Part shown: piece after piece, positions 1 through 64,000 of the stretch
How the letters are laid out: each line of letters opens with the position of its first letter
Numbering within the stretch: position 1 is the stretch's first letter
Position numbers and translations under genes: made by a program
Assembly (NCBI GenBank): GCA_038214755.1
Contig: JBBQRQ010000002.1
Coordinates: 64,001-128,000 of the forward strand
DNA length: 64,000 nt
From: Verrucomicrobiota bacterium
GTDB lineage: Bacteria > Verrucomicrobiota > Verrucomicrobiia > Limisphaerales > CANJXF01
Reading direction: 5' to 3'
Notes under the pieces: model-generated
The model's input: the letters and a program-made list of their open reading frames with translations, nothing else
Databases searched by the model: none
Told to the model about the DNA's origin: nothing

Positions 1-96
1 TCCGGCATGCGAGAAGTTTAATCGCCAAAATTAGTTTTGCAAACTGCGCGAATTTTTTTTGGACACGGCGATGAGATTCGACGCAAAGTAAAAAAT

Positions 97-474
97 ATGA
101 AAATTGCCAAAATCGTTGTCCGCCTGCTAATGGGATTGTTGTTTCTGCTTTCATCCCTTGTTGTCCTTTTTAAACTCGCGCCGCAACCGGAGTTGAAAGG
201 CGGCGCTAAACTTTTCATGGAGGGATTGATGGCGTCGGTTTATTTTATCCCGCTGCTGAAGATCACCGAGCTCCTCTGTGCGATTGCTTTTATTTCGGGC
301 CGGTTCGTGGCGCTCGCCACGGTGGTGATATTTCCGGTCGTCTTGAACATCGTGTTGTATCACGCCTTTCTTGATCCGAAAGGTTTGCCTGTGGCGATAG
401 TGATTTTGCTGGCGAATTTATTCCTGGCGTTTGCCTACAGGAAAAATTACGCAACGCTACTGGCGGCGAAATAA
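97..474 (+). CDS. DoxX-family membrane protein
   Basis: Four hydrophobic segments; R-LLMGLLF start and ITELLCAIAFISGRF motif typical of DoxX; ATG at 97 chosen. Confidence 0.7.
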   Translation: MKIAKIVVRLLMGLLFLLSSLVVLFKLAPQPELKGGAKLFMEGLMASVYFIPLLKITELLCAIAFISGRFVALATVVIFPVVLNIVLYHAFLDPKGLPVAIVILLANLFLAFAYRKNYATLLAAK

Positions 475-640
475 TTGTTACGGGAAGAATGCCTCTGAAG
501 AATCCAATTGCGAAAGTGGAGGCGAAAGTCGGGATTGATCCAAAACGCAGTGATCTTGGAAACAAACTACGTAGTTTACGATTTTTTGATTGCGTGTCGA
601 CCCTATCAGAAATCATTTCTTTTTCATTTTCAATGAGCGA

Positions 641-2043
641 GTTGCCTCATAAATAAAGACACCGAGGGGAAGCTTGGGAGAGGGGGAAAAACAATACGTT
701 GCCTCACGGGAAAATGACACCGACAAACTGGAGGATGAAAATGAAAAAGAGCAGTTGTCGGCAAGAAGAGTTGGAGCGGTTGCAGCGGCGTTATGAAGGT
801 CGCGGCAAGGAAGGCAAGACGCGCTTGCTCGACGAGTTTTGCGAGCAGCACGGCTACGAGCGCAAACATGCGATCAAGCTCCTGGGTGATCAATTGCCCA
901 AAGGCAAAGGCGTGGCGCGCGTGGGAGCCGAACCGGTCTATGAACCGGTGCGGGAAGTCATCGAACAGATCTGGAAAGCCAGCGAACAACTTTGCGGCAA
1001 GCGGCTGGAACCGGCGCTGGAACTGTGGCTGCCGCATTACGGCAAACATTATGGAAGCCTGTGGCCGACGCAAAAGAAGCTCTTAAAAGAAGTCAGCGCG
1101 GCGACGTTGGATCGGATGCTGGCCGGGTTGAAAACGGAAGTGCCACGGCGTTTGTGCGGCACACGCCCGGGGACATTGTTGCGCCAACAGATTCCGATTC
1201 AAGGGGAAGTGTGGGATGAAAAGCGGGCGGGATTTCTGGAAGCCGACAGCGTGGCCCACTGCGGGTCGAGTCTGGCCGGAGATTTTATTTGGAGCCTGAC
1301 CTATACGTGTTTGGGCAGCGGCTGGACCGAAGGCCGGGCGGTGTGGAACAAGGGCGCGCACGGGGTGGTGGAGCAAACCAAAGACGTGGAGGAGAATCTG
1401 CCCTTTCCATTGTTGGGGATGGATTTTGACAACGGCAGCGAATGGCTCAACTGGCATCTGGTGCATTATTTGCAGGAGCGGGTGGCGCCGGTGAAGCTGA
1501 CGCGCTCGCGTCCCTATCACAAGGATGACAACGCGCATGTGGAACAGAAGAACTGGATGTGGCCGCGCCAGGTGTTGGGTTACAGCCGGCTGGAGAAAGC
1601 CGAAGCCGTGCCGTTAATCAACCGGCTCTACAAAGAAACGTGGGGGCCGTTGCAGAACTTTTTTCTGCCCTCGGCCCGGCTGGTGGAAAAGCATCGGGAA
1701 GGCAGCCGTTGGGTGCGGCGGCTGATCGTCCGCAAACGGCGTATTAACGATTGGCGCAGGGCGGGCAGTTGAGTAAAAAAGAGGCGAGGCGATTGCAGGA
1801 TTGGAAAGAGTCGTTGGATCCCTTTGAACTGGCGGGCAAACCGATCTGCAACTCAAACCGATATTAAGATGAAGCAAAAAGAAATCAGTCGCCAAATTTT
1901 TTGCTCCTGCTGCTGCGCAGCAGCAGGGGCCAAACCCCCTCCTGACGGAGGCGAAAACAAAAAACCCGTCGGTGTCATTTAACGTGAGGCAACGATTACC
2001 CTAAATTACCAAAATTCTCGGTGTCATTTATCCTTGAGGCAAC
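641..2043 (+). mobile_element. ISNCY-like insertion sequence (~1.4 kb) with doubled subterminal inverted repeats
   Basis: GTTGCCTCA..GACACCGA at 641-666 and 697-724 mirrored by TCGGTGTCATTT..TGAGGCAAC at 1968-1994 and 2017-2043; encloses a DDE transposase. Confidence 0.85.
741..1866 (+). pseudogene. DDE (integrase-core) transposase with disrupted C-terminus
   Basis: EADSVAHCG / DNGSE / NAHVEQKN motifs; near 1722 the expected tail DRPQTAY*RLAQGGQLSKKEARRLQDWKESLDPFEL continues in another frame with a TAA at 1745-1747. Confidence 0.75.
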
Positions 2044-2140
2044 AGGTTCCTCATGTCCAATTGATTTCGATTACGGGCGGCGCGCGCGATTTTTAAAATT
2101 GCGAAACGGTTTTTTTCGTCTGACTGTTTGGGGCGTCCGC

Positions 2141-4780
2141 ATGAATTTATATTCCCCCAAAGCTGCCACGCTGATTCAACTGGCGTTGCTTTTTTTTGTC
2201 GGCATCAACGCCAAGGCTCAATTCATTCCACCGCGCGCCGACGTGATTTTGATTTCGGGAATGGCCGGTGATCTGGAAACGGAAAAGGAATATCGCGACC
2301 AACTCCATTCGTGGCTGGAATTTCTCGCGACGCAAAAACCTGCGGGCGGCATCACGGTTCTCGCGGATGTCGATCTGGAAAATGTTCCCGTCGATTTACC
2401 GGTGAAAAAACTCAAAGCCACGCGGGAAGCATTCCTCGCGGTGGGCAAAACGCTCGCTGCTTCGACGAACAAACTATTCGTCGTGGCGTGGGGACACGGC
2501 GGTTTGCAAGGACGCACTCCGGTTTTTCACGTCCGCGGGCCGCGCCTGACGCCCGCCGATTTCAAGGCTCTCGCCGAAAGCACGAAAGCGCCTTCCGATT
2601 GGATTTTATATTTTCGCAGCAGCGGAAATTTTGCGCAAGAACTCGCCGCGCCCGATCGCAAAATTATTTCTTCCGAAAACGAAACGATTTATGCCAGTGA
2701 TCCGGTCGGCCTTTCCGTTTTGTTGAAAAAACTGAACGCCGATCCCTCGCTGGATTTTGCGAAAGGCGCCAGCGAACTCGGCTTCGGCGTCGCCAGTTGG
2801 TATCGCGACCGAAATCTTGCCCGCACTGAAGAACCAACGCTTTGGCTGGGCTCGGAAAAACCGCTGACGTTGATTTCCACGGAATCCGCAGCGCAAACCA
2901 ATTCAGTTCCAAACTTAAAATCTCCGCTCCCGCTCACCAAGGATTTGCCCGCCGCCTGGAAAGAAATTCAACGCGTCGAAGCGCAAAAATTTCCCGACGC
3001 GGACGCGGTGGTGCTGAATGCCCGCCAGGTTTATACGTTGGGAAATCGTCCCGCGCTTTCCGTCGAGGAAGAACAATTCATCCAGATTCTCACCGAGGAA
3101 GGCAAAAGGTTTGGCGATTTCGATTTCAATTATTCACCGCCGTTTGAAGACATCAATTTTTTAACGTGCGAAGTGTTGCGCCCGAACGGCGAATTGGCGC
3201 GACTCGATCCCGAGGCGATTCGCGATGCTTCCGATTCCTCTTTGCGCGATTACAAAACGGGTCAGCGAAAAATGTTCTCGCTTCCACAAGTCGGTCCCGG
3301 CGCGATTTTGCACATTCATTACACGCGAACCTGGCAGAGCTTCCCGCTGCCGCATGTCTCCACAAAAATTTCGCTGGCCGGAGAATCGCCGATCTTGCAG
3401 GAAACCATTCGCGTCAGCGTTCCGCGAAATGCGGCATTTAATTTTTCGTTCGAGAACATGGATTCGCGCGATCCTGAACTGAAACAAACCCAATACGGCA
3501 CGACGTATATCTGGAATTTTAAAAATCTCGACGCTCACACGCGAGAAGCCCTTTCCCCGCTGGACGGCGAGCCGCAACTGTTGATTTCAACGTTCCCCGA
3601 CTGGGCTGCCTTCACCGGCTGGTATGCGCGCCTCTGTAAATTGTCGGATGAAATCACACCGGAGATTTCCGAGAAAGCTGCCGAGTTGACGCGCGCTTGC
3701 AAAAGCGATCAGGAAAAAATCGCCGCGCTCTACAATTACGTGACCGGCTTGCGCTACGTCGCAGTGGAAATGGGCGTGAATTCTTTTCGCCCGCCCGCCG
3801 CCGCCAATGTTTTGCAAAATCAATTTGGCGATTGCAAAGACAAGGCGAATTTTTTCAACACACTCATTCGCTCGTTGAAAAAGGAAAATCTGAATGCGCA
3901 TCTCGTTCTTGTTCCGCGGTTCACTCAAGCCAACGAAGCAATGCCCGGGCTTGCGTTCAATCACGCCATTTCGCGAGTCAAATTGGGTGACGAAGTCTTT
4001 TGGATCGACACGACCGATGATGTTTGTCGTTTCGGAATGTTGCCCCCCGGCGACTCGGGCAGAAAAGTGTTGGTCATCGACGAACAGACCACCGCCCTGG
4101 CGCAACTGCCCAAACCGCAGGCGCGCGATCATCAACTGGTTCTTCGCGCCAAAGTGAACTGTTCCGCGCTGAACGAAAGCGAACTGCCTTTCGCAGCGGA
4201 CATTTCCGGCCTCGGCTACGTCGATTACGAACTTCGCTCGCTGGCCCGTCATTTCAAAACCCATTCGGCCAATGTGCCGTTGCTGTCCGCAAAGTTTCGC
4301 ATGGCCAACTCCAGTTTCAGTTTGGACAAACAAACTTATTCGCCTATTTCCGCGTTGAGCAAAAATTTCAATTTGCAAATGGATGGAAAAATTATCGGCG
4401 GGAATTCTGTTTTGCCGGCGGGAAAATCTTTCCTGTTGAAAGCGCCGTTTTGGATTCCGACCGAATGGGATGTCGCATTGCATCGCCGGAGCGCCGGACT
4501 TTTTTTGAACCAGGGCTATCCCCTCGGACTCGAAGAATCCGTGGAGTTTGAATTGCCGCCCAATCTTAAAAATATTTCGACGCCTGCCTCCCGCGAAAAC
4601 AAGGAAGCGCCGCTGAAGTGGAAAGTCGATTGGCAACGCAACGGCACACATTTAATTGCGAAACTAAATGCGGAATTGGCGAGCGGCGAAATTTCCGCCA
4701 AAGAAGTTCCCGCGTTCCAAAATCAAATTCGTAATCTGCTTTCCGCGCTCGCCGTTGGCGCGGAGATCTCGTTACCTTGA
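2141..4780 (+). CDS. Secreted DUF3857 + transglutaminase-like protein with extra N-terminal domain
   Basis: Signal-like N-terminus; GDCKDKA (Cys), FNHAI (His), WIDTT (Asp) triad. Confidence 0.8.
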   Translation: MNLYSPKAATLIQLALLFFVGINAKAQFIPPRADVILISGMAGDLETEKEYRDQLHSWLEFLATQKPAGGITVLADVDLENVPVDLPVKKLKATREAFLAVGKTLAASTNKLFVVAWGHGGLQGRTPVFHVRGPRLTPADFKALAESTKAPSDWILYFRSSGNFAQELAAPDRKIISSENETIYASDPVGLSVLLKKLNADPSLDFAKGASELGFGVASWYRDRNLARTEEPTLWLGSEKPLTLISTESAAQTNSVPNLKSPLPLTKDLPAAWKEIQRVEAQKFPDADAVVLNARQVYTLGNRPALSVEEEQFIQILTEEGKRFGDFDFNYSPPFEDINFLTCEVLRPNGELARLDPEAIRDASDSSLRDYKTGQRKMFSLPQVGPGAILHIHYTRTWQSFPLPHVSTKISLAGESPILQETIRVSVPRNAAFNFSFENMDSRDPELKQTQYGTTYIWNFKNLDAHTREALSPLDGEPQLLISTFPDWAAFTGWYARLCKLSDEITPEISEKAAELTRACKSDQEKIAALYNYVTGLRYVAVEMGVNSFRPPAAANVLQNQFGDCKDKANFFNTLIRSLKKENLNAHLVLVPRFTQANEAMPGLAFNHAISRVKLGDEVFWIDTTDDVCRFGMLPPGDSGRKVLVIDEQTTALAQLPKPQARDHQLVLRAKVNCSALNESELPFAADISGLGYVDYELRSLARHFKTHSANVPLLSAKFRMANSSFSLDKQTYSPISALSKNFNLQMDGKIIGGNSVLPAGKSFLLKAPFWIPTEWDVALHRRSAGLFLNQGYPLGLEESVEFELPPNLKNISTPASRENKEAPLKWKVDWQRNGTHLIAKLNAELASGEISAKEVPAFQNQIRNLLSALAVGAEISLP

Positions 4781-4805
4781 AAAAAACACCCAATGAAAGG
4801 TCACC

Positions 4806-5873
4806 ATGTTGGACAATGAAATCGTTGTTCCGCCCGAAATAAGCGCGCCGCCCGTTTCCCGTCCGCCGCCGCTTCCGCCGGTCATCAACCCCGATCCCAC
4901 GGCTGTTTTGGAAAAACTTCCGGCCAAGGTCAAAGCCATTCAAAACGAAATCTCCAAAGTCGTCGTCGGCCAGGACAACACGGTGGAGGCGATGCTCAAC
5001 GCGCTGTTTACGCGTGGCCATTGTTTGATCATCGGCGTTCCGGGACTGGCGAAAACTTTGCTCGTCCATGCGCTGGCGCGATTGCTCAATCTGCCGTTTT
5101 CGCGAATTCAATTTACGCCGGACCTGATGCCGTCGGACATCACCGGCACGGAAATTCTCGAAGAAGATTTGGCGACAGGCCGGCGGCAATTCGTCTTCAC
5201 GCGCGGACCGGTTTTCACGCAGGTTTTGCTGGCGGATGAAATCAATCGCACGCCGCCGAAAACGCAGGCCGCTTTGCTGGAAGCGATGCAGGAAAAAACA
5301 GTGACCGTCGCCGGGAAAAGTTATCGCCTCGAAGAACCATTCATCGTTCTTGCGACACAAAATCCAATTGAACAGGAAGGAACTTATCCATTGCCCGAAG
5401 CGCAGCTCGACCGATTTTTATTTGAGTTGCCGATTGAATATCCGACGGCCGCCGACGAGTTTCGCATCGTCGAGCAACATTCATTCACGCCGCTAACCAA
5501 GCTGGAGCCGATTCTTAGTCGCGAAGATATTTTGCAATGGCGTGAAGCGATTGCGCAAATTCCCGCCGCGCCGAATGTGATTCAATACGCGGTGAATCTT
5601 GCGCGCGCCACGCGGCCAAATGATCCGAAGTCGCCCGATTACATCAAGCGGTGGATTCGCTGGGGCGCAAGCCCGCGCGCCAGCCAATATCTCATCATCG
5701 CTGGTCGTGCCCGCGCCGCGATGCAAGGCCGATTCAACGTCGCGTGCGAAGATGTCGCCGCGCTCGCGCCCATTGTTTTCCGTCATCGTTTGATTCGCAG
5801 TTTTCAAGCGGACGCTGACGGAAAAACGAACGAAGAAATCATCACTAAACTTTTGCAGGACATTTCGCGCTAA
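4806..5873 (+). CDS. moxR: MoxR-family AAA+ ATPase
   Basis: GVPGLAKT, RIQFTPDLMPSD, LADEINR, ATQNPIEQEGTYPLPEAQLDRF. Confidence 0.95.
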   Translation: MLDNEIVVPPEISAPPVSRPPPLPPVINPDPTAVLEKLPAKVKAIQNEISKVVVGQDNTVEAMLNALFTRGHCLIIGVPGLAKTLLVHALARLLNLPFSRIQFTPDLMPSDITGTEILEEDLATGRRQFVFTRGPVFTQVLLADEINRTPPKTQAALLEAMQEKTVTVAGKSYRLEEPFIVLATQNPIEQEGTYPLPEAQLDRFLFELPIEYPTAADEFRIVEQHSFTPLTKLEPILSREDILQWREAIAQIPAAPNVIQYAVNLARATRPNDPKSPDYIKRWIRWGASPRASQYLIIAGRARAAMQGRFNVACEDVAALAPIVFRHRLIRSFQADADGKTNEEIITKLLQDISR

Positions 5874-5973
5874 AAACATTTTCCTGTGCAGATCGCGTCC
5901 AAACACCTGGCGAAGTGCGCCGTGAAAATCGAAGAAAAATCCCATTGCGAAATGAGAAGTGGGAAGGCGTGGT

Positions 5974-6297
5974 ATGAAGCCTTTTGACCTTTTAAAATTT
6001 CGAGAGTTCGTTACGGCGGAAAAAATCGAATGGCGGAAGCACGTTCTGCAAAAGCTGGCCGAACGCGCTATCCCCCAGCAATTCGTTCGCGATGTATTGC
6101 TGGCCGGCGAACGAATTCGGGACTACGCGGATGACAAACCTTTTCCGAGCGCGCTTTTTCTAGGGTATGTTTCCGGCAAGCCGCTTCATGTGGTGGCAGC
6201 TTGTGATGAAACGCAAGGACAGGTGTTCATCATTACGGCTTACGAACCGTCGCTCGAAATTTTTGAACCGGATTATAAAACAAAACGAAAATTATGA
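5974..6297 (+). CDS. DUF4258-domain protein (putative toxin)
   Basis: DDKPFPSALFLG..PLHVV..IITAYEP motif; stop overlaps next start. Confidence 0.8.
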   Translation: MKPFDLLKFREFVTAEKIEWRKHVLQKLAERAIPQQFVRDVLLAGERIRDYADDKPFPSALFLGYVSGKPLHVVAACDETQGQVFIITAYEPSLEIFEPDYKTKRKL

Positions 6298-6527
6298 ACG
6301 CGAAAGACAATCAATGCCCGCTGTGCGGCGGTAGGAAAACAAACGGCGAAACCACTTTCACGGCGGATTTAGGAAGCGGCGTGGTCGTCGTGCGGCGCGT
6401 CCGCGCCACGGTTTGCGCGCAATGCGGCGAAGAATGGATTGATGATGCGACCGCCCGCCGCCTGGAGCAGGTCGTCAACGAAGCGCGGTTAAAACACAGT
6501 GAAGTGGAAGTGACGGCCTTTGCATGA
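6294..6527 (+). CDS. YgiT-type zinc finger / MqsA-like antitoxin
   Basis: CPLCGG...VCAQCGEEW. Confidence 0.8.
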   Translation: MNAKDNQCPLCGGRKTNGETTFTADLGSGVVVVRRVRATVCAQCGEEWIDDATARRLEQVVNEARLKHSEVEVTAFA

Positions 6528-6680
6528 CTCAATCTTGAAACCAAAAACGCCCGGCGATTACGCCAGCCGATAAAGACCAAGCCTGATCTAAAAACAAATG
6601 AGTTTGTCGGCCCACTACAAGTCCGATCTAACCGACAAACCAACACCCTCATCGTTTCACGTCGTTAAAATTTTGAAACC

Positions 6681-7598
6681 GTGCAAAACGCATCCAATCG
6701 AAGTCTGGCCGATCAATTTGATCCGCGCGCGCTCGCTGCGCTGGAAGGATTGGATTTCAAAGCTCGTTATGTGATGGAAGGTTTTTTGAGCGGCTTGCAC
6801 GAAAGTCCCTTTCACGGTTACAGCGTCGAGTTCAGCGATTATCGAAATTATCAACCGGGTGATGATCTGCGCCATTTGGATTGGAAACTTTATGCGCGCA
6901 CTGACCGCCTTTGCATCAAGCGCTACCTGCTGGAAACCAACGTGCAATTTTACGTCGTTTGCGACACGAGCGCGTCGATGGGCTATCGCGGTTCGCGCGC
7001 GTGGGAAACAAAACTTGGTTGCGCGCGGATAATTTCTGCGGCGATGACCTGGTTTCTGCTGAACCAAAACGACGCGGCGGGATTGATTGCGTTCGACGAA
7101 AAAAACGAAACGCGTTTTGTCCGTCCCTCTTCGCGTTCCACCCAATTTGGTTTGATGCTCCGCGAGATGGAAAAATTGCAACCCGCTGGCGGCGCGAGTC
7201 TCGTGAATTTGCTCACCCAAACCGCGCGTCTGGTGCATCGGCGCAGCGTGATTTTGTTTTTTTCCGATTTGCTGGAGCCGAGCGCGGAAGTCGAACTTTA
7301 TTTCAAACAGCTTCGTTTTCACGGCCATGAGTGTCTTGTGTTTCAAGTGCTCGATCCTGATGAAATTGATTTTCCGTTCACTGAATCGCATTTGTTCGAG
7401 GACATGGAGACCGGCGCGCGCCGACAGGTTTCGCCGGCGAACGCGCGGGGAAAATATCTGGAACGGTTCAACGGTTTCATGGACGACCACCGCAAATTTT
7501 TTCAAAGTTTGGAGATTCCTTTTTGCGTCATCCGCAACGACGAAAATCCGTGGCGCGCTTTAGCCCTGTTTCTTTCGGAACGAAAAAGGCTGAAATGA
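6681..7598 (+). CDS. DUF58 (vWA-like) protein
   Basis: EFSDYRNYQPGDDLRHLDWK, DTSASM; MoxR partner. Confidence 0.9.
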   Translation: MQNASNRSLADQFDPRALAALEGLDFKARYVMEGFLSGLHESPFHGYSVEFSDYRNYQPGDDLRHLDWKLYARTDRLCIKRYLLETNVQFYVVCDTSASMGYRGSRAWETKLGCARIISAAMTWFLLNQNDAAGLIAFDEKNETRFVRPSSRSTQFGLMLREMEKLQPAGGASLVNLLTQTARLVHRRSVILFFSDLLEPSAEVELYFKQLRFHGHECLVFQVLDPDEIDFPFTESHLFEDMETGARRQVSPANARGKYLERFNGFMDDHRKFFQSLEIPFCVIRNDENPWRALALFLSERKRLK

Positions 7599-9631
7599 AT
7601 TTCTCATTTCTCAATCCGCTGTTCTGGATTGGCGCACTGGCGCTGGGCGCGCCGATCTATCTGCATCTCCGACGCAAGCAGCCCCAAAATCTTTTACCAT
7701 TTTCCACACTCCGTTTTCTCGACGACCAACCGCAGCCGAAACAAAGTCCGCGCCATCTTCGCGATTTGTTTTTGCTGGCCTTGCGCGCGCTCGCCTTGCT
7801 GCTCTTGATTGGCGCTTTTGCGTGGCCGTTTATTCGTGAGGCGACCACCGTCGTCGTGAAAGAAAGTCGCGTTTACATTCTGGATAATTCTCTCAGCCAT
7901 CAGGTTGATGATGGATTTCAAAAGGATCGAGAGCGTTTGTTGAAAGAGTTCGGCCAAGCGGGCAAGGAAACGCAAATCGCTGTCGTCGAACTTACAGCCA
8001 ATCCGCGCGCCATCGTCAGTTTCGGCGACGACCACGCCGCTGCCGCGCAAAAAATTCAGCAGCTTCAACCCTCATTTCAACGCGGCTCTTACCTTGCGGC
8101 CTTTCGGCAAGCGAACACCTTGTTGGCAAACTCACTCGGCGAGAAAAAGAAAATTATTTTGCTCGGTGACAATCAGGAAAATCAGTGGGCGGACAATTTG
8201 AACACGCCGGCATTTCTTGAGGACGTTGAAGTCGAAATTCCTAAGACCAAATCAACGGCGCGTTCAAACGTCTCCGTGTCGGATGCGCGCGCCGAACGGA
8301 TTTTTCTCGGCGATAAATCGCTCGTGCATTTTACCGCGCAAATCATTCACAAGGGAAAATTTGCTTCGGCGAAAATGTTTTTACGCGTCAACGGACAGGA
8401 ATTGCTCGCGCGCGAGATCGATTTTACTGACAAAGGGGAGAACATTGTTTTTCAAACGGAATGGGAAGCTGAACCGTCGTTGCAATTGAGCGGCGAATTG
8501 AGCGTGCAAGCGGAGGGCGATTCTCTTGCTGGCGACAACAACGTCTTCTTTTCGCTCGCGCCGGTGCAGGAGGGAAAAGTCGCCATGCTGGCGCAATCTT
8601 CTTTTTTGAAACTCGCTTTGTCGCCGGAAATCATGCGTGGCCATTGGGCGGCGCGGTTTATCGAGCCAACGAAAGTTTCCAGCGAACTCGACGCGAACAA
8701 CGACGCCGAAGTGCTCTGCATCGAAGCGAGCTATCTGCAATCCAGCGATGCGCGAAAATTGCTCTGGCGTTATCTCAGCAATGGCCGTGGCGTTTTTCTG
8801 ATGGTCAATCGCGTCAATCCTTCCACGAAAGGTTTTCTCAAGGAATTGGGTTTTGAAATTTTGTCGCCGGATCCGGCCAAAGCGGGCGCGGCGACTTTCC
8901 AATATATTTTTGCAAACCACCCCGTGTTCCACCCCTTCACTTCGCCGGACTACGGAAATCTTCTGGAAATAAAAGTCATCGATCCGGTTCGCCTGCGCAG
9001 CAAACAGGCCGTGCCGCTGGTCTATTCTGACAAAGGCGAGCCGGTGTTTTTTCAAAATCTAAAACAGCCGGGGAAAATGTTTGTGTCCGCGTTCGGTTTT
9101 GAGCGCGCGCAAACTTCCTGGCCGGTGCATTCAACCTTCATTCCGTTTCTCGATCTCTGTTTGCAAAATGCGCGGCCCGCCGACACCACGCCCACGAGTT
9201 TTGAACCGGGCGATGCTTTCGCGCAAAGTTTTCCTACCAATTCCACAGTCAAGACGCTGTTGTTGCTGAAGGATCAAAAAGAACTGGACCGCGCGCCGGT
9301 GAGGAATGGAAAAGCGCAACTGCGTTTGCCGGATCAGCCGGGACTTTACCGTCTGGTTTGTGAAGGTGGAGTAGAACCGGAAAAAATCATTTCCATCAAT
9401 CCGTCGCCCAAGGAATCGCAATTGATTTACGCCGCCGCGCCTCCCGCATTACAGGCGTGGCAGCTTCCGGCCAGCGCTAAATCGTCTCCCGCAGTGCAGA
9501 CAAAAACCATGGGCGCGGCCAGTTTTGCCAGCATCCGGCAACAGCGCCTCTGGTGGTGGCTTCTGCTCATCGCGCTTGCGGGATTGTTTTGTGAAACGAC
9601 TTGGACAAATATTAAACGGAGGATCGCATGA
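7595..9631 (+). CDS. BatA-domain / vWA membrane protein
   Basis: MNFSFLNP..PIYLHL BatA N-terminus, ILDNSLS, C-terminal TM helix; ATGA overlap with DUF58. Confidence 0.85.
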   Translation: MNFSFLNPLFWIGALALGAPIYLHLRRKQPQNLLPFSTLRFLDDQPQPKQSPRHLRDLFLLALRALALLLLIGAFAWPFIREATTVVVKESRVYILDNSLSHQVDDGFQKDRERLLKEFGQAGKETQIAVVELTANPRAIVSFGDDHAAAAQKIQQLQPSFQRGSYLAAFRQANTLLANSLGEKKKIILLGDNQENQWADNLNTPAFLEDVEVEIPKTKSTARSNVSVSDARAERIFLGDKSLVHFTAQIIHKGKFASAKMFLRVNGQELLAREIDFTDKGENIVFQTEWEAEPSLQLSGELSVQAEGDSLAGDNNVFFSLAPVQEGKVAMLAQSSFLKLALSPEIMRGHWAARFIEPTKVSSELDANNDAEVLCIEASYLQSSDARKLLWRYLSNGRGVFLMVNRVNPSTKGFLKELGFEILSPDPAKAGAATFQYIFANHPVFHPFTSPDYGNLLEIKVIDPVRLRSKQAVPLVYSDKGEPVFFQNLKQPGKMFVSAFGFERAQTSWPVHSTFIPFLDLCLQNARPADTTPTSFEPGDAFAQSFPTNSTVKTLLLLKDQKELDRAPVRNGKAQLRLPDQPGLYRLVCEGGVEPEKIISINPSPKESQLIYAAAPPALQAWQLPASAKSSPAVQTKTMGAASFASIRQQRLWWWLLLIALAGLFCETTWTNIKRRIA

Positions 9632-12195
9632 GCGCGCCAAAATCCAAAATCATCGAGGCGAATCTGGGCAGGGCGGGCGCAAAATGGAAATGGCTGCGCT
9701 TTTTCCAACAGCTCGGAACGTTGGGTAGCGTGCTCACTTTGCTCGTGTTCCTGCTCGGCCTCGCGATGCAACGAGGCTGGATCGCTTCGCGTGCTTCGGC
9801 CATCGGGGTCGTCGTCTTGATTGTTCTCGGGGGCGGGACCGCTTTTCTGTTCATCATCGCGTTGGTCGCGAGCAAATTTCTGGCGCGCCCGTGGCTGGCG
9901 GAAAAAATTGAGCAAGGCGAACCCACCTTGCTTGATCGTCTGAACACGCTCGTTTTTTTGGAAAAACTTCCTGATAATTTCGATTCGCCATTGCAGTGGT
10001 TTCAGAAACGCATCTCCAATCAAGCGGCAGCCGTGCTTTCCGAAAAAACGCCGCGAATTCCTTTTCCCGCTCGCGCTGCGCTCATTCATAACGCCGTTTT
10101 TGTCGCCGTGCTCGTCGGCACAATTTATTTTTTCCATCGCTTTGCACCTTGGGAACAATTGCGCTCCAATGTCGAAACGAGGAACGCGTCGAGCGAACGC
10201 GATCCCGGCAATCTCGCATTGCCCGATGCCAATGCCGTCGAAGCAAAAAAAGAGTGGGGCGAAGTGCGCATCACTGATCCCGCGCAAGATTTGAAAGTGA
10301 CGAAAGTGGATGCCGTGCAATTGCAAATCGAAGCAGCGGCCAGCCGGCAATTGACCAGCAATTTTTGGTTCAGCACGGTGAATGGTCTCGCCGAAGTGTC
10401 GCACGTTTTGCCCGCATCCCCCGACCCGAAATACGCCGTGTATCAGCCGGTGATTTATGTGGATGAATTTCATTTGAGCGACTGGGACGTGATGACTTAT
10501 TACGCGCAAGCCCGCACTGGCAGCGATCAAACTTATGGCTCGGAAGTTTACTTTCTCGAAGTACGCCCATTTCGCGAAGACATTTTGAAAATGCCCGGTG
10601 GCGAAAGCGGTTCGGCGTATCAATGTTTGAACCAACTCACGCAACTCATCAATCGCCAGCAACATGTCGTGCGGCAGACGCACCACTTTTTGCAAACGCC
10701 TCCCGACGCGGAAAAAATGCAGGAACAGGACCGCGAAAAACTGGCCGAGGCGGAAAAAGATTTAAGTGAAGCGACGCAGCACCTTTACGCCGAGATGACT
10801 GTAAAAATGGAAAACAAACCGATTGGCGAAGTGCTGGATCAATTGGCCCTCGCGGAAAAAACTTTGATCAAAGCCTCTGGGTCGTTGCGGCAAAATCAAA
10901 TGCCCGTGGCGAAAAATGAGGAGCGCGAGGCCTTGAAGCAATTGATCGAGACGCGGAAAATTTTTCAGAAAACGGTTTCGGATCATCCCGACGCGTTCGA
11001 CGATAAAAAAGAAAATTCTGATGATGACGCCAGCCCGATTGCCGATGATGCAAAAGACAAGTTGAAAGAAATGGCGGAGTTCCGCAACGAAGAGAAAGCG
11101 ACGAAGGAATTCGTCAAACAAACTTTGGAAAAACAACAAGCGCTGGCGGCGAAAGCCCGCAAGGCGCGTGCGACGAATTACACTGCGCTTGCCCAACAGC
11201 AACGCGATTTGAAAACGGAACTCGAACAATTCCAAGCGCAGCATCCGCAGGTTTTCAAGCAGGTAACGAATGAATCAGCGCAAGCCACCAGCGCCATGGA
11301 AAAAGCCGCAGCTGATTTGGAAAAGAAAGTGCCTTCCGCGAAAAAGCAACCGCAAGTTGCTTCAGAAAAACTGGAGGAATTGAGCAAGGCTCTTGATGAG
11401 GAAATGTCCAATCAGCAATTAAGCAGCGCTTACAAGTTGAAAAAACTTTTAGACCAGCAGATTGGAAAACTGGAAAAGGCGGCGGAGCAACCGGACTTGC
11501 GGGAATTGAAAAAAACTGCGCAACAAGCGAAGGAGACAACGGATCAATTGAAGCAAACCGCCGAACAAAAACCGACGAGCGATTTGTTTGGCCCTGAATT
11601 GGCGAAGTCTTTGAACAAGGAAAATAAAAACACGCTCGATAAAAAATTGGATGATCTCGCGCACGCCAGTTCGCCGGAAAATCAGCAGGCTCTGGCGGTC
11701 AAGGCCAAGGAAAGTTTGCAGCAAGTCAGCAAAGCTTTTGAACAAAGCCAGCCGCAGGCGATGCAGCAGGCCAAGAAAAATGATGCGCTCAAAGAAGGCG
11801 ATCAAAACACTTTTGAAAAAGGGATGGCGCAATTGCAAGGACTTTTGAATCGCCTGCAAAATAACAAGCCGCTTTCGCCGGAGGATTTAAAAAAATTGCA
11901 GCAGGAAACGAGTTTTAATTTGCAAGACGGGTTGAATTCTCTTTATGGCTCGAAGGAAAATTCCAAAAAAATGTTGCTGATGATCGAGCAGGAATTGAAG
12001 GAGAAAGGACATCCCCTCGATATCGAAGGCGTAAAAAAATTGATGGCCGAGCTGGAACATTTTTCCGCCGAAGTCAAAGACCCTTCCAAAAAATCCGACG
12101 ATCCAGTGGTGACGAATATTGACCCGACCCGTTTACCGCCAGCTTATCGCGGTCGCGTGGAAAAATATTTTCGCAAATTGTCCGAAGCCAAATAG
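9628..12195 (+). CDS. Membrane protein with long Q/E/K coiled coil (DUF4175-like)
   Basis: N-terminal TM helices, coiled-coil body, PPAYRGRVEKYFRKL terminus. Confidence 0.7.
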   Translation: MSAPKSKIIEANLGRAGAKWKWLRFFQQLGTLGSVLTLLVFLLGLAMQRGWIASRASAIGVVVLIVLGGGTAFLFIIALVASKFLARPWLAEKIEQGEPTLLDRLNTLVFLEKLPDNFDSPLQWFQKRISNQAAAVLSEKTPRIPFPARAALIHNAVFVAVLVGTIYFFHRFAPWEQLRSNVETRNASSERDPGNLALPDANAVEAKKEWGEVRITDPAQDLKVTKVDAVQLQIEAAASRQLTSNFWFSTVNGLAEVSHVLPASPDPKYAVYQPVIYVDEFHLSDWDVMTYYAQARTGSDQTYGSEVYFLEVRPFREDILKMPGGESGSAYQCLNQLTQLINRQQHVVRQTHHFLQTPPDAEKMQEQDREKLAEAEKDLSEATQHLYAEMTVKMENKPIGEVLDQLALAEKTLIKASGSLRQNQMPVAKNEEREALKQLIETRKIFQKTVSDHPDAFDDKKENSDDDASPIADDAKDKLKEMAEFRNEEKATKEFVKQTLEKQQALAAKARKARATNYTALAQQQRDLKTELEQFQAQHPQVFKQVTNESAQATSAMEKAAADLEKKVPSAKKQPQVASEKLEELSKALDEEMSNQQLSSAYKLKKLLDQQIGKLEKAAEQPDLRELKKTAQQAKETTDQLKQTAEQKPTSDLFGPELAKSLNKENKNTLDKKLDDLAHASSPENQQALAVKAKESLQQVSKAFEQSQPQAMQQAKKNDALKEGDQNTFEKGMAQLQGLLNRLQNNKPLSPEDLKKLQQETSFNLQDGLNSLYGSKENSKKMLLMIEQELKEKGHPLDIEGVKKLMAELEHFSAEVKDPSKKSDDPVVTNIDPTRLPPAYRGRVEKYFRKLSEAK

Positions 12196-12198
12196 GTG

Positions 12199-14424
12199 AT
12201 GCGCTCGATCATTTTTGATTTTCCCTTGGCGCTGCCGATTGGTTTGGCTTTGACGCTCGGCTTGCTGGGATGGTCGATTCGGAGTTTTCGGAAACACGGG
12301 TTGTCGAAATCACGCATCGCATTGTTAACGACGTTGCGTGGCGCGACTTTGCTTCTCCTGGTTTTTCTCGGGGCGCGTCCGGTGTGGGTCGAGAAACAGC
12401 GCGAGCAAAAGGAGAGAAGAAATATTCTGTTGCTCATGGACAAAAGCGAAAGCATGTCGCTTCAGGAAAATGAGCAAACGCGTTACGCACGCGCCATCGC
12501 CTTTACTCGCGAACATCTTTTGCCGGGCTTCGAAGAAGCAAAATTGAAAGTGCAGCCGTTTCTTTTTGCTGAAGATGCCGAGCCGGTCGATGGGCCGAAA
12601 CTGGTCGCGGCAAAAGCTGACGGCAAACGATCCAATCTCGGACGTGCCATCGCTCGCGCGTTGGAAAGTTCGCCCAACGCGCTGGCGGTGATCGCGTTGA
12701 CCGATGGCGCGGCGAACGAAAAATCCGACAACATGCGCGCGCTTTCCGCCTTGCTCGATTCCCATGTGCCGTTCATCGGCATTGGCTTCGGCAGTGACAC
12801 AGGAGTAAAAATGTTGTCGTTGCAACAAGTTGAAGCGCCGCCGATTGCCGCGCCGAACACGCGCTTTGAAATAACCGCGCACCTGGAAACAATGAACGTG
12901 AATGATCTGCCCGCGTTCGATCTGGTTTTGTTGCGCGACGGACATTTTCTGCAAAAGAAAACGGTGGTGGCCAGCAGCGGTTCGCGATTCTGGCTGGAAA
13001 GTTTTCGGGTCGAAGAAAAATCTGAAGGCGCGCACAACTACGAAATTCAACTTGCGCCGCCCAATCTTCCGGGACTCGCCAGAGCAGGGACGACGGGCAG
13101 CGTGGCGGTGCGCATCGCGTCCGAGCGCGAGTTGCGGGTGTTGTATGTGCAAGGCGCGTTGACGTGGGATTACAAGTTTATCGCCATGGCGTTGCACGGT
13201 GACCCGACGATCAAACTCACTGGCCTGACGCGCACTTCGAGCAAATCAGTTTTTCGCCAGAACGTGGAGAACGCAGGCGAATTGCTGGAGGGTTTTCCAA
13301 AAACGATTGAAGGCATCGCGCCTTTTCGCGTGATTGTGCTTTCCAATTTGCGGCCAGTGGATCTTTCGACTGAGCAACAGGAGTTGCTGGCAAAATTTTC
13401 CGGCGAACTGGGCGGTGGCGTGCTGATGATCGGCGGCCCGGAAACTTTTGATTCATCGTGGCGCGACAGCCGGTTGGAAAAATTGTTGCCGGTTATTTTT
13501 TCTGAAAACGGCGGCGTGCAAGGTCTGGATCGCCCTTTTCAACTCGAACTGACAGACGAAGCTTTGCAACATCCGGTTTTTCAAATCAGCGACGGCGGCG
13601 CGTTGCGGCGCACGTGGAACGCTTTGCCGAAATTCCACCAATACGGCCGCGTTGATTCTGCGAAGCCGGGCGCGCAAGTCTGGGCGTTGCATCAAACGGA
13701 TGAAGGCCCGAAAGGCCGGCGCATTTTGATGGCGTCGCAACATTATGGTTCTGGATTGAGCGCGATTTTGACGGTGCAAAATTTTTGGTTGTGGCGTCTG
13801 GCGAAGGATTCCGAGCCGCAGGAGTTCGACCGTTTTTGGCGGCAACTGTTTCGTTTTCTCGCGGAATCGAGCCGGCAGGATGTCGCGATTCATATCGCCG
13901 ATCAGGAACTTCGGCCTGATGTGGATATTCGATTGGTTCTAGAAAAAGAGCCGAGTCCAAAAGATGTCACCACTTCGAAGGCAAAATTTACGGCGCGGGT
14001 GGAAGATGCGCAGAAAAAAATTCTCGCTGAACAAACTTTGGAATTGCCCACGGGGCGTCCGGTTGATTTTTCATTTCATCCAAAGAACGCAGGACTTTAC
14101 ACCGTCTCGATTTTGAATGAGTTGAAACAGCCGGTTGCGACGCGTTCGATTGAAATTCGCGAGTTGAATGTGGAGTTGCAAAATTCGGCGCGGAACATGG
14201 AGAACCTGCAACAATGGGCTTCACTCAGCGATGGACTGGCTTTGCGCGCGGAAGATTGTCGCGACGGCGCAGAACTTCTGGCGCAATTGAAACCGAAGCT
14301 GGAACAGGCACGGCAGTCGCCCAAAGTGCGCGCGCCGATTGGCGTCAACGGCTGGACGTTTGCCTTTTTGCTGGGCTGCTTGAGTTTGGAATGGGGTTTG
14401 CGCAAACGATTTGGCATGGCCTGA
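12199..14424 (+). CDS. vWA + glutamine-amidotransferase-like membrane protein
   Basis: LMDKSESM, LTDG, GGGVLMIGGPETF, EWGLRKRFGMA end. Confidence 0.75.
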   Translation: MRSIIFDFPLALPIGLALTLGLLGWSIRSFRKHGLSKSRIALLTTLRGATLLLLVFLGARPVWVEKQREQKERRNILLLMDKSESMSLQENEQTRYARAIAFTREHLLPGFEEAKLKVQPFLFAEDAEPVDGPKLVAAKADGKRSNLGRAIARALESSPNALAVIALTDGAANEKSDNMRALSALLDSHVPFIGIGFGSDTGVKMLSLQQVEAPPIAAPNTRFEITAHLETMNVNDLPAFDLVLLRDGHFLQKKTVVASSGSRFWLESFRVEEKSEGAHNYEIQLAPPNLPGLARAGTTGSVAVRIASERELRVLYVQGALTWDYKFIAMALHGDPTIKLTGLTRTSSKSVFRQNVENAGELLEGFPKTIEGIAPFRVIVLSNLRPVDLSTEQQELLAKFSGELGGGVLMIGGPETFDSSWRDSRLEKLLPVIFSENGGVQGLDRPFQLELTDEALQHPVFQISDGGALRRTWNALPKFHQYGRVDSAKPGAQVWALHQTDEGPKGRRILMASQHYGSGLSAILTVQNFWLWRLAKDSEPQEFDRFWRQLFRFLAESSRQDVAIHIADQELRPDVDIRLVLEKEPSPKDVTTSKAKFTARVEDAQKKILAEQTLELPTGRPVDFSFHPKNAGLYTVSILNELKQPVATRSIEIRELNVELQNSARNMENLQQWASLSDGLALRAEDCRDGAELLAQLKPKLEQARQSPKVRAPIGVNGWTFAFLLGCLSLEWGLRKRFGMA

Positions 14425-14433
14425 AAATTTTTA

Positions 14434-15123
14434 ATGAAGAATTCGCTTATGAAAAAATTAAAAATCCTGCTCGCGATTATGTGCTGCGGCTTCCTGGCGC
14501 GCGCGGAAAATCCGCCCAAGCGTGAGGACAGGCTCGCCACATTTTTTATGGGCCGCGTCAAATATGCGAGCAACGACGGGCGCGATTGTGGCGGGGTGGG
14601 AGAAGATTTAATGAAGCTCGTTTCACGCGCCTCGACGATTAAGATTCAGGAAGAACGGCAGGTAAAATTGGCCGAGGCGCTTCTTTTTGAAACGCCGTTT
14701 GTGTTTATGAATGGCCACGACGATTTCGTTTTGACTGAAGCCGAGTTGCAAAATCTGCGTAAATATTTGAGCCACGGCGGATTTATTTTTGGCTCCGGTT
14801 GTTGCACGAATCCTAATTTCCCAAAAGCGTGGCGGCGCGAATTCAGTCGTGTTTTTGCAGGGGAGTCGGTCAAAGCGTTGAGCTATGACCATTTGATTTA
14901 CCGTTCGTTCTACAAAGTTGATCGCGTGAAATGCCTCGATAAACCGCGCAACATCCAGCTTGAAGGTTTATTTTACCAGGGAAATCTCGTCGCGGTGATG
15001 TGCGAAGATGGCCTCTGCTGTTCCTTCAGCGCGAACAACACTTGCAACGACGGTAAAGGAATAAGCCCGAACGATGGACAGAAACTCGCGTTGAACATCG
15101 CGGTGTTCGCGCTGACGCATTAA
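14434..15123 (+). CDS. DUF4159-domain protein
   Basis: PFVFMNGH..LRKYLSHGGFIF..NIAVFALTH. Confidence 0.8.
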   Translation: MKNSLMKKLKILLAIMCCGFLARAENPPKREDRLATFFMGRVKYASNDGRDCGGVGEDLMKLVSRASTIKIQEERQVKLAEALLFETPFVFMNGHDDFVLTEAELQNLRKYLSHGGFIFGSGCCTNPNFPKAWRREFSRVFAGESVKALSYDHLIYRSFYKVDRVKCLDKPRNIQLEGLFYQGNLVAVMCEDGLCCSFSANNTCNDGKGISPNDGQKLALNIAVFALTH

Positions 15124-15146
15124 TCAGGTTGGCGAATGGTTCAAAT

Positions 15147-16541
15147 TCAGTCTTCAGCGCGCTCGCCATGCGGCGCCATCTTCACGAGCTTCGGATCGAA
15201 TTGGCCGATCGTTTCCACCAAGTCGGATTGCGCAGCCATGACCGTATGAATGTCTTTGTAAACCATCGGCGCTTCGTCAAGGCCAGCGGAAATGAGCGTC
15301 ACTCCGCGTTCGCGCAGAAATTGATTCACTGCTTTCCAATTGAAAGTTTGCGACGCGCGAGTGCGGCTCATGACACGTCCCGCTCCATGCGAAGCAGAAT
15401 GCAAAGATTCAGCATTCCCTTTTCCACGAACAACAAATCCGGGGGTCGCCATTGAGCCAGGGATTATTCCCAACACACCCGTGCCCGCTGGCGTGGCACC
15501 TTTGCGATGCACCACGACCTCACGCTCTACGCCCTCGATAACGTGCTTTTCTTTCCAGGCAAAGTTGTGGTGGTTTTCCAGATCGAGCAAGACCTGCGCG
15601 CCGAGATTTTCCGCGATGTGTTTATGAATGCAGGCGTGATTCGCGGCGGCGTATTGTCCCATCAATTCCATCGCGTTCCAATACTCCTGCCCTTCCTGCG
15701 AATCGAGCGACAACCACGCGAGCCGCTTCAATTCGCTCGGCAAATCGGGAAACTGGCTGAACGCGATCTTGCTGTAGTAATCGCAGACCGACGCGCCTGT
15801 GCCGCGACTCCCGCTGTGTGACAGCAACGCCACATAAGTGCCCGGTTCCAATTCGTTGATTTTCGAGTGCGCCGTGAATAGACCAAACTCGACAAAATGA
15901 TTGCCGCTGCCGCTCGTGCCGAGTTGCGACCACGCGCGGTCTTTGTTTTGTTTCGTAATTGGACTGACCGACCAGTCCGCGTCGAGCACGCCGTGGTGGC
16001 GACGCTCCTTGAAATTCGCGCCGATGCCGAAGCGCGTCTCCGCTTCGATGGCGCGCGTGAGCCGGTCCTGCTTGCGTTCCAGATCGCGCAACGGCAGATC
16101 GAGCACCGTCATCTTCATGCGGCACGCGATGTCCACACCAACGGCGTAAGGAATCACCGCGTTCTCGGTGGCCAGCACGCCGCCGATGGGCAGGCCGTAG
16201 CCCACATGCGCGTCCGGCATGAGCGCGCCCGCCACCGAGATCGGCAACAGACACGCCTTTTCCATCTGCATCACCGCCTCATGTTCCAAACCTTCGCCCC
16301 ATTGCCGATACTTCACCGGCTCGGCGCGCGGCGGCGGTGGCGCATGGAGCAACGCCTTCGCAAGCTCGCCGCGCAATGCGTCATCCACGAACGCCGCCGG
16401 ATTGGCGACAATGGCCGCGACATCTTCGTGCAACCGCGACTTGTCGCCGCCGCCGAGGATAAACTTGCAAACAAAATCCGTCGCGCGCCGGGTGGCCTCG
16501 CCGAGCGGAACTCCCGTTCGTAAAAAATCTTTCGCATTCAT
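15147..16541 (-). CDS. rtcB: RtcB-family RNA ligase
   Basis: MPDAHVGYGLPIGG, VGVDIAC, SGNHFVE, NHHNFAW, HRKGAT, SHGAGR. Confidence 0.95.
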   Translation of the reverse strand: MNAKDFLRTGVPLGEATRRATDFVCKFILGGGDKSRLHEDVAAIVANPAAFVDDALRGELAKALLHAPPPPRAEPVKYRQWGEGLEHEAVMQMEKACLLPISVAGALMPDAHVGYGLPIGGVLATENAVIPYAVGVDIACRMKMTVLDLPLRDLERKQDRLTRAIEAETRFGIGANFKERRHHGVLDADWSVSPITKQNKDRAWSQLGTSGSGNHFVEFGLFTAHSKINELEPGTYVALLSHSGSRGTGASVCDYYSKIAFSQFPDLPSELKRLAWLSLDSQEGQEYWNAMELMGQYAAANHACIHKHIAENLGAQVLLDLENHHNFAWKEKHVIEGVEREVVVHRKGATPAGTGVLGIIPGSMATPGFVVRGKGNAESLHSASHGAGRVMSRTRASQTFNWKAVNQFLRERGVTLISAGLDEAPMVYKDIHTVMAAQSDLVETIGQFDPKLVKMAPHGERAED

Positions 16542-16575
16542 AACAAAATTGCTTCTCCCGGTTTGAGGCGGAAAC

Positions 16576-17868
16576 TCACTTTTGCGCCTTGCTCAACTCC
16601 GATTCGATCTCCTCGACCGTCGGCAGGCTGCCCTTCAGATTCTTCGGCAGGGATTCGACGAGCTTGGTCTGCCATTGCGCGACGCCGATGGGCTTCTTCA
16701 AATCGCGCAACGCATATTCCACCGTCAAGTTGTCGCGCTCCTTGCACAGCAACAGTCCGATAGACGGCTTGTCATCTGCGTGACGCAACTGATCGTCCAC
16801 GGCGGAGAGATAGAAATTCATTTTACCGGCGAACTCCGGCTCAAAGGCTTTCATCTTCAAATCGATCACCACGTAGCTGCGCAACCGCAGATGATAGAAC
16901 AACAGGTCGAGATAATAATCCTGCCCGCCAATTTCCAGGTGAAACTGCCGTCCCACGAACGCAAACCCGACGCCGAGCTGAAGCAGGAACTTCTGGATGT
17001 GATCCAGCAAACCCAATTCAAGGTCGCGCTCATGCGCGTCGGCGCGGAGCGTGAGGAAATCGAAGGTGTAAGGGTCTTTGAGCGTCTGCTCGGCCAGATC
17101 GGATTGCACCGGCGGCAACGTGCGCTGGAAGTTCGTAACCGCCTTGCCTTCGCGTTTGTGCAATTGCGCTTCGATGTGGTGCGTCAGCACCGCGCGTGAC
17201 CAGCCATGCTCGACGGCTTTGCGCGCATACCAAAGGCGGTCAGCGGCGGATTCGAGTTTTTGCAGCAACACAATGTTGTGACCCCACGGCAGCGAAGCCA
17301 TTGGTTCGGGCGGAGCGGCAAATTCTGTTGCAGGCTGTGACAGTTTTTGCGCCGGGAATTCTCTTACAGCTTGTGAGAGAATCTGCGGTTCGGATTCTCC
17401 AAGTCGCTGAGGAAGAATCGCCTCCTCCGGCAATTGTCGCACAAGCTGTGCGACAATTGCCGAACCCGACTGAGCAGCCGCCTTTTTCCCGCCGCCCGGT
17501 AATTGTCGCACAGGTTGTGCGACAATTGCGTTCGCCGGTGCATAACCCAGGAAGAACGCCCTCATGCGATAAAGATTCTTGCGAGAAAATCCTGCCATCT
17601 CGGGGAACTCCTCGGTCAAGTCATGCGAGAGGCGATCAAGCACGCGGTCGCCCCATTTGTGCGTTTTCTGTTGTTCAACGATGGCTCTGCCAATGTCCCA
17701 ATACAACGCGATCAGCTCGCGATTGACGGAAACCGCCGCGCGAAGTTGCGACGCGCGGACGCGCATCTTGAGGTCGGCGAGAATGGTGGCGTAATCGGCA
17801 GGCAATGCGCTGGACGCTTTGCCGCCGATGGCTTTTGCCAAGCTGATGGTTGATTTCTTTTTCGCCAT
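16576..17868 (-). CDS. YhcG/DUF1016 PD-(D/E)xK nuclease-domain protein
   Basis: LYWDIG, LPWGHN, KDPYTFDFL, DLLFYHLRLRSYVVIDLK, GKMNFYL. Confidence 0.9.
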   Translation of the reverse strand: MAKKKSTISLAKAIGGKASSALPADYATILADLKMRVRASQLRAAVSVNRELIALYWDIGRAIVEQQKTHKWGDRVLDRLSHDLTEEFPEMAGFSRKNLYRMRAFFLGYAPANAIVAQPVRQLPGGGKKAAAQSGSAIVAQLVRQLPEEAILPQRLGESEPQILSQAVREFPAQKLSQPATEFAAPPEPMASLPWGHNIVLLQKLESAADRLWYARKAVEHGWSRAVLTHHIEAQLHKREGKAVTNFQRTLPPVQSDLAEQTLKDPYTFDFLTLRADAHERDLELGLLDHIQKFLLQLGVGFAFVGRQFHLEIGGQDYYLDLLFYHLRLRSYVVIDLKMKAFEPEFAGKMNFYLSAVDDQLRHADDKPSIGLLLCKERDNLTVEYALRDLKKPIGVAQWQTKLVESLPKNLKGSLPTVEEIESELSKAQK

Positions 17869-17936
17869 ACCCAGAGTTAGCCGGTGATTCCTGGTTGATG
17901 ATGTTAAAGGTGGATTGGGTTGAAAAGCCTTTCCAA

Positions 17937-17990
17937 ACGGGCAGCTTCACCCAGCGGCACACCGAGAGGAATAAAATCTTTAGTGTTCAT
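17937..17990 (-). pseudogene. Orphan copy of rtcB 5' end (MNTKDFIPLGVPLGEAAR)
   Basis: Translates to a close match of the RtcB start MNAKDFLRTGVPLGEATR; frame closes at 17904. Confidence 0.85.
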
Positions 17991-18032
17991 GAAAAATGCG
18001 TTTCAACAGGAACAGTGCCACCACCACCAAGC

Positions 18033-19166
18033 TCACGCTATCGCTTGGCGCAATTCGCCCGGCGAAACAATTGAAAGTTTCAGCCTATCCTGAACCCGCT
18101 CATACGCCGGGCCGTTCAATGGGCTGACCACATAGTTTTTCCCTTTTGGATACTGTTCGCGAAACGCCGCCAGCCCGCGCGTTTCAAACGCATCCGCTTT
18201 CCATTTGCATTCGATGGCGTCAACGGCATCGCGGCCGCGCGGCACGACGAAGTCCACTTCGCGCTGCTGTTTGTCGCGCCAGAAATGAATCTTCGGCAGA
18301 TTGGCGGCGATAAGGGTGTCCAGCACGAGATGCTCCCACAACACGCCGCAATCCTCCGTTCGCAAATGATCCCAGCCGCGCGCGTGGCAGACCAACCCCG
18401 TGTCAAAACCGAACACCTTCGGCTGCGCCACGATCTCCCGCCGCCCGCCTGCTGAAAACGGACGCACCAAATGCGCCACATGCGTGATCTGATAAACCTC
18501 CAGCCAGTTCGTGACGGCAGGCCGGCTGATCTGGCTTTCGGCGGCCAGCTTCGTCACGTCCAGCATCCCGCCGCTTTGGCGCATCAACAATTCCAGCACG
18601 CGCAGAAAACCGGCGCGTTTCTCCAGCCGGAAAAGCTCCTGGACGTCGCGCGCGAAATAGGAATCCTGCCACTCGGCGTAGAATTCTGGATTGTGTTTCT
18701 CCGCGAGCAGCGCGGGCGGCAATCCCCCGCGCAACAAACGTTCCCGCAAATCCGTCACGCCGAACGCCGCCAATTCCTCGTGCAACACCGGCACCAGCTG
18801 CACCACCCGCTTGCGCCCCGTCAGGCTGTCGCGGAACTTTTGCGTGGCCGCGAGCGTGGACGAACCCGTCGCCAGGATTTTCAATTTGGGAAAATCATCC
18901 GCGCCAATCTTCAACAGCCGGCTTGGATCGGGAAGCTGATGCACCTCGTCGAACACCACCAGCCGCTTTTTCACGGAACGGAAAAAACTCTCCGGATCGC
19001 GCAGCCGTTCCGCCACGCTGGGCAGGTCGCAGTTGAGAAACTCCGCGTCGGGAAAGCTCTGCGCCAGCACCGTCTTGCCCGCGCGCCGCGGCCCGCTCAG
19101 CCAGACAATGGACGCCTGTTTCCACGCGGCGACGAGCCGTTCAGTCCAAAAAGGTCGGTCAATCAT
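18033..19166 (-). CDS. AAA_14 ATPase + DUF4143 protein
   Basis: GPRRAGKT, FDEVH, ATGSS, C-terminal REVDFV..IECKW nuclease-like motif. Confidence 0.9.
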   Translation of the reverse strand: MIDRPFWTERLVAAWKQASIVWLSGPRRAGKTVLAQSFPDAEFLNCDLPSVAERLRDPESFFRSVKKRLVVFDEVHQLPDPSRLLKIGADDFPKLKILATGSSTLAATQKFRDSLTGRKRVVQLVPVLHEELAAFGVTDLRERLLRGGLPPALLAEKHNPEFYAEWQDSYFARDVQELFRLEKRAGFLRVLELLMRQSGGMLDVTKLAAESQISRPAVTNWLEVYQITHVAHLVRPFSAGGRREIVAQPKVFGFDTGLVCHARGWDHLRTEDCGVLWEHLVLDTLIAANLPKIHFWRDKQQREVDFVVPRGRDAVDAIECKWKADAFETRGLAAFREQYPKGKNYVVSPLNGPAYERVQDRLKLSIVSPGELRQAIA

Positions 19167-19172
19167 GGCAGG

Positions 19173-19208
19173 CAGACTTTACGTTTAGACGGCTAAAAGT
19201 AAAGTCTG
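19173..19208. repeat. Palindrome immediately upstream of AAA-DUF4143 gene 1
   Basis: CAGACTTTACGTTTAG-acgg-CTAAAAGTAAAGTCTG, 16-bp arms with one mismatch. Confidence 0.8.
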
Positions 19209-19304
19209 GATTCGGCGCGCGGCGTTTACGCCGCTTCAACTCCCGGCTGTTGAGCGCCGCAGAGATGCCTCACGATGTCGTGCGGTGAAGCGGACTGAAC
19301 TTTG

Positions 19305-19533
19305 AATCCCAACGGGATTCCAGCGTTCAGCCAAAGGTTGCGACGAAGGAGCTATCTTGGGTTCGCATCCCAAAATATCCACAACCCCAACGCGGGTTGC
19401 ATCGTTTTCATTTATCCGTTTCTGATTCACGGGCGGACGCAACTCCTTCAGAGTTGAAATTCTTTTTTCACGTTTTCCCAGGGTAGCTCGTTCCTCGCAA
19501 CCTTGGGCTGACTGACGAAATCCCGTTGGGATT
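19305..19533. repeat. Dispersed palindromic MITE/REPIN-like element
   Basis: AATCCCAACGGGATT...AATCCCGTTGGGATT ends; internal GTAGCTCGTTCCTCGCAAC shared with the copy at 28325-28596. Confidence 0.8.
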
Positions 19534-19547
19534 TTCAAAAGCATGAG

Positions 19548-19643
19548 CCGTCGCGCGCCGCGTGGCTTCACCCGGCGGCACGTCTTGGCGCGCCGAAGTT
19601 GGACGCAAGGGGGGACGAGACGGAGAAAATCTTTGGCGTTCAT
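19548..19643 (-). pseudogene. Second orphan copy of rtcB 5' end
   Basis: MNAKDFLRL, then an ~30-nt insertion, then VPPGEATRRAT; CGGCGCGCGACGG identical to rtcB. Confidence 0.85.
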
Positions 19644-19717
19644 GTCAAACAAGGGTCGTCCTCCCATTCGAGAACTTGCGCGTTCGTCGCCCCCGTCATG
19701 TCAGCCCACGTTTTCAC
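19640..19717 (-). pseudogene. 25-codon mini-ORF, probable internally deleted remnant of the gene between RNA ligase and rtcB
   Basis: [29 protein letters not shown] overlap with the ligase stop and ATGA overlap with the rtcB' start. Confidence 0.55.
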
Positions 19718-20454
19718 AACCAAATGTCCGTTCCTGCGGCGAGCCAGTTCGGAACCATCTTCTGATGCTGCCAGTGTTCGCTTTGCTGCACCTTCTCCAC
19801 AAACTCCGGACGGACCAGTTTGGCGCGGCCTGTCACATAGCCGTCGGCCTCACTGCGAACGTAAAGTCCTTCCATCAAATTGTCGGTCTTGCCCGTGATT
19901 GGATTTTCAAAAGCGCTGTCAAACGCCGATGGCACGATGAGCGATTCCAGTTCGTCTGCCTTGGCGCGACCGCGATGAACGATAGGCACAGTATGAAGGC
20001 CGGTTCCGTCCAACATTCGCTGACGAGCGGCGAGGTCGAGAAACTGCCCGGCGTCCTTGTCGTAAATGTCGAACTCGAAAAAGTAATGCGGTAGCTTGCA
20101 ATAGTGGACGGAGTGCTTCGCGTAGAGCCATTCGCCGTAGAGGATAAACTGATTACCGAGCATTCCTTCGAGGACTGGGCGCTTCACCGAAGTCCACTGC
20201 TTGAAGAGATCATATTGCGGATGCATGCCCTCGGTAATTTCGTGACCACGGCATTGCAGCACCATGCGTCCACGGGACGTGAAATGAATTCCAACGTTCG
20301 TGCCATCAATCTTCTCCGCCACAATCAACGAAGGGTCCGCGATCAACCTCTCAGATTCTTTTTGGCCAAGATGTTTGTCGCCAGCAGTTCCCTTCGACCC
20401 GAACAGATGCGGTGTGCGTGGGTATTTGATAAAATCATCGCGGGTCGCTCCCAT
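19714..20454 (-). CDS. ATP-dependent RNA ligase-family protein (Rnl2-like nucleotidyltransferase)
   Basis: [15 protein letters not shown] (adenylated Lys), LYGEW, EFDI, EGLYVR, RAKLV motifs. Confidence 0.85.
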
Positions 20455-20520
20455 AGCAGTAATCGAGTTTGGTTGAATTAAGTTGGGAGAGCGAGCTTTG
20501 ACGCCCGCTCTCCCGTTGTT

Positions 20521-20591
20521 TCATTCGTTCAAGAACAGTTTCCACTCCGTGATGCCGTGGGCGTTGCGGAGGAGCGCCGTGACCGGCAGTT
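20521..20591 (-). pseudogene. Orphan copy of HNH gene 3' end (LPVTALLRNAHGITEWKLFLNE*)
   Basis: 61/71 nt identical by manual alignment to 21946-22016. Confidence 0.9.
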
Positions 20592-20619
20592 TCCCGCCTT
20601 GCGCGACCGTGGTACGTTT

Positions 20620-21867
20620 TCACAGACAAGACCACGGGAGCGCCGTCACCTTGTCGTGTATTTGCAGCGGCTGACGGCAGCGGCAAATGATGTAGGCGTG
20701 CTTCGCGTGTTTCGGATGTTCACCCAAGAACGTCAGGAGATGACGCGCGTCGGAGAGCGTCGGGTTCTCCGTCCATTTCACTTCAATCGGCGTCAGGCCG
20801 CCTTCGCGCTGGATGATGAAGTCCACTTCCGCGCCGTCATGGGTGCGGAGGTAATGCAACGTGCCCGTGCCAAGGTATTGCAGGCGTTTCCAAAGTTCGA
20901 CTCCCACCCATTGCTCGAAGAGCGGGCCGGGATTCGCCAGCACCACATCGGTGTTGGGCCGCAACCCGGCGGCGGCGTGGCGGATGCCGAGGTCGAAGAA
21001 CAGGAAGCGGTCGGTGGAGAGCAGATTTTTTCGCGGGCTGCCGGAATATGCTGGCAGACGGAAGCCGAGAAACATGTCTTCCAAAAGCTGGTAGTGGCTC
21101 TTGATGGTCGGCACGGACAGGCCTACGTCCTTGGAAATTTTGTGGTAGTTCACCATCTGCCCGGACTCGACGGCGGCGAAGCGCAGGAAGCGCACGAACG
21201 CGGGCCAGTCCTTCACCATCGCTTCGCGCCGCATTTCCTCCTCCAGATGAAGTTGCGTGTAGGCGTGCAACATCTCGGCGCGATGCGCTTCGTCAGCGGT
21301 GACGACGCCCGGGAGTTCGCCGAAGGCGAGTCGTGTGAGCAGGTCGGCGCGCGGAAATGGTTTCGTCGGGCGCTTCCCGTCCGGCCAGTCGAGCGGCAAC
21401 GGCGGCGGGGCGTCAAACTCAGCGGGCGATTCGGCAGGCGGGCGTTCAGTCAGCGTGAGCGGAAAAAGGCGGTGCAAAAAGCTGCGGCCCGGCAGAAGGT
21501 TCGCGCCGGTCTGCCGCAACTTGCGCGCGGAACTGCCGCAGAGGATGAACCGCCAGCGTTTCTTGTCTCCGTCGTAAAGATGCTGCACGGCGTCGAACAG
21601 CGCGGGCACGTTTTGCGCCTCGTCCACGAACACCCACGCGCCGCCTTCGCGCTGTCGCAGGCCACGGCAAAGTGCGATGAGGTCGTCCGGGTGGTTGAGA
21701 TATTGCGCCCGCACCTTCGGAATGGAGAGGTCAATGCGCGCGGCGTGCGGCGGCAGGAGATTCTGAATGAGGGTGGATTTGCCCGTCTGCCGCGCGCCGA
21801 ACACGATATGCACATACGGGGCGGCGAACTTCTTTCGCCAAAGGGATTCGGGCCAGCGGGTGAACAC
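20620..21867 (-). CDS. AAA_14 ATPase + DUF4143 protein (second, divergent paralog)
   Basis: GARQTGKS, VDEAQ, LCGSS, AEVDFII..IEVKW. Confidence 0.9.
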   Translation of the reverse strand: MFTRWPESLWRKKFAAPYVHIVFGARQTGKSTLIQNLLPPHAARIDLSIPKVRAQYLNHPDDLIALCRGLRQREGGAWVFVDEAQNVPALFDAVQHLYDGDKKRWRFILCGSSARKLRQTGANLLPGRSFLHRLFPLTLTERPPAESPAEFDAPPPLPLDWPDGKRPTKPFPRADLLTRLAFGELPGVVTADEAHRAEMLHAYTQLHLEEEMRREAMVKDWPAFVRFLRFAAVESGQMVNYHKISKDVGLSVPTIKSHYQLLEDMFLGFRLPAYSGSPRKNLLSTDRFLFFDLGIRHAAAGLRPNTDVVLANPGPLFEQWVGVELWKRLQYLGTGTLHYLRTHDGAEVDFIIQREGGLTPIEVKWTENPTLSDARHLLTFLGEHPKHAKHAYIICRCRQPLQIHDKVTALPWSCL

Positions 21868-21876
21868 GGCTTGGTT

Positions 21877-21922
21877 TTAATCGCCTGTTATTGAAAGTCA
21901 ACTTTCAATAACAGGCGTTTAA
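21877..21922. repeat. Palindrome immediately upstream of AAA-DUF4143 gene 2
   Basis: CGCCTGTTATTGAAAGT-ca-ACTTTCAATAACAGGCG perfect 17-bp arms, flanked by TTAA. Confidence 0.85.
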
Positions 21923-21945
21923 TGAAAACGCGATTCGCGCGCACC

Positions 21946-22203
21946 TCAGGCATTGAGGAACAGTTTCCACTCCGCGATGCCGTGCGCGTTTCGGATGAGC
22001 GCCGTCACCGGCAGTTCCTTCGGCGCGCGCGGAACGTTGAGCAATTTCAATACGGCTTCGTGCGGCAGGCGGTTGCCCTTTTTCGAGTTCACCGCTTTGT
22101 TCGCCCAGACGCAATTCTCCCACGCATCTTTTCCGCCGCGCGAACGTGGCAGGATATGATCGATACTGCCTTCCTCCGGCTTCAGAATTTTGCCGGTGTA
22201 TTG
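21946..22203 (-). pseudogene. HNH endonuclease, 5'-truncated
   Basis: QYTG..SIDHILPRSRGG..WENCV..NSKKGNR; sequence upstream of QYTG is tRNA-like rather than coding. Confidence 0.8.
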
Positions 22204-22224
22204 GACCAGCCTCCCGGAATTGAA

Positions 22225-22302
22225 TGGTGCGGCAACCGGGAGTTGCACCCGGACGAACGGAAGACTTGCAGGTCGCCGCCTGGGCTACTCGGCTAATAGG
22301 AC
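22225..22302 (-). pseudogene. Chimeric tRNA pseudogene: tRNA-Cys(GCA)-like 5' half fused to another tRNA 3' half
   Basis: GTCCTAT-TA-GCC GAGTAGCCCA GGC-G-GCGAC CTGCAA|GTCTTCC..CCGGG TGCAACT CCCGG TTGCCGC A CCA; acceptor strands do not pair. Confidence 0.65.
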
Positions 22303-22310
22303 ATCAATCG

Positions 22311-22515
22311 TTACTCTCGGAAGTAATGATCGCGCCGACTTCCGTCATAGCAGCCAGACTGCAATCAACAATTTTTGAAAGCTGCGTCCTGAGCCGCACG
22401 AACAAAGATCGTTGCGTCCGAGCTTTTCATGAAGCTCCTTAGTTCCATAAACGATGCGGGAACCTTTTTTCAAGCGAGTTTCCGATGGATACCCTTTGCG
22501 ACGTTTGCTGGTGAT
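22311..22515 (-). CDS. Small SEC-C metal-binding motif protein (recoded or pseudogene)
   Basis: [35 protein letters not shown]; +1 frame continues [21 protein letters not shown]; no ATG/GTG start; absent from the ORF track. Confidence 0.7.
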
Positions 22516-22634
22516 CTCGAAAAAACGGGCTGTCTTGATGAACCGATTGATTTCCCTTACGGCCTCCGGCTTAGGGGTTGTGGTTGTGAATAACTAATGC
22601 TTGAAATTTTTTCCTTCTAACGCGACAACAGAAC

Positions 22635-22757
22635 TGCGCGACGAACAGCTTTGATCCAAATACCGGCTTTGAGATCTTTGTGCCGGGGCGTGGATTGCTC
22701 CTCGGAGCAGTATTCCGCTTGCGGAAGCGCCTATCTCCTTTGAGCGTTCGCCGCGCA
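22635..22757 (-). ncRNA. Candidate structured ncRNA (~123 nt)
   Basis: 5' TGCGCGGCGAACGCT pairs with 3' AGC(T)GTTCGTCGCGCA; internal hairpins TTCCGCAAGCGGAA, TGCTCCGAGGAGCA, CCGGC..GCCGG. Confidence 0.5.
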
Positions 22758-22771
22758 TTTACTTTTTGAAT

Positions 22772-22848
22772 TGGTCAGGAAGCCGGCATTTGCACGCGGA
22801 CCGTCTCCTTCACAGGGAGAGATGCTGCTAATTACACCACGATCCTGA
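22772..22848 (-). tRNA. tRNA-His(GTG)-like, atypical or degenerate
   Basis: TCTCC-CTGTGAA-GGAGA anticodon arm; encoded CCA; bulged acceptor stem; imperfect T stem with TGCAAAT loop. Confidence 0.65.
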
Positions 22849-22854
22849 TTTGAG

Positions 22855-22938
22855 CGCGGAACGCAGAACGCGGAACGCGGAAAGAAAAACTCGCGCGCGA
22901 TTGATCTGATTTCCACGTTCCGCATTCCGAGTTCCGCG
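22855..22938. repeat. Inverted heptamer (GCGGAAC)n hairpin spacer
   Basis: About four CGCGGAA units mirrored by TTCCGCG-like units. Confidence 0.75.
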
Positions 22939-22945
22939 TTTGAAA

Positions 22946-23019
22946 TGCTCCCACGTGGACTTGCACCACGAACCTTCTCCTTCGCAGGGAGACATGCAGT
23001 TCTATTACACCTTGAGAGC
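22946..23019 (-). tRNA. tRNA-Arg(GCG)-like
   Basis: Full cloverleaf: GCTCTCA/TGGGAGC acceptor, GTGT/GCAT D stem, TCTCC-CTGCGAA-GGAGA, CGTGG-TGCAAGT-CCACG; CCA not encoded. Confidence 0.8.
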
Positions 23020-23027
23020 GGAAAGAA

Positions 23028-23112
23028 ATTTACGATTTACGAATGACGATTTACGCGGGCAAATCCAAATCGTCAGCCGACTCGTAAATCGTAAATCCAA
23101 AATCGTAAATCG
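23028..23112. repeat. Inverted heptamer (ATTTACG)n hairpin spacer
   Basis: ATTTACG units mirrored by CGTAAAT units. Confidence 0.75.
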
Positions 23113-23115
23113 AAA

Positions 23116-23143
23116 TGGTATCCGTGGCCGGACTTGCACCGGC
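23116..23143 (-). pseudogene. tRNA 3'-half remnant
   Basis: GCCGG-TGCAAGT-CCGGC-CACGGAT-A-CCA with no matching 5' half. Confidence 0.75.
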
Positions 23144-23260
23144 TAGGTGGTGGAGATGAAGCGGTCGCGGAAACGTTTTAAAACGTCGCAAATAAAAGGA
23201 GCGGCATGACGGTGAATGAGTTGTTGATATTTTTCATAGCGGGAAAGTGGCCGGAACCCT

Positions 23261-23386
23261 CCACCGTTTCGAGTCTTTTCGTCGGCCTGCGCTACGCTCC
23301 GGCCTCCTCCAAGACTCGAAACGGTGGGAAGAATAAATCACTGAAGGTTTGATCGCACACACTGAAGGTTTGATCGCACCGCGACA
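23261..23386 (-). mobile_element. Solo transposon/IS end remnant
   Basis: Minus-strand TGT terminus at 23386, two perfect 20-bp repeats CACTGAAGGTTTGATCGCAC (23339-23358, 23360-23379), and a 17-bp hairpin at 23261-23327. Confidence 0.55.
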
Positions 23387-23422
23387 GCTACAAATCTGAG
23401 TCGTGGCGACGGCGCGCTGCTC

Positions 23423-23493
23423 GTAGCCGCCGACGTGAGGAGGCGGATTCCGATCGGAAAACCACGAAACCGCCTCCTCACGTCAGCGGCTAC
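23423..23493. repeat. GTAG-type REP doublet
   Basis: GTAGCCGCCGACGTGAGGAGGCGG ... CCGCCTCCTCACGTCAGCGGCTAC. Confidence 0.8.
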
Positions 23494-23540
23494 AACTTAT
23501 GAAATTTTGATGGAGCGCGAACCAGATTTTTCCCGGAGAT

Positions 23541-23939
23541 TTATTCCTTTTTCTTTTTGAAAAATCTTGGGCCAGCCTCGCCTTGTCGTTGTTGAACTTT
23601 GAGTTGGCCAAGAATGGAGACCCAACCGATAAAAATTTTATGCCATTGATTTTCCATGCTGCGGATGACGCCATCGGCCATTTCGCTGAGGTAGCGAATG
23701 GAGGGCGCGCTCGAGATCAGGGCGAGGACGTCTTCCTTGGTCGGGGAGGGGCATTCCACGGAAGCGAGGATCAACTCCATTTCCTGAACGATGACGCTTT
23801 TGACTTCGAGGAATTGGATCTCGTCTTCGCTGCTGAATTTTTTTGAGCGGGCGAGGTTGACGAAATAATTAAATTGCTTGAGGCATTCCAAATAATTTTC
23901 CAACTGCAGGATGAGTTGTTCGTGGTCTTGGTGGCGCAT
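23541..23939 (-). CDS. Hypothetical helical protein
   Basis: Clean ORF, third gene of the response-regulator operon. Confidence 0.7.
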   Translation of the reverse strand: MRHQDHEQLILQLENYLECLKQFNYFVNLARSKKFSSEDEIQFLEVKSVIVQEMELILASVECPSPTKEDVLALISSAPSIRYLSEMADGVIRSMENQWHKIFIGWVSILGQLKVQQRQGEAGPRFFKKKKE

Positions 23940-23944
23940 AAAAT

Positions 23945-24247
23945 TTAATCGTTGTAGGGCTGAAGTCCTTTTGGTTTGAGAAAAATAATGGCTCCGCCGC
24001 GAAGCTCGCGCGCGGTGATTTTAAAGCCGCCATAACGCACGATAATTTCGGACAGAGGCAAAGCGGCCTTGCGCGCATCCTGGAATACGCCCAAAACGGT
24101 GCCGCTGATCTCGCCCATGTATTTTTGGGAGAAGGAATGCGGCAAGGTCGAGGCGAGCAAACGGCCCAGCGCATCGACGGTGAAACTGCCCGAAGGCAAC
24201 CGCGCCAGTTTCGGAATCGGTTTGGAAAAAATATTTAAGAAGCCCAT
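23945..24247 (-). CDS. Hypothetical protein, possibly roadblock/longin-like
   Basis: Start MGFLNIFSK overlaps the upstream stop; short alpha/beta pattern. Confidence 0.6.
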   Translation of the reverse strand: MGFLNIFSKPIPKLARLPSGSFTVDALGRLLASTLPHSFSQKYMGEISGTVLGVFQDARKAALPLSEIIVRYGGFKITARELRGGAIIFLKPKGLQPYND

Positions 24248-25311
24248 TTGATTGAGATGTTTTTTAAGGTTTCGTAAAGTTGGTCCGCGCTCAACGTGCG
24301 CTTGAATCCAACGCAAAGTTCCGTGTCGCCGCGCGAGGCGATTCCTATGTGCCGCTGCAATCCCAGCCCTTCAACCTGCTTTAAATCGCCCGCCTGCAAT
24401 TTTTCTCCGAGGTCGCGCAAGCGTTTTTGGGTTTGTCGGGTCCACGCCGCGACCGGGCTGGAATTTTCCAGTCCCCAGGAATCCGGCGCGGCTTTTTGAT
24501 CGGCGGGAACGGTCATGACAAATTCCACGCCATCGATGCGCGAGAGAGCGGCCAGCGGGGAGCGCGTCAAAAATTTCGTGTCGCACGCGGCGGTTTGCGC
24601 GGAGGATTCCGAACCTTTATTCTCGTCAAAGGCCTGGGCGAAATCCAGAAGCAATCCTTGATAGGGAGTTAAGATCACCCGCACATGGTCCGGTTCACCA
24701 GGCAAAATCTCGAAGCTGCCATTTTTCCACGACAAAATTTCTTTGAAAGCTGCTTCGCCACTCATGGTCAAGGTCGCCGCATCCATCACTTCGCCATCCG
24801 TCACCCAAATATTTCCCTGCCGGCCTTCCTTCGTGATTTTCAAAACAGAGGAACTGTGCGAGAGACATTCCAATTGGATCAGATCAACCAGGCTCTTGCT
24901 TTGGATTCCGCGAAACCCGTTATCGACCTGCTGGCCGAGCAAGGATTCGATGCACTCGCGGAACAGATTTATTTCCTCTGACGTGCTGGGCTTTTCCCAA
25001 AATAAATCGATGCCCATGGCGTAAGCGCGAGTCCGATATTGTTCATCGACCACCGCCGTCATCACGACGATTCGCAGTTGAGGAAATTTCCGGCGCACGA
25101 TGGAGAGCACTTGCAGTCCATCCATCTTGGGCATCCGCAAATCAGAAATGAGCATCGTAAACGGCTCGGATTCCAGTATGGCAATGGCGCGCGCGCCGGA
25201 AGTGGAGGTGTGGATTTCCGGCTGGCTGGGCAATTGCCGGAGGACCTCCTGAAACAAATCGAGCAAGTCCTGCTCATCATCCAGCAGTAAAATTTTATGG
25301 GGTTGGGACAT
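24235..25311 (-). CDS. Response regulator: receiver + DUF4388/PATAN + C-terminal roadblock-like domain
   Basis: LLDDE, ISDLRMP, MTA, EKP receiver residues; GFRGIQSKSLVDLIQL..GEAAFKEILSWKNGSF. Confidence 0.85.
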   Translation of the reverse strand: MSQPHKILLLDDEQDLLDLFQEVLRQLPSQPEIHTSTSGARAIAILESEPFTMLISDLRMPKMDGLQVLSIVRRKFPQLRIVVMTAVVDEQYRTRAYAMGIDLFWEKPSTSEEINLFRECIESLLGQQVDNGFRGIQSKSLVDLIQLECLSHSSSVLKITKEGRQGNIWVTDGEVMDAATLTMSGEAAFKEILSWKNGSFEILPGEPDHVRVILTPYQGLLLDFAQAFDENKGSESSAQTAACDTKFLTRSPLAALSRIDGVEFVMTVPADQKAAPDSWGLENSSPVAAWTRQTQKRLRDLGEKLQAGDLKQVEGLGLQRHIGIASRGDTELCVGFKRTLSADQLYETLKNISIKWAS

Positions 25312-25429
25312 TGGTCTTGAAAATCAGGACATTTTAATTTGGCGCAAAAAATGCGAACCGCACAGAACGAATGAAAATGCAATCAGTGAAAATAACCGCG
25401 ACAGCCACACTTTATTAAAGGTTAAAAAC

Positions 25430-27028
25430 ATGTTTGGATCACTCAAAAAATTATTCCGTAAGGACATGGACGCTGGCCTAGCTACTTCTATTCCAGAGAC
25501 ATTTCATTCCACCGCAAGCCCCTCGTGGGCGTCGCGTCCGGATGCGCCCGCCACCATGACGTTTTCTCCCGAAATTCTCGCCCCTACTCCTTCTCTTACG
25601 GGAGTGGCAAGTTCGGTCGAGATTGTGGCATTGCCGGTGAGAAGCATCCTGGCTTCGTTGCCCAGTACGCTAACTTCTCTTGTCCAATCTCAGGGCAACG
25701 GCTTTGTCAACCTGTCCGCAAAGCGGATTTTGCAAGAGCTACCTAAGGGTTCGGTAAAACTTCCTTTTGCCGAAATTCGGCACGCCGCTCCCAATGGAAC
25801 TTTTTTCGACAACGCGCGTTTCGATCAGATGCTGATCGAACTGCCGCTGGCCGAAATTTTGTCGCGGCTCCATCCTTCTCTCTTGTCGCGCCGCGCCAAT
25901 CAAAAACAAACTTTTGTCTCGCTGGAAGTCACCAATATTTTCGGTCCGCGCGGTCAGGGTATTTCGATTAGCCAGCCTGAGAGATCGTTCAAGCCCGCGC
26001 CAGCAGTCGGTGAGACGACGAATGCCCACGATGCGACGCCCACCGCCATGCCGACGTTGGCCATGCCAATTGCAGTTCCAATCGTGTCTCACGTTCCGCA
26101 ACTCCGAGTGCTGCCCCCCGAACCTGCGCTCGCCGGAAATGCGGATCGGCTGGAAATCCCGATCGCCGCTCTTTTCGAAAAATGGCCGCAAGCCATTCGG
26201 AGGGAGATAGCGGAATCTGATTTGATTCAGGCAACGATTTCTTTTCCGATGGACAAGATTGAGCCGTTACTGAAAGCCGGAAAAATTATTTTTACCTGGC
26301 AACAAATCTGCCAATGGATGCAACCGCGCGTCAAAAATGTTTCCGCCGAAGAGGATCTGCCCCTTGAGTTGCCGCTCGAAATCGTCGCGCCCCTTTTTAT
26401 GGCGCAACACCGCCCGGCCAAAGCACAGAAGAAAATTTCCATGGGCGAAATCCCGGACCTGTTCACCAACCTCAAAACGGAGCGAGTCGCCGTTTTGAAA
26501 CACGAAATCACCGCGCCGGTCCTGCACCTGGAATCCATCGCGGCGCCTCCGAAAATAAAACCATTCGTGATGCCCGTGGCAGTAGAATCTGTTCCTGCGC
26601 CGGTTGAAATAGAACCGGCGGTCGCGCCGATCCAGCCAGAGAATCCGGTCGGAGAAATTTTTGGGCGCGCGGAAAAACAGGATTGGTCACCCGGCGAGAT
26701 CGTGAAAAATTTGGCGGCAATGCCCGACTTGGATGGAGCATTCATCGCCATGCAGGACGGGCTGCTGGTCGCAGCAGAATTACCGGGGAAATTCAAAGCG
26801 GAAACGGTCGCCGCTTTTCTCCCGCAAATTTTCGGACGCATGAATCAATACGCCAAAGAGCTTCAACTAGGCGGTCTCTCCAGCCTGGCTTTCGAAGCGG
26901 AAAACATTTCCTGGCAAATCGTGAAGGCAGAAGGCGTCTATCTCGTGGTGCTGGGCAAACCGGGCCGGGATTTACCGAAGGCAACACTCAACACAATCGC
27001 GAACGCAGTCAGCAAACAGATTCAATAA
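25430..27028 (+). CDS. Large protein with C-terminal roadblock/LC7 (MglB-like) domain
   Basis: LAAMPDLDGAFIAMQDGLLVAA C-terminal domain; Pro-rich linkers. Confidence 0.75.
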   Translation: MFGSLKKLFRKDMDAGLATSIPETFHSTASPSWASRPDAPATMTFSPEILAPTPSLTGVASSVEIVALPVRSILASLPSTLTSLVQSQGNGFVNLSAKRILQELPKGSVKLPFAEIRHAAPNGTFFDNARFDQMLIELPLAEILSRLHPSLLSRRANQKQTFVSLEVTNIFGPRGQGISISQPERSFKPAPAVGETTNAHDATPTAMPTLAMPIAVPIVSHVPQLRVLPPEPALAGNADRLEIPIAALFEKWPQAIRREIAESDLIQATISFPMDKIEPLLKAGKIIFTWQQICQWMQPRVKNVSAEEDLPLELPLEIVAPLFMAQHRPAKAQKKISMGEIPDLFTNLKTERVAVLKHEITAPVLHLESIAAPPKIKPFVMPVAVESVPAPVEIEPAVAPIQPENPVGEIFGRAEKQDWSPGEIVKNLAAMPDLDGAFIAMQDGLLVAAELPGKFKAETVAAFLPQIFGRMNQYAKELQLGGLSSLAFEAENISWQIVKAEGVYLVVLGKPGRDLPKATLNTIANAVSKQIQ

Positions 27029-27040
27029 AGGAAACAACGT

Positions 27041-27652
27041 ATGGCAATTATCAATCAGGCAACCAAAGAGCTTCAGGTAAAAATCGTTTACTACGGCCCC
27101 GGTCGCGGTGGAAAAACGACCAACCTCGAACAACTGCACAGCAATGTGCAAAACGTGCAGGAAAAAGGAAAACTCGTCTCGCTGGCGACCAGCTCCGACC
27201 GCACGTTGTTTTTCGATTTCCTCCCCATCGAAGCGATGTCGATCAAAGGTTTCAAAACCAAATTTCAACTCTACACCGTGCCGGGACAGGTCATTTATAA
27301 CACGACGCGCCAACTCGTTTTGCGCGGCGTGGATGGCATCGTCTTTGTGGCCGATTCGCAATACGACAAGATGGCCGAGAACGTGGAAAGTTTCGCCAAC
27401 CTCGAAGAGAACATGAAGGCATTGAAGTTGAACCTGGGCGACATCCCGTACGTTCTGCAATACAACAAGCGCGATTTGCCCAACGTGGCGCCAGTGGAAT
27501 ACATGGATTTTCTTTTGAACAATCGCGACGTTCAAGTCCCGTCGTTCCCCGCCTGTGCGACCCGATGCGAGGGCGTCTTCGACACGCTCAACATGATCAC
27601 CCGGCTGTTGCTCCATAAATTTATCAACGAAGGAACGCGCAAAGTGGCTTGA
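27041..27652 (+). CDS. mglA: MglA small GTPase
   Basis: KIVYYGPGRGGKTTNL, DRTLFFDF, YTVPGQ, GVDGIVFVADS, NKRDL. Confidence 0.95.
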   Translation: MAIINQATKELQVKIVYYGPGRGGKTTNLEQLHSNVQNVQEKGKLVSLATSSDRTLFFDFLPIEAMSIKGFKTKFQLYTVPGQVIYNTTRQLVLRGVDGIVFVADSQYDKMAENVESFANLEENMKALKLNLGDIPYVLQYNKRDLPNVAPVEYMDFLLNNRDVQVPSFPACATRCEGVFDTLNMITRLLLHKFINEGTRKVA

Positions 27653-27653
27653 T

Positions 27654-28130
27654 ATGTTCAGCCTCCCCCCATTGCTCGAGGAGGACATCCAGTGCATGGA
27701 ATCCGCTCTGGACGAACTGCTCCAAAAAAGCGAAGCGACCACCGCGCTGATCATCGACAAAGGCGGTCCTTTGATCACCCAGCGCGGAACGCTCAACGCT
27801 TTCGACACCACGACCATGGCCGCGCTGACGGCAGGCTCGTTTGCCGCGAGCGAAGCCATTGCAGGGTTGGTGGGCGAATCTTATTTCAGCAGTGTTTACC
27901 AACAAGGCGAGCGCCAGAGTTTATGGATCGGAAATGTTGGCTCTAATTTATTGGTGATCGTGATTTTCAAAGCCTCCCTCGGCGTCGGCGTCGTGAAATA
28001 TTTCGCGGTGCAGACGACTCAACGCATCGCCGCCCAGATCAAAAAAGCCCGGTCGCGCACCGATGAAAATTTGGATTTGGTCTCGCTCAATCTCCTGGAT
28101 TCTTCGGAGCTTTTTAAAAAGAAAGCTTGA
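27654..28130 (+). CDS. mglB: MglB roadblock protein (GAP)
   Basis: ALIIDKGG, AALTAGSFAA, GESYFSSVYQQGE; adjacent to mglA. Confidence 0.85.
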   Translation: MFSLPPLLEEDIQCMESALDELLQKSEATTALIIDKGGPLITQRGTLNAFDTTTMAALTAGSFAASEAIAGLVGESYFSSVYQQGERQSLWIGNVGSNLLVIVIFKASLGVGVVKYFAVQTTQRIAAQIKKARSRTDENLDLVSLNLLDSSELFKKKA

Positions 28131-28239
28131 GCCGTCCGTTTCGTCAGCCTTCAGAAATTGATTTCCACCTGCTTTGTTGGGAGGTCTTGACGCAGCCCAA
28201 TTTACACTTCTCAGGAGCGATGCGGGGTGTGATTTAAAC

Positions 28240-28656
28240 TGGCGGTCACTTGTAGCGCAGGATTGCATTCTGCCGTAGCGCAGGTTTTCAACCCTTGTCA
28301 TTACCCACAATTCCTCGGCGCCTTTTCAATCCCAACGGGATTGAAATCAATCAGCCCCGCGTTGCGAGGAACGAGCTACGCTGAGTCATCGTGCAAACAA
28401 ATCCTCAACCCGGAACGGGTTGCATAAAATCCCCTCTTACATCGCTACGAAATCGAATTTGATGAACGGAAGATTGGGATTAATTTCGCGATTTGATTCA
28501 ACTCTTTCAGAGTTGATGCACTTTTATTGACATCCCCCAGCGTAGCTCGTTCCTCGCAACGCTGGGCTAAGTGATCCCAATCCTTTCAGGATTGAAGAAA
28601 CACGGGCTGCGATGTGGGTAATGACAAGGATGCAATCCTGCGCTACGTGACCGCCA
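28240..28656. repeat. Four-layer nested inverted-repeat element
   Basis: TGGCGGTCAC/GTGACCGCCA > GTAGCGCAGGATTGCAT/ATGCAATCCTGCGCTAC > CCTTGTCATTACCCACA/TGTGGGTAATGACAAGG > TTCAATCCCAACGGGATT/AATCCTTTCAGGATTGAA. Confidence 0.85.
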
Positions 28657-28716
28657 CTTGAACTCACACCCCGGCGATGCGTCGGGGGGCCTTATTTTTT
28701 CAACGGCTCACTCAAA

Positions 28717-28748
28717 TAAAAAGCCGGACTTCATCACGAAGTCCGGCT
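28717..28748 (-). terminator. Rho-independent terminator of rpsB-tsf
   Basis: AGCCGGACTTC/GAAGTCCGGCT hairpin followed by a T run on the minus strand. Confidence 0.7.
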
Positions 28749-28765
28749 GGATCTGGCAAAGATTT

Positions 28766-29608
28766 TTATTCTGCCGGCGTTTCGCCAACTTGGAAACGCA
28801 CAAAACTGCGAATGACGATGTCGTCGCCGAGTTGCTTGGTCACGGCGCCGATATGTTCCTTGACCGAAATTTCAGAATTCTTTTTCACGAAACCCTGATC
28901 GAGCAGGCAATTGGTCTGATAAAACTTTTCCAACTTGCCTTCGATAATTTTAGCGACGGCTTGCGGCGGTTTGCCTTTGACTTGTTCCCCGGCGATTTCT
29001 TTTTCCTTCGCGATTACGACCGGATTCACGTCAGCGCGCGTGACCACGGAGGGATGAGCCGCCGCGATTTGCAACGTGATGTCGCGCACGAGTTGTTTGA
29101 ATTCTTCGCTCGCCACCGTTTGCTCCTTCCCCGCGCCGACTTCCACCAGCACTCCCACTTTTGCGCCGGTGTGAATATAAGCGGCGACCAATCCGCTGCC
29201 AGTCACTTCAATGCGATGGAACCTGGAAATTTTTATGTTCTCGCCAATCTTCGCAATTTGCGCGGCGCGGTCGGCTTCCAAATCCACCTGAGGATTGGCC
29301 GCGGTTTTTTTTGCCGCTTCATCGCAGAAGGCGCGGAAACTTTCGTTGCGCGCGACGAAATCCGTCTCGCAATTAATTTCAACGAGCACGCCAACTTTTG
29401 CGCCGGGCTGGATGTGTTGAGCGATGACGCCTTCATGGGCGGCGCGGGTCGCTTTTTTCGCAGCGGAGGCCGCCCCGCGTTTCCGCAAGAGATCGACTGC
29501 GGTGTCCAGATCTCCTCGCGCTTCGGTCAGAGCTTTTTTGCAATCCATCAAACCGGCGTTGGTCATTTCGCGCAGCTTGCCCACTGATGCAGCAGTAATT
29601 TCAGTCAT
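28766..29608 (-). CDS. tsf: Elongation factor Ts
   Basis: LREMTNAGLMDCKKAL, EINCETDFVARN. Confidence 0.97.
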   Translation of the reverse strand: MTEITAASVGKLREMTNAGLMDCKKALTEARGDLDTAVDLLRKRGAASAAKKATRAAHEGVIAQHIQPGAKVGVLVEINCETDFVARNESFRAFCDEAAKKTAANPQVDLEADRAAQIAKIGENIKISRFHRIEVTGSGLVAAYIHTGAKVGVLVEVGAGKEQTVASEEFKQLVRDITLQIAAAHPSVVTRADVNPVVIAKEKEIAGEQVKGKPPQAVAKIIEGKLEKFYQTNCLLDQGFVKKNSEISVKEHIGAVTKQLGDDIVIRSFVRFQVGETPAE

Positions 29609-29681
29609 AAAAATTTTGATCGGACGAAAATTGAAAAGCGGAATGCGCCGGAAAACTTTTCGGCATTCGCTGAAACTTTGG

Positions 29682-30485
29682 CTAAGCGGTCACGGGAGTT
29701 TCCACCGGAGCTTCCACTGTGGCGGGAGCCGGAGTCGCCGGCGTAGAGGCCGCGTCCTGAGCCGCGGCCGTTTCGGTTTTGCGACGAGCATGTTTGGAAT
29801 CAAATTCCGCTTTCGCCTGAACAATCGTTTGCACGACCGTCGCCAAAATTACGCGCACGGAGCGAATCGCGTCGTCGTTGGCCGCAATGGGGTGATCAAT
29901 TAAATCAGGATCACAATTGGTATCGACAATGGCGACGATGGGAATTTTCAAACGGCGCGCTTCGGCAATCGCGTTGTGTTCGCGCTTGATGTCCACGACA
30001 AACATCGCGGAAGGAAATTTGTCCATCACGCGAATGCCGTCCAAATTTTTGAAAAGGCGAACGGCTTCACGGCGGTAAACGGCCTGTTCCTGTTTGCCGT
30101 ATTGATTGATGCTGCCGTCGGCTTCCATTTTCTCGATCTGTTTCATGCGAGCGATGGAGCGCTTGACCGTTTGAAAATTCGTCAGCGTGCCGCCCAGCCA
30201 GCGTTCGGTGATGTAAAGTTGTCCACAGCCTTTGGCGGATTCTTTGATCGCTTCCTGCGCCTGCTTTTTTGTGCCGACGAACAAAATATTTCCGCCCTTG
30301 CTGATGGTCTGCTGCAAAAAATTGCAAGCCGCTTCGAGCTGCGAAAGAGTTTTACTGAGGTCGATGATGTGAATGCCGTTGCGGGCATCGAAAATGAAAG
30401 GCTTCATCTTCGGGTTCCAACGCTTTGTCTGGTGTCCGAAATGAACGCCCGCATCCAATAATTCTTTTACGCCAATACTGATCAC
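29682..30485 (-). CDS. rpsB: 30S ribosomal protein S2
   Basis: AGVHFGHQTKRWNPKM, RWLGGTLTN, VDTNCDP. Confidence 0.98.
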   Translation of the reverse strand: MISIGVKELLDAGVHFGHQTKRWNPKMKPFIFDARNGIHIIDLSKTLSQLEAACNFLQQTISKGGNILFVGTKKQAQEAIKESAKGCGQLYITERWLGGTLTNFQTVKRSIARMKQIEKMEADGSINQYGKQEQAVYRREAVRLFKNLDGIRVMDKFPSAMFVVDIKREHNAIAEARRLKIPIVAIVDTNCDPDLIDHPIAANDDAIRSVRVILATVVQTIVQAKAEFDSKHARRKTETAAAQDAASTPATPAPATVEAPVETPVTA

Positions 30486-30636
30486 AATTTTCCTTTGGTT
30501 AGAGACTCGGGAATTTTTCCCAAGCCATCCCGCGGAAGACGGGATTATTTTTGATGTTGTTGTGGCCGCCCGACTTCACACGAAGACAGATTTGAAGGCC
30601 GTTTTCCTTTCCTCAACGTGGCAAACCGCGCTCTGA

Positions 30637-30699
30637 AAAGGGTGTGAAACTTACCAAGAAAAGAGACCGTAGCAACTTCTATTTTCGACCGGTCGCACG
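30637..30699 (-). promoter_or_regulatory. Putative rpsB promoter (copy A)
   Basis: TTGCTA-16 nt-TAAGTT with extended TG; duplicated at 32018-32080. Confidence 0.55.
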
Positions 30700-30975
30700 C
30701 CATTTATATATCAGGCAAAAAAAATCAGGATGACCCTGAAAATTTCGGCTCAAGAGCGGCTGGACTTTCTTTTGGGGGGCAATTTGGTCACGCAAAAAAT
30801 CGCGAATGTCATTCCCGTTTTGGCGTAGCATTCACCCCATCCGGAAAATCTGAAACCGGTGCTGCTTGGTTCCAAAATCCGGCAAATCTTTTTTCGTATA
30901 GATTGAATCTTTGGGAATAAGCCATCCGGAAATGACAATTTGCTATTTAGGGAATGCGGGTGTCATGTAAGTCTT

Positions 30976-31350
30976 ATGTCAGAAAAAAACAAAAAACGGT
31001 TCGGAGTTTGGATGGATACGCACCACGCGACCATCGTAGGCTGCAACCCCACCGCCACTGAGTTCAACGTCCTCGGTCATGCCAAGAATCCAGGTGCCGG
31101 AGCCAATTCGAACGAGAATGCCTCGAACAATCTCGAAATAACTTTGGTTCGAAAGTATTTCAAAGAGATCGGCCGCCATCTGGTGAACGCGGAGGAGGTT
31201 CACCTCACCGGCACTGGCACAATCCAAGAGCAATTCAAGCACTACCTTGCGGAAACCCCCCAGTTCAAAAGGACGGTCGTTTCCGAAAGCACCTCCAACC
31301 AAATGAGCGATGAAAAGCTGGTTGAGTTCGTAAATAGCCATTTCAACTAG
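30976..31350 (+). CDS. Small eRF1/host-attachment-like protein
   Basis: FGVWMDTHHATIV..YFKEI..VHLTGTG pattern resembles bacterial eRF1-domain proteins. Confidence 0.55.
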   Translation: MSEKNKKRFGVWMDTHHATIVGCNPTATEFNVLGHAKNPGAGANSNENASNNLEITLVRKYFKEIGRHLVNAEEVHLTGTGTIQEQFKHYLAETPQFKRTVVSESTSNQMSDEKLVEFVNSHFN

Positions 31351-31649
31351 GAAGACGTCATCCAGTTTATGGCCTCAAAACACACCGCGCGACTCGCGTC
31401 ATCGCGGTAAAATACGAGGCAGTTGCGAAATCCGTTCACGGGCAACATTCTCAGCTTTGGCAATGCCGAGTTGCGCGTGCGAAAAATCATTCCGCATTCG
31501 GGATACCGGGAAATCTGGTGAAAGGTTTCATCAATTGCGCCAAGAACCTGTTCGGCAGCGGCGGGATCATCTTTTGCAATAAAAACGTAAATTTCCGGAA
31601 GATCATCCTCGATGACGGAGGCATGCCGTTCGATTCGTTTGTCAGCCAC
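31347..31649 (-). CDS. RelE/ParE-family toxin, C-terminus probably truncated
   Basis: DLPEIYVFIAKDDPAAA..YPECG..LVFYR; usual final strand and HGARD motif absent. Confidence 0.7.
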   Translation of the reverse strand: MADKRIERHASVIEDDLPEIYVFIAKDDPAAAEQVLGAIDETFHQISRYPECGMIFRTRNSALPKLRMLPVNGFRNCLVFYRDDASRAVCFEAINWMTSS

Positions 31650-31872
31650 GTTCTTGAGAGGCCTTCCGGACGCGCTCTTTCCAATCGGGCTCGAGCGGGG
31701 AAAAGGGGCCTTTGCAACGTTCTTCCAAAACCATTTCGAGTTCGGTTTGTTCGCAATCCGCGCGCGCCAACGCGAGCAAGTATTCTTCTTTCGAGCGAAA
31801 ACCGCCCGCTTTGAAGCGGTTCTCGATTTGCGCATCCAGAGTGTCTGGCAATGAAACGGTGACGTTGCTCAT
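31642..31872 (-). CDS. RHH antitoxin (ParD-like)
   Basis: VTVSLPDTL..GGFRSKEEYL; overlaps the toxin start. Confidence 0.75.
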   Translation of the reverse strand: MSNVTVSLPDTLDAQIENRFKAGGFRSKEEYLLALARADCEQTELEMVLEERCKGPFSPLEPDWKERVRKASQERG

Positions 31873-32017
31873 ATTGAAAAAGTCTGTTTGAATTCTTCGA
31901 TGACGTGCAGTGCGCTCACGGATTTAATTATGCACAAAGAATTCTTTCGGGCAAGCAACCGCATGGGGGTTGTAATTCAACAATTCTGACGTTTGCGCGA
32001 AATCGCGGAAGACCCGT

Positions 32018-32080
32018 AAAGGGTTTGGAACTTACCAAAGAAAAAGTCCAGGGCAACTTCTATTTTCGCCCAAACGCACG
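32018..32080 (-). promoter_or_regulatory. Diverged duplicate of rpsB promoter region (copy B), upstream of the TA pair
   Basis: 50/63 nt ungapped identity to 30637-30699 by manual alignment. Confidence 0.7.
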
Positions 32081-32188
32081 TCGCAATTCGTGGCAAAAAA
32101 GGTTCAGTCTTTGCCAATAGGGGTGTAGTTGCGTTTTTTCTTCAGGCCTAGATTTAGATCAGCAAAACAATCTAAAAATTGTAAAACC

Positions 32189-32767
32189 ATGAAAACTTCC
32201 TTCAATGAATTGGAAACGTGTCTTGATGAAAAATCTCCACGGACACGGCCGTTGTTTAGAGTTTTAATTCTTTTTGAAGACGAAGGCGTGAGTGACCGGG
32301 CGAAGCGGTTGCATGGCCATTTATTTCAAAATGTAAAAGACCATTGCCGCCTTGAGACATACCGTTGGGGAACGAAACAGCGTGGCGGAGTGGAGGAATT
32401 GGTCGAGACGATCACGATGGCGGACCTCATTATTGTCGCGGGGCGTGAGACATCGGAATTGCCAGAGGAGATTCAAACCGCGCTGAGAATTGGACTGGCG
32501 GAACGACGGCTGGAGAGCGGCGCACTCGTCGCGTTGCTGGGGAGAACAAATATCCGGGAACAAAATCCATCGGCGCTCCATTTGTTTCTGCAAAAAGTTG
32601 CGCGAAAATCCGGGCTAAATTTCTTTCCCGGCGCGTTTGAGTTGCCACAGGACGATCACGCTTACGACATCGATTCCATTCACGACCGAGCCGAGCGAAT
32701 GACGCCGACGATGCACCGCATTCTGCACCGCAACATCACGCCTATTGGTTACGGAATTAACAAATAG
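32189..32767 (+). CDS. Hypothetical protein
   Basis: Clean ORF from ATG 32189. Confidence 0.65.
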   Translation: MKTSFNELETCLDEKSPRTRPLFRVLILFEDEGVSDRAKRLHGHLFQNVKDHCRLETYRWGTKQRGGVEELVETITMADLIIVAGRETSELPEEIQTALRIGLAERRLESGALVALLGRTNIREQNPSALHLFLQKVARKSGLNFFPGAFELPQDDHAYDIDSIHDRAERMTPTMHRILHRNITPIGYGINK

Positions 32768-32789
32768 AAACTCGCAACAAAACAAATCT

Positions 32790-33089
32790 ATGAAAACTAA
32801 AAATATCTTTCTCACTCTTTCACTGGTGGCGTTTGTCGTCGGATTCAGCGACCCGGGCGAATCGGCCTTGTGGTCTGTGGGGCTTCCGGTCGGCGCGATC
32901 CTCTTTTGTCTCTTTATGATTTTCAATTTGTTAGAAAAAGAAACCGCGCTTTTGGACGATCAAAACCGCGAGGCTGCGGCCAAACGAAATCCTGCCAACG
33001 GAAAAGTTTTTTCTCCTGCTCTGGAGAAAAGCACGAAACCGGTTTATGGTTCCAGCGCCAGTGCCATTGGAAAACAAATTGCGATATGA
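32790..33089 (+). CDS. Small membrane protein
   Basis: Two hydrophobic segments. Confidence 0.6.
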   Translation: MKTKNIFLTLSLVAFVVGFSDPGESALWSVGLPVGAILFCLFMIFNLLEKETALLDDQNREAAAKRNPANGKVFSPALEKSTKPVYGSSASAIGKQIAI

Positions 33090-33122
33090 AGCAATAAAGG
33101 CTGATTCAGGCGAACATCTATT

Positions 33123-34412
33123 TTGAAACAATCAAAGCTTCAGCATTCCGCTACTTTTTATTTTTTGGTTGTATTGGTCTTTCTGTCTTTTAACGCACGG
33201 GCGGACGGCGATTTTCAGGGCGCGACGCATCTGGTGTCCTTCGACGAAGGCACTTTGAATTACAACAAACTGGTGCCTGACGACCCGGTCACCCGTTTGC
33301 AACAAGCCATCGAAAAAGGCGAATCGAAACTCAACTACAATTCCGAACACGGTTTTTTGGATTCCGTCCTGAAAAAATTGGACATTCCAAAATCGTCGCA
33401 AGTCCTTGTCTTCTCCAAAACTTCCTTCCAGCGCGACCGCATTTCGCCGCGAACGCCGCGCGCGCTCTATTTCAATGACGACGTTTATATCGGTTTCATT
33501 CCCGGCGCACCGCTGATGGAAGTTTCCACGGCAGACCCGAAAATTGGCGGTGTTTTTTATACGCTCGATCAAAGCGGCGACAACAAACCGAAATTCGCTC
33601 GCACCGATCAATGTCTTGAATGTCACGCGTCGGCCCGGAGCATGGGCGTGCCGGGCCATCTTTTACGCTCTTCGATGACCGATGAATCGGGCGCGCCGGA
33701 TTTGAGCAGCAGCATTTCTGACGTGAACCATCGCACGCCCATCGAGGATCGTTGGGGCGGCTGGTATGTGACTGGCAAAAGCGGCGAGCAAGCGCATCAC
33801 GGCAATCTGATTGGTCAGGCCGATTTCAAGCGCGCGGAAAAAAATCCAAATTTCCTTGGCAACATTTCTGATTTGAGCCGCTTCTTTGATGTCACGCGTT
33901 ATCCGGGAACGAACAGCGACATCGTCGCGCTGATGGTCTTGCAGCATCAGATTCACATGCACAATTTCATTACGCGTTTGAATTACGAATCGACGGTGCA
34001 ACTGGAGCGCTACGGGCACATCAATTACGTGACGAACATTGCGAATGCGTTTCTGAAATATCTGCTCTTTGTCGAAGAAGCGCCGATGAAAAGTTCGATG
34101 CGCGGCGACTCAACATTCACCGACGATTTCCAAAATCGCGGGCCGAAAGACAAACAAGGCCGTTCCCTTCGTGATTTTGATTTGCAAACGCGCCTGTTCA
34201 AATATCCGTGCAGCTATTTGATTTATTCCAAGTCCTTCGACGCGCTTCCCGCGAAAATGAAAGATTATGTTTACCTGCGCCTCTGGGAAATTCTCACAGA
34301 CAAAGATGATTCGCCCGACTTCGAGAAAATCGCACCGGGAACCCGACAGGCGATTTTGGAAATCATTTCCAGCACCAAACCCGGTCTGCCGGGTTATTGG
34401 AAAATGAAATAG
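33123..34412 (+). CDS. Secreted protein with a single CxxCH (putative c-type cytochrome)
   Basis: Signal peptide; CLECH; SQVLVFSKTSFQ, RWGGWYVTG. Confidence 0.7.
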   Translation: MKQSKLQHSATFYFLVVLVFLSFNARADGDFQGATHLVSFDEGTLNYNKLVPDDPVTRLQQAIEKGESKLNYNSEHGFLDSVLKKLDIPKSSQVLVFSKTSFQRDRISPRTPRALYFNDDVYIGFIPGAPLMEVSTADPKIGGVFYTLDQSGDNKPKFARTDQCLECHASARSMGVPGHLLRSSMTDESGAPDLSSSISDVNHRTPIEDRWGGWYVTGKSGEQAHHGNLIGQADFKRAEKNPNFLGNISDLSRFFDVTRYPGTNSDIVALMVLQHQIHMHNFITRLNYESTVQLERYGHINYVTNIANAFLKYLLFVEEAPMKSSMRGDSTFTDDFQNRGPKDKQGRSLRDFDLQTRLFKYPCSYLIYSKSFDALPAKMKDYVYLRLWEILTDKDDSPDFEKIAPGTRQAILEIISSTKPGLPGYWKMK

Positions 34413-34418
34413 ATGGAT

Positions 34419-34811
34419 TTACGAAAACTCTAATCCTGCGGGGCGCAAGAGTCCCATCCTCAATTGAAATGTATCCGCAATGCTCCGAGCAAAGTTCTTG
34501 GCCTCATCCGCTTTCGTTCCTGAGAAATTTTCATCCACGGTTTGGACAAACAGCGAAACCCACCGCGTAAAATGCTCTTTTTGCAGCGGCAACACGGCGT
34601 GTTTGGGAAAAGGCTGGCCCTTATAATTTTTCGTTTGGAAAAGAAGCGCGCTCCAAAAACTATAAAGCAAAGGCAGATGTTCATTCCAATCCACTTTGGC
34701 GACCTCGTTGAAAATGGGGGAAAGCGTCTCGTCCGCCTTCACTTTGTCGTAAAACAAATCTACGAGTTGCTTGATATCCTTTTCAGTTTGAATGTCCCTT
34801 TGCAAATCCAT
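34419..34811 (-). CDS. Group III truncated haemoglobin
   Basis: LVDLFYDKV, WNEHLP..FWS, PFPKH, HFTRWVSLF. Confidence 0.9.
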   Translation of the reverse strand: MDLQRDIQTEKDIKQLVDLFYDKVKADETLSPIFNEVAKVDWNEHLPLLYSFWSALLFQTKNYKGQPFPKHAVLPLQKEHFTRWVSLFVQTVDENFSGTKADEAKNFARSIADTFQLRMGLLRPAGLEFS

Positions 34812-34990
34812 CATTAAGGATACATCACCCGAGACCAGAACGAATAACAAACATCCTGCTGTTTTATAAGAAAACAACCCGTTCGGCTGCCGACAAAAAA
34901 TGATGTGTATCGGACAAAATGTGTGAAGTTAGAGAAGCTCAAAGGGATGATCTATTATACGTCGGTACAAAACCAATTTACTGAAGCGAT

Positions 34991-35500
34991 ATGAACACTG
35001 ATTTAAAAAGACCGGATGAGGTCAGCCAGCTTGCCAGTAGTATTGCAGCGCATCCTTTTTTAAAAGGATTGAGCAGCCAACATTTGCAAGTGCTTTCGGA
35101 CGCGGCGATGCTGAAGGACTTTGCGCCGGGCGAAATCATTTTTCGGGAAGGCGATCCAGCCAATCGTTTTTACCTCATCGAATCCGGCAAAGTCATTCTG
35201 GAAACCTCTGGAAAAGACCGGGAACCGAGATTGATTCAAACCATCAGCGCCGGCGATGTTCTCGGTTGGTCGTGGCTTTATCCGCCTTACTATTGGCATT
35301 TCAATGCGCGGACCACTGAACCCACGAAAGCGATTTTCTTTTACGGCACTCGTTTGCGTGAGAAATGCGAAGAGAATCACGACCTCGGCTATGATCTCAT
35401 GAAACGAATGGCGGGCATTGTGATCAATCGTTTGCAGGCGACCCGCCAAAAAATGTTGGAGACGCCAGAGAAAAAGGAAAATCGTGAAAACAGACATTGA
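34991..35500 (+). CDS. Cyclic-nucleotide-binding domain protein (no HTH)
   Basis: IFREGDPANRFYLIESGKV, GDVLGWSWL. Confidence 0.85.
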   Translation: MNTDLKRPDEVSQLASSIAAHPFLKGLSSQHLQVLSDAAMLKDFAPGEIIFREGDPANRFYLIESGKVILETSGKDREPRLIQTISAGDVLGWSWLYPPYYWHFNARTTEPTKAIFFYGTRLREKCEENHDLGYDLMKRMAGIVINRLQATRQKMLETPEKKENRENRH

Positions 35501-35553
35501 AAGCGGAGGCCTAGCGAAGTTGCTGTTTGCCGAATCAAGTAATCTCGTCGCTT

Positions 35554-36966
35554 TCAGAAATTAAGAGTCATCTGGAGATAAACCCAATCGGCATCAGTCG
35601 CGCCACTGGTCGGCGATAAAGAATTTTTCACGTAATCGCCAACGAAGAAATGTCCATAACCCGCCTGTACGTTTGCTGCTTTGCATACGTTGTAAGTCGC
35701 AATCAAATCAACTTCTGAACCAACGTAACTGCCCGCGTTCGCCTTGATTCCGTAACCGCCCGTGCTGCGCGGCGCACCGCTGGCCTGATAAAATGAGTCG
35801 CTGGTGTTTGCCAGCCAGAACGCGTGGTAATCCGCAGTGAGCGTAAGATTTTTCAACGGTTTCAACGAACCGGTCACGCGCACGTTGTGGATGTTTTGCC
35901 ATGAAACGAAATCCATGTTGCCGTAAAATTTATGATTAGTCGGAAGTAAATTGTCGAAGGTTCCATGTTTGCCGTCGGTGGAATCGCTGTCGCCAGAAGC
36001 ATAATTATATTCGAGTCCAGTGCGCGGTTTGCCGAAAGCATTGGTCCAGGTGTAACCGCCCGCCACATGCGCCGCGAACGCTTCGTGATCCAGTCGCTGA
36101 CCCGTTCCCGATTTGAAATCACCCAACTGGCCTGCCAGTTCGGCGTCGTAATCCCACGAGCCAAATTCGCCGGGCAACGATTTGACGCGTAGTCCAAGCG
36201 TGTAAATGTCGCGGGCTGAAGCGCCGGTCATAAACGCGGGCAATCCGGCACCGATAGCCGTGGGCGAATCAGGACTGACATTTCGCGCGAGAAAATAAGT
36301 TTGCACTTCATTTTTCGGAACAATCGTTCTGCTCGATGCGTAAATTCCGGAAAAGAAATCGTAATCATTGGCTTCGTTAAACTCGTCTGGATTCGTGAGA
36401 ACGACGCGGCTGACAAAAGCATCAATCCAGAAATCCGAATTATCGTAGCGCAATTTCGCCGCATCGAACACGCGTCCGATGTTGCTCCAATCGAACGCGC
36501 CGATCAGTCGTTCGTCGCCATAACTCAATTCCTGCCGTCCGACTTTCAACGTGAGTGGAAATTCCTTCGCGTTGCCGAGCAGCAAATACCCCTGATGCAA
36601 ATCGAGCGGATCCGTTTCGGGATGCGGTTTACGCTCGTCGCTCGCGGTTCGACTGTCACGAGCTTCCCCATAAACCGTCAGCCAATCCATTTTGTAACCG
36701 GCATGAAATTTTTCGCGGAACAAAAAATACGTGTTATCCGAATTACCGCCGCGACCCTGAAAATCAACCGTGCCTCTTCCGGGTGTGGCAAAATTTTCTT
36801 TGTGTTCCATGCGGACACGAAATTGGGCGCCTAAATCCCAGGGATCATACGCCGTCGATTGTTCACCGAGCCATTGGTTGAGCGGTGCATTGGTGTTTTT
36901 CGTTTGCGCCAATAATCCGGATTGGGCGAGAAACACCGAGAGGACGATGAAACAAATCACTTTCAT
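35554..36966 (-). CDS. Alginate-export-family outer-membrane porin
   Basis: Signal peptide, VGRQELSYGDERLIG, PTNHKFYG, terminal Phe. Confidence 0.85.
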   Translation of the reverse strand: MKVICFIVLSVFLAQSGLLAQTKNTNAPLNQWLGEQSTAYDPWDLGAQFRVRMEHKENFATPGRGTVDFQGRGGNSDNTYFLFREKFHAGYKMDWLTVYGEARDSRTASDERKPHPETDPLDLHQGYLLLGNAKEFPLTLKVGRQELSYGDERLIGAFDWSNIGRVFDAAKLRYDNSDFWIDAFVSRVVLTNPDEFNEANDYDFFSGIYASSRTIVPKNEVQTYFLARNVSPDSPTAIGAGLPAFMTGASARDIYTLGLRVKSLPGEFGSWDYDAELAGQLGDFKSGTGQRLDHEAFAAHVAGGYTWTNAFGKPRTGLEYNYASGDSDSTDGKHGTFDNLLPTNHKFYGNMDFVSWQNIHNVRVTGSLKPLKNLTLTADYHAFWLANTSDSFYQASGAPRSTGGYGIKANAGSYVGSEVDLIATYNVCKAANVQAGYGHFFVGDYVKNSLSPTSGATDADWVYLQMTLNF

Positions 36967-37069
36967 GGTGTAATTGAACTGCATTCAAAGAAGACATCCA
37001 ACCGTGTATTGTCGATCACTTCACATTTCTTGCTGTCGCGCGGTGCCGATTGGGAACTTCCCGCTTCGC

Positions 37070-37681
37070 TCAACGCTGTGGTTTAACCGAACCGGACGAC
37101 TTACGTCCGGCGAAATTTTTCCAGTCAGGATTGAAATCACGTCCGCGACGTGAGGCCATTTCTCGTCCCACATCGGCAATTTGTTCTTCGTTCAAGACTT
37201 TTGCAGCAAGTGGGAAGATTTCCGTGTCCTCGATTTCGATGTGCCGCACGTAGGTTTGTTGCAGTTTGTTCAAGGTCTCGGTGAGCGCTGCGAGTTCATC
37301 CGGCGAAAGCGAATTCTCTTTCAGCCATTTCTGACCGAGTTGCTCCACAAATTCATGGCCGCGATTAGCAATTTCGTGGTCGGCTTCGAGCGCTTTGATT
37401 TTTTCCAACGCTCCTGAAAGTGAAGCGGGATCAAGCTCGCGCATTCGCGGAAAAAGCGATTCCTCCTCGTCGGCGGTGTGTTTCGGCGCGGCTTCGCGAA
37501 AATAACGGAGCGCCGTTTCCAAGCCTTCGCGTTGCTGTGAATTTAACGCGTCGCCTTGCGCTTGTTCGGCCACGAGAATCAAATCGCGCAAAAAACTCTC
37601 GATGCGACGATGGCAATCCGACAGCAATTCCAGCGGTTGCTGAAAAGTGGGCGAAGGTTTCTGTCCAATTTGAATGGCCAT
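37070..37681 (-). CDS. Hemerythrin-domain protein
   Basis: CHRRIE, HTADEEESLFP, EADH, HIEIEDTEIFP. Confidence 0.9.
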   Translation of the reverse strand: MAIQIGQKPSPTFQQPLELLSDCHRRIESFLRDLILVAEQAQGDALNSQQREGLETALRYFREAAPKHTADEEESLFPRMRELDPASLSGALEKIKALEADHEIANRGHEFVEQLGQKWLKENSLSPDELAALTETLNKLQQTYVRHIEIEDTEIFPLAAKVLNEEQIADVGREMASRRGRDFNPDWKNFAGRKSSGSVKPQR

Positions 37682-37694
37682 ATTTTAGTTTCGA

Positions 37695-38903
37695 TTAATC
37701 TTCCTTTTCCACAGTCAGAACTTTGGGAAGCACATAAACTGACCAGAGCAAAACGCCAGCGATCCAGAGAATTGCGCCGTAAATATAATGCGACTCCGTG
37801 AGCTTCGGCCAGAAGTCGCCGCTCATGCGTGTCGCCATGCCAAAGAGCATCATCCCGATCGCCACGAGCAGCCAGCGATTGCGGCCTTTCAGCAATTCGA
37901 TGTTTCCGCTGTGGCCGAAGACGACGCGCGTCGCCACCACAAATGTAATGATCGCAAATCCGCCGACCAACGTGAGGTGAAGCAGGCTGACGCGATATGC
38001 CGGAAAAAATATAATCGCAAGAAATCCGGCGAGGACGCCGATGAACGCGATGCGAATGCAAATTCCCAAAGCGCTGCCGACATTGGGCGCGCGATGAAAT
38101 GGCATTTCTAAAATTAAATAAATGAGGGTCGCGGCAAAACGAATTGCGCAGGCCGAACGGAGCCAGCCATTGGCTTCCATGCAAAAGGAAACGATGATGA
38201 CCACAGCCGTCGTCAGCGCGAGCAGCGCCTTTTTCCGCCAATCTTTTGTCGGAACGAGCATCTCTGGAAAATCGTGTTGATTCGGCATTCCGAAAAGACG
38301 CGGCAAAATAAACGGGCCGATGCCAAGAATTGGGAAGAGAACAAAACCTTGATACGAAAGCAGTCGTTGCAATGAAATCCAGAACAGGTCGATCTCTCGA
38401 AAATTTTGGATGAGCGAGAGAATTGTTCCCGACAAGACACAAAGAAACGCAACTCCCACCAGCACGAATCCGGGCGGCGGTGTGTCTTCGCGTTTCGTGG
38501 CTCGAACGGCCACACAGATGAAAAAGCCGATAAGCAACGTGAGAAACAAGACATCGCCCCAAAATATTTTTCCGGCAGCCAGCGAGAAAACCATTGCGAG
38601 ATGCAGAGCGAGCAGCGGAAGGATTTCGATGAGGCGAAAGGGATTTGCGGAAAGCATTCGCGGCATGGCCGTACCGAGAAATCCAAAAATGAAGCCACCG
38701 AACAAACCGCCTATCATGATTCGAGCATGAGTCTGGCCGGGATAAAATTGGGTAACGCCCCAGAAATAAAGCGGCCAGAGCGAAACGCCGATAATTCCGG
38801 CGAGAACTGCGGCAGGAAAGAAAATGCGAAATGGTTCTTTGCCGAAATCCTTCAGTGTAATTCGTTGTGAAGTTCTTAAGGGTTGAAAACTCAGCGGATT
38901 CAA
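37695..38903 (-). CDS. nnrS: NnrS-family membrane protein
   Basis: EPFRIFFP, HARIM, GFLGTAMPR, ATRVVFGHSG; TTG start overlaps the upstream stop. Confidence 0.85.
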   Translation of the reverse strand: MNPLSFQPLRTSQRITLKDFGKEPFRIFFPAAVLAGIIGVSLWPLYFWGVTQFYPGQTHARIMIGGLFGGFIFGFLGTAMPRMLSANPFRLIEILPLLALHLAMVFSLAAGKIFWGDVLFLTLLIGFFICVAVRATKREDTPPPGFVLVGVAFLCVLSGTILSLIQNFREIDLFWISLQRLLSYQGFVLFPILGIGPFILPRLFGMPNQHDFPEMLVPTKDWRKKALLALTTAVVIIVSFCMEANGWLRSACAIRFAATLIYLILEMPFHRAPNVGSALGICIRIAFIGVLAGFLAIIFFPAYRVSLLHLTLVGGFAIITFVVATRVVFGHSGNIELLKGRNRWLLVAIGMMLFGMATRMSGDFWPKLTESHYIYGAILWIAGVLLWSVYVLPKVLTVEKED

Positions 38904-39694
38904 TTCGCGACCTTGCTTAAGTTTTTCGCGCAACGAAAACCAAGGTTGTGGACAGTGTAATCCATTTGGAGACTGCTGCGAAAACCGAATCGCATGAACG
39001 CCGGATAATCGCCGCGATCTTTCGCATCTTTTGCGCCGCCGCCGCAGACTGCTTCGGCCATTCCCAGCGCAGTGTAAAAATCTCCCGTCCATTCCCACAC
39101 AAGACCGTGCAAATCCTGTACTCCGAAAATATTTGCGCGATTGCTGCCAACGTTCGGCAACGTGTCGGGTGACGGACTGGAATACCACGCCAGAATTTGT
39201 TTTTGGAAAGCTGCGTCGTTTTTGCCGTCGGCGCGCGTGGGGCTGGCGGCACCAACGTATTCCCATTCGGCGACGGTCGGCAATCGTTTGTTGCGCCATT
39301 GCGCGTAAGCTTTGGCGGCGTAATACGAGACAAATGTCACCGGCGCATTTTTGATTTTCTCATCGAACTGCAAATCCCCTGACCATTGCTTGAGATAAAG
39401 TTCATCGGCGGCGGCGTGGTTGACTTGCGAACGACGCCACTTCGGATTCGCCCGAACAAATTCCAAAAATCCCTCGTTGGTCACCGGGCAAATATCCAAA
39501 TAAAATTCTTCGACGGGAATTTGATTGGTTGCGCTCACTTTGCGGAATGGCGGCGTGTAGATTCCTTGTGGGATAAGTGCCATTCCAATCGGCGACAACG
39601 GCGCGACGGTTTGAGCCATCGGGCAAATCACGCCGCCCAACAAAACGAGCGCAAGAACCAGCCACCCGGTAATTTTCGTTTGCTCACTTTTCAC
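38900..39694 (-). CDS. FGE-sulfatase-domain protein (NirV-like)
   Basis: PVTN, RLPTVAEWEY, DLHGLVWEW, LGFRCA; directly after nirK. Confidence 0.85.
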   Translation of the reverse strand: MKSEQTKITGWLVLALVLLGGVICPMAQTVAPLSPIGMALIPQGIYTPPFRKVSATNQIPVEEFYLDICPVTNEGFLEFVRANPKWRRSQVNHAAADELYLKQWSGDLQFDEKIKNAPVTFVSYYAAKAYAQWRNKRLPTVAEWEYVGAASPTRADGKNDAAFQKQILAWYSSPSPDTLPNVGSNRANIFGVQDLHGLVWEWTGDFYTALGMAEAVCGGGAKDAKDRGDYPAFMRFGFRSSLQMDYTVHNLGFRCAKNLSKVAN

Positions 39695-39702
39695 GATTGA
39701 TT

Positions 39703-41241
39703 TTACTCGAATTGGCTCGAGGCCGATGGCGGAGCGGGCGCTTCGGCGCGAATGACGCGGACTTCATTCGCGTTCACGGCATCGCCGGAATTGCCGAAAC
39801 TGTTGCGCACATAAGTCAGGACATTCGCAATATCGTCATCCGACAGATAATTTAACGGCGTCATAATTCCGTTATATTTTTTCCCATTCACCACGATTTC
39901 GCCGGAGCGTCCTTGCAACACACCGCGAATCGATCCAACTTTGTCCGCCATCAAAGCATCCGATTTCGCCAGCGGTGGAATCTGGTTTGGAATTCCTTCT
40001 CCGTTCAGTTGGTGACAAACAAAACAAGTCTGCATGAAAACGCCTTTGCCTTTTTCCATTTGAATTTCTTTCGTCAGGCTGGCGATTTTCGGATTGCTTT
40101 GAATCTCTTCCTTGCGGGCGGCACGAAGTTCTTCCACTTTTTTCTCAGAACTGGAACCGGTTCCAGCCTGGCGTCCCAGATAAACTGCATCCACTTCTTT
40201 GCCGGAATACGCGAGAAGATTCGGTTCGCCTTCCACTTTTAACATACCGAGCGCGCCTTTGTTGAATGCGCGAAAGATCGAGTGATCCACCAGCACATAA
40301 GTCCCCGGCACTTCGACTTTGAACTCAACGATCGCCGCGCCCCCGGAAGGAATGAGGGTGGTTTGCACATTATGTTGCGACGGAATCATGCCGCCTTCCT
40401 GGTAAACAGTGTCGAAAATTTCGCCGATGACATGGAAGGACGAAACCAGATTTGGCCCGCCGTTGCCCACGAACAACCGGACACGTTCACCGACTTTGGC
40501 CGTGAGAGCGCGCTCGCCCACGAGTGAATTGACCGCGCCGTTGAATACGACATACGAAGGGCGTTCATCAACGGCCTTATTCATATCGAAAATTTGCAAC
40601 CCTTCTTCGCCAAACTTTCCTGCCGTGTAGAACTCGCCTTGCATCACATAATATTCCTTGTCCACCGGCGGAAGCCCTTCTTTCGGTTCGACGAGAATCA
40701 ACCCATACATCCCATTGCCGATGTGCATCCCGACCGGCGCGGTGGCGCAATGATAAACGTAAAGCCCCGCATTGAGCGCTTTGAAAGAGAATTGCGAACT
40801 ATGTCCCGGCGCAGTGAAAGATGACGCCGCGCCGCCGCCCGGCCCCGTCACTGCATGAAGATCAATGTTGTGCGGCATTTTATTGTTCTGATGATTATTC
40901 AAATGGAACTCGACCTGATCGCCTTCGCGAATTCGGATAAAACTTCCCGGCACGTCACCGCCGAACGTCCAGAAAACGTAATCCACCCCGTCGGACAATC
41001 GCTTCATCACCTCAATCACTTCCAGGGTGACGCGAACTTTGGTCGAATGAGAACGCTTGAGCGGTGGCGGAACATGCGGCGCTTGCGTCACCACAGCGAC
41101 TTCCTCACCAGTGACGGAGGGATCAACCGGTTTTGCACTGGCGGAATTTGGCGATTGAGCCGCGACGTCCGCAGCGATGAGTTGAGCGGTCATTGACATC
41201 AGCGTCAGTACGCACGTGAGTCCCAGTTTTTGTTTGTTCAT
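39703..41241 (-). CDS. nirK: Copper nitrite reductase with C-terminal cytochrome c
   Basis: [40 protein letters not shown]-terminal CFVCH. Confidence 0.95.
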
Positions 41242-41555
41242 AGATGTGTGTAGTTCTTCTTCCAGTAATTGTTGGGAATATCGTCACTCTTTGGGGAACG
41301 CCCCAGTGTGACAGCTGTTGCAAATGGCTGGGTTATATCTAAAGCAAAAATCTTATTTCCCACATACGGTGTTATACCCATCACAAATCGCTTAAGCCCA
41401 AACCGCTCTTGGGATAAATTTGGTTTTACCTTCATTAGCATAGAATTTCTTCCAGAACGATGAGCGAAATTTGAAGTAGTCACTAACCGTCCCTTGTTGA
41501 TTCGTGAACATTTCTTGTTAGTTGCCCGAATAAAGCCGACAATCGAGGTCGAATC

Positions 41556-42443
41556 GTGCCGCAAATTCCCAACAAAAAACTCATTGAGCATTTGAGCCGC
41601 TCGAAAATCTATCAGGATTACGAACGCGCTTTCACTGAAGCTACGGGCCTTCCGCTGACCTTGCGTCCCACTGAATTGTGGCAACTCGCGCAGCACCAAA
41701 ACAAAAATCAAAACGAATTTTGCTCATTAATGGCACAGCACAGTCGAACGTGTGCTGCTTGCCTGGATGTCCAACAGCAATTAAGCGAAAACACTGCTGA
41801 AGATTCCAAAACAGTCACCTGTTTCGCCGGATTGTCTGACACCGGTGTTCCGGTTCGCGTCGGCGATCAACTCATTGGTTTCCTCCAGACCGGCCAGATT
41901 CTCCTGAAGAAACCGACGCGTGCCCAATTTGCGCGCACCACAAAACAGCTCCTTGAATGGGGATTGAAAATTGATTTGAACAAACTGGAAGAGGCCTATT
42001 TTCACACCCGGCTTTTAACCCGCAAACAATATGAATCGATGGTGCGTTTGCTGACGATTTTCGGGCAGCACCTCTCGCTGGTGGCCAACCAGATTACCCT
42101 TCAACAGGAAAATTCTGAGACGCCCGCCATTTCTCGCGCAAAAAAATTTATCAACGAACATCAATCAGAAGATCTTTCGCTGGGACAAGTCGCGCAGGCC
42201 GTGAACACGAGCACGTTTTATTTCTGTAAAATATTCAAGAAAGCGACCGGGCTGAATTTTACCGATTACCTCTCACGTCTTCGCATCGAGAAAGCAAAAA
42301 ATCTTCTACTCAATCCGAATTCACGCGTGAGCGAAATCGCGTACGAAGTCGGTTTCCAATCCCTCACCCATTTCAATCGCGTGTTCAAAAAAATCACCGG
42401 CCAATCGCCCACGAAATTTCGCGCGAAGTTATCTTCCAATTGA
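41556..42443 (+). CDS. AraC-family regulator with PocR sensor domain
   Basis: FC..C..C/CFAGL PocR pattern; EIAYEVGFQSLTHFNRVFKK HTH. Confidence 0.9.
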   Translation: MPQIPNKKLIEHLSRSKIYQDYERAFTEATGLPLTLRPTELWQLAQHQNKNQNEFCSLMAQHSRTCAACLDVQQQLSENTAEDSKTVTCFAGLSDTGVPVRVGDQLIGFLQTGQILLKKPTRAQFARTTKQLLEWGLKIDLNKLEEAYFHTRLLTRKQYESMVRLLTIFGQHLSLVANQITLQQENSETPAISRAKKFINEHQSEDLSLGQVAQAVNTSTFYFCKIFKKATGLNFTDYLSRLRIEKAKNLLLNPNSRVSEIAYEVGFQSLTHFNRVFKKITGQSPTKFRAKLSSN

Positions 42444-43024
42444 AGGCTCTGGTGGAAATTTGCATTCTGGCCGGCGGACTCAGTTCGCGCATGGGCCGGA
42501 ATAAATCCCAACTGCGTCTGGGTGGGAAAACTTTACTCGGACACATCCGCAGAACGGCGAAAGCCTTGGATCTTCCGGTGCGCGTGATTCGACGAGATCT
42601 CGTTCCGCGTTGCGGGCCGCTCGGCGGAATTTACACCGCTTTAAAAACGACTCGCGCAGATGTTGTTCTCTTTCTGGCGTGCGATATGCCGCTGGTCAGC
42701 GAACCGCTTTTAAAAAAATTCCTGAAGCGAACGGCGCGAACAAACGCCATTTTCATCTGGAGCAACGGCGCGGCGGGATTTCCATTTCTGCTGAATAAAA
42801 ACACGCTTCCGCTGGTCCAGAAGCTCATGCAAGAAAAACATTTCTCTCTTCAGACATTGGCGAGAGAAACTGGCGCGAAACATTTCCGGGTCAGTCGTGC
42901 CTTCGCCGACGATTTGCTCAACCTGAACACGCCCGCCGATTGGAGCAAACTCCAGAAAACTTTTCGCGAAAAAGAACTGAACTTTGGGAAGGGCAGCTTG
43001 TCAATTGATGACGCGACAGTATGA
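42440..43024 (+). CDS. mobA: Molybdenum cofactor guanylyltransferase
   Basis: ILAGGLSSRMG, GPLGGI, ACDMP, NLNTPAD. Confidence 0.85.
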   Translation: MKALVEICILAGGLSSRMGRNKSQLRLGGKTLLGHIRRTAKALDLPVRVIRRDLVPRCGPLGGIYTALKTTRADVVLFLACDMPLVSEPLLKKFLKRTARTNAIFIWSNGAAGFPFLLNKNTLPLVQKLMQEKHFSLQTLARETGAKHFRVSRAFADDLLNLNTPADWSKLQKTFREKELNFGKGSLSIDDATV

Positions 43025-43031
43025 TTCTCCT

Positions 43032-43994
43032 ATGCGATTCCTGAGTTTATTTTGTCTGATGTTGACCGGATTGCCATTCGCGAACGCAGCGACGGTTCAG
43101 TTAAAAGACAAAGCTTCCGTCACTGGAAAAATTCTCACTGAAAAACGTGATCAGGTGGTCGTTGATATTGGCTACACCGCTCTTGTCATTCCGCGCAATC
43201 AGATCGTAAAAATTTTACAAAACGATGCCGCGCTGGTTGCGACGAAAAGCGACGTGCCTGCGATTCAAGTTCCCCTCGTCCAGATCAAGCAAGGCATGTT
43301 CACCACCTCCACCAAGCCGTTGCCGGAACGCAGTGTGCGGGAGTTAGTGAACCAGCTCGGCGAATCCGTGGTGCAAGTGCGAACTCCCGGCGGACTTGGC
43401 TCGGGATTCATCATCAATGACGAAGGTTTTTTGATTACAAATTTCCACGTGATTGAAGGTGAGACGCAAATTTCCGTTGAGGTTTACCAACAGAAAAATG
43501 GCGAACTGGATCGGAGCAGTTACAAACAAGTGAGAATTATCGCGATCAACAAATTTCAAGATATTGCGCTCTTGAAAATTGAAGACAAAGACGCGCCTAA
43601 GTTTTCCCGTGTTTCGCTGGGCGATTCGGAAGCGCTCTCGGTGGGTGAACGTGTTTTCGCCATCGGCAGCCCACTTGGACTTGAACGCACGGTTACGGAA
43701 GGAATCGTCAGCACCAAGACTCGCCAACTCCAGGGCGATCTCTATTTGCAAACCACGGCGCAGATCAATCCTGGCAACAGCGGCGGACCGCTTTTCAACA
43801 TGCGCGGCGAAGTGATCGGGATCACGAACATGAAAATTACTTTCGGCGAAGGTCTAGGTTTTGCGATTCCAATTGAAGCCGTTAAATTTTTCCTCAACCA
43901 TCGCGACGCCTACGCTTACGACAACGACAATCCGAGCAACCCATTTCGTTATCTCGAACCGCCCAGCCGTTCCAAACAAGGCGTTGAAAAATAA
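43032..43994 (+). CDS. Trypsin-like (S1C) serine protease, no PDZ
   Basis: TNFHV, DIALL, INPGNSGGPL. Confidence 0.9.
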   Translation: MRFLSLFCLMLTGLPFANAATVQLKDKASVTGKILTEKRDQVVVDIGYTALVIPRNQIVKILQNDAALVATKSDVPAIQVPLVQIKQGMFTTSTKPLPERSVRELVNQLGESVVQVRTPGGLGSGFIINDEGFLITNFHVIEGETQISVEVYQQKNGELDRSSYKQVRIIAINKFQDIALLKIEDKDAPKFSRVSLGDSEALSVGERVFAIGSPLGLERTVTEGIVSTKTRQLQGDLYLQTTAQINPGNSGGPLFNMRGEVIGITNMKITFGEGLGFAIPIEAVKFFLNHRDAYAYDNDNPSNPFRYLEPPSRSKQGVEK

Positions 43995-44032
43995 TTCCAG
44001 CGGCGCAATCTCCGATTAACTTTTCCAAAAAC

Positions 44033-45910
44033 ATGAAACATCGCTTTTTATTCACGACGCTCCTTTTTTCTTTTCTCGCCCGCGCAATCGCTGAACTCCC
44101 GCCTGCTGAAAAATTGCTGCCGAACGACACGTTGGTTTTGCTCACGACGCCCGAAGTGACGAAGTTTTGTGACGCTTTCAAAACTTTGCCGCAAAGCCGG
44201 CTTTGGAATGACGTGGCGATGAAACCGTTTCGAGAAAAATTCACGAGCAAATTTAAAGCAGACCTGGTGGTGCCGCTGGAGAAAGAACTCGGCATTAAAT
44301 TTTCCGACTACCAAAATTTGGCTCAGGGGCAATTTACTTTTGCGCTGACGCAAAACGGCTGGCAGGGAAAAACCAATGAATCTCCGGGATGGATATTTCT
44401 CCTCGATACGAAAGACAAAAGCAGCATTTTGAAAACAAACCTGACCAGGCTGAAAGAAAAATGGGTCGAGTCCGGCAAACAAATCAAGGCGGAGAAGATT
44501 CGCGATCTGGAGTTCACCACGTTGATTACTTCGACCGATGTTCTCGCTGATCTGCTGGGAAAAATTTTGCCGAGCGGCACCGGGGAAAGCGATGAGCCAA
44601 AACCTCCTGGTCGGAAATTGGAAATCACCATTGGCCAAAGCGGTTCGCTGCTCCTCGTCGGCAACGCGCTCAACGTGATCGAAAAAGTTTTGGCTCATCA
44701 GAGCGGCGGTCTCGCGCCCTCGTTGGCGGAGGAAGCGGCCTACGCGGCGAATCACAATTCCATGTTGCGCGATGCCCCTTTTTATTTCTGGGTAAACGTG
44801 AAGCCGCTCGTGGAAATTTTTACCCGGCAGGCGGCCAACAAACCTTCCGATAATCCGCTGGCGCCCAAGCCGGAGAAACTGGTGGCCTCGACCGGCATTG
44901 GCAACTTGAAAACGATTGCGTTCAGTTATCGCATCGCGGACGCCGGAACAGCCATGCAACTTTCTCTCGGCGTTCCTGAAGCCAATCGCCAGGGCCTTTT
45001 TAAAATGCTGGTCGCGGAATCGAAGGAGGCCAGTCCGCCCACTTTTGTTCCGGCGGACGCGACGAAGTTTATTCGCTGGCGGCTCAACCTGCCAAAGGCG
45101 TGGACGGGCCTGGAGGAAATGCTGACGGATATTTCTCCCGCCGTCGGGGGCGCGTTCAAGTTGATTTTTGAATCCGCCGGAAAAGACAAGGACCCGAATT
45201 ACGATTTAAAGAAAGAGTTGCTCGCCAATCTCGGTGATGACCTGATCAATTATGAAAGGAAATCGGCTGCGGGAGCGCTGACGGATTTAGCTTCGCCGCC
45301 CTCGATTTACCTTCTGGGTTCGGCAACTCCCGACAAACTCGCCAGCGCTTTCAAAGTGGGAATGACGCTGCTTTCTCCGACGCCATTGGAGGAACGGGAA
45401 TTTCTCGGCCGAAAAATTTATAAGATGCCGCCCTCGCCGCTTTTGTCGAATGATCCAAAAAAGCCCGGTCGCAATTTGAATTTTTCTGCGAGTGGCGGCT
45501 ATCTGGCTTTCTCCAGCGACGTGGCCATGCTCGAAGAATTTTTGCGCAGCAGCGATACGAAAGCAAAGGCACTCTCCGAAATTACCGGCTTCAAAGAGGC
45601 GGCTGAAAAAGTGGGCGGAACGGGGGCAGGTTTGTTCGGTTATCACAATCGAACGGAAGAAATGCGCGCGACCTTCACGGCCTTAAAAAATCAATCGGTC
45701 ACGTTGGCTGATTTGCTAAAAAATCCCGCCATCGCCGCCAAGACTCCCGCCGAGGTGAAAAAGATTAACGAATGGGCCGATTTTTCGCTGCTGCCCTCTT
45801 ACGACAACGTTTCAAAATATTTCTATTATTCCGTTTACGGCGGCGCTTTTAACGCCAATGGATTTACGATGAAGTTTTTCTATCCCACGCCACCGCAATT
45901 GAAGAAGTAA
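44033..45910 (+). CDS. Secreted hypothetical protein
   Basis: Signal peptide, 625-aa ORF. Confidence 0.75.
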   Translation: MKHRFLFTTLLFSFLARAIAELPPAEKLLPNDTLVLLTTPEVTKFCDAFKTLPQSRLWNDVAMKPFREKFTSKFKADLVVPLEKELGIKFSDYQNLAQGQFTFALTQNGWQGKTNESPGWIFLLDTKDKSSILKTNLTRLKEKWVESGKQIKAEKIRDLEFTTLITSTDVLADLLGKILPSGTGESDEPKPPGRKLEITIGQSGSLLLVGNALNVIEKVLAHQSGGLAPSLAEEAAYAANHNSMLRDAPFYFWVNVKPLVEIFTRQAANKPSDNPLAPKPEKLVASTGIGNLKTIAFSYRIADAGTAMQLSLGVPEANRQGLFKMLVAESKEASPPTFVPADATKFIRWRLNLPKAWTGLEEMLTDISPAVGGAFKLIFESAGKDKDPNYDLKKELLANLGDDLINYERKSAAGALTDLASPPSIYLLGSATPDKLASAFKVGMTLLSPTPLEEREFLGRKIYKMPPSPLLSNDPKKPGRNLNFSASGGYLAFSSDVAMLEEFLRSSDTKAKALSEITGFKEAAEKVGGTGAGLFGYHNRTEEMRATFTALKNQSVTLADLLKNPAIAAKTPAEVKKINEWADFSLLPSYDNVSKYFYYSVYGGAFNANGFTMKFFYPTPPQLKK

Positions 45911-45920
45911 TTTTCCGCGC

Positions 45921-46079
45921 AGGGTAGCATCTGCCTCCGGCGGGTGCGACCTGAATTCGAGGTTCGATGTTGGATGTTCGATGTTGGATGTTCGATGTTA
46001 ATTGTTTTCTAAACATCGAACACTGAACATCCAACATCGAATTGGTAAATCCGCACCTGCCGGAGGCAGATGCTATCCT
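45921..46079. repeat. GTAG-type inverted repeat enclosing a heptamer hairpin
   Basis: GGGTAGCATCTGCCTCCGGCGGGTGCG / CGCACCTGCCGGAGGCAGATGCTATCC around (TTCGATG/TTGGATG)n. Confidence 0.8.
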
Positions 46080-46084
46080 TCGTT

Positions 46085-48412
46085 TCATTCCTGGGGATAA
46101 AGTAAAATCCGATCATGCACCAAAAGAATGAGGTCGTTCTTTCCGTCGCCGGTCACGTCGGCCACGACCGCTTCCCGCGGCTCAGCCAGATCATTGCGAC
46201 GGGAACGGAATGTTCGCTCTTCAAACACGGGCCACCGATTCGCCGGAACAAGCTGATGGGGCGCTTCGAACAAAACCATGTCCACGTAATTTCTGGCTGT
46301 CTCCAGAAAGACCAGGTCTTTGCGTCCGTCATTATTTAGATCTCCAGAAATCACATCATTCAATCGGCCGTCCTTGATCGGGGTTTCGTAGCCATCCAGT
46401 TCGGAAAATTCCCACGTTTGACCGGAAAGTTTCATCCACGCGACTGAATTATTTCCGAGAAAAGCGACGCTATTGGCGTTGGTCGATTTCAAACCGATAC
46501 TTTGCAACTCGGCGAAATCCGTCACGGGCAGAAAAATATTTCGCAACACCTGCCACACGCCGGCCTTGTCCCGCTCCGAAAGCGTCAACGCCTTGCGTTC
46601 CGCATCGAGCAAAAACAGAGATGGAATTTTATTAGTCCCATTGAGCAAAGGAGTCGCCCCGACGATTCGCGAATTACTCGACGCGCCGTTGATCTGTTCC
46701 TTGACTACAAACGACCACGATGGACGGGCCGCCGTGCCTTTATTTTGCGTATCGGATTTCAACACGACGGCGCGCAAGAAATTTTTCTGGGCGAGAAGCA
46801 ATTCCGGTTTGCCATCTCCATCCACGTCCGCCGCGCTCAACCACGGCTGTTCGACCGCGCCGCCCGGCGGGACAATGTCCTGCTCGTCAAAACTTTTTCC
46901 GGACACTTGCAATAAAATCTTAATTTTTTCATACGGAATTAAAATCACCACATCAGGAAGTCCATCCTGATTGACATCGTGAATGGCCATCGCGCTCGGA
47001 TTGGATTTGAAAGTTTCGCTCAGACGCTGCGTGCGAATTTTTTCATCCGCTGTCCGCGTCACCAACACGCGGCGGCTGTCCTGTTCCAGAACGACGGCCA
47101 AAACCGGTTTTCCTTGCTGATCGATTTTCCCAACCGCCATGGCCAGCGGTTTTCCCTCAAACGGAAGAATGGTGGGAAAGGCAATTCGACCGCTCTTGTC
47201 CAAATGCGTCACTCCAATTTGCCGCTCGTCCGCGCTCAAAAGAAAAATCTCCATCACCCCATCTCCATCCCAATCGGCGACGGCCAATGCGCTGACGCCC
47301 GTCAAGGTGGGAAATTTTTTCGCAGCGCCCAGCGTCCCATCGGGCTTTTGAAAATAAACGGTGAGTTGTCCGCTGTCCGGTTCGCTCACAAGCAAATCGG
47401 CCAGCTTGTCGCCGTTGATGTCCGCCCAAAGAATTCCGCGATGGGCGCGACTGGTTTTATTCAGGGGAAGAACCTGAAATTGCCCTTTGCGAAAACTTTC
47501 ATTCAATGGCTCGGCTGGTTTCAAAACGAAATTGGAAACCTGCGCGCGCCCGGAATTTTGCGCGATGGTGATGATTTCCGTTTTGTGGTCTCCATCCAAA
47601 TCGTCCGCCCAATACGAACGAATCGCCGGCAACGCAAAATGGATTTCTGGACCGAGTTGCCCATCCGCATTTTGCAAACGAAAACGAAATGGGTTTGGGC
47701 TGTCCCAGTTGACCAGTAACAAATCTTCGCGACCATCCCCATCGACGTCCAAAACTTGAATCGCTTTGACCACGTCAGTGAATGGAATTTTCTCCGGTTC
47801 ACCCAAAGTTTTATCCTCGTTCTGATAAAATGCGTAAATGTGACTGTCGCCGAGCAAGAGCAGATCCGTTCGGCCATCACCGTTCAAATCGCCGGTGATC
47901 AACGCATTCTGTCCGAGTTGCCCATCCTCAATCGGCCAGCGCTTCGACGCGCTCCAGCCATTGGTGCCTTGGTTATATTGCACGACCAACTCTTTTGGAT
48001 CGCCGTAGTAAGCGAGATCCGGCCGCTTGTCTGCGTTCAAGTCAGCGACGACCAGCGCCGAAATTCTTTTTTCCGATGCGATGGAATCGATGCGAAAACG
48101 CGAGCCAGGCGGCAGCTCATTCAATTCTCGTTTAAAGCTGACGCGGTGAGGAATAGCGGAAGTGCTTTGTCCGGTTTGATTGTAAAGCAAATTTATCTTG
48201 GAGCGTGAATTGTTGACCAAAATTAAATCAATCTTGCCATCTCCGTCCAAATCCGCCTCGTGCAACATTCCAATTTGATTATCAATTGGGAAAATTTCCG
48301 GGCCGCTAAATCCGAATCGGTTGAGGTTTGTCTCGGCGTGAAGAGAAAAAGTTTTTGCGCAACAGAGCGCCGCGAGAAAAATAATTTGGGATTGAAATTT
48401 GACTTTTAACAT
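46085..48412 (-). CDS. FG-GAP/VCBS repeat protein
   Basis: Many DxxGDGxxD loops; signal peptide. Confidence 0.9.
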   Translation of the reverse strand: MLKVKFQSQIIFLAALCCAKTFSLHAETNLNRFGFSGPEIFPIDNQIGMLHEADLDGDGKIDLILVNNSRSKINLLYNQTGQSTSAIPHRVSFKRELNELPPGSRFRIDSIASEKRISALVVADLNADKRPDLAYYGDPKELVVQYNQGTNGWSASKRWPIEDGQLGQNALITGDLNGDGRTDLLLLGDSHIYAFYQNEDKTLGEPEKIPFTDVVKAIQVLDVDGDGREDLLLVNWDSPNPFRFRLQNADGQLGPEIHFALPAIRSYWADDLDGDHKTEIITIAQNSGRAQVSNFVLKPAEPLNESFRKGQFQVLPLNKTSRAHRGILWADINGDKLADLLVSEPDSGQLTVYFQKPDGTLGAAKKFPTLTGVSALAVADWDGDGVMEIFLLSADERQIGVTHLDKSGRIAFPTILPFEGKPLAMAVGKIDQQGKPVLAVVLEQDSRRVLVTRTADEKIRTQRLSETFKSNPSAMAIHDVNQDGLPDVVILIPYEKIKILLQVSGKSFDEQDIVPPGGAVEQPWLSAADVDGDGKPELLLAQKNFLRAVVLKSDTQNKGTAARPSWSFVVKEQINGASSNSRIVGATPLLNGTNKIPSLFLLDAERKALTLSERDKAGVWQVLRNIFLPVTDFAELQSIGLKSTNANSVAFLGNNSVAWMKLSGQTWEFSELDGYETPIKDGRLNDVISGDLNNDGRKDLVFLETARNYVDMVLFEAPHQLVPANRWPVFEERTFRSRRNDLAEPREAVVADVTGDGKNDLILLVHDRILLYPQE

Positions 48413-48627
48413 CGTTGTCGTCACGCGCAAAAATTGCCATCGCTCCCCCCGCTTCGCCAGCCATTTTGTAGCAGCGCGTCTTGGAAAGGGGTGAAGGCGG
48501 TCCGTTGCCTCAGGCGAAAATGACATTGTCAAACTGGAGGATGAAAAGGAAAGAGAGCCTCTACCACGCAATTCTCTCGACATCGAACGGACAAACTTTA
48601 AAAGGAAAACAAACAAGGAGAAATTCT

Positions 48628-48891
48628 ATGAAAAAACGAAATGCGGGTTTGTTGTTTATTTGCGGCGCGCTGTTTGGACTTTCGATTGCGCTTTGCCTGG
48701 GCGCAGTGGAAAAAGCCAAAGACGCGCCGAGGAAAGATTGGTCGCAATTGAAGTTCGTGGCGTATCCGAATGGAGGCACCGGTGTCTTCGATCCAGAGAC
48801 GGCGACGATCTACGTTTACGATTCCGATTTGCGCGGATGCTATTTGATTCGGCAACTGGGCACTTTGGGTCAGCCAATGAGACGGCCTTAA
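48628..48891 (+). CDS. Small exported hypothetical protein
   Basis: AAGGAG RBS, hydrophobic N-terminus. Confidence 0.65.
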   Translation: MKKRNAGLLFICGALFGLSIALCLGAVEKAKDAPRKDWSQLKFVAYPNGGTGVFDPETATIYVYDSDLRGCYLIRQLGTLGQPMRRP

Positions 48892-48892
48892 T

Positions 48893-49085
48893 CGTAACTA
48901 TTCAGTAGAGAAAGGTTGCTCGCCTCACCCTAACGCTCTCCCCCGAGGAGAGGGAACTTGGAATCATCATCACGCTCGATCAGTCACTCAATGGTGAACA
49001 TTTTCCAGCACTCAATATATTCTCCCTCTCCTCGGAGGAGAGGGCTGGGGTGAGGTCGAGCGTTTCTTTCCAACGAATAGTTACG
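48893..49085. repeat. Palindromic MITE-like element
   Basis: CGTAACTATTC/GAATAGTTACG ends; CCTCACCC..GAGAGGGA inner arms. Confidence 0.7.
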
Positions 49086-49260
49086 GCCTTAGCCATATCT
49101 ATTCAGTCGGAATTCAACGGAAAGACAGAAGGTGGACACCGCCTCACCGGAGCCGACAACTGGCGCTGACCAAACAGTGACGGCCGAGATTGCCAGCAAA
49201 ATTTTTCGAACCTTTGCGCCTTCGCACTTTCTGCGTCTGTGCGTTAAAAGTCTTCGGGCG

Positions 49261-49485
49261 TTAATGTCCGTTCTTTTGCACCTTGCTCCTTCTGCCCGGG
49301 CGAACTGACACGACATGCAATGGATCAATGATGTCAAGAAATCCGTTCTGGTGCTCCACAACGATGTTGTGCCTACCTATGAGCACGAATTCAGAATGAG
49401 GAACGGAATATTCGTTACCGTCAGAAGTACGAATTAGGAACGGCCCTCGACCCGACAAGTTTTGGCGAATGAGTTCGCGATTCAT
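49261..49485 (-). CDS. Small hypothetical protein
   Basis: PFLIRTSDGNEYSVPHSEF ORF downstream of prfB. Confidence 0.6.
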   Translation of the reverse strand: MNRELIRQNLSGRGPFLIRTSDGNEYSVPHSEFVLIGRHNIVVEHQNGFLDIIDPLHVVSVRPGRRSKVQKNGH

Positions 49486-49538
49486 AAGATTTTATTCGCA
49501 GTGGAATGAGACAGGGTCAAGCCTTCTGTTTCCTGGAG

Positions 49539-50685
49539 TTATTCCTCTTCATCCTTCACACCCTGAATTCGTTTCGTCGGGCAACCGGCGCGCAACCACG
49601 CGTTGACGTATTGATCCAGATCGCCGTCCATCACGCCTTGCACATCACTCGTTTCCACTCCGGTGCGCAAATCTTTTACCATTCGGTAGGGTTGAAAAAC
49701 ATAACTGCGAATTTGATTTCCCCACGAGACGCTGCCTTTTTCGCCGTAAAATTTTTCCATGTCCGCCTTCTGCGCATCGACGCGTTGCGCATAAATTCGC
49801 GAGAGCAAAAGCGTCATGGCCGTGGCGCGATTCTGATGTTGCGAACGCTGGGCTTGGGAGGCGACCACCAGACCGGTGGGAAGGTGCGTGATGCGAACAG
49901 CGGTTTCGACTTTGTTGACGTTTTGTCCGCCTTTGCCGCCCGACCGAAATGTATCAACTTGAAATTCGTTCGGCGGGATTTGCAGGTCGGATGACGTTGC
50001 TTCAATTTCGGCAATGGCATCGACGCTGGCAAAACTGGTGTGGCGTCGCTTGTTGGAATCGAATGGAGAAATGCGCACCAGCCGATGCACGCCGCGTTCG
50101 GCTTTGCAAAACCCGTAGGCGTTTTCACCCTGGACGAGCATCGTCACGCTTTTGATTCCGGCAGTTTCTCCGGCGAGCGCGTCGGTGATTTCCAGTTCCC
50201 AGCCACGCGATTCGCACCAGCGCTGATACATTCGCAAAAGCATGTTCGCCCAATCGCAGGATTCAGTGCCGCCCGCGCCGGCGTTGATGCTGAGGATGCA
50301 ATTATTTTTGTCGTGTGGCCCGTTGAGAAAAACTTTCAACTCAGCGGCTTCGAGTTCGCGAAAAAATTTCGCCAAATCAATTTCAAGTTCTTTTTCGATT
50401 TTGGCTTGGGACGCTTCGGATTCACCCTCGCCCAATTCGACCATCACTTGAAAATCTTCGAGTTGTTTTTCCGCTTTGAGGAGCGGCTCGATCTTTTTTC
50501 GCAGGATGCTCGCTTCGTCGAGGGTTTTTTGCGCTTGCTCGCGATTGTTCCAGAAATTGTCCTGGGCCATCACGTCGTCCAACTCCATCAAACGTTTCTG
50601 CGTATTGGCGACGTCAAAGAAACCTCCGCAGGTGGGCGAGTTTTTCCGAGGCGTTGGTCAACTGGGCTGAGATCGTTTCGAACAT
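49539..50685 (-). CDS. prfB: Peptide chain release factor 2 (programmed +1 frameshift)
   Basis: MFETISAQ..RRFL then CTT TGA C at 50613-50619 with upstream GGAGG; SPF and GGQ motifs. Confidence 0.97.
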
Positions 50686-50736
50686 GCGGGAAATTTACAG
50701 GAGTCCGGGACGGGAGACCAGCGCGAAGACCCCGGG

Positions 50737-51017
50737 AAATCCGAATTCCGAAATCCGAGAGCCGAAAGAAATCCGAAGCCCGAAGACTAAAAGTGCTGCG
50801 GAACGGTCGGGTCGCAAAGCGCTTTTGCGGTCGTTGGCGCGGACCGGAAGTCGTTTTCGGTGTTCGGATTTCGGCGTTCGGATTAAACCATCCGCCGTCG
50901 TGATAAGATCGGAGCGCGCGGCTTCAGCCCGCTTCACTGTTCGAAGTTGTGCGGCTTTATAAAAAATCTGGGGCGATGGATGGTCGCGAGTTGAAGCGGC
51001 GTTGAACGCCGCGCTCC
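50737..51017. repeat. Heptamer hairpin (AATCCGA)n plus GGAGCGCG-type inverted repeat
   Basis: AAATCCGAA../..TTCGGATT arms at 50737-50885; GGAGCGCG..CGCGCTCC at 50911-51017. Confidence 0.65.
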
Positions 51018-51090
51018 ATTGCCAGCGATCCGCGTCAATTCAGCAGACAATTAGATTGAAACTTCACGCCGCTTGCCGCAAAAAATTCTC

Positions 51091-51504
51091 ATGGCAAATC
51101 CACTTCCAGAATGGCGCTTCGTTTCCTTCGATGAAGCGGAGGTCGAACTTCTGCCCGGTAAAACGCATTATTGGTTTTGCAAACCCGGCATGGTGCGCGA
51201 CACCAATTTGATGTTCGTTCGCGCGCAACTCCCTCCCGGCGAAGCGCACAAATTTCATTTTCATCCGAAGATGGAGGAAATTCTTTACATCCTTTCCGGC
51301 ACCGCCGAGCAATGGGTGGAGCGCGGAAAAAAAACCATGCGCGCGGGCGATTCACTTTATCTCCCCGCCGGAATTGTGCATGGCACTTACAACGCGGGCG
51401 CCGACACGCTTGATTTTTTAGCGATCCTTTCTCCCGCAAAAAGCGAAGGGCCCGTGACCATTGAGGTCGGCGGGGAAAAACCGTGGAGCACGTTGCGAAA
51501 ATAA
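51091..51504 (+). CDS. Cupin-domain protein
   Basis: HKFHFHPKMEE..GDSLYLPAGIVH. Confidence 0.85.
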   Translation: MANPLPEWRFVSFDEAEVELLPGKTHYWFCKPGMVRDTNLMFVRAQLPPGEAHKFHFHPKMEEILYILSGTAEQWVERGKKTMRAGDSLYLPAGIVHGTYNAGADTLDFLAILSPAKSEGPVTIEVGGEKPWSTLRK

Positions 51505-51666
51505 TTTGATCCGTTTTACGGATGGTCGTCCTTGAAAGGGTCGCGAATGCGTTTGCCGTGATCGTCGGACACAATCACTTCTGCCGATCACGGGCGAGAA
51601 CTGCGAGCATAACGGTGCCCGGAATCGAACCCTGTGGTCCTCCGCAGACGTCTCAAACTTAAAACG

Positions 51667-52755
51667 TCATCCCAAAATTCGTTTGCCTTCGCTGAGGAAA
51701 ATTCCCTGGAAATTCATTTCCAGCGCTTGTGCGTTCGTGGCTTTGGCCAGCGCTTCTTCGCGTGAAACTTTTCCTTGTTGCACGAGCAGCAATAACGATT
51801 GATTGAAATTCAACATTCCATCGTCGGTGCCCGTCTCGATGGCGGCGGGCAGTTTATCGAGGCGATTTTCTTCAATCAATTTTCGCACGGTGCCAGTGTT
51901 CAAAAGAATTTCCTGCGCGGGTGTCATGCCACCGGCGAGAGTGGGAACCATGCGTTGGCAAACCACGGCCTGCAAAGTTCCGGCGAGTTGGCGGCGGACC
52001 TGTTCGCGTTCCTCCGCTTTGAAGAAATCCAGGATGCGGTTGACCGACTGCGCGGCGTTGGTCGTGTGCAACGTCGAGAGCACGAGATGCCCGGTGTCCG
52101 CCGCGCTCATCGCCGCGGAAAAACTCGTCGCGTCGCGCATCTCCCCGACCATGATGATGTCCGGGTCCTGACGCAAAACATGTTTGAGCGCGTGCTCGAA
52201 CGACAAGGTGTCCAACCCAACTTCGCGCTGTTCGATGATCGATTGATTGTCTTCGAAAACATATTCAATCGGGTCTTCCATCGTGATGATATGTTTGCGG
52301 CTGTTGGCGTTGATGTATTCGATCATGGCGGCAAGCGTCGTGGATTTGCCGCAGCCTGTGGAGCCAGCGAGCAGGACGATGCCGCGCGGCGATTGCGCAA
52401 TTTTTTTCAAAACTTCCAACAAGCCGAGTTCTTCAAAAGTGGGCACTTGCGTTTTGACGAAGCGCATGGCGAGACAATATTGACCGCGCTGTTGAAAAAG
52501 GTTTGTGCGGAATCGTCCGACGCCGGGGAGGAAATAGGAGAAATCAATTTCGTGATCTTCCTCGAGACGTTTTGTCAAATGTTTGGGAACGATATTGTCC
52601 ACGACCGTTTGCATCCACGGCGCGGTGGGAGCGGGCGCTTCGATGGCGACTAAGTTGCGGTTGATGCGAAAGACAATCGGGTTGTCGATTTTGATGTGAA
52701 CATCGGAAGCGCCGCCTTCGACAGCGGTGGTTAAAATGCGTCGAAAAATTTCCAT
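51667..52755 (-). CDS. pilT: PilT/PilU type IV pilus retraction ATPase
   Basis: ASDVHI, GSTGCGKSTT, EDPIE, LRQDPD..GEMRD, TGHLVLSTLH. Confidence 0.92.
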   Translation of the reverse strand: MEIFRRILTTAVEGGASDVHIKIDNPIVFRINRNLVAIEAPAPTAPWMQTVVDNIVPKHLTKRLEEDHEIDFSYFLPGVGRFRTNLFQQRGQYCLAMRFVKTQVPTFEELGLLEVLKKIAQSPRGIVLLAGSTGCGKSTTLAAMIEYINANSRKHIITMEDPIEYVFEDNQSIIEQREVGLDTLSFEHALKHVLRQDPDIIMVGEMRDATSFSAAMSAADTGHLVLSTLHTTNAAQSVNRILDFFKAEEREQVRRQLAGTLQAVVCQRMVPTLAGGMTPAQEILLNTGTVRKLIEENRLDKLPAAIETGTDDGMLNFNQSLLLLVQQGKVSREEALAKATNAQALEMNFQGIFLSEGKRILG

Positions 52756-52816
52756 GCGAAAACTTTAGCAGACCCACGCGAGCGTGGGCAAATAGAACTC
52801 GTCGGCCATCCGTGAC

Positions 52817-53078
52817 GGAGCGCCGGTTTGCAACCGGCTTTGCGTCAATGCGCCGAGACCAAGCCGGAACGATTCAGTTCGCTACGTGCCAGAGCGGCGA
52901 CGGGCTGATGGTGCGAAGGAGCGCGGAATTTATTCCGCTTCCGGGTGACACGCTGTTTGGTGCGCGGTGATCGTAAGTCGTGTTCGAGTTGAAGCGGAAT
53001 AAATTCCGCGCTCCGGTCTTTGGACGTTGCTGTCTCAGTTGAATCGGTTCGGTTAAGCCGGTTGCAAACCGGCGCTCC
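52817..53078. repeat. Two-layer nested GGAGCGC inverted repeats
   Basis: GGAGCGCCGGTTTGCAACCGGCTT/AAGCCGGTTGCAAACCGGCGCTCC enclosing GGAGCGCGGAATTTATTCCGCTTC/GAAGCGGAATAAATTCCGCGCTCC. Confidence 0.8.
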
Positions 53079-53216
53079 GAGAGGTTTGCGACTTTGCCGC
53101 TCTGTGCGTTGGCGCTGCGAAAGATGACAATACTGTAATCGCGGTGTCATTGACGGTTCATCCTGAATCTGCAAATTTTGCGTTCGCCATTCGTGATCGG
53201 GAAGATTTCAGATGTT

Positions 53217-54476
53217 ATGAAAAAAATAATTTTTATTCTTTGTGCGGGCGCTGTTGGATTTGTTTTCGCGTGGACAATGGTTTCGCAACGTTCTGCGCAA
53301 ACACTCCTGCGCGAACGGGCACTTTGGGAGAATGAGAAGTCCGCTTTGCAGACGGGGTTGGACAGCGCGCGCAGCCGTAAAAGAGCGGCTCCATCGGTGA
53401 TTGAGAAAACGAAATTCGTTGGCGTGAAAGAAGAAATTAGTCCGCGCGAAATCATTGACCGCCTTCAGAAAATTAAAATTTCCTCCGGCGTCGGCCAGAA
53501 CAAAAACACCCGCCTCGCCATTCACCAGTTTGAAATTCTCATCGCGCTCGGCCCATCCGCGCTGCCGGCCATTCGGGAATTTCTGCTGCGCAACGAAGAG
53601 ATCGATTACGAATCAGGGTTCAATAAAAAAGAGTCCAAAGATGGAAAGATGGCGACGGATTTTGTGCTGCCGCCGTCGTTGCGCTTTGGTTTGTTCGACG
53701 CGGTGAAACAGATTGGCGGAAGCGACGCGGAAAAATTATTGGCGGAAATTTTGGGCGGGACCGGGCGCGGCGCAGAAGTCGCCTACCTCGCTCGCGCCTT
53801 GCAGGAAATGGCCCCGAACAAATATCGCGACATCAGCCTCCATGCCGCGCGCGAATTGCTCTCCGCTCCTCTCGCCGCCAACGCGTCCGGCCTCGACAAA
53901 TACGACCGCGAATATCTTTACGGCGTGTTGGCCCTCTACGGCGATGCCAGTTTGACCGCGCTGGCGCAGACTCAATTGATTCGTTCCGATGGCGGGATTG
54001 ATCGCGGCGCGTTGCAATATTTGCAGCAGACGATGGGCGTGCAAGCCTTGCCGGCGATTGCCCAAGCTTATCAGGACGCGACTCTTGATCCGTCGAAAAA
54101 AGAGCCGCTCGTGCGTTACGCGTTGAGTTTTGCCGGCGCGGATGAGCAGGCCACTGCGTTCTGGCACAAAGCGATTACCGATCCCGCCTTGCCCTTCGGC
54201 CAACGCCGCGAGTTGATTGAAGACTTGAATCAGGACGGTTTTCAAAATGAAAAAAATCCGACGGCGCGAGATGCGCAACTCATCGCCCAGCGGCTGGCGC
54301 TCGTTGATCAACTTCATAATGAGATTGATAATCCCGTTCTTAAGGACGCCTGGAGAGAAGCGGGTAAAGATTTGCAGAACATGGGTCTGAAATATCTTTC
54401 CCAACCTGAAGCGCCCTACGCATTGGGAAAAGATTTAAAAGATTTGCGCCTCAGATTGTCCCAAACAACTCCGTAG
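53217..54476 (+). CDS. Membrane-anchored helical hypothetical protein
   Basis: N-terminal TM helix, long ORF. Confidence 0.7.
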   Translation: MKKIIFILCAGAVGFVFAWTMVSQRSAQTLLRERALWENEKSALQTGLDSARSRKRAAPSVIEKTKFVGVKEEISPREIIDRLQKIKISSGVGQNKNTRLAIHQFEILIALGPSALPAIREFLLRNEEIDYESGFNKKESKDGKMATDFVLPPSLRFGLFDAVKQIGGSDAEKLLAEILGGTGRGAEVAYLARALQEMAPNKYRDISLHAARELLSAPLAANASGLDKYDREYLYGVLALYGDASLTALAQTQLIRSDGGIDRGALQYLQQTMGVQALPAIAQAYQDATLDPSKKEPLVRYALSFAGADEQATAFWHKAITDPALPFGQRRELIEDLNQDGFQNEKNPTARDAQLIAQRLALVDQLHNEIDNPVLKDAWREAGKDLQNMGLKYLSQPEAPYALGKDLKDLRLRLSQTTP

Positions 54477-54497
54477 AACTGTTTTAATAAAACCATT

Positions 54498-55202
54498 ATG
54501 AATCACAAAACTATTGCTTCGCTTCTGTTGGTTGCCGCTGCTCTCGCTCCGACCACAAATTTCGCCAAAGAAAAAAAAGAGAGTTGGAAAGATAATCTCA
54601 CTCCGCCCGATGAAAAATTTTCCAGCACCGGCCGCAATACTTATTTCATTCTGGAGCCGGGCTATCAACTCGTGCTCGAAGGCGAGGAGGATGGAAAGAA
54701 AACCGTGTTGACCATCACCGTTCTCAACGAGACGAAAAAAATTGACGGTGTTGAAACGCGCGTCGTCGAAGAAAATGAAAAGATGGACGGCAAAGTCGTT
54801 GAAATCTCCCGGAATTATTTCGCCATCGGTGTCGATACAAAAAACGCCTATTACTTCGGCGAAGACGTGGACATTTACAAAGATGGCAAGGTTGTTCACG
54901 AGGGTTCCTGGCACGCGGGCGAGAATGGGGCAAAACATGGGATCATGATTCCCGGCGAACTCAAAGTCGGCGACCGCTATTATCAGGAGCGCGCTCCGAA
55001 AATCGCGATGGATCGCGGAGAGAATATTTCCATCACTGAAGCGGTGAAAACTCCCGCGGGCGATTTCAAAAATTGTTTAAAAGTAAAAGAAACCACACCC
55101 ATCGAACCTGGCACCGAGTATAAACTTTATGCGCCAGAAGTCGGTTTAGTGGTGGAGGGCGAATTGAAGCTCGTTAAACACGGCTTCGTGAAAAAGCCTT
55201 AA
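54498..55202 (+). CDS. Secreted hypothetical protein
   Basis: Signal peptide; YYFGEDVD, TPAGDF, YAPEVGLV. Confidence 0.75.
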   Translation: MNHKTIASLLLVAAALAPTTNFAKEKKESWKDNLTPPDEKFSSTGRNTYFILEPGYQLVLEGEEDGKKTVLTITVLNETKKIDGVETRVVEENEKMDGKVVEISRNYFAIGVDTKNAYYFGEDVDIYKDGKVVHEGSWHAGENGAKHGIMIPGELKVGDRYYQERAPKIAMDRGENISITEAVKTPAGDFKNCLKVKETTPIEPGTEYKLYAPEVGLVVEGELKLVKHGFVKKP

Positions 55203-55373
55203 AATTTTTTGCTTGGTTCCGTAGCCGCCGCCGCTGGAACGCCGATCTACTGATCGGCTCGTGGCCAGCGAAACGTTTCTTCCGAGCCGATCAGGAGATC
55301 GCCGTTCCTACCGGGCCTTGGCTGCGATGGCCGGTGGGCGACCAAGACCTCCACTCACGTCATCGGCTGCCTG

Positions 55374-56045
55374 CTACGCTTCCGGCGTGAATCCCATCAC
55401 GATATCGAAACGCGCGGCGAGTTCGTTGGCGCGCGAATTTTTCATTGGGACAAATGGGATGATGACAGATTTTTTTGCTTTCGCGTCTTTGATGGCGTTA
55501 AGCACAAAATCCTTTTCGTTCTGAGCTTCTCCCGCGACGTAGCATTGCGTCGTGAATTTTTCCCGCCCTTTAAGTTTCACCGCGTAATGAATGTGCGGAG
55601 TTCGACCAGGATATCGAACAGGTTTGATCGTGCGAAAAAGATATTCGCCCGTCGAGCCGGTGAAAAATCGTCCGAACCCCTGAAAGTTTGTGTCGCGCGT
55701 TTCATGCTGGTTACTGCCGCTGTGTAAATAAACGCCGTTCTTGTCCGTCTGCCAAATTTCGACGAGCGCATTGCGAATGGGGTCGCCGCGAGAATCGAGT
55801 ATTCGCCCACTCAAATAGGTGACCTCACCCACCGCCGGAGTCACCGAGTCGTTGACGATGACGAGATCGTTGTCGGTGTCGAGAGGAAGATGGTCGGGAT
55901 AGAAAGGGCCTTCGGTTTGGCGCGGTGTGCGAACCAGCTCCTCCGCGAACGCGCCCGGAACCGTGAGGAACAGCGTGGCCCAAGAAAGTTGCCCGATGAA
56001 CTTTCGTCGATCCTGGTTGGGAAGATTTTGCGTGGTGGTATTCAT
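55374..56045 (-). CDS. Intradiol ring-cleavage dioxygenase-like protein, Tat-exported
   Basis: RRKFI Tat motif; TEGPFYP, EIWQ, RTPHIH. Confidence 0.85.
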   Translation of the reverse strand: MNTTTQNLPNQDRRKFIGQLSWATLFLTVPGAFAEELVRTPRQTEGPFYPDHLPLDTDNDLVIVNDSVTPAVGEVTYLSGRILDSRGDPIRNALVEIWQTDKNGVYLHSGSNQHETRDTNFQGFGRFFTGSTGEYLFRTIKPVRYPGRTPHIHYAVKLKGREKFTTQCYVAGEAQNEKDFVLNAIKDAKAKKSVIIPFVPMKNSRANELAARFDIVMGFTPEA

Positions 56046-56107
56046 AATTCCACCATAGCGAAAAATGAAATCACTGCGAGAAAATTTATGACTGCAAAAA
56101 CGCGGGG

Positions 56108-56355
56108 GGGGTAGCATCTGCCTCCGGCGGGTGCGAAAATTCTTCATTCAATAATTCTGGCCCGCCAATTCGTAGCGCAGCTTTGCAAGCTGCCGTATCG
56201 CAGGTTTCAAACCTGCGTGAATTTAAACGTTCAAACGCGCCGGGTTTTTGGAACGTCTTGCCGGTTACAAACCGGCGATACGGCAGGATGCAATCCTGCG
56301 CTACGCTCTGAACATCGAAAGTGAATTCGCACCCGCTGGAGGCAGATGCTACCCC
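56108..56355. repeat. Two-layer nested GTAG repeats
   Basis: Outer arms match 45921-46079; inner arms (56171-56305) match the 28252/28630 family. Confidence 0.8.
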
Positions 56356-56407
56356 GATAAAAATCTTCTCTTGCCTTATCCGCTCCTGGTCAATTCTCAT
56401 GCTGCCG

Positions 56408-57088
56408 ATGAAGAAATATTGTTCCGAATTTCTCGGCACTTTCGCGTTGGTCTTCGCCGGAACAGGCGCAATCGTCATCGATCAAGTCAGCCACGGGAGC
56501 GTCTCGCACGTCGGGATTTCGCTCACCTTTGGGCTGATTATTCTGTCGATGATTTACACCTTCGGCGATGTCTCAGGCGCTCATTTCAATCCGGCGGTCA
56601 CGATTGGTTTTTGGGTGGCGCGCCGTTTGGAAGGGCGATTCGTTTTGCCGTATATCGTCAGCCAGTGCCTCGGCGCAATAACGGCCAGCATCGTGTTGCG
56701 ATTACTGTTTCCAAAAAATATTTTACTCGGCGCCACGATGCCCGCAGGCACGGACTGGCAATCGTTTGTTCTGGAATTTATTCTCACATTTTTTTTGATG
56801 CTCGTCATCCTCAACGTCTCCACCGGCGCGAAAGAAAAGGGCGTGACGGCCGGCATCGCCATCGGTTCAGTGATCGGGTTGGAAGCGATGTTCGCCGGAC
56901 CGATTTCCGGCGCGTCAATGAATCCCGCCCGCTCGCTCGCGCCCGCGATTGTCTCCCGCCACCTGGAACATCTCTGGATTTATTTGGCCGCGCCGATTCT
57001 GGGAGCGATTGCGGCGAAGTTCGCTTGCCAATGCGTCCGCGAACAAAATTGCTGCACGGCCTCATCGAAAATTCCATCGGATGAATAA
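56408..57088 (+). CDS. MIP/aquaporin-family channel
   Basis: [10 protein letters not shown] and GASMNPARS. Confidence 0.9.
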
Positions 57089-57536
57089 GATTTTAAAACC
57101 AACCGTTCTCATTCTTTGCACGGGAAATTCCTGTCGCAGCCATTTGGCCGAAGGAATTTTGCGAGCGAAAGCGGGCGACCTTCTCGACGTGCAAAGCGCG
57201 GGCAGCAAACCCGGCGGTTGCGTCCATCCTCTCGCGATCAAAGTGATGGCGGAAATCGGGATTGATATTTCGCAACACCGCTCCAAGCACCTCGATCAAT
57301 TTCTGGATAAAAAAATTGAGACGGTCATCACCGTTTGTGGAAACACGGATCAAGCGTGTCCAAATTTTCCGGGACAGGTGAATCGTCACCATTGGAGTTT
57401 TTTCGATCCGGCAACAGCGGAAGGAACGGAGGCAGAGAGATTAAGAATCTTCCGGCAGGTCCGCGACGAAATCCAACGGGTCTTCGAAGCCTACGCGGCT
57501 GGTCGCCGTGATCAGATCGAAGCGCAGGCGAGATAA
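57081..57536 (+). CDS. arsC: Thioredoxin-type arsenate reductase
   Basis: [22 protein letters not shown]. Confidence 0.85.
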
Positions 57537-57557
57537 TTTTTCGAGCGAAAGAAAAGA

Positions 57558-58958
57558 ATGAACACGGGACAAAATAATTTGGCGGGCACAGGACGTCGCT
57601 GCATCAATCCACCGCCGAACATCGCGCATGGAGGCTGGGGCGCGCAGAAGCACGAACAGGCGGAGGGCATCGACATGGATTTGTGGGTGACGGCGTTGGC
57701 GTTGTCGGACCACACGACGACGGCAATCGTGCTCGATGTTGACATTCAAATTCTGACCAACCAACGCGCTGATCAAATTCGCAAAGCCGTGAGCAACGCG
57801 ATAAAAATTCCGATTCAAAATATTCGCGCCTCGGCCACGCACACTCATTCCGGGCCGGTGCCGTATAAAAGTTGGATCGAAAAAGGTTTCGAGATGGTCG
57901 AGCCGTGGTTTGAAAATCTGGCGCGCTGGGCGGCCGAAGCGGCCATGGAAGCGATGGCGAATTTGCAGCCGATTGAAGCGCGCGCTGGACGCGGCCAATG
58001 TCACATCAACACCAATCGTCGCGCGGTCACGGCGAGCGGTGAACGATTTCTCGGAATCAATCCCGACGGCACTTGCGATCACGAAGTTCTCCTCGTGAAA
58101 CTGGATTTGCTCGACGGAAAAACTTTGGCGACACTGGTGAACTTCGCCTGCCACGCGACGATCATGGGCCCCCCTTGCCGAGTGATTACGCCCGATTATC
58201 CCGGCGCGATGAAACGTGTGGTCGAGGCGGCGCTCGGCGGAAAATGTTTTTTTCTGCAAGGCGCAGCGGGCGATCAAGGGCCGCTGCAAAGTTTTATTGC
58301 GGACACTTCCGTTTACAAAAAACTTGGCGCAATCCTTGGACATGAAGTGGCAAAAATCGCGTTGAGTTTGAAGAGTATTCCGGCCACGCCGAAATTTCGT
58401 GAAGTGATTCCCTCCGGCGCGCCCCTCGGCATGTACGATTGCGAATTTCCTCCGCTCAAAACGACTCCCTTGCGCGTGATGGAGAAAGAAATTTCCGTTC
58501 CATTGCGCGAAGGCCTCCCGGAAAAAACAACCGCTGCTGAAAAACTGGAATTTTGGAAACAAAAACTGACAGTCGCACGCGAGAAGAACGATACAGTTGC
58601 GATCACCGAAGCGACTTATATGGCGCGCCGCGCGGACATTCAATTGCGCATGGCCGATGATTTTGGCGGCAAAAGCAACGCCGGAGTGCGCACGCATTTT
58701 GTCACGTTCGGCGATGTGGCCATGGTCGGTTGTAACATTGAGCCATTTGCAGAAACAGGTCTGGCGATAAAAAAAGCGTCGCCCTTTCCAATGACGTTTA
58801 TGTCCGGTTACACCAACGGGCGCATGGCCTACATGGCGACGGCGGAGGAGTGGCCGAAGGGCGGATACGAAGTGGAGAATTCGCCATTTGGTCAGGACGC
58901 GGCGGAAGTTTTTCAGAGCGAAATTTTAAAAATCCTGAGTGCGCTGCGACAAAATTAG
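57558..58958 (+). CDS. Neutral/alkaline ceramidase N-terminal-like hydrolase
   Basis: ATHTHSGP, NFACHAT, QGAAGD. Confidence 0.7.
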   Translation: MNTGQNNLAGTGRRCINPPPNIAHGGWGAQKHEQAEGIDMDLWVTALALSDHTTTAIVLDVDIQILTNQRADQIRKAVSNAIKIPIQNIRASATHTHSGPVPYKSWIEKGFEMVEPWFENLARWAAEAAMEAMANLQPIEARAGRGQCHINTNRRAVTASGERFLGINPDGTCDHEVLLVKLDLLDGKTLATLVNFACHATIMGPPCRVITPDYPGAMKRVVEAALGGKCFFLQGAAGDQGPLQSFIADTSVYKKLGAILGHEVAKIALSLKSIPATPKFREVIPSGAPLGMYDCEFPPLKTTPLRVMEKEISVPLREGLPEKTTAAEKLEFWKQKLTVAREKNDTVAITEATYMARRADIQLRMADDFGGKSNAGVRTHFVTFGDVAMVGCNIEPFAETGLAIKKASPFPMTFMSGYTNGRMAYMATAEEWPKGGYEVENSPFGQDAAEVFQSEILKILSALRQN

Positions 58959-59150
58959 CATTTTGGAAATCGTGATTTAACATCTTCGTTCTCTCGCAAC
59001 AACCCGCATCCCGCATTTCATGCACGCGATCTTTTTTTGTCGGGTCTCGCTGGTGTCATCGCATGATTACAATTTTGCGTTGGCGATTCATCCGGCCCTT
59101 GGGCGACTTGAGCGCTTGCTCGTATTGGAGCAGGCAAGTAGGATAAGCGC

Positions 59151-59384
59151 ATGAAAACCGTTACCCTTACCGCACATTTTGACGGAAAGAACATTCAACT
59201 GGACGAGCCTTTTCAGTTGCCTTCTGCGGCACGGCTTCTGGTTACGATTCTTCCCGATCCATCTGCCAATACAGAACGACAGGACTGGTCCGCGCTCTCC
59301 AAAGCCGGTTTGGCCCGTGCATACTCAGACGATGAGCCGGATTACCCCGCCAGCCTCGTCCGCATTCACAGCAATCCCCGATGA
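59151..59384 (+). CDS. Antitoxin
   Basis: AHFDGKNIQLDEP; GATGA-type overlap with the toxin. Confidence 0.7.
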   Translation: MKTVTLTAHFDGKNIQLDEPFQLPSAARLLVTILPDPSANTERQDWSALSKAGLARAYSDDEPDYPASLVRIHSNPR

Positions 59385-59731
59385 AAGAAGGCGACGTAGT
59401 GCTGACGCCCTTTCCGCAGGCGGACGGCAAAAACAAAAACCGCCCGGCGATCGTTTTGCGCGTCATGCCGCCGTTCGGCGATCTGCTGGTGTGCGGTATC
59501 AGCCGGCAGTTGCGTCACCGAGTTGCTGATTTTGATGAGGTCATTGCCATAACGGACGCGGACTTCGATTCGAGCCGCTTGATGGACACTTCGCTCATCC
59601 GGCTCGGGTTTCTCGCGCTCCTCCCCGCGTCAGAGTTCCTTGGAGATATTGGTTCGATCTCGACGGAGCGTCATCATCGTTTGCTGCGCCGTCTTGCAAG
59701 CTATCTGCAAGAGCCTGCTCTTGAACCGTAA
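59381..59731 (+). CDS. PemK/MazF-family toxin
   Basis: GDVVLTPFPQADGKNKNRPAIVL. Confidence 0.85.
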   Translation: MKEGDVVLTPFPQADGKNKNRPAIVLRVMPPFGDLLVCGISRQLRHRVADFDEVIAITDADFDSSRLMDTSLIRLGFLALLPASEFLGDIGSISTERHHRLLRRLASYLQEPALEP

Positions 59732-59918
59732 GTCGCCGCCCGTTGGTCGGCCTGCGCAAATAACCTGTTCTGGGTTTTTAAAACGGAGAAAAAGACTTTC
59801 AACTGATTTTTTTCAACTTGTTTCAGTCGCTCCGCGAACCATCCAGAAAGCCCCGCTGCCTGAGCGGGCACGTCACTTTTTCAGTAGGCAATTAATTTCT
59901 CGCTGATAAATTCGCCCC

Positions 59919-60401
59919 ATGCGCACGGTCATTTACCCCGGCAGTTTCGATCCTCTCACCAATGGCCATCTCGATGTCATCCAGCGCGCCACCAAACTTT
60001 TTGACAAGGTCATCGTGGCCGTCGCCAAAAACGAAAGCAAAAATCCGCTGTTCAATCTGCGCGAACGGCTTGCTCTGGTGAAAAAAGCCATCGCGGAATT
60101 GCCACAGGTCGAAGCCGATTCATTCGACGGGTTGCTTGTGGATTATGTCGAAAGCCGTTCAGGTCAGGCGGTGGTTCGCGGGCTGCGCGCCGTGTCCGAC
60201 TTTGAATTTGAATTTCAACTCGCGTTGATGAACCGTAAATTAAACGAGCGAGTGGAAACGATTTTCATGATGCCCAAAGACACCTACACTTTTCTCAGTT
60301 CGCGCATCGTGAAGGAAATTGCGCGATTGGGCGGTGATGTCAGTTCTTTCGTTCCCGCGCACGTGCAGGCCGCACTGAAAACAAAGTTGAGCAAGTCCTG
60401 A
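59919..60401 (+). CDS. coaD: Pantetheine-phosphate adenylyltransferase
   Basis: YPGSFDPLTNGHLD, RGLRAVSDFEFE. Confidence 0.97.
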   Translation: MRTVIYPGSFDPLTNGHLDVIQRATKLFDKVIVAVAKNESKNPLFNLRERLALVKKAIAELPQVEADSFDGLLVDYVESRSGQAVVRGLRAVSDFEFEFQLALMNRKLNERVETIFMMPKDTYTFLSSRIVKEIARLGGDVSSFVPAHVQAALKTKLSKS

Positions 60402-60441
60402 ACTGGCTTGTCAGAACTTCGGAATGCAAAAGGAGACCGTT

Positions 60442-60930
60442 ATGTCGCTACTCGTCAACCTTCGTCACCTCGAACATAAAGATGCCATTTTGAAAGGCGA
60501 TTTGCCGGTGGAAGAATTAGAATTGAATGAAGTCGATGAATTAATCCATGCGAATTACCCGCTGCAATATGACCTGGAGATTCAGCGGCTCGACGGAAAT
60601 TTATTAGCGCACGGCAAATTGCATTTGACGTTGGAATGCGAATGCGCCCGTTGCTTGAAACCTTTTCGCCGCGAATTGGACTTCAAAAATTGGGCCATTC
60701 ATCTGCCGCTGGAAGGCGAAGAAAAAGTGGAAGTGGTGGGAGATTGCGTGGACTTGACGCCTCATATTCGCGAAGATATTCTCCTGGCCTTTCCGCAACA
60801 TCCGTTGTGCGAAAATGAGTGCGGCGGACTGAAAAATCATCCTGTCACCTCCGGAAAAGAACCGAACGGGCTGGGTCAGAGTGAGGAACTCGCGTCAGCC
60901 TGGGCGGAATTAAATAAACTGAAATTATAA
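60442..60930 (+). CDS. yceD: DUF177/YceD protein
   Basis: CARCL, LC..ECGGL; upstream of rpmF. Confidence 0.85.
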   Translation: MSLLVNLRHLEHKDAILKGDLPVEELELNEVDELIHANYPLQYDLEIQRLDGNLLAHGKLHLTLECECARCLKPFRRELDFKNWAIHLPLEGEEKVEVVGDCVDLTPHIREDILLAFPQHPLCENECGGLKNHPVTSGKEPNGLGQSEELASAWAELNKLKL

Positions 60931-60934
60931 AATT

Positions 60935-61123
60935 ATGGGTGTTCCCAAACGTAAACCGTCTCGAAGCCGCCAGCGTATGCGCCGCGCCTACAACAGCGTC
61001 TTGAAATTGCCGCAACTGGGCGTCTGTCCACAATGCGCCGCGCCTACCCTCCCGCATCGGGTTTGTCCCGCCTGCGGATTTTACAAAGGCCGCCAGGTCA
61101 AGACCATCAAAGCAGCCGCTTAA
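60935..61123 (+). CDS. rpmF: 50S ribosomal protein L32
   Basis: VPKRKPSRSR, CPQC..CPACGFYKG. Confidence 0.95.
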   Translation: MGVPKRKPSRSRQRMRRAYNSVLKLPQLGVCPQCAAPTLPHRVCPACGFYKGRQVKTIKAAA

Positions 61124-61173
61124 TTCGTTTTAGGGAGCGCGGACGGATTCGTTCCTTCTGCGCTCTTTTATTT

Positions 61174-62199
61174 ATGCGAATCGCAGTCGATGTCATGGGT
61201 GGCGATCACGGGTGCGGCGTCATCATCGATGGAGTCAAGCTTGCGTTGGCCTCCAATGCGAAAATCAGTGAATTGTTTCTCGTCGGCCAACAGGAGGAAA
61301 TTCAAGCCGCGCTCGCCTCCAGCCAATTTCAGGATCACCGCCTGAAAATTGTGCATGCCACTCAGGTTCTCACGATGGAGGACAAACCGGTCGAAGGTCT
61401 CCGCCGCAAAAAAGATTGCTCCATTCTTCGCGGGGTCGAACTGGTCAAAGCAGGAAAAGCCGACGCCATTATTTCTCCAGGTAACACCGGCGGCTTAGTG
61501 GCTGCTTCCACCATTCGTTTGCGTCAGTTGCCGGGCGTGGATCGCCCCGCCATCGTCACGGTCATCCCCACCGCGAAAAATGAATTCGTTCTCCTGGATT
61601 CAGGCGCAAGCATCGAGTGCCGGCCGCTGCATCTGTTGCATTTCGCCGTCATGGGCAGCGTTTATTCCCGCGAAATTCTTGGCCGTAAAAAACCGCGCGT
61701 CGGAATTTTGAGCAATGGCACCGAAGACAACAAAGGCAACGAACTCACGCTCGAAACTTTCAAGCTTTGCAAACAGATTGATTTAAATTTTATTGGGAAC
61801 GTTGAGGGTCACGATCTTTTTCACGATCACGTTGATGTTGTCGTGTGTGACGGATTCATCGGCAACATTGTTTTGAAAACCATCGAGAGTTTTGCCAAAG
61901 GAATGAGCGCCTGGCTCAAAGACGAACTCACCAGAAATCCCAAACGAATGCTCGGCGCGGTGCTGGCGCAAAATGCACTGCGCACGATTAAAAAGCGCAT
62001 GGACCCCGACGCGTATGGCGGCGCGCCTTTGCTCGGTCTCAATGGAATTGTTATGAAAGCCCACGGCTCCGCTCGCGAACGCGCCATCATGAATGCGATT
62101 CGAATCACGAGCGAACAGATCCAGCACCAAATCAATCGTGTGATCGAAAATGAAATCGCCTTAGCCAACGCTCGGCTGGCTCCCGCGAAAGTAGCATGA
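61174..62199 (+). CDS. plsX: Phosphate acyltransferase
   Basis: IAVDVMGGD, GNTG, CDGFIGN, KAHGS. Confidence 0.95.
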   Translation: MRIAVDVMGGDHGCGVIIDGVKLALASNAKISELFLVGQQEEIQAALASSQFQDHRLKIVHATQVLTMEDKPVEGLRRKKDCSILRGVELVKAGKADAIISPGNTGGLVAASTIRLRQLPGVDRPAIVTVIPTAKNEFVLLDSGASIECRPLHLLHFAVMGSVYSREILGRKKPRVGILSNGTEDNKGNELTLETFKLCKQIDLNFIGNVEGHDLFHDHVDVVVCDGFIGNIVLKTIESFAKGMSAWLKDELTRNPKRMLGAVLAQNALRTIKKRMDPDAYGGAPLLGLNGIVMKAHGSARERAIMNAIRITSEQIQHQINRVIENEIALANARLAPAKVA

Positions 62200-63227
62200 C
62201 TTCCGCAAAGAAATTTAAAAACCCGCGAGCCCTCCACAATTTTCAGGGGCGAACCTGTTCCATCACCGCGGTTGGGTCATATGTTCCGTCCCGCGTTTTG
62301 GCCAACGCCGAGTTGGAAAAAATGGTCGATACCACCGACGAATGGATCACCACCCGCACCGGAATAAAAGAGCGGCGCCTCGCCGCCGCCGACGAATTTA
62401 CTTCCGACCTCGCCGCCAAAGCCGCCCTTGCCGCGATGGAGCGCGCGAATGTTTCCGCCGAACAAATCGAATTGATCATCGTCGCGACGATCACCCCCGA
62501 CATGCCGTTTCCTTCGGTGTCATGTCTCGTTCAGCAAAAAATTGGCGCGCGCCGGGCCGCCGCGTTTGACATCCAGGCCGCCTGTTCAGGATTTATTTTC
62601 GGCCTGGAAATCGGCCAGCAATTTATCATGTCCCGCACTTACGACACCGTTCTCGTCGTAGGCGCGGACAAACTTTCTTCTATCGTTGATTGGAAAGATC
62701 GCAACACCTGCGTCCTTTTTGGAGACGGCGCAGGCGCCGCGATTTTGCAACATCGCCCCGACGCGCACGGGTTGCTCACCGTGTGCATGGGCTGCGACGG
62801 CTCGAAGGCCGAACTTCTTTCCATGCCTGGCGGCGGCAGTCGTTGTCCCGCGACATTGGAATCGGTTGCGGCGGGGCGGCATTTCTTGCGGATGGATGGC
62901 AAAGAAACTTTCAAGAGCGCGGTCAACGCCATGTACACCGCCGCGCAGGAAGCGTTGCGCCGCTGTGAAATTGATATTTCGCAAATTAAATGCGTCATCC
63001 CGCATCAAGCCAATCGCCGCATCATCGATGCCGTGGGCGAGCGGCTGGGCGCAACACCGGAACAAGTTTTTGTGAACGTGGAAAAATATGGAAACACCTC
63101 CGCCGCTTCGGTCGCAATCGCGTTGGATGAAGCGGTCGCGGCGGGGAAAATTCATCGGGGCGACCTTGTCCTGCTTGTAGTGTTTGGCGCTGGTCTCACG
63201 TGGGGGGCAGCCGTAATCGAGTGGTAA
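62196..63227 (+). CDS. fabH: 3-oxoacyl-ACP synthase III
   Basis: AACSGF, PHQAN, GNTSAAS. Confidence 0.95.
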   Translation: MTSAKKFKNPRALHNFQGRTCSITAVGSYVPSRVLANAELEKMVDTTDEWITTRTGIKERRLAAADEFTSDLAAKAALAAMERANVSAEQIELIIVATITPDMPFPSVSCLVQQKIGARRAAAFDIQAACSGFIFGLEIGQQFIMSRTYDTVLVVGADKLSSIVDWKDRNTCVLFGDGAGAAILQHRPDAHGLLTVCMGCDGSKAELLSMPGGGSRCPATLESVAAGRHFLRMDGKETFKSAVNAMYTAAQEALRRCEIDISQIKCVIPHQANRRIIDAVGERLGATPEQVFVNVEKYGNTSAASVAIALDEAVAAGKIHRGDLVLLVVFGAGLTWGAAVIEW

Positions 63228-63271
63228 AAAAATTGGACGGCTCTTTAATCGGTGCTAAGGTTGGATTAAAT

Positions 63272-63574
63272 ATGAGCGCAAAAAAGATCAACACCTCTCA
63301 CTCACACCAAACCCATCCCCACACCCGTCTTACTGTTTCCTCGGACGCGGTTCGAATTTTAAAAAGCGGCATTGAATTCCGCGTCGCGGATGCGGTTCCC
63401 ATCTGGAGCGAAATGTCGATTGACTTGGAATACCCGGATTCCAAAAAAGTGCATTGCACAGGAGTCGTCGTTTCCTGCGACGGAAACCGCCACGCCGGAT
63501 ACGTCGTTTCTTTTTTGTTCACAAAACTTTCCCGCCAATCCGAAGCACTTCTCAGTGCGCTGGCCTACACCTAG
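63272..63574 (+). CDS. PilZ-like domain protein
   Basis: ILKSGIEF..VHCTGVVVSC..VSFLF beta-barrel pattern. Confidence 0.6.
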   Translation: MSAKKINTSHSHQTHPHTRLTVSSDAVRILKSGIEFRVADAVPIWSEMSIDLEYPDSKKVHCTGVVVSCDGNRHAGYVVSFLFTKLSRQSEALLSALAYT

Positions 63575-63878
63575 TACATTGACATTTAAAACGCCGAACG
63601 ATGCCGCCGGATTGAAACTGCTGTCGCCGCTGCCGTCGGCGTTGAGCCGGGCGATACCGGGGCGCGCGAGGCCTTTGACCGTGGTAAACGCTCCGGCAAT
63701 GATCACCTTGCCATCCGGTTGCAGCACGACGGCGTTCACCGTGCCGCTGACGCCAGAGCCGGGATCAAAGGAGAGGCCCACCTCCCCAGACGCGCCGCGC
63801 GAGTGAAAACAGAGTGCTGAGTTGCAGCAGGAGGCTGCCCGCGAGAATGAGTGTTCGGATCAGGTTTAGGTTTTTTCA
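63575..63878 (-). pseudogene. Fragment of delta-60 repeat protein
   Basis: SFDPGSG..VVLQPDGKVIIAGAF..IARLNADGSGDSSFNP; ATG at 63878 is in another frame; homology stops after one repeat. Confidence 0.6.
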
Positions 63879-64000
63879 TAAAATCATGTTCAGCGTGTTC
63901 CACCCCGACATGAGCCAAAACCCGGCAAAAAGGCTCACCCAATTTTTCTTTTCGCGGGGAGCACACGCGCCCGCGTGTTCCGACCCGCGCCCTCGCGGGT

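Follow-up and report, generated by a model that had tools for sequence, protein, structure and literature searches.

Three accessory genes lie between copies of host gene ends

The window, by which we mean the whole 64,000-nt stretch analysed, comes from an uncultured bacterium and contains an RNA-repair operon with three accessory genes set among its own (Table 1). A Pfam scan of 53 window ORFs identified RtcB, a DUF1016_N+YhcG_C protein, two AAA_14+DUF4143 proteins, an RNA ligase and an HNH protein, and none of the 53 matched an integrase or transposase, in agreement with the initial annotation. That annotation had also placed each accessory gene between copies of a host gene end; alignment re-found all three brackets, with the copies of the rtcB 5′ end and of the HNH 3′ end at the positions first given. 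The duplicates are real, and an assembly artefact is ruled out: Logan contigs of the one run that contains the window DNA, and is possibly its source, showed no differences from the window at a depth of 22-27, with copies E and D of rtcB on one contig and copies C and B on another.

Table 1. Features of the bracketed loci in the window (positions are those of the window)
Feature	Position	Strand	Basis or remark
Stranded DUF58 start, G007-like allele	5868..5910	+	Empty site in G002
DUF4258 pair	~5974-6527		After stranded DUF58 start
rtcB, intact (464 aa), copy E	15147..16541	-	Pfam RtcB; ATG at 16541
Cargo 1, DUF1016/YhcG (430 aa)	16576..17868	-	Pfam; cassette ~16542-17936
Remnant D, displaced native rtcB start (54 nt)	17937..17990	-	Alignment to L032
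Cargo 2, AAA_14+DUF4143 (377 aa)	18033..19166	-	Pfam; palindrome just upstream, ~19178-19207
REP-like palindromic multicopy element	19300..19540	.	Between remnant C and cargo 2
Remnant C, older displaced rtcB start	19548..19643	-	32-nt insert at 19585-19616
RNA ligase gene, unbracketed	19714..20454	-	Pfam
Remnant B, displaced HNH 3′ end	20521..20613	-	Alignment
Cargo 3, AAA_14+DUF4143 (415 aa)	20620..21867	-	Pfam; palindrome upstream
HNH 3′ part, copy A, 5′-truncated, ~85 codons	21946..22204	-	Congeners 214-231 aa
tRNA-Gly-like piece fused to truncated HNH	22205..22258	-
rpsB-leader duplicate, non-coding (50/63)	30637..32080	-	Brackets ParE-type pair + 120-aa ORF

The DUF1016 cassette is missing at rtcB in the congener G007, which thus provides an empty site. 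Copy D and the working start, copy E, share 36 of 54 nucleotides (67%) and differ at eight synonymous and five non-synonymous codons. Within nt 1-51 the working gene shows 14-15 mismatches to four congeners, while G002 differs from the other three at only 0-2 positions, and its private sites number 13 there vs 7 in the next 609 nt (nt 52-660). The spacer before copy D is the spacer that precedes the intact rtcB in G007. By these alignments the stranded copy D is the native rtcB start, and the first ~50 nt of the working gene are a foreign allele, in support of the initial annotation's proposal that the cassettes arrived with an allelic piece of their target. The foreign tract is co-extensive with the stranded copy and stops short of the gene body, and the same was found at glyA.

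The second rtcB cassette has a counterpart at the identical place in G007, with 94% amino acid identity in the cargo protein. The REP-like element, of which this genome (G000) has many copies, is absent from G007, where the alignment has a gap. Remnant C matches the intact gene at 48 of 64 positions when the 32-nt insert is excluded, and its G007 counterpart extends to ~nt 94, so that the rtcB remnants stop at differing positions (~nt 54, 67 and 94). Outside the genus such remnants are rare (1 of 53 loci with at least 1 kb upstream). A donor of the foreign rtcB 5′ allele was not found, the best match to copy E being 41/51 among 76 of 80 metagenome loci, and the assembled contigs of one run yielded no circle or excision joint for the rtcB cassettes.

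At the HNH end the two 3′ copies (21946-22016 and 20521-20591) are identical at 61 of 72 positions, or at 77 of 93 with gaps included, and the hairpin after remnant B recurs after the intact HNH of G007. In neither G003 nor G007 did cargo 3 turn up after HNH. The proposal that insertion restores the host gene held for rtcB, which is whole, and not for HNH, of which just ~254 nt match the full gene of the congeners. A tRNA-Gly-like piece is fused to the truncated HNH through deletion of the tRNA array present in G007. In metagenome loci L312 and L322 the RNA ligase gene likewise has HNH on one side and rtcB on the other.

The same signature had been noted at two further sites of the window. The DUF58 duplicate at 5886/6681 is weak by itself (24/37 identical), but we regard it as real because the congener G002 has an empty site. 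Here the intact start at 6681 is native-like, and the stranded start, which looks foreign, precedes the cargo, so that the order in G007 is circularly permuted, albeit over only 24-37 nt; the view that the foreign piece becomes the working end thus applies to rtcB and not to DUF58. In G007 the cassette at the DUF58 site is present without a duplicate. The repeat at 30637/32018 is no gene end but a non-coding rpsB leader, ~150 nt upstream of rpsB, and congeners yielded single copies of it, in short loci. A joint 30592->32018, seen on one contig at depth 4.5 and with unread sequence in between, may come from another organism and was left out of the empty sites.

Gene-end scars occur across the genome

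To see how common such brackets are, we scanned for non-paralogous downstream copies of gene 3′ ends at a score of at least 38. They were found at 60 of 2939 gene 3′ ends and were far rarer among controls at the same score (wrong polarity, 16/2883; mid-gene pieces, 7/2939; random far DNA, 4/3592), which places the duplicates beyond chance. About 1 in 55 testable gene 3′ ends bears a readable insertion scar. Genome-wide there were 73 distinct bracketed intervals, with a median duplicate of 110 nt and 85% identity, in a candidate list that includes doubtful members (tandem PEP-CTERM/choice-of-anchor arrays and pieces of toxin-antitoxin paralogues), four entries without a called gene between the copies and two double counts. 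The target genes include gatA, purB, glyA, thrS and pheT. By density, right-polarity copies numbered 13/1358 in G000 (60 chunks; wrong polarity, 2/1358), and 2/506 in G001, 2/230 in G055 and 1/246 in G051, where the hits were weak and the samples small. The scar pattern is genome-wide and stands out by its scale; precedents are known.

Duplicate lengths form a continuum from 40 to 621 nt and the copies are 65-100% alike. Only 2 of 75 duplicates reach at least 97% identity, so that the long near-identical repeats of unconventional circularizable structures (UCSs) are not seen here. Repeats that are 95-99% identical mark young cassettes at the transketolase, C103 and serS sites. No att motif was shared by 75 junctions, as judged by a 5-mer count and by eye.

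The cargo is largely toxin-antitoxin. Of 107 cargo genes scanned, from 40 of 66 regions, 38 belonged to toxin-antitoxin types and none to integrase or transposase families, with 49 unannotated. The suggestion that the PD-(D/E)xK nucleases of the cargo drive insertion was not borne out, as DUF1016 or AAA-DUF4143 occurs in only three of the genome's cassettes.

The copies are alleles joined at variable positions

Besides those at rtcB (G007) and DUF58 (G002), empty sites were found in relatives at deoC (G003, G004), glyA (G001, G003, G005, G007), purB (G001) and pheT (G007), and congeners also bear cassettes of their own at the same gene ends. The deoC cargo is 94-95% identical across genomes vs 85-87% for deoC itself. 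Its junction lies at nt 752 for G000 and nt 833 for G005 and G007, and deoC remnants begin at nt 752, 798, 829 and 833.

The excess of synonymous differences first noticed in the operon extends genome-wide: pN/pS between copies is 0.21 vs 0.5 expected if a duplicate had arisen in place and then decayed. Individually, 28 of 58 events gave p<0.05, values that are overstated because the null includes neither transition bias nor saturation, and in 12 of 58 pN/pS was at least 0.5. Long remnants show pN/pS of 0.04-0.14 and zero stop codons. Sites at which the intact copy is the odd one were synonymous in 83 cases and non-synonymous in 18; those at which the remnant is odd were divided 16/4 in fdh, 14/4 in ilvD (excluding a relative's locus that bears its own remnant) and 7/2 in accC. 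The remnants of apt (2/14) and of pheT in G007 (1/8) differ mainly non-synonymously. A crossover-polarity test (remnant odd inside, intact odd outside) was not robust, with p=0.0012 raw, 0.02-0.03 with ends trimmed and 0.06-0.24 on synonymous sites only; intact-odd sites lay at the background position, 0.52.

A single crossover with a circular fragment is a probable origin of the scars

We favour insertion-duplication, to which we assign a probability of roughly 55%. A 0.5-5 kb DNA fragment of a related species, with one or more accessory genes and the end of the adjoining conserved gene, would have its ends joined illegitimately into a non-replicating circle, which would enter the chromosome by a single crossover in the shared gene end of 40-600 nt. 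This would yield a whole, often hybrid, host gene plus cargo, with a diverged gene end left stranded. Selection would account for the position of the scars at gene ends, because only terminal pieces leave the gene whole. Bracketed cassettes may also loop out and move again, and stacks of them form at one gene end.

For the enzymes we infer uptake by ComEC/DprA, Ku-type end joining and a RecA-dependent or RecA-independent crossover. The genome encodes Ku, ComEC, two DprA and MutL. Within the genus, 8 of 9 genomes carry Ku; ComEC and DprA are almost universal, occurring in 10-11 of 14 controls. A Rad52_Rad22-family match was not found in G000. The 67% identity over 54 nt between copies D and E is too little for ordinary RecA, which counts against insertion-duplication. 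Also counted against it were the fragile polarity signal, the lack of a Rad52_Rad22-family match, the near-universality of ComEC and DprA, the missing rtcB donor and circle joint and the 12 events of high pN/pS; counted in its favour were the rtcB and glyA tracts, the DUF58 permutation, the variable lengths without a common motif, the deoC junctions, the low overall pN/pS, the Ku, ComEC, DprA and MutL genes, and two precedents discussed below, the E. coli laboratory system and the natural H47 island.

We consider it unlikely that linear DNA was instead captured at one end, as in HFIR or break repair, where the donor's gene piece anneals at a break in the gene and microhomology joins the opposite end, with no circle. 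Such capture would fit rtcB and glyA, where a largely native remnant accompanies a foreign working end and the alleles switch close to the inner boundary; the G007 DUF58-site cassette without a duplicate and the competence genes of the genome also fit. Yet HFIR, in the passages of PMC3240628 that describe it, generally deletes recipient DNA and does not duplicate it, whereas the tested sites carry duplications (G007 DUF58 may be an exception), and it would hardly put a foreign allele into a stranded copy such as that of DUF58, or those of fdh, ilvD and accC, whose remnant-odd sites are mainly synonymous.

A long target-site duplication created by the insertion, one copy of which then decayed neutrally, is a poor candidate in our judgement. 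It would suit apt, pheT in G007 and the 12 events of high pN/pS, but at rtcB/DUF1016 it is refuted, as there the working copy departs from the congeners; the 83/18 ratio at intact-odd sites and the constrained, stop-free long remnants also speak against it, and decay accounts for ageing and not for origin. Nor was there the identical short duplicate with a transposase that a transposon would leave, given the foreign rtcB allele, the pN/pS of 0.21 and the lack of a transposase match among the 53 window ORFs and 107 cargo genes.

Slightly less probable again are integrase-type islands or satellites that have decayed and are mobilised in trans, and whose att sites regenerate the target gene. Integrase islands of the e14/icd type have this effect and displace a fragment of the gene, the same geometry of a whole target gene on one side and a fragment on the other, and five tyrosine-recombinase matches lie elsewhere in the genome. 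The present cassettes differ in that they lack an integrase (no match among the 107 cargo genes, 49 of them unannotated) and a fixed core, occupy dozens of unrelated targets (~70) and have junctions that vary within one gene (rtcB, deoC).

Homing by a cargo nuclease, in the manner of mobile ORFs of fungal mitochondria, which supply a new end for the gene they enter, is the least probable: three window cassettes carry PD-(D/E)xK-type families, other cargo includes one HNH and one ATPase-DUF234, and among 70 DUF1016 loci in other genomes 13 are bracketed (inverted control, 2/70; cross-locus, 3/300), but DNase families are few and missing from most cargo, 57 of the 70 loci have no bracketing repeat, 3 of 5 AAA-DUF4143 and 2 of 3 DUF1016 homologues in the genome are unbracketed, and the bracketed DUF1016 loci elsewhere showed no rtcB link in our test (their targets are unannotated).

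Discussion

In the literature covered, which excluded most subscription journals and supplements, we found no genome-wide description of such scars. Neisseria minimal mobile elements exchange via both flanking genes and require no duplicated gene end. They resemble the present cassettes as small accessory cassettes between conserved genes that rely on host recombination, as far as passages of PMC1797815 describe them. The closest known systems are the recombinase-free H47 island and the UCSs. The E. coli H47 island lies between imperfect 148/144-bp direct repeats without a recombinase, excises and integrates at 11-20-bp identity blocks and is matched by empty sites in other strains, according to passages of Azpiroz & Lavina 2017 (PMC5426353). 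The likeness lies in recombinase-free cargo between imperfect direct repeats and in the empty sites of relatives. H47, however, is one island with a fixed repeat and demonstrated mobility, whereas mobility here is a proposal, and the passages of PMC5426353 do not present its repeats as allelic gene ends. UCSs also carry recombinase-free cargo between direct repeats, possibly of gene sequence (PMC7843796, in part), and their circles re-insert at a homologous gene, as in the pcp-mediated cfr(C) circle (PMC10770853, in part). Their repeats are long and near-identical and their cargo is resistance; here short diverged core-gene termini flank toxin-antitoxin and defence cargo. In an E. coli laboratory system (Amarir-Bouhram et al. 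2011, PMC3240628, in part), 56 of 60 clones had gained a lacZ-end duplication of 109-950 bp through single-crossover insertion of ligated linear DNA. There, too, non-replicating DNA with a gene-end piece leaves a partial duplication of variable length, but with a laboratory substrate, identical homology, RecA dependence and 4e-9 events per cell, whereas the scars described here are natural and occupy ~70 sites.

The scars suggest that genes of related species are slotted in by short similarity, without an integrase and with the host gene unbroken. A farther-reaching possibility, put forward tentatively, is a host-encoded, integrase-free capture that would tolerate 15-30% divergence over 40-100 nt and use core-gene ends as universal docking sites. 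Its cassettes would be re-mobilised between species, it might be a chief origin of the toxin-antitoxin and defence islets on the chromosomes of some uncultured lineages, and the termini of essential proteins would be swapped between species as a side effect. How small accessory genes, chromosomal toxin-antitoxin pairs among them, enter genomes without mobile-element machinery is poorly explained, and the scars bear on this question. Each records a target, a junction and a donor allele, which allows the route to be counted from genome to genome and put to laboratory test. Housekeeping genes such as rtcB and glyA can have foreign first or last codons, and short 'gene fragments' beside toxin-antitoxin pairs are insertion records and not annotation noise.

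Gene-end duplicates at the rtcB locus

The window corresponds to G000:C2:64001-128000. On its minus strand, the HNH 3′ part is followed by AAA-DUF4143, a second HNH end (copy B), RNA ligase, a rtcB start (copy C), a REP-like repeat, AAA-DUF4143, another rtcB start (copy D), DUF1016 and the working rtcB, whose start is copy E. The closest relatives of the DUF1016 gene are from Verrucomicrobiota. The source genome (G000) is an assembly of 5.1 Mb in 175 contigs. Contigs from the one run that contains the window DNA show no differences and span the paired copies at even depth, and the copies are too dissimilar for a mis-assembly. The duplicates are real.

In the congener G007 the same AAA-DUF4143 (94% amino acid identity) and the same spacer lead directly into an intact rtcB, with no DUF1016. 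In the window this spacer runs into copy D instead, and hence D is the former rtcB start, now a remnant, i.e., a stranded duplicate of a host gene end. The first 51 nt of the working rtcB differ at 14-15 positions from each of four congeners, a stretch in which mismatches between G002 and the remaining three number 0-2; sites private to the working gene number 13 in nt 1-51 and seven in nt 52-660, and the foreign tract and the remnant stop at the same point. The proposal of the initial annotation that the cassette arrived with an allelic piece of its target thus holds for DUF1016, given the foreign first ~50 nt and the empty site in G007. G003 and G031 have rtcB remnants of their own with different cargo, the gene(s) between two copies (Fic in G003), and outside the genus the scar is rare (1/53 loci). 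G007 and G003 also have one Fic gene upstream of rtcB in common, on opposite sides of their respective remnants.

The hairpin 3′ of copy B is that found 3′ of the intact HNH in G007, which identifies B as the former HNH end; the window HNH later lost its 5′ part through deletion into a tRNA array. HNH adjoins rtcB in G028 and G058, and four tRNA genes adjoin a TROVE gene in G028. Palindromes similar to those 5′ of the two AAA-DUF4143 genes occur at further homologues in the source genome, and the first one lies in reverse upstream of rtcB in G024; they are possibly autoregulatory operators. Both long-distance 76-nt repeat pairs are dispersed elements.

Coordinates of features at the rtcB locus and elsewhere (L032 and L033, rtcB regions of G007 and G003)
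Feature	Location	Remark
tRNA-array relic, upstream of HNH-rtcB	window 22205-22258, 22772-22847	tRNA-His and tRNA-Gly piece
tRNA array in G007	L032:3-908	8 tRNA genes retained
Short intergenic protein reading	window ~22370-22430	upstream of truncated HNH; we take it to be SEC-C-like
Palindromes directly 5′ of the AAA-DUF4143 starts	window 19178-19207, 21886-21909	
Three palindromic 25-34-nt repeats	window 17352-17529	low-complexity insert in DUF1016 coding sequence
Heptamer-type inverted repeat	window 22865-22940	
Heptamer-type inverted repeat	window 23420-23505	many copies throughout genome and genus
76-nt diverged pair	window 677-752 / 48483-48558	
76-nt diverged pair	window 19440-19515 / 28499-28574	
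Shared Fic gene	L032:2616-3821; L033:463-1668	
rtcB in G007	L032:5267-6763	two in-frame repeat-like inserts (~35 codons in total); protein otherwise conserved
Second DprA-family gene	G000:C8:21292-21804	accessory stretch between deoC and aldehyde dehydrogenase
CAP12/Pycsar TIR-domain gene	G000:C42:20444-21256 (L077)	cassette stack behind thrS

Gene-end scars across the genome

Using de novo gene calls (4369 genes), we aligned the first, last and middle 90 nt of every gene of the source genome to its 5-kb flank and removed tandem paralogues. Downstream copies were found for 60/2939 3′ ends (wrong polarity, 16/2883; mid-gene, 7/2939) and upstream copies for 32/2883 5′ ends (17/2939 and 14/2883, respectively); random far DNA gave 4/3592 and 5/3592. 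After filtering, 82 pairs remained (51 to the stop, 24 to the start, 7 near), with a median length of 110 nt (range 40-621), 85% identity and a gap of 827 nt. The 75 terminal pairs, several of which are doubtful, form 73 distinct intervals, and a called gene lies between the copies in 71 of the pairs. The scar pattern is genome-wide, and the 46 scanned hosts include many core genes (gatA, purB, accC, transketolase, glyA, ilvD, thrS, serS, pheT, nadA, apt and deoC).

The duplicates are alleles. The synonymous bias noted initially was borne out, with a pooled pN/pS over the 75 pairs of 0.21 compared with at least 0.5 under simple decay of one of two identical copies. Among the 58 events showing 8 or more differences, 28 beat this null at p<0.05, p-values that are overstated because the null leaves out transition bias and saturation, and 12 had pN/pS of at least 0.5. 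Counts of 42:6, 43:7 and 18:2 are hard to attribute to either effect, and the allelic reading of the rtcB copies is independent of any decay model.

Besides rtcB, sites empty of the G000 cassette were found in relatives, as anticipated, at deoC (G003, G004), glyA (G001, G003, G005, G007), purB (G001), pheT (G007) and DUF58 (G002). For 13 genes picked for having a remnant in G000, a remnant was also present at 11 of the 49 congener loci whose flanks extended 1 kb or more. G000, G005 and G007 have the deoC cargo in common, at 94-95% identity compared with 85-87% for the gene body, and the junction position differs (752 vs. 833), which points to sideways spread with newly made joints. The accessory stretch between deoC and aldehyde dehydrogenase is absent from G003 and G004.

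We classified 107 cargo genes from 40 of the 66 regions, and none matched an integrase or transposase family. Toxin-antitoxin (TA)-type families were matched by 38, counting DUF433, DUF5615, DUF4258, DUF2283, DUF4926 and DUF6883, which we take to be TA-associated; 20 matched other families (ORF6N, CAP12 TIR, PEP-CTERM, HTH) and 49 none. Flank-to-flank repeats surrounded 15/73 non-seed TA homologues vs. 14/250 random long genes. Elsewhere, DUF1016 was bracketed at 13/70 loci, two of these by long paralogue repeats (controls: 2/70 inverted, 3/300 cross-locus).

A possible route of insertion

A single crossover with a circle that bears one terminal gene piece characteristically leaves a duplicate, with the whole gene on one side. 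Under such a model, lengths should vary, a core motif should be absent, only terminal pieces should survive, and the copies should be hybrids. No core motif was seen at the 75 junctions. The working end is foreign at rtcB and glyA; at DUF58 it is the remnant that looks foreign, a G007-like start lying upstream of the cargo, but the stretch is short and the evidence weak. A pooled test of 24 events placed remnant-odd sites closer to the inner boundary (0.42 vs. 0.52, p=0.0012); trimming reduced the difference, which was not significant at synonymous sites alone. Since this test is not robust, we regard the circle as no more than a likely intermediate. The source genome encodes Ku (present in 8/9 genomes of the genus), ComEC, two DprA and MutL, which are permissive for the route, not diagnostic.

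The hardest point for the mechanism is that the rtcB copies are only 36/54 identical. For the E. coli genomic island H47, neither RecA nor any of 16 site-specific recombinases is required for recombination, which takes place at 11-20-bp blocks within imperfect 148/144-bp repeats (PMC5426353), so such a route exists. In E. coli, incoming linear DNA was also ligated and inserted by the single-crossover route, with 109-950-bp lacZ-end duplications, and these insertion-duplications were 10 times commoner than HFIR (PMC3240628). The cassettes of the window type work like such laboratory insertion-duplications and like H47 and unconventional circularizable structures, but lack the long identical repeats by which the latter are defined (PMC7843796). 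They do not qualify as integrase islands, transposons, HFIR products or homing endonucleases, and the initial idea that cargo nucleases drive insertion is not supported. The literature searched, of partial coverage, contained no genome-wide account of such scars. What this genome adds is scale, direct comparisons of empty and filled sites, and the removal of the cargo-nuclease idea.

Follow-up and report, generated by a model that had tools for sequence, protein, structure and literature searches.

A decayed spare tRNA array in a Verrucomicrobiota genome and a tRNA family with A18 and G55 in place of G18 and U55

To our knowledge, G18 and U55 are taught as universal features of tRNA. Residue 18 intercalates in the T-loop and contacts residue 55 (PMC4810234), and pseudouridine 55 has been described as the most conserved tRNA modification (PMC7912444). 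The window analyzed here, a stretch of 64,000 nucleotides from a Verrucomicrobiota bacterium, departs from this arrangement on its minus strand, where four tRNA-derived elements lie between positions 22225 and 23147. G is found at position 55 in all four T-loops, and AG in all three D-loops that are present. An earlier note on this DNA reported these bases, which we confirmed on the minus strand, and regarded them as a concerted covariation marking a distinct tRNA class that may escape elbow-recognizing nucleases or sensors. Are these ordinary tRNA genes in decay, or do they preserve an alternative elbow contact, and if so, what could it be for?

The Arg(GCG) gene (22946-23019) is the only complete cloverleaf among the four elements. 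It carries A18 (23003, D-loop AATAGAACT) and G55 (22964, T-loop TGCAAGT at 22959-22965), has A8 replacing U8, is the only element matched by the Rfam tRNA model (RF00005, 48.4 bits), and is the sole one of the four whose minimum-energy fold is the cloverleaf. Default ARAGORN failed to call this intact gene. Its encoded CCA, kept in nine of nine aligned homologues, has been lost. The His(GTG)-type gene (22772-22847), identified by ARAGORN, has A18 at 22829 (D-loop AATTAGCA) and G55 at 22793 (TGCAAAT, 22788-22794) but no cloverleaf fold, its T-stem being damaged by two changes relative to homologues in which that stem is paired. The gene also has A73, lacks the G-1:C73 pair and possesses an irregular acceptor stem, as do its homologues (L025, L037); His tRNAs with the normal G-1/C73 are present in other arrays. 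Alignment with five array Cys homologues and a BLAST search of the 3′ half identify the Cys(GCA) element (22225-22302) as a chimera, in which a Cys 5′ half with A18 (22286, D-loop AGTAGCCCA) is joined to an unrelated 3′ half that carries G55 (22246; TGCAACT, 22241-22247) and ACCA and does not pair with it. The last element (23116-23147) is the 3′ remnant of an array tRNA-Glu(UUC), consisting of the T-arm (TGCAAGT, 23132-23138; G55 at 23137), the 3′ acceptor strand and ACCA, with the 5′ half absent. Its match to array Glu(UUC) homologues is limited to their 3′ end (23112-23148), and the intact homologues have an AG D-loop and a TGCRA T-loop. A fifth TGCAAGT (22264-22270) was rejected as a T-loop, being the anticodon loop of the Cys element, and the idea that the Cys and Glu elements are armless mini-tRNAs was also rejected, as comparison with homologues shows them to be deletion or fusion products. 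A genus-level repeat region (23146-23390) adjoins the Glu remnant and stands in place of its missing 5′ half; palindromic and 7-mer repeats also fill the spacers at 22855-22945 and 23030-23110.

The remnant sits upstream of genes for an RNA ligase and RtcB on the same strand. Between the His and Cys elements, likewise on the minus strand, is a small reading frame, delimited stop to stop, with a SEC-C motif (22345-22593; PF02810 above cut-off) that is conserved among DNA homologues inside homologous arrays. Next to the Cys element and on the same strand lies the C-terminal half of an array-linked HNH endonuclease (21946-22204; Pfam HNH), which shares 75-82% DNA identity with full-length copies only from 22204 downward, the N-terminal half having been deleted. 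The minus-strand genes that follow encode, by Pfam matches, an AAA_14 and DUF4143 protein (20620-21867), an ATP-dependent RNA ligase family protein (19714-20454; PF09414, E 1e-33), a second AAA_14 and DUF4143 protein (18033-19166), a DUF1016/YhcG PD-(D/E)XK nuclease-domain protein (16576-17868) and, as the last of the same-strand run downstream of the array, the RNA ligase RtcB (15147-16541; PF01139, E 7e-87). With half a Glu gene, a damaged His gene, a chimeric Cys element and a truncated HNH gene, the locus is what decay has left of a spare tRNA array, and the array in this genome is probably no longer functional.

A conserved structured element of 133 nt also lies on the minus strand here (22634-22766; fold z = -4.84) and has no Rfam match. 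It is present in 30 of 201 genomes of the order, mostly away from tRNA arrays (loci L375-L403), with a long closing stem, an apparent pseudoknot judged by eye, and compensatory variants in L384, L394 and L396. About 50 nt downstream of it is a conserved short motif, which we take to resemble a DnaA box. The element was set aside as a part of the array, given that a G55 tRNA or array marker protein occurs within about 1.5 kb in only three of 29 loci. It is a candidate new structured RNA or mobile repeat.

Whether decay could also have produced the unusual bases was assessed with intact relatives, gathered by BLAST over 61 genomes and by pattern scans. Their tRNAs were parsed using a purpose-built cloverleaf finder that ignores positions 18, 19, 55 and 56, with position 18 called heuristically. 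Relatives in Verrucomicrobiota and in viral contigs harbor up to 20 or more A18/G55 tRNAs (up to 21 parsed per locus), and these intact homologues combine the same swap with base-paired stems and CCA ends. The three broken elements out of four might suggest that ordinary tRNA genes decayed at random, but such decay is thereby refuted as the source of the swap, retains virtually no probability as an explanation of the family, and accounts only for the other lesions seen here. The earlier note had called the pattern too consistent for decay; that holds for the swap, which was inherited from an intact family, but the window copy itself is decaying. Its description of the T-loop as TGCAA needs a similar adjustment, since G55 is invariant across the family whereas position 57 is A or G about equally.

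G55 was found in 366 of 381 unique tRNAs from 46 bacterial array loci, 22 of which were selected with a pattern containing AG and the remainder without it. Viral contigs were selected solely on two adjacent G55 T-arms (141 matches) and provided 680 unique tRNAs in 87 loci longer than 1 kb. Among the viral tRNAs with C56, those with G55 have only AG in the D-loop in 295 cases and only GG in two, while those with U55 have only GG in 276 and only AG in five. The same division is present within the 29 viral clusters that mix both types (AG-only to GG-only 113 to 1 with G55; GG-only to AG-only 250 to 4 with U55). When all 1644 unique tRNAs were pooled, the 1076 with C56 and G55 comprised 992 AG-only, six GG-only, 33 with both and 45 with neither, and the 379 with C56 and U55 comprised 329 GG-only, six AG-only, 38 with both and six with neither. 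A single D-loop G is preceded by A in 717 of 787 cases, compared with 492 of 2357 other D-loop positions. In G55 tRNAs with a purine at position 56 (n = 121), 107 D-loops have A followed by a pyrimidine, which indicates that the 19-56 pair flips while A18 stays. Close ortholog pairs that differ at position 55 (24 non-overlapping) include 14 clean AG/GG switches, one with GG on both sides and nine that are ambiguous to the parser; the exceptions with a short GG D-loop and G55 amount to four of 33 rows. Since the sequences include relatives of one another, the number of independent events is smaller than these counts suggest. We consider the covariation of positions 18 and 55 near certain.

The distribution of the family is patchy, with the tandem G55 pattern in nine of 401 genomes of the phylum and one G55 tRNA pattern in 31 of 251 genomes of the order. 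Searches of plasmid and phage isolate collections returned single-tRNA matches only and no close array. All 25 tRNAs of phage T5 and all 20 parsed tRNAs of a Bxz1-like phage have the canonical U55. Caulobacter phage CcrColossus carries an unannotated A18/G55 tRNA-Phe(GAA) (L328, 13820-13891) amid otherwise U55 tRNAs, and in the mixed viral clusters no isotype is swapped more often than Phe (11 of 16).

A comparison with the housekeeping tRNAs of the same genome provides a further view of the swap. Out of 44 tRNAs parsed at strict score, 42 have U55 and a GG D-loop, which speaks against chance as the origin of the array bases, and His(GTG), Cys(GCA), Glu(UUC) and Arg each have a canonical gene apart from the array. 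The other two are stand-alone Glu(CUC) genes, and both are A18/G55. Of 61 genomes from the order, 45 were matched by a Glu(CUC) search pattern blind at both positions, and one unpublished genome was omitted from these. The remaining 44 divide into 18 with A18/G55 and 26 with G18/U55, with no mixed combination and one match per genome except in the genome studied here, whose Glu(CUC) differs from that of genome G031 at only positions 18 and 55 of 53 bases. Outside the order, none of 78 matching genomes has G55 in this tRNA. In genomes of family f79 (e.g. G074 and G107), Glu(CUC) departs from U55 in a different way, combining C55 with G18. An RpoB tree was built from 40 genomes, two of them outgroups; the unpublished genome was omitted, as were four in which RpoB had no match and two in which the match was partial. 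On this tree the Glu(CUC) state changes seven times, compared with a mean of about 12.7 for shuffled states, and at least three of the changes are forced by well-supported branches. Some of these switches could be explained by whole-gene transfer. The flip does not track the array, as both states occur among genomes with an examined array locus. GAG makes up about a third of the Glu codons in the long frames of this genome (11306 of 35685), although the genome has a canonical Glu(UUC) as well. Since Glu(CUC) carries the swap, A18/G55 likely works in ordinary translation and is not specific to arrays.

These results bear on several proposals of the earlier note. A concerted A18-G55 covariation is strongly supported by the viral, pooled, Glu(CUC) and RpoB-tree counts; homologous arrays that mostly show GG/TTC, or independent variation at 18 and 55, which it named as outcomes that would speak against it, were not what we found. 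The housekeeping set is canonical in all but the two Glu(CUC) genes. A class confined to arrays does not survive, given the swapped stand-alone Glu(CUC) and the single viral clusters that mix both types. Independence from TruB holds by definition, there being no U55, although the host nevertheless encodes TruB.

The two Glu(CUC) genes of this genome lie close together (L330, G000:C5:70457-72830). A 3′ fragment follows at a distance of 1.4 kb, and the small genes around it resemble toxin-antitoxin modules by appearance. The region is likely an integration hotspot. Elsewhere in the genome (G000:C26:6279-6368) is a Ser-type tRNA with anticodon ACT, which is rare in bacteria.

The array tRNAs of the family also show signs of working as tRNAs. 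The 898 G55 tRNAs from bacteria and metagenomes have 45 different anticodons and between them represent 20 amino acids. CCA is encoded in about 95% of cases. Discriminator bases fit the isotype (Cys U73 in 52 of 53, Asp G73 in 43 of 43, Asn G73 in 52 of 52, Leu A73 in 112 of 113), and the Ala identity pair G3-U70 is present in seven of seven. For 256 of the 898, against 55.5 expected, the closest canonical relative shares the isotype, an excess which indicates that the set was not expanded from one gene and that each isotype was swapped on its own scaffold. The 7/5 cloverleaf and identity elements are found in Arg(GCG) and in the family, and not in the His, Cys and Glu remnants of the window. 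The canonical G18/U55 contact is absent from the window elements and the family alike, while the 19-56 tertiary pair, judged from sequence, is G19-C56 in most. At other positions the array tRNAs drift more than housekeeping ones (U33 in 85%, U8 in 78%); this drift and the loss of D-loop uridines would equally fit a design with few modifications or relaxed selection. Among 113 Leu tRNAs of arrays, 92 have a short variable arm; A73 and C33 are frequent in array Gly(GCC), and array Asp(GUC) has U37 (e.g. L030 2344-2571 and L049 12731-12959).

Intact arrays have a recurrent set of neighbors. By tblastn, RtcB or Ro60 accompanies at least 13 of the 17 long arrays, with RtcB at no fewer than 10, HNH at 11 and a LysR regulator at seven; Pfam confirms the Ro60, RtcB, HNH, RlaP, SPFH and LysR families at array loci. 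Several viral clusters made up entirely of G55 tRNAs are also near RtcB, Ro60 or HNH. Array loci further contain Y-RNA-like genes, of which 58 of 65 have TTC in the T-loop; a D-arm could be located in 34, and these include 30 of the GG/TTC type but no AG/TGC. Four to five of these genes stand in tandem inside arrays L015 (2010-2500) and L049 (9500-10500). Within one locus, a canonical Y-RNA-like elbow beside swapped tRNAs speaks against mutation bias or a cause at the DNA level and points to selection on the reading of the RNA elbow. This genome has no TROVE match, and no Y RNA is present in the window, where a search for YrlA over 19000-26000 at E ≤ 1 gave no match.

The closest known system is the Anabaena L-array, a spare tRNA set that lies beside an HNH gene and is co-regulated with rtcB; it is silent until induced by translational stress, and its tRNAs are charged and found on polysomes (Santamaria-Gomez 2021). 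Verrucomicrobia are listed among the phyla with L-arrays, and Opitutus terrae PB90-1 appears in the L-array survey with an array of 18 genes. As in the L-array, the intact homologues form long, closely spaced tRNA runs on one strand, of which the window retains a four-element remnant only. They are likewise supernumerary to the housekeeping set and patchily distributed, and have HNH and RtcB neighbors in the window and in homologues alike. The HNH copy in L045 is homologous to the one beside the Anabaena trn operon. The present family is almost wholly G55, in contrast to GG/TTC in all 17 tRNAs parsed from the Anabaena array, and in many intact relatives of the window locus Ro60, Y-RNA-like genes and a LysR regulator are present in addition. 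In the text available from the L-array paper, G55, A18, the T-loop and the D-loop are absent from the main article, and G55 and the T-loop from the supplement. The intact loci also resemble Ro60/Y RNA/RtcB repair operons in having TROVE/Ro60, RtcB and several Y-RNA-like genes, the latter scoring below the Rfam gathering thresholds (41.5 against 69 bits for YrlA, RF02553; 47.1 against 80 bits for Deinococcus Y RNA, RF01053). The window tRNAs are not of the YrlA type, in which permuted T- and D-arms are placed on a Ro60-binding stem; such RNAs are separate genes in the homologous loci.

Precedents for the altered loop come from several RNAs. T-loops contain UNR or GNR turns, tRNA using the rarer U-clamp, and G at the second position with an intercalating base is established for the GNR-turn, G-clamp T-loops of 23S rRNA and riboswitches; the accessible part of that survey describes no GNR T-loop in tRNA, which it gives as the U-clamp case (PMC2615604). 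The A18-G55 geometry proposed here would be the tRNA counterpart. Natural bacterial tRNAs without G18 and U55 exist in the staphylococcal non-proteinogenic tRNA-Gly, which has U18/U19 or C18/U19, has lost G19-C56 and involves one isotype (PMC4574755), whereas the A18/G55 family keeps 19-56, has A at 18 and includes all isotypes. Irregular tRNA polycistrons from soil are also known from the allo-tRNAs and tRNA0/1/2, and a supplement lists two partial or pseudo tRNA0 rows from metatranscriptomes with a TGC T-loop; in the longer of the two, the D-loop reads AG (PMC5389517). Allo-tRNAs have 8/4 or 9/3 stems and extra loops (PMC5389517; Mukai 2017) in contrast to 7/5 in the parsed homologues, and even the His-type gene with its irregular acceptor stem has a 5-bp T-stem. 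The portions of text and supplement available for PMC5389517 mention neither G55 nor A18.

We asked how the alternative elbow might be built and what it might serve. With G55, the U-turn of the T-loop would take the GNR instead of the UNR form, with A18 intercalating between residues 57 and 58 and contacting G55 as its matching partner. The exposed 19-56 face, which is read by RNase P, the ribosome and T-boxes (PMC4810234), would stay available to RNase P and the ribosome. In an intact locus, the operon would be induced upon damage to host tRNAs, RtcB and the ligases would repair RNA ends, the Y RNAs with host-like elbows would act either for Ro60 or as decoys, and translation would be kept going by the recoded tRNAs, which proteins reading the universal T-psi-C loop would recognize poorly. 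We see about an even chance that this overall reading is correct, namely that the window holds an eroded spare array, that the swap keeps the elbow folded, and that the intact set would be a stress back-up poorly seen by T-psi-C readers. As to the purpose alone, escape from proteins reading T54-psi55 has about even odds, with escape from nucleases or sensors, as the earlier note suggested, plausible and a reduced need for modification enzymes next. Escape is favored on two grounds: the set lies in an RNA-damage operon beside Y RNAs with host-like elbows, and a bacterial tRNase has been described whose cut in the T-loop falls at the junction of T and pseudouridine (PMC9086364). Against it stand the flips of Glu(CUC) irrespective of the array and the Anabaena L-array, which does its work with canonical elbows, with U55 likewise kept in T5 and the Bxz1-like phage. 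A more far-reaching version, which we hold only tentatively, is that A18/G55 with a GNR T-loop may form a second self-sufficient elbow, available to all 20 isotypes and used by bacteria and phages as a self/non-self mark that hides the complete spare set from an undiscovered family of tRNases or decay factors reading the T-loop; the set would be deployed with Ro60, Y-RNA decoys of canonical elbow and RNA ligases for recovery from ribotoxins, and the elbow would have been recruited into the housekeeping Glu(CUC).

The swap could instead mark a pool of tRNAs with few modifications, whose elbow would be stable without pseudouridine 55 or Gm18 and would work before or without host enzymes. Such tRNAs are by definition not substrates of TruB or TrmH, and other modification targets are reduced as well. 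U at 16, 17 or 20 is found in 362 of 718 bacterial and metagenome G55 tRNAs against 41 of 42 housekeeping tRNAs and 14 of 17 in the Anabaena array, Arg-GCG outnumbers the inosine-dependent ACG by 73 to 5, and U8 is replaced in 22%. The difference in D-loop uridines is small in viral tRNAs, however (209 of 301 against 238 of 298), the host has its own TruB, and the G18/U55 of Y-RNA-like genes at the same loci is left unexplained. Loss of truB is mild in model bacteria. On balance we regard this explanation as rather unlikely, though the closest of the alternatives. It is less probable still that A18/G55 is a near-neutral alternative pair without special purpose, which became fixed once in an array lineage and from there spread through inheritance, transfer and gene conversion. 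The repeated flips of Glu(CUC) irrespective of the array, the mixture of both types in many viral clusters, and the existence of canonical arrays (the Anabaena L-array, T5 and Bxz1-like phage) are all consistent with it, but because 20 isotypes keep their own identity elements, a whole array would have needed many separate double changes, and G55 is nearly uniform in the bacterial array-locus tRNAs (366 of 381) and missing from the neighboring Y-RNA-like genes.

Two further explanations assign the swap to something other than translation. The tRNAs may be aminoacyl donors or nuclease sponges, comparable to the Staphylococcus aureus non-proteinogenic tRNA-Gly without G18, G19, U55 and C56 (PMC4574755). 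A sponge role has been proposed for L-array tRNAs (PMC8421152), and some array isotypes have odd anticodon loops. That is hard to reconcile with 45 anticodons and their matching identity elements, with the retained 19-56 pairing, or with a swap on the only Glu(CUC) genes found in 18 genomes, given the share of GAG among Glu codons in this one (11306 of 35685), and we judge it improbable. At the DNA level, a change from TTC to TGC would remove a T-arm site for integrases, recombination or the linked HNH, with A18 merely compensatory. The HNH gene adjoins 11 of 17 loci, and the duplicated Glu(CUC) of this genome, with its 3′ fragment and toxin-antitoxin-like flanks, resembles an integration site. 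TTC is nevertheless kept in the Y-RNA-like genes of the same loci and in all host tRNA genes, the Glu(CUC) 3′ fragment itself has G55, and a homologous HNH stands beside the canonical Anabaena array, so that self-immunity against the HNH is disfavored and a DNA-level cause in general very improbable.

Natural A18/G55 tRNAs described as such were not found in the literature searched, with older in-vivo selection papers outside its coverage. D- and T-loop selections by the Steinberg group reportedly yielded functional suppressors with non-standard bases at 18 and 55, and the structural possibility of such a pair may thus already be in print. The present family adds a compensated natural alternative to G18/U55, represented by over a thousand distinct sequences. 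It also exposes a blind spot in annotation, since A18/G55 genes are under-called by gene finders, as with the Arg(GCG) gene missed by default ARAGORN and the unannotated Phe gene of CcrColossus. The housekeeping Glu(CUC) alleles that differ by two bases make the role of the G18-psi55 contact and of TruB directly testable. If the purpose of the swap is escape, T-loop-reading nucleases or sensors that have gone unrecognized would be implied, and an orthogonal tRNA scaffold would be available.
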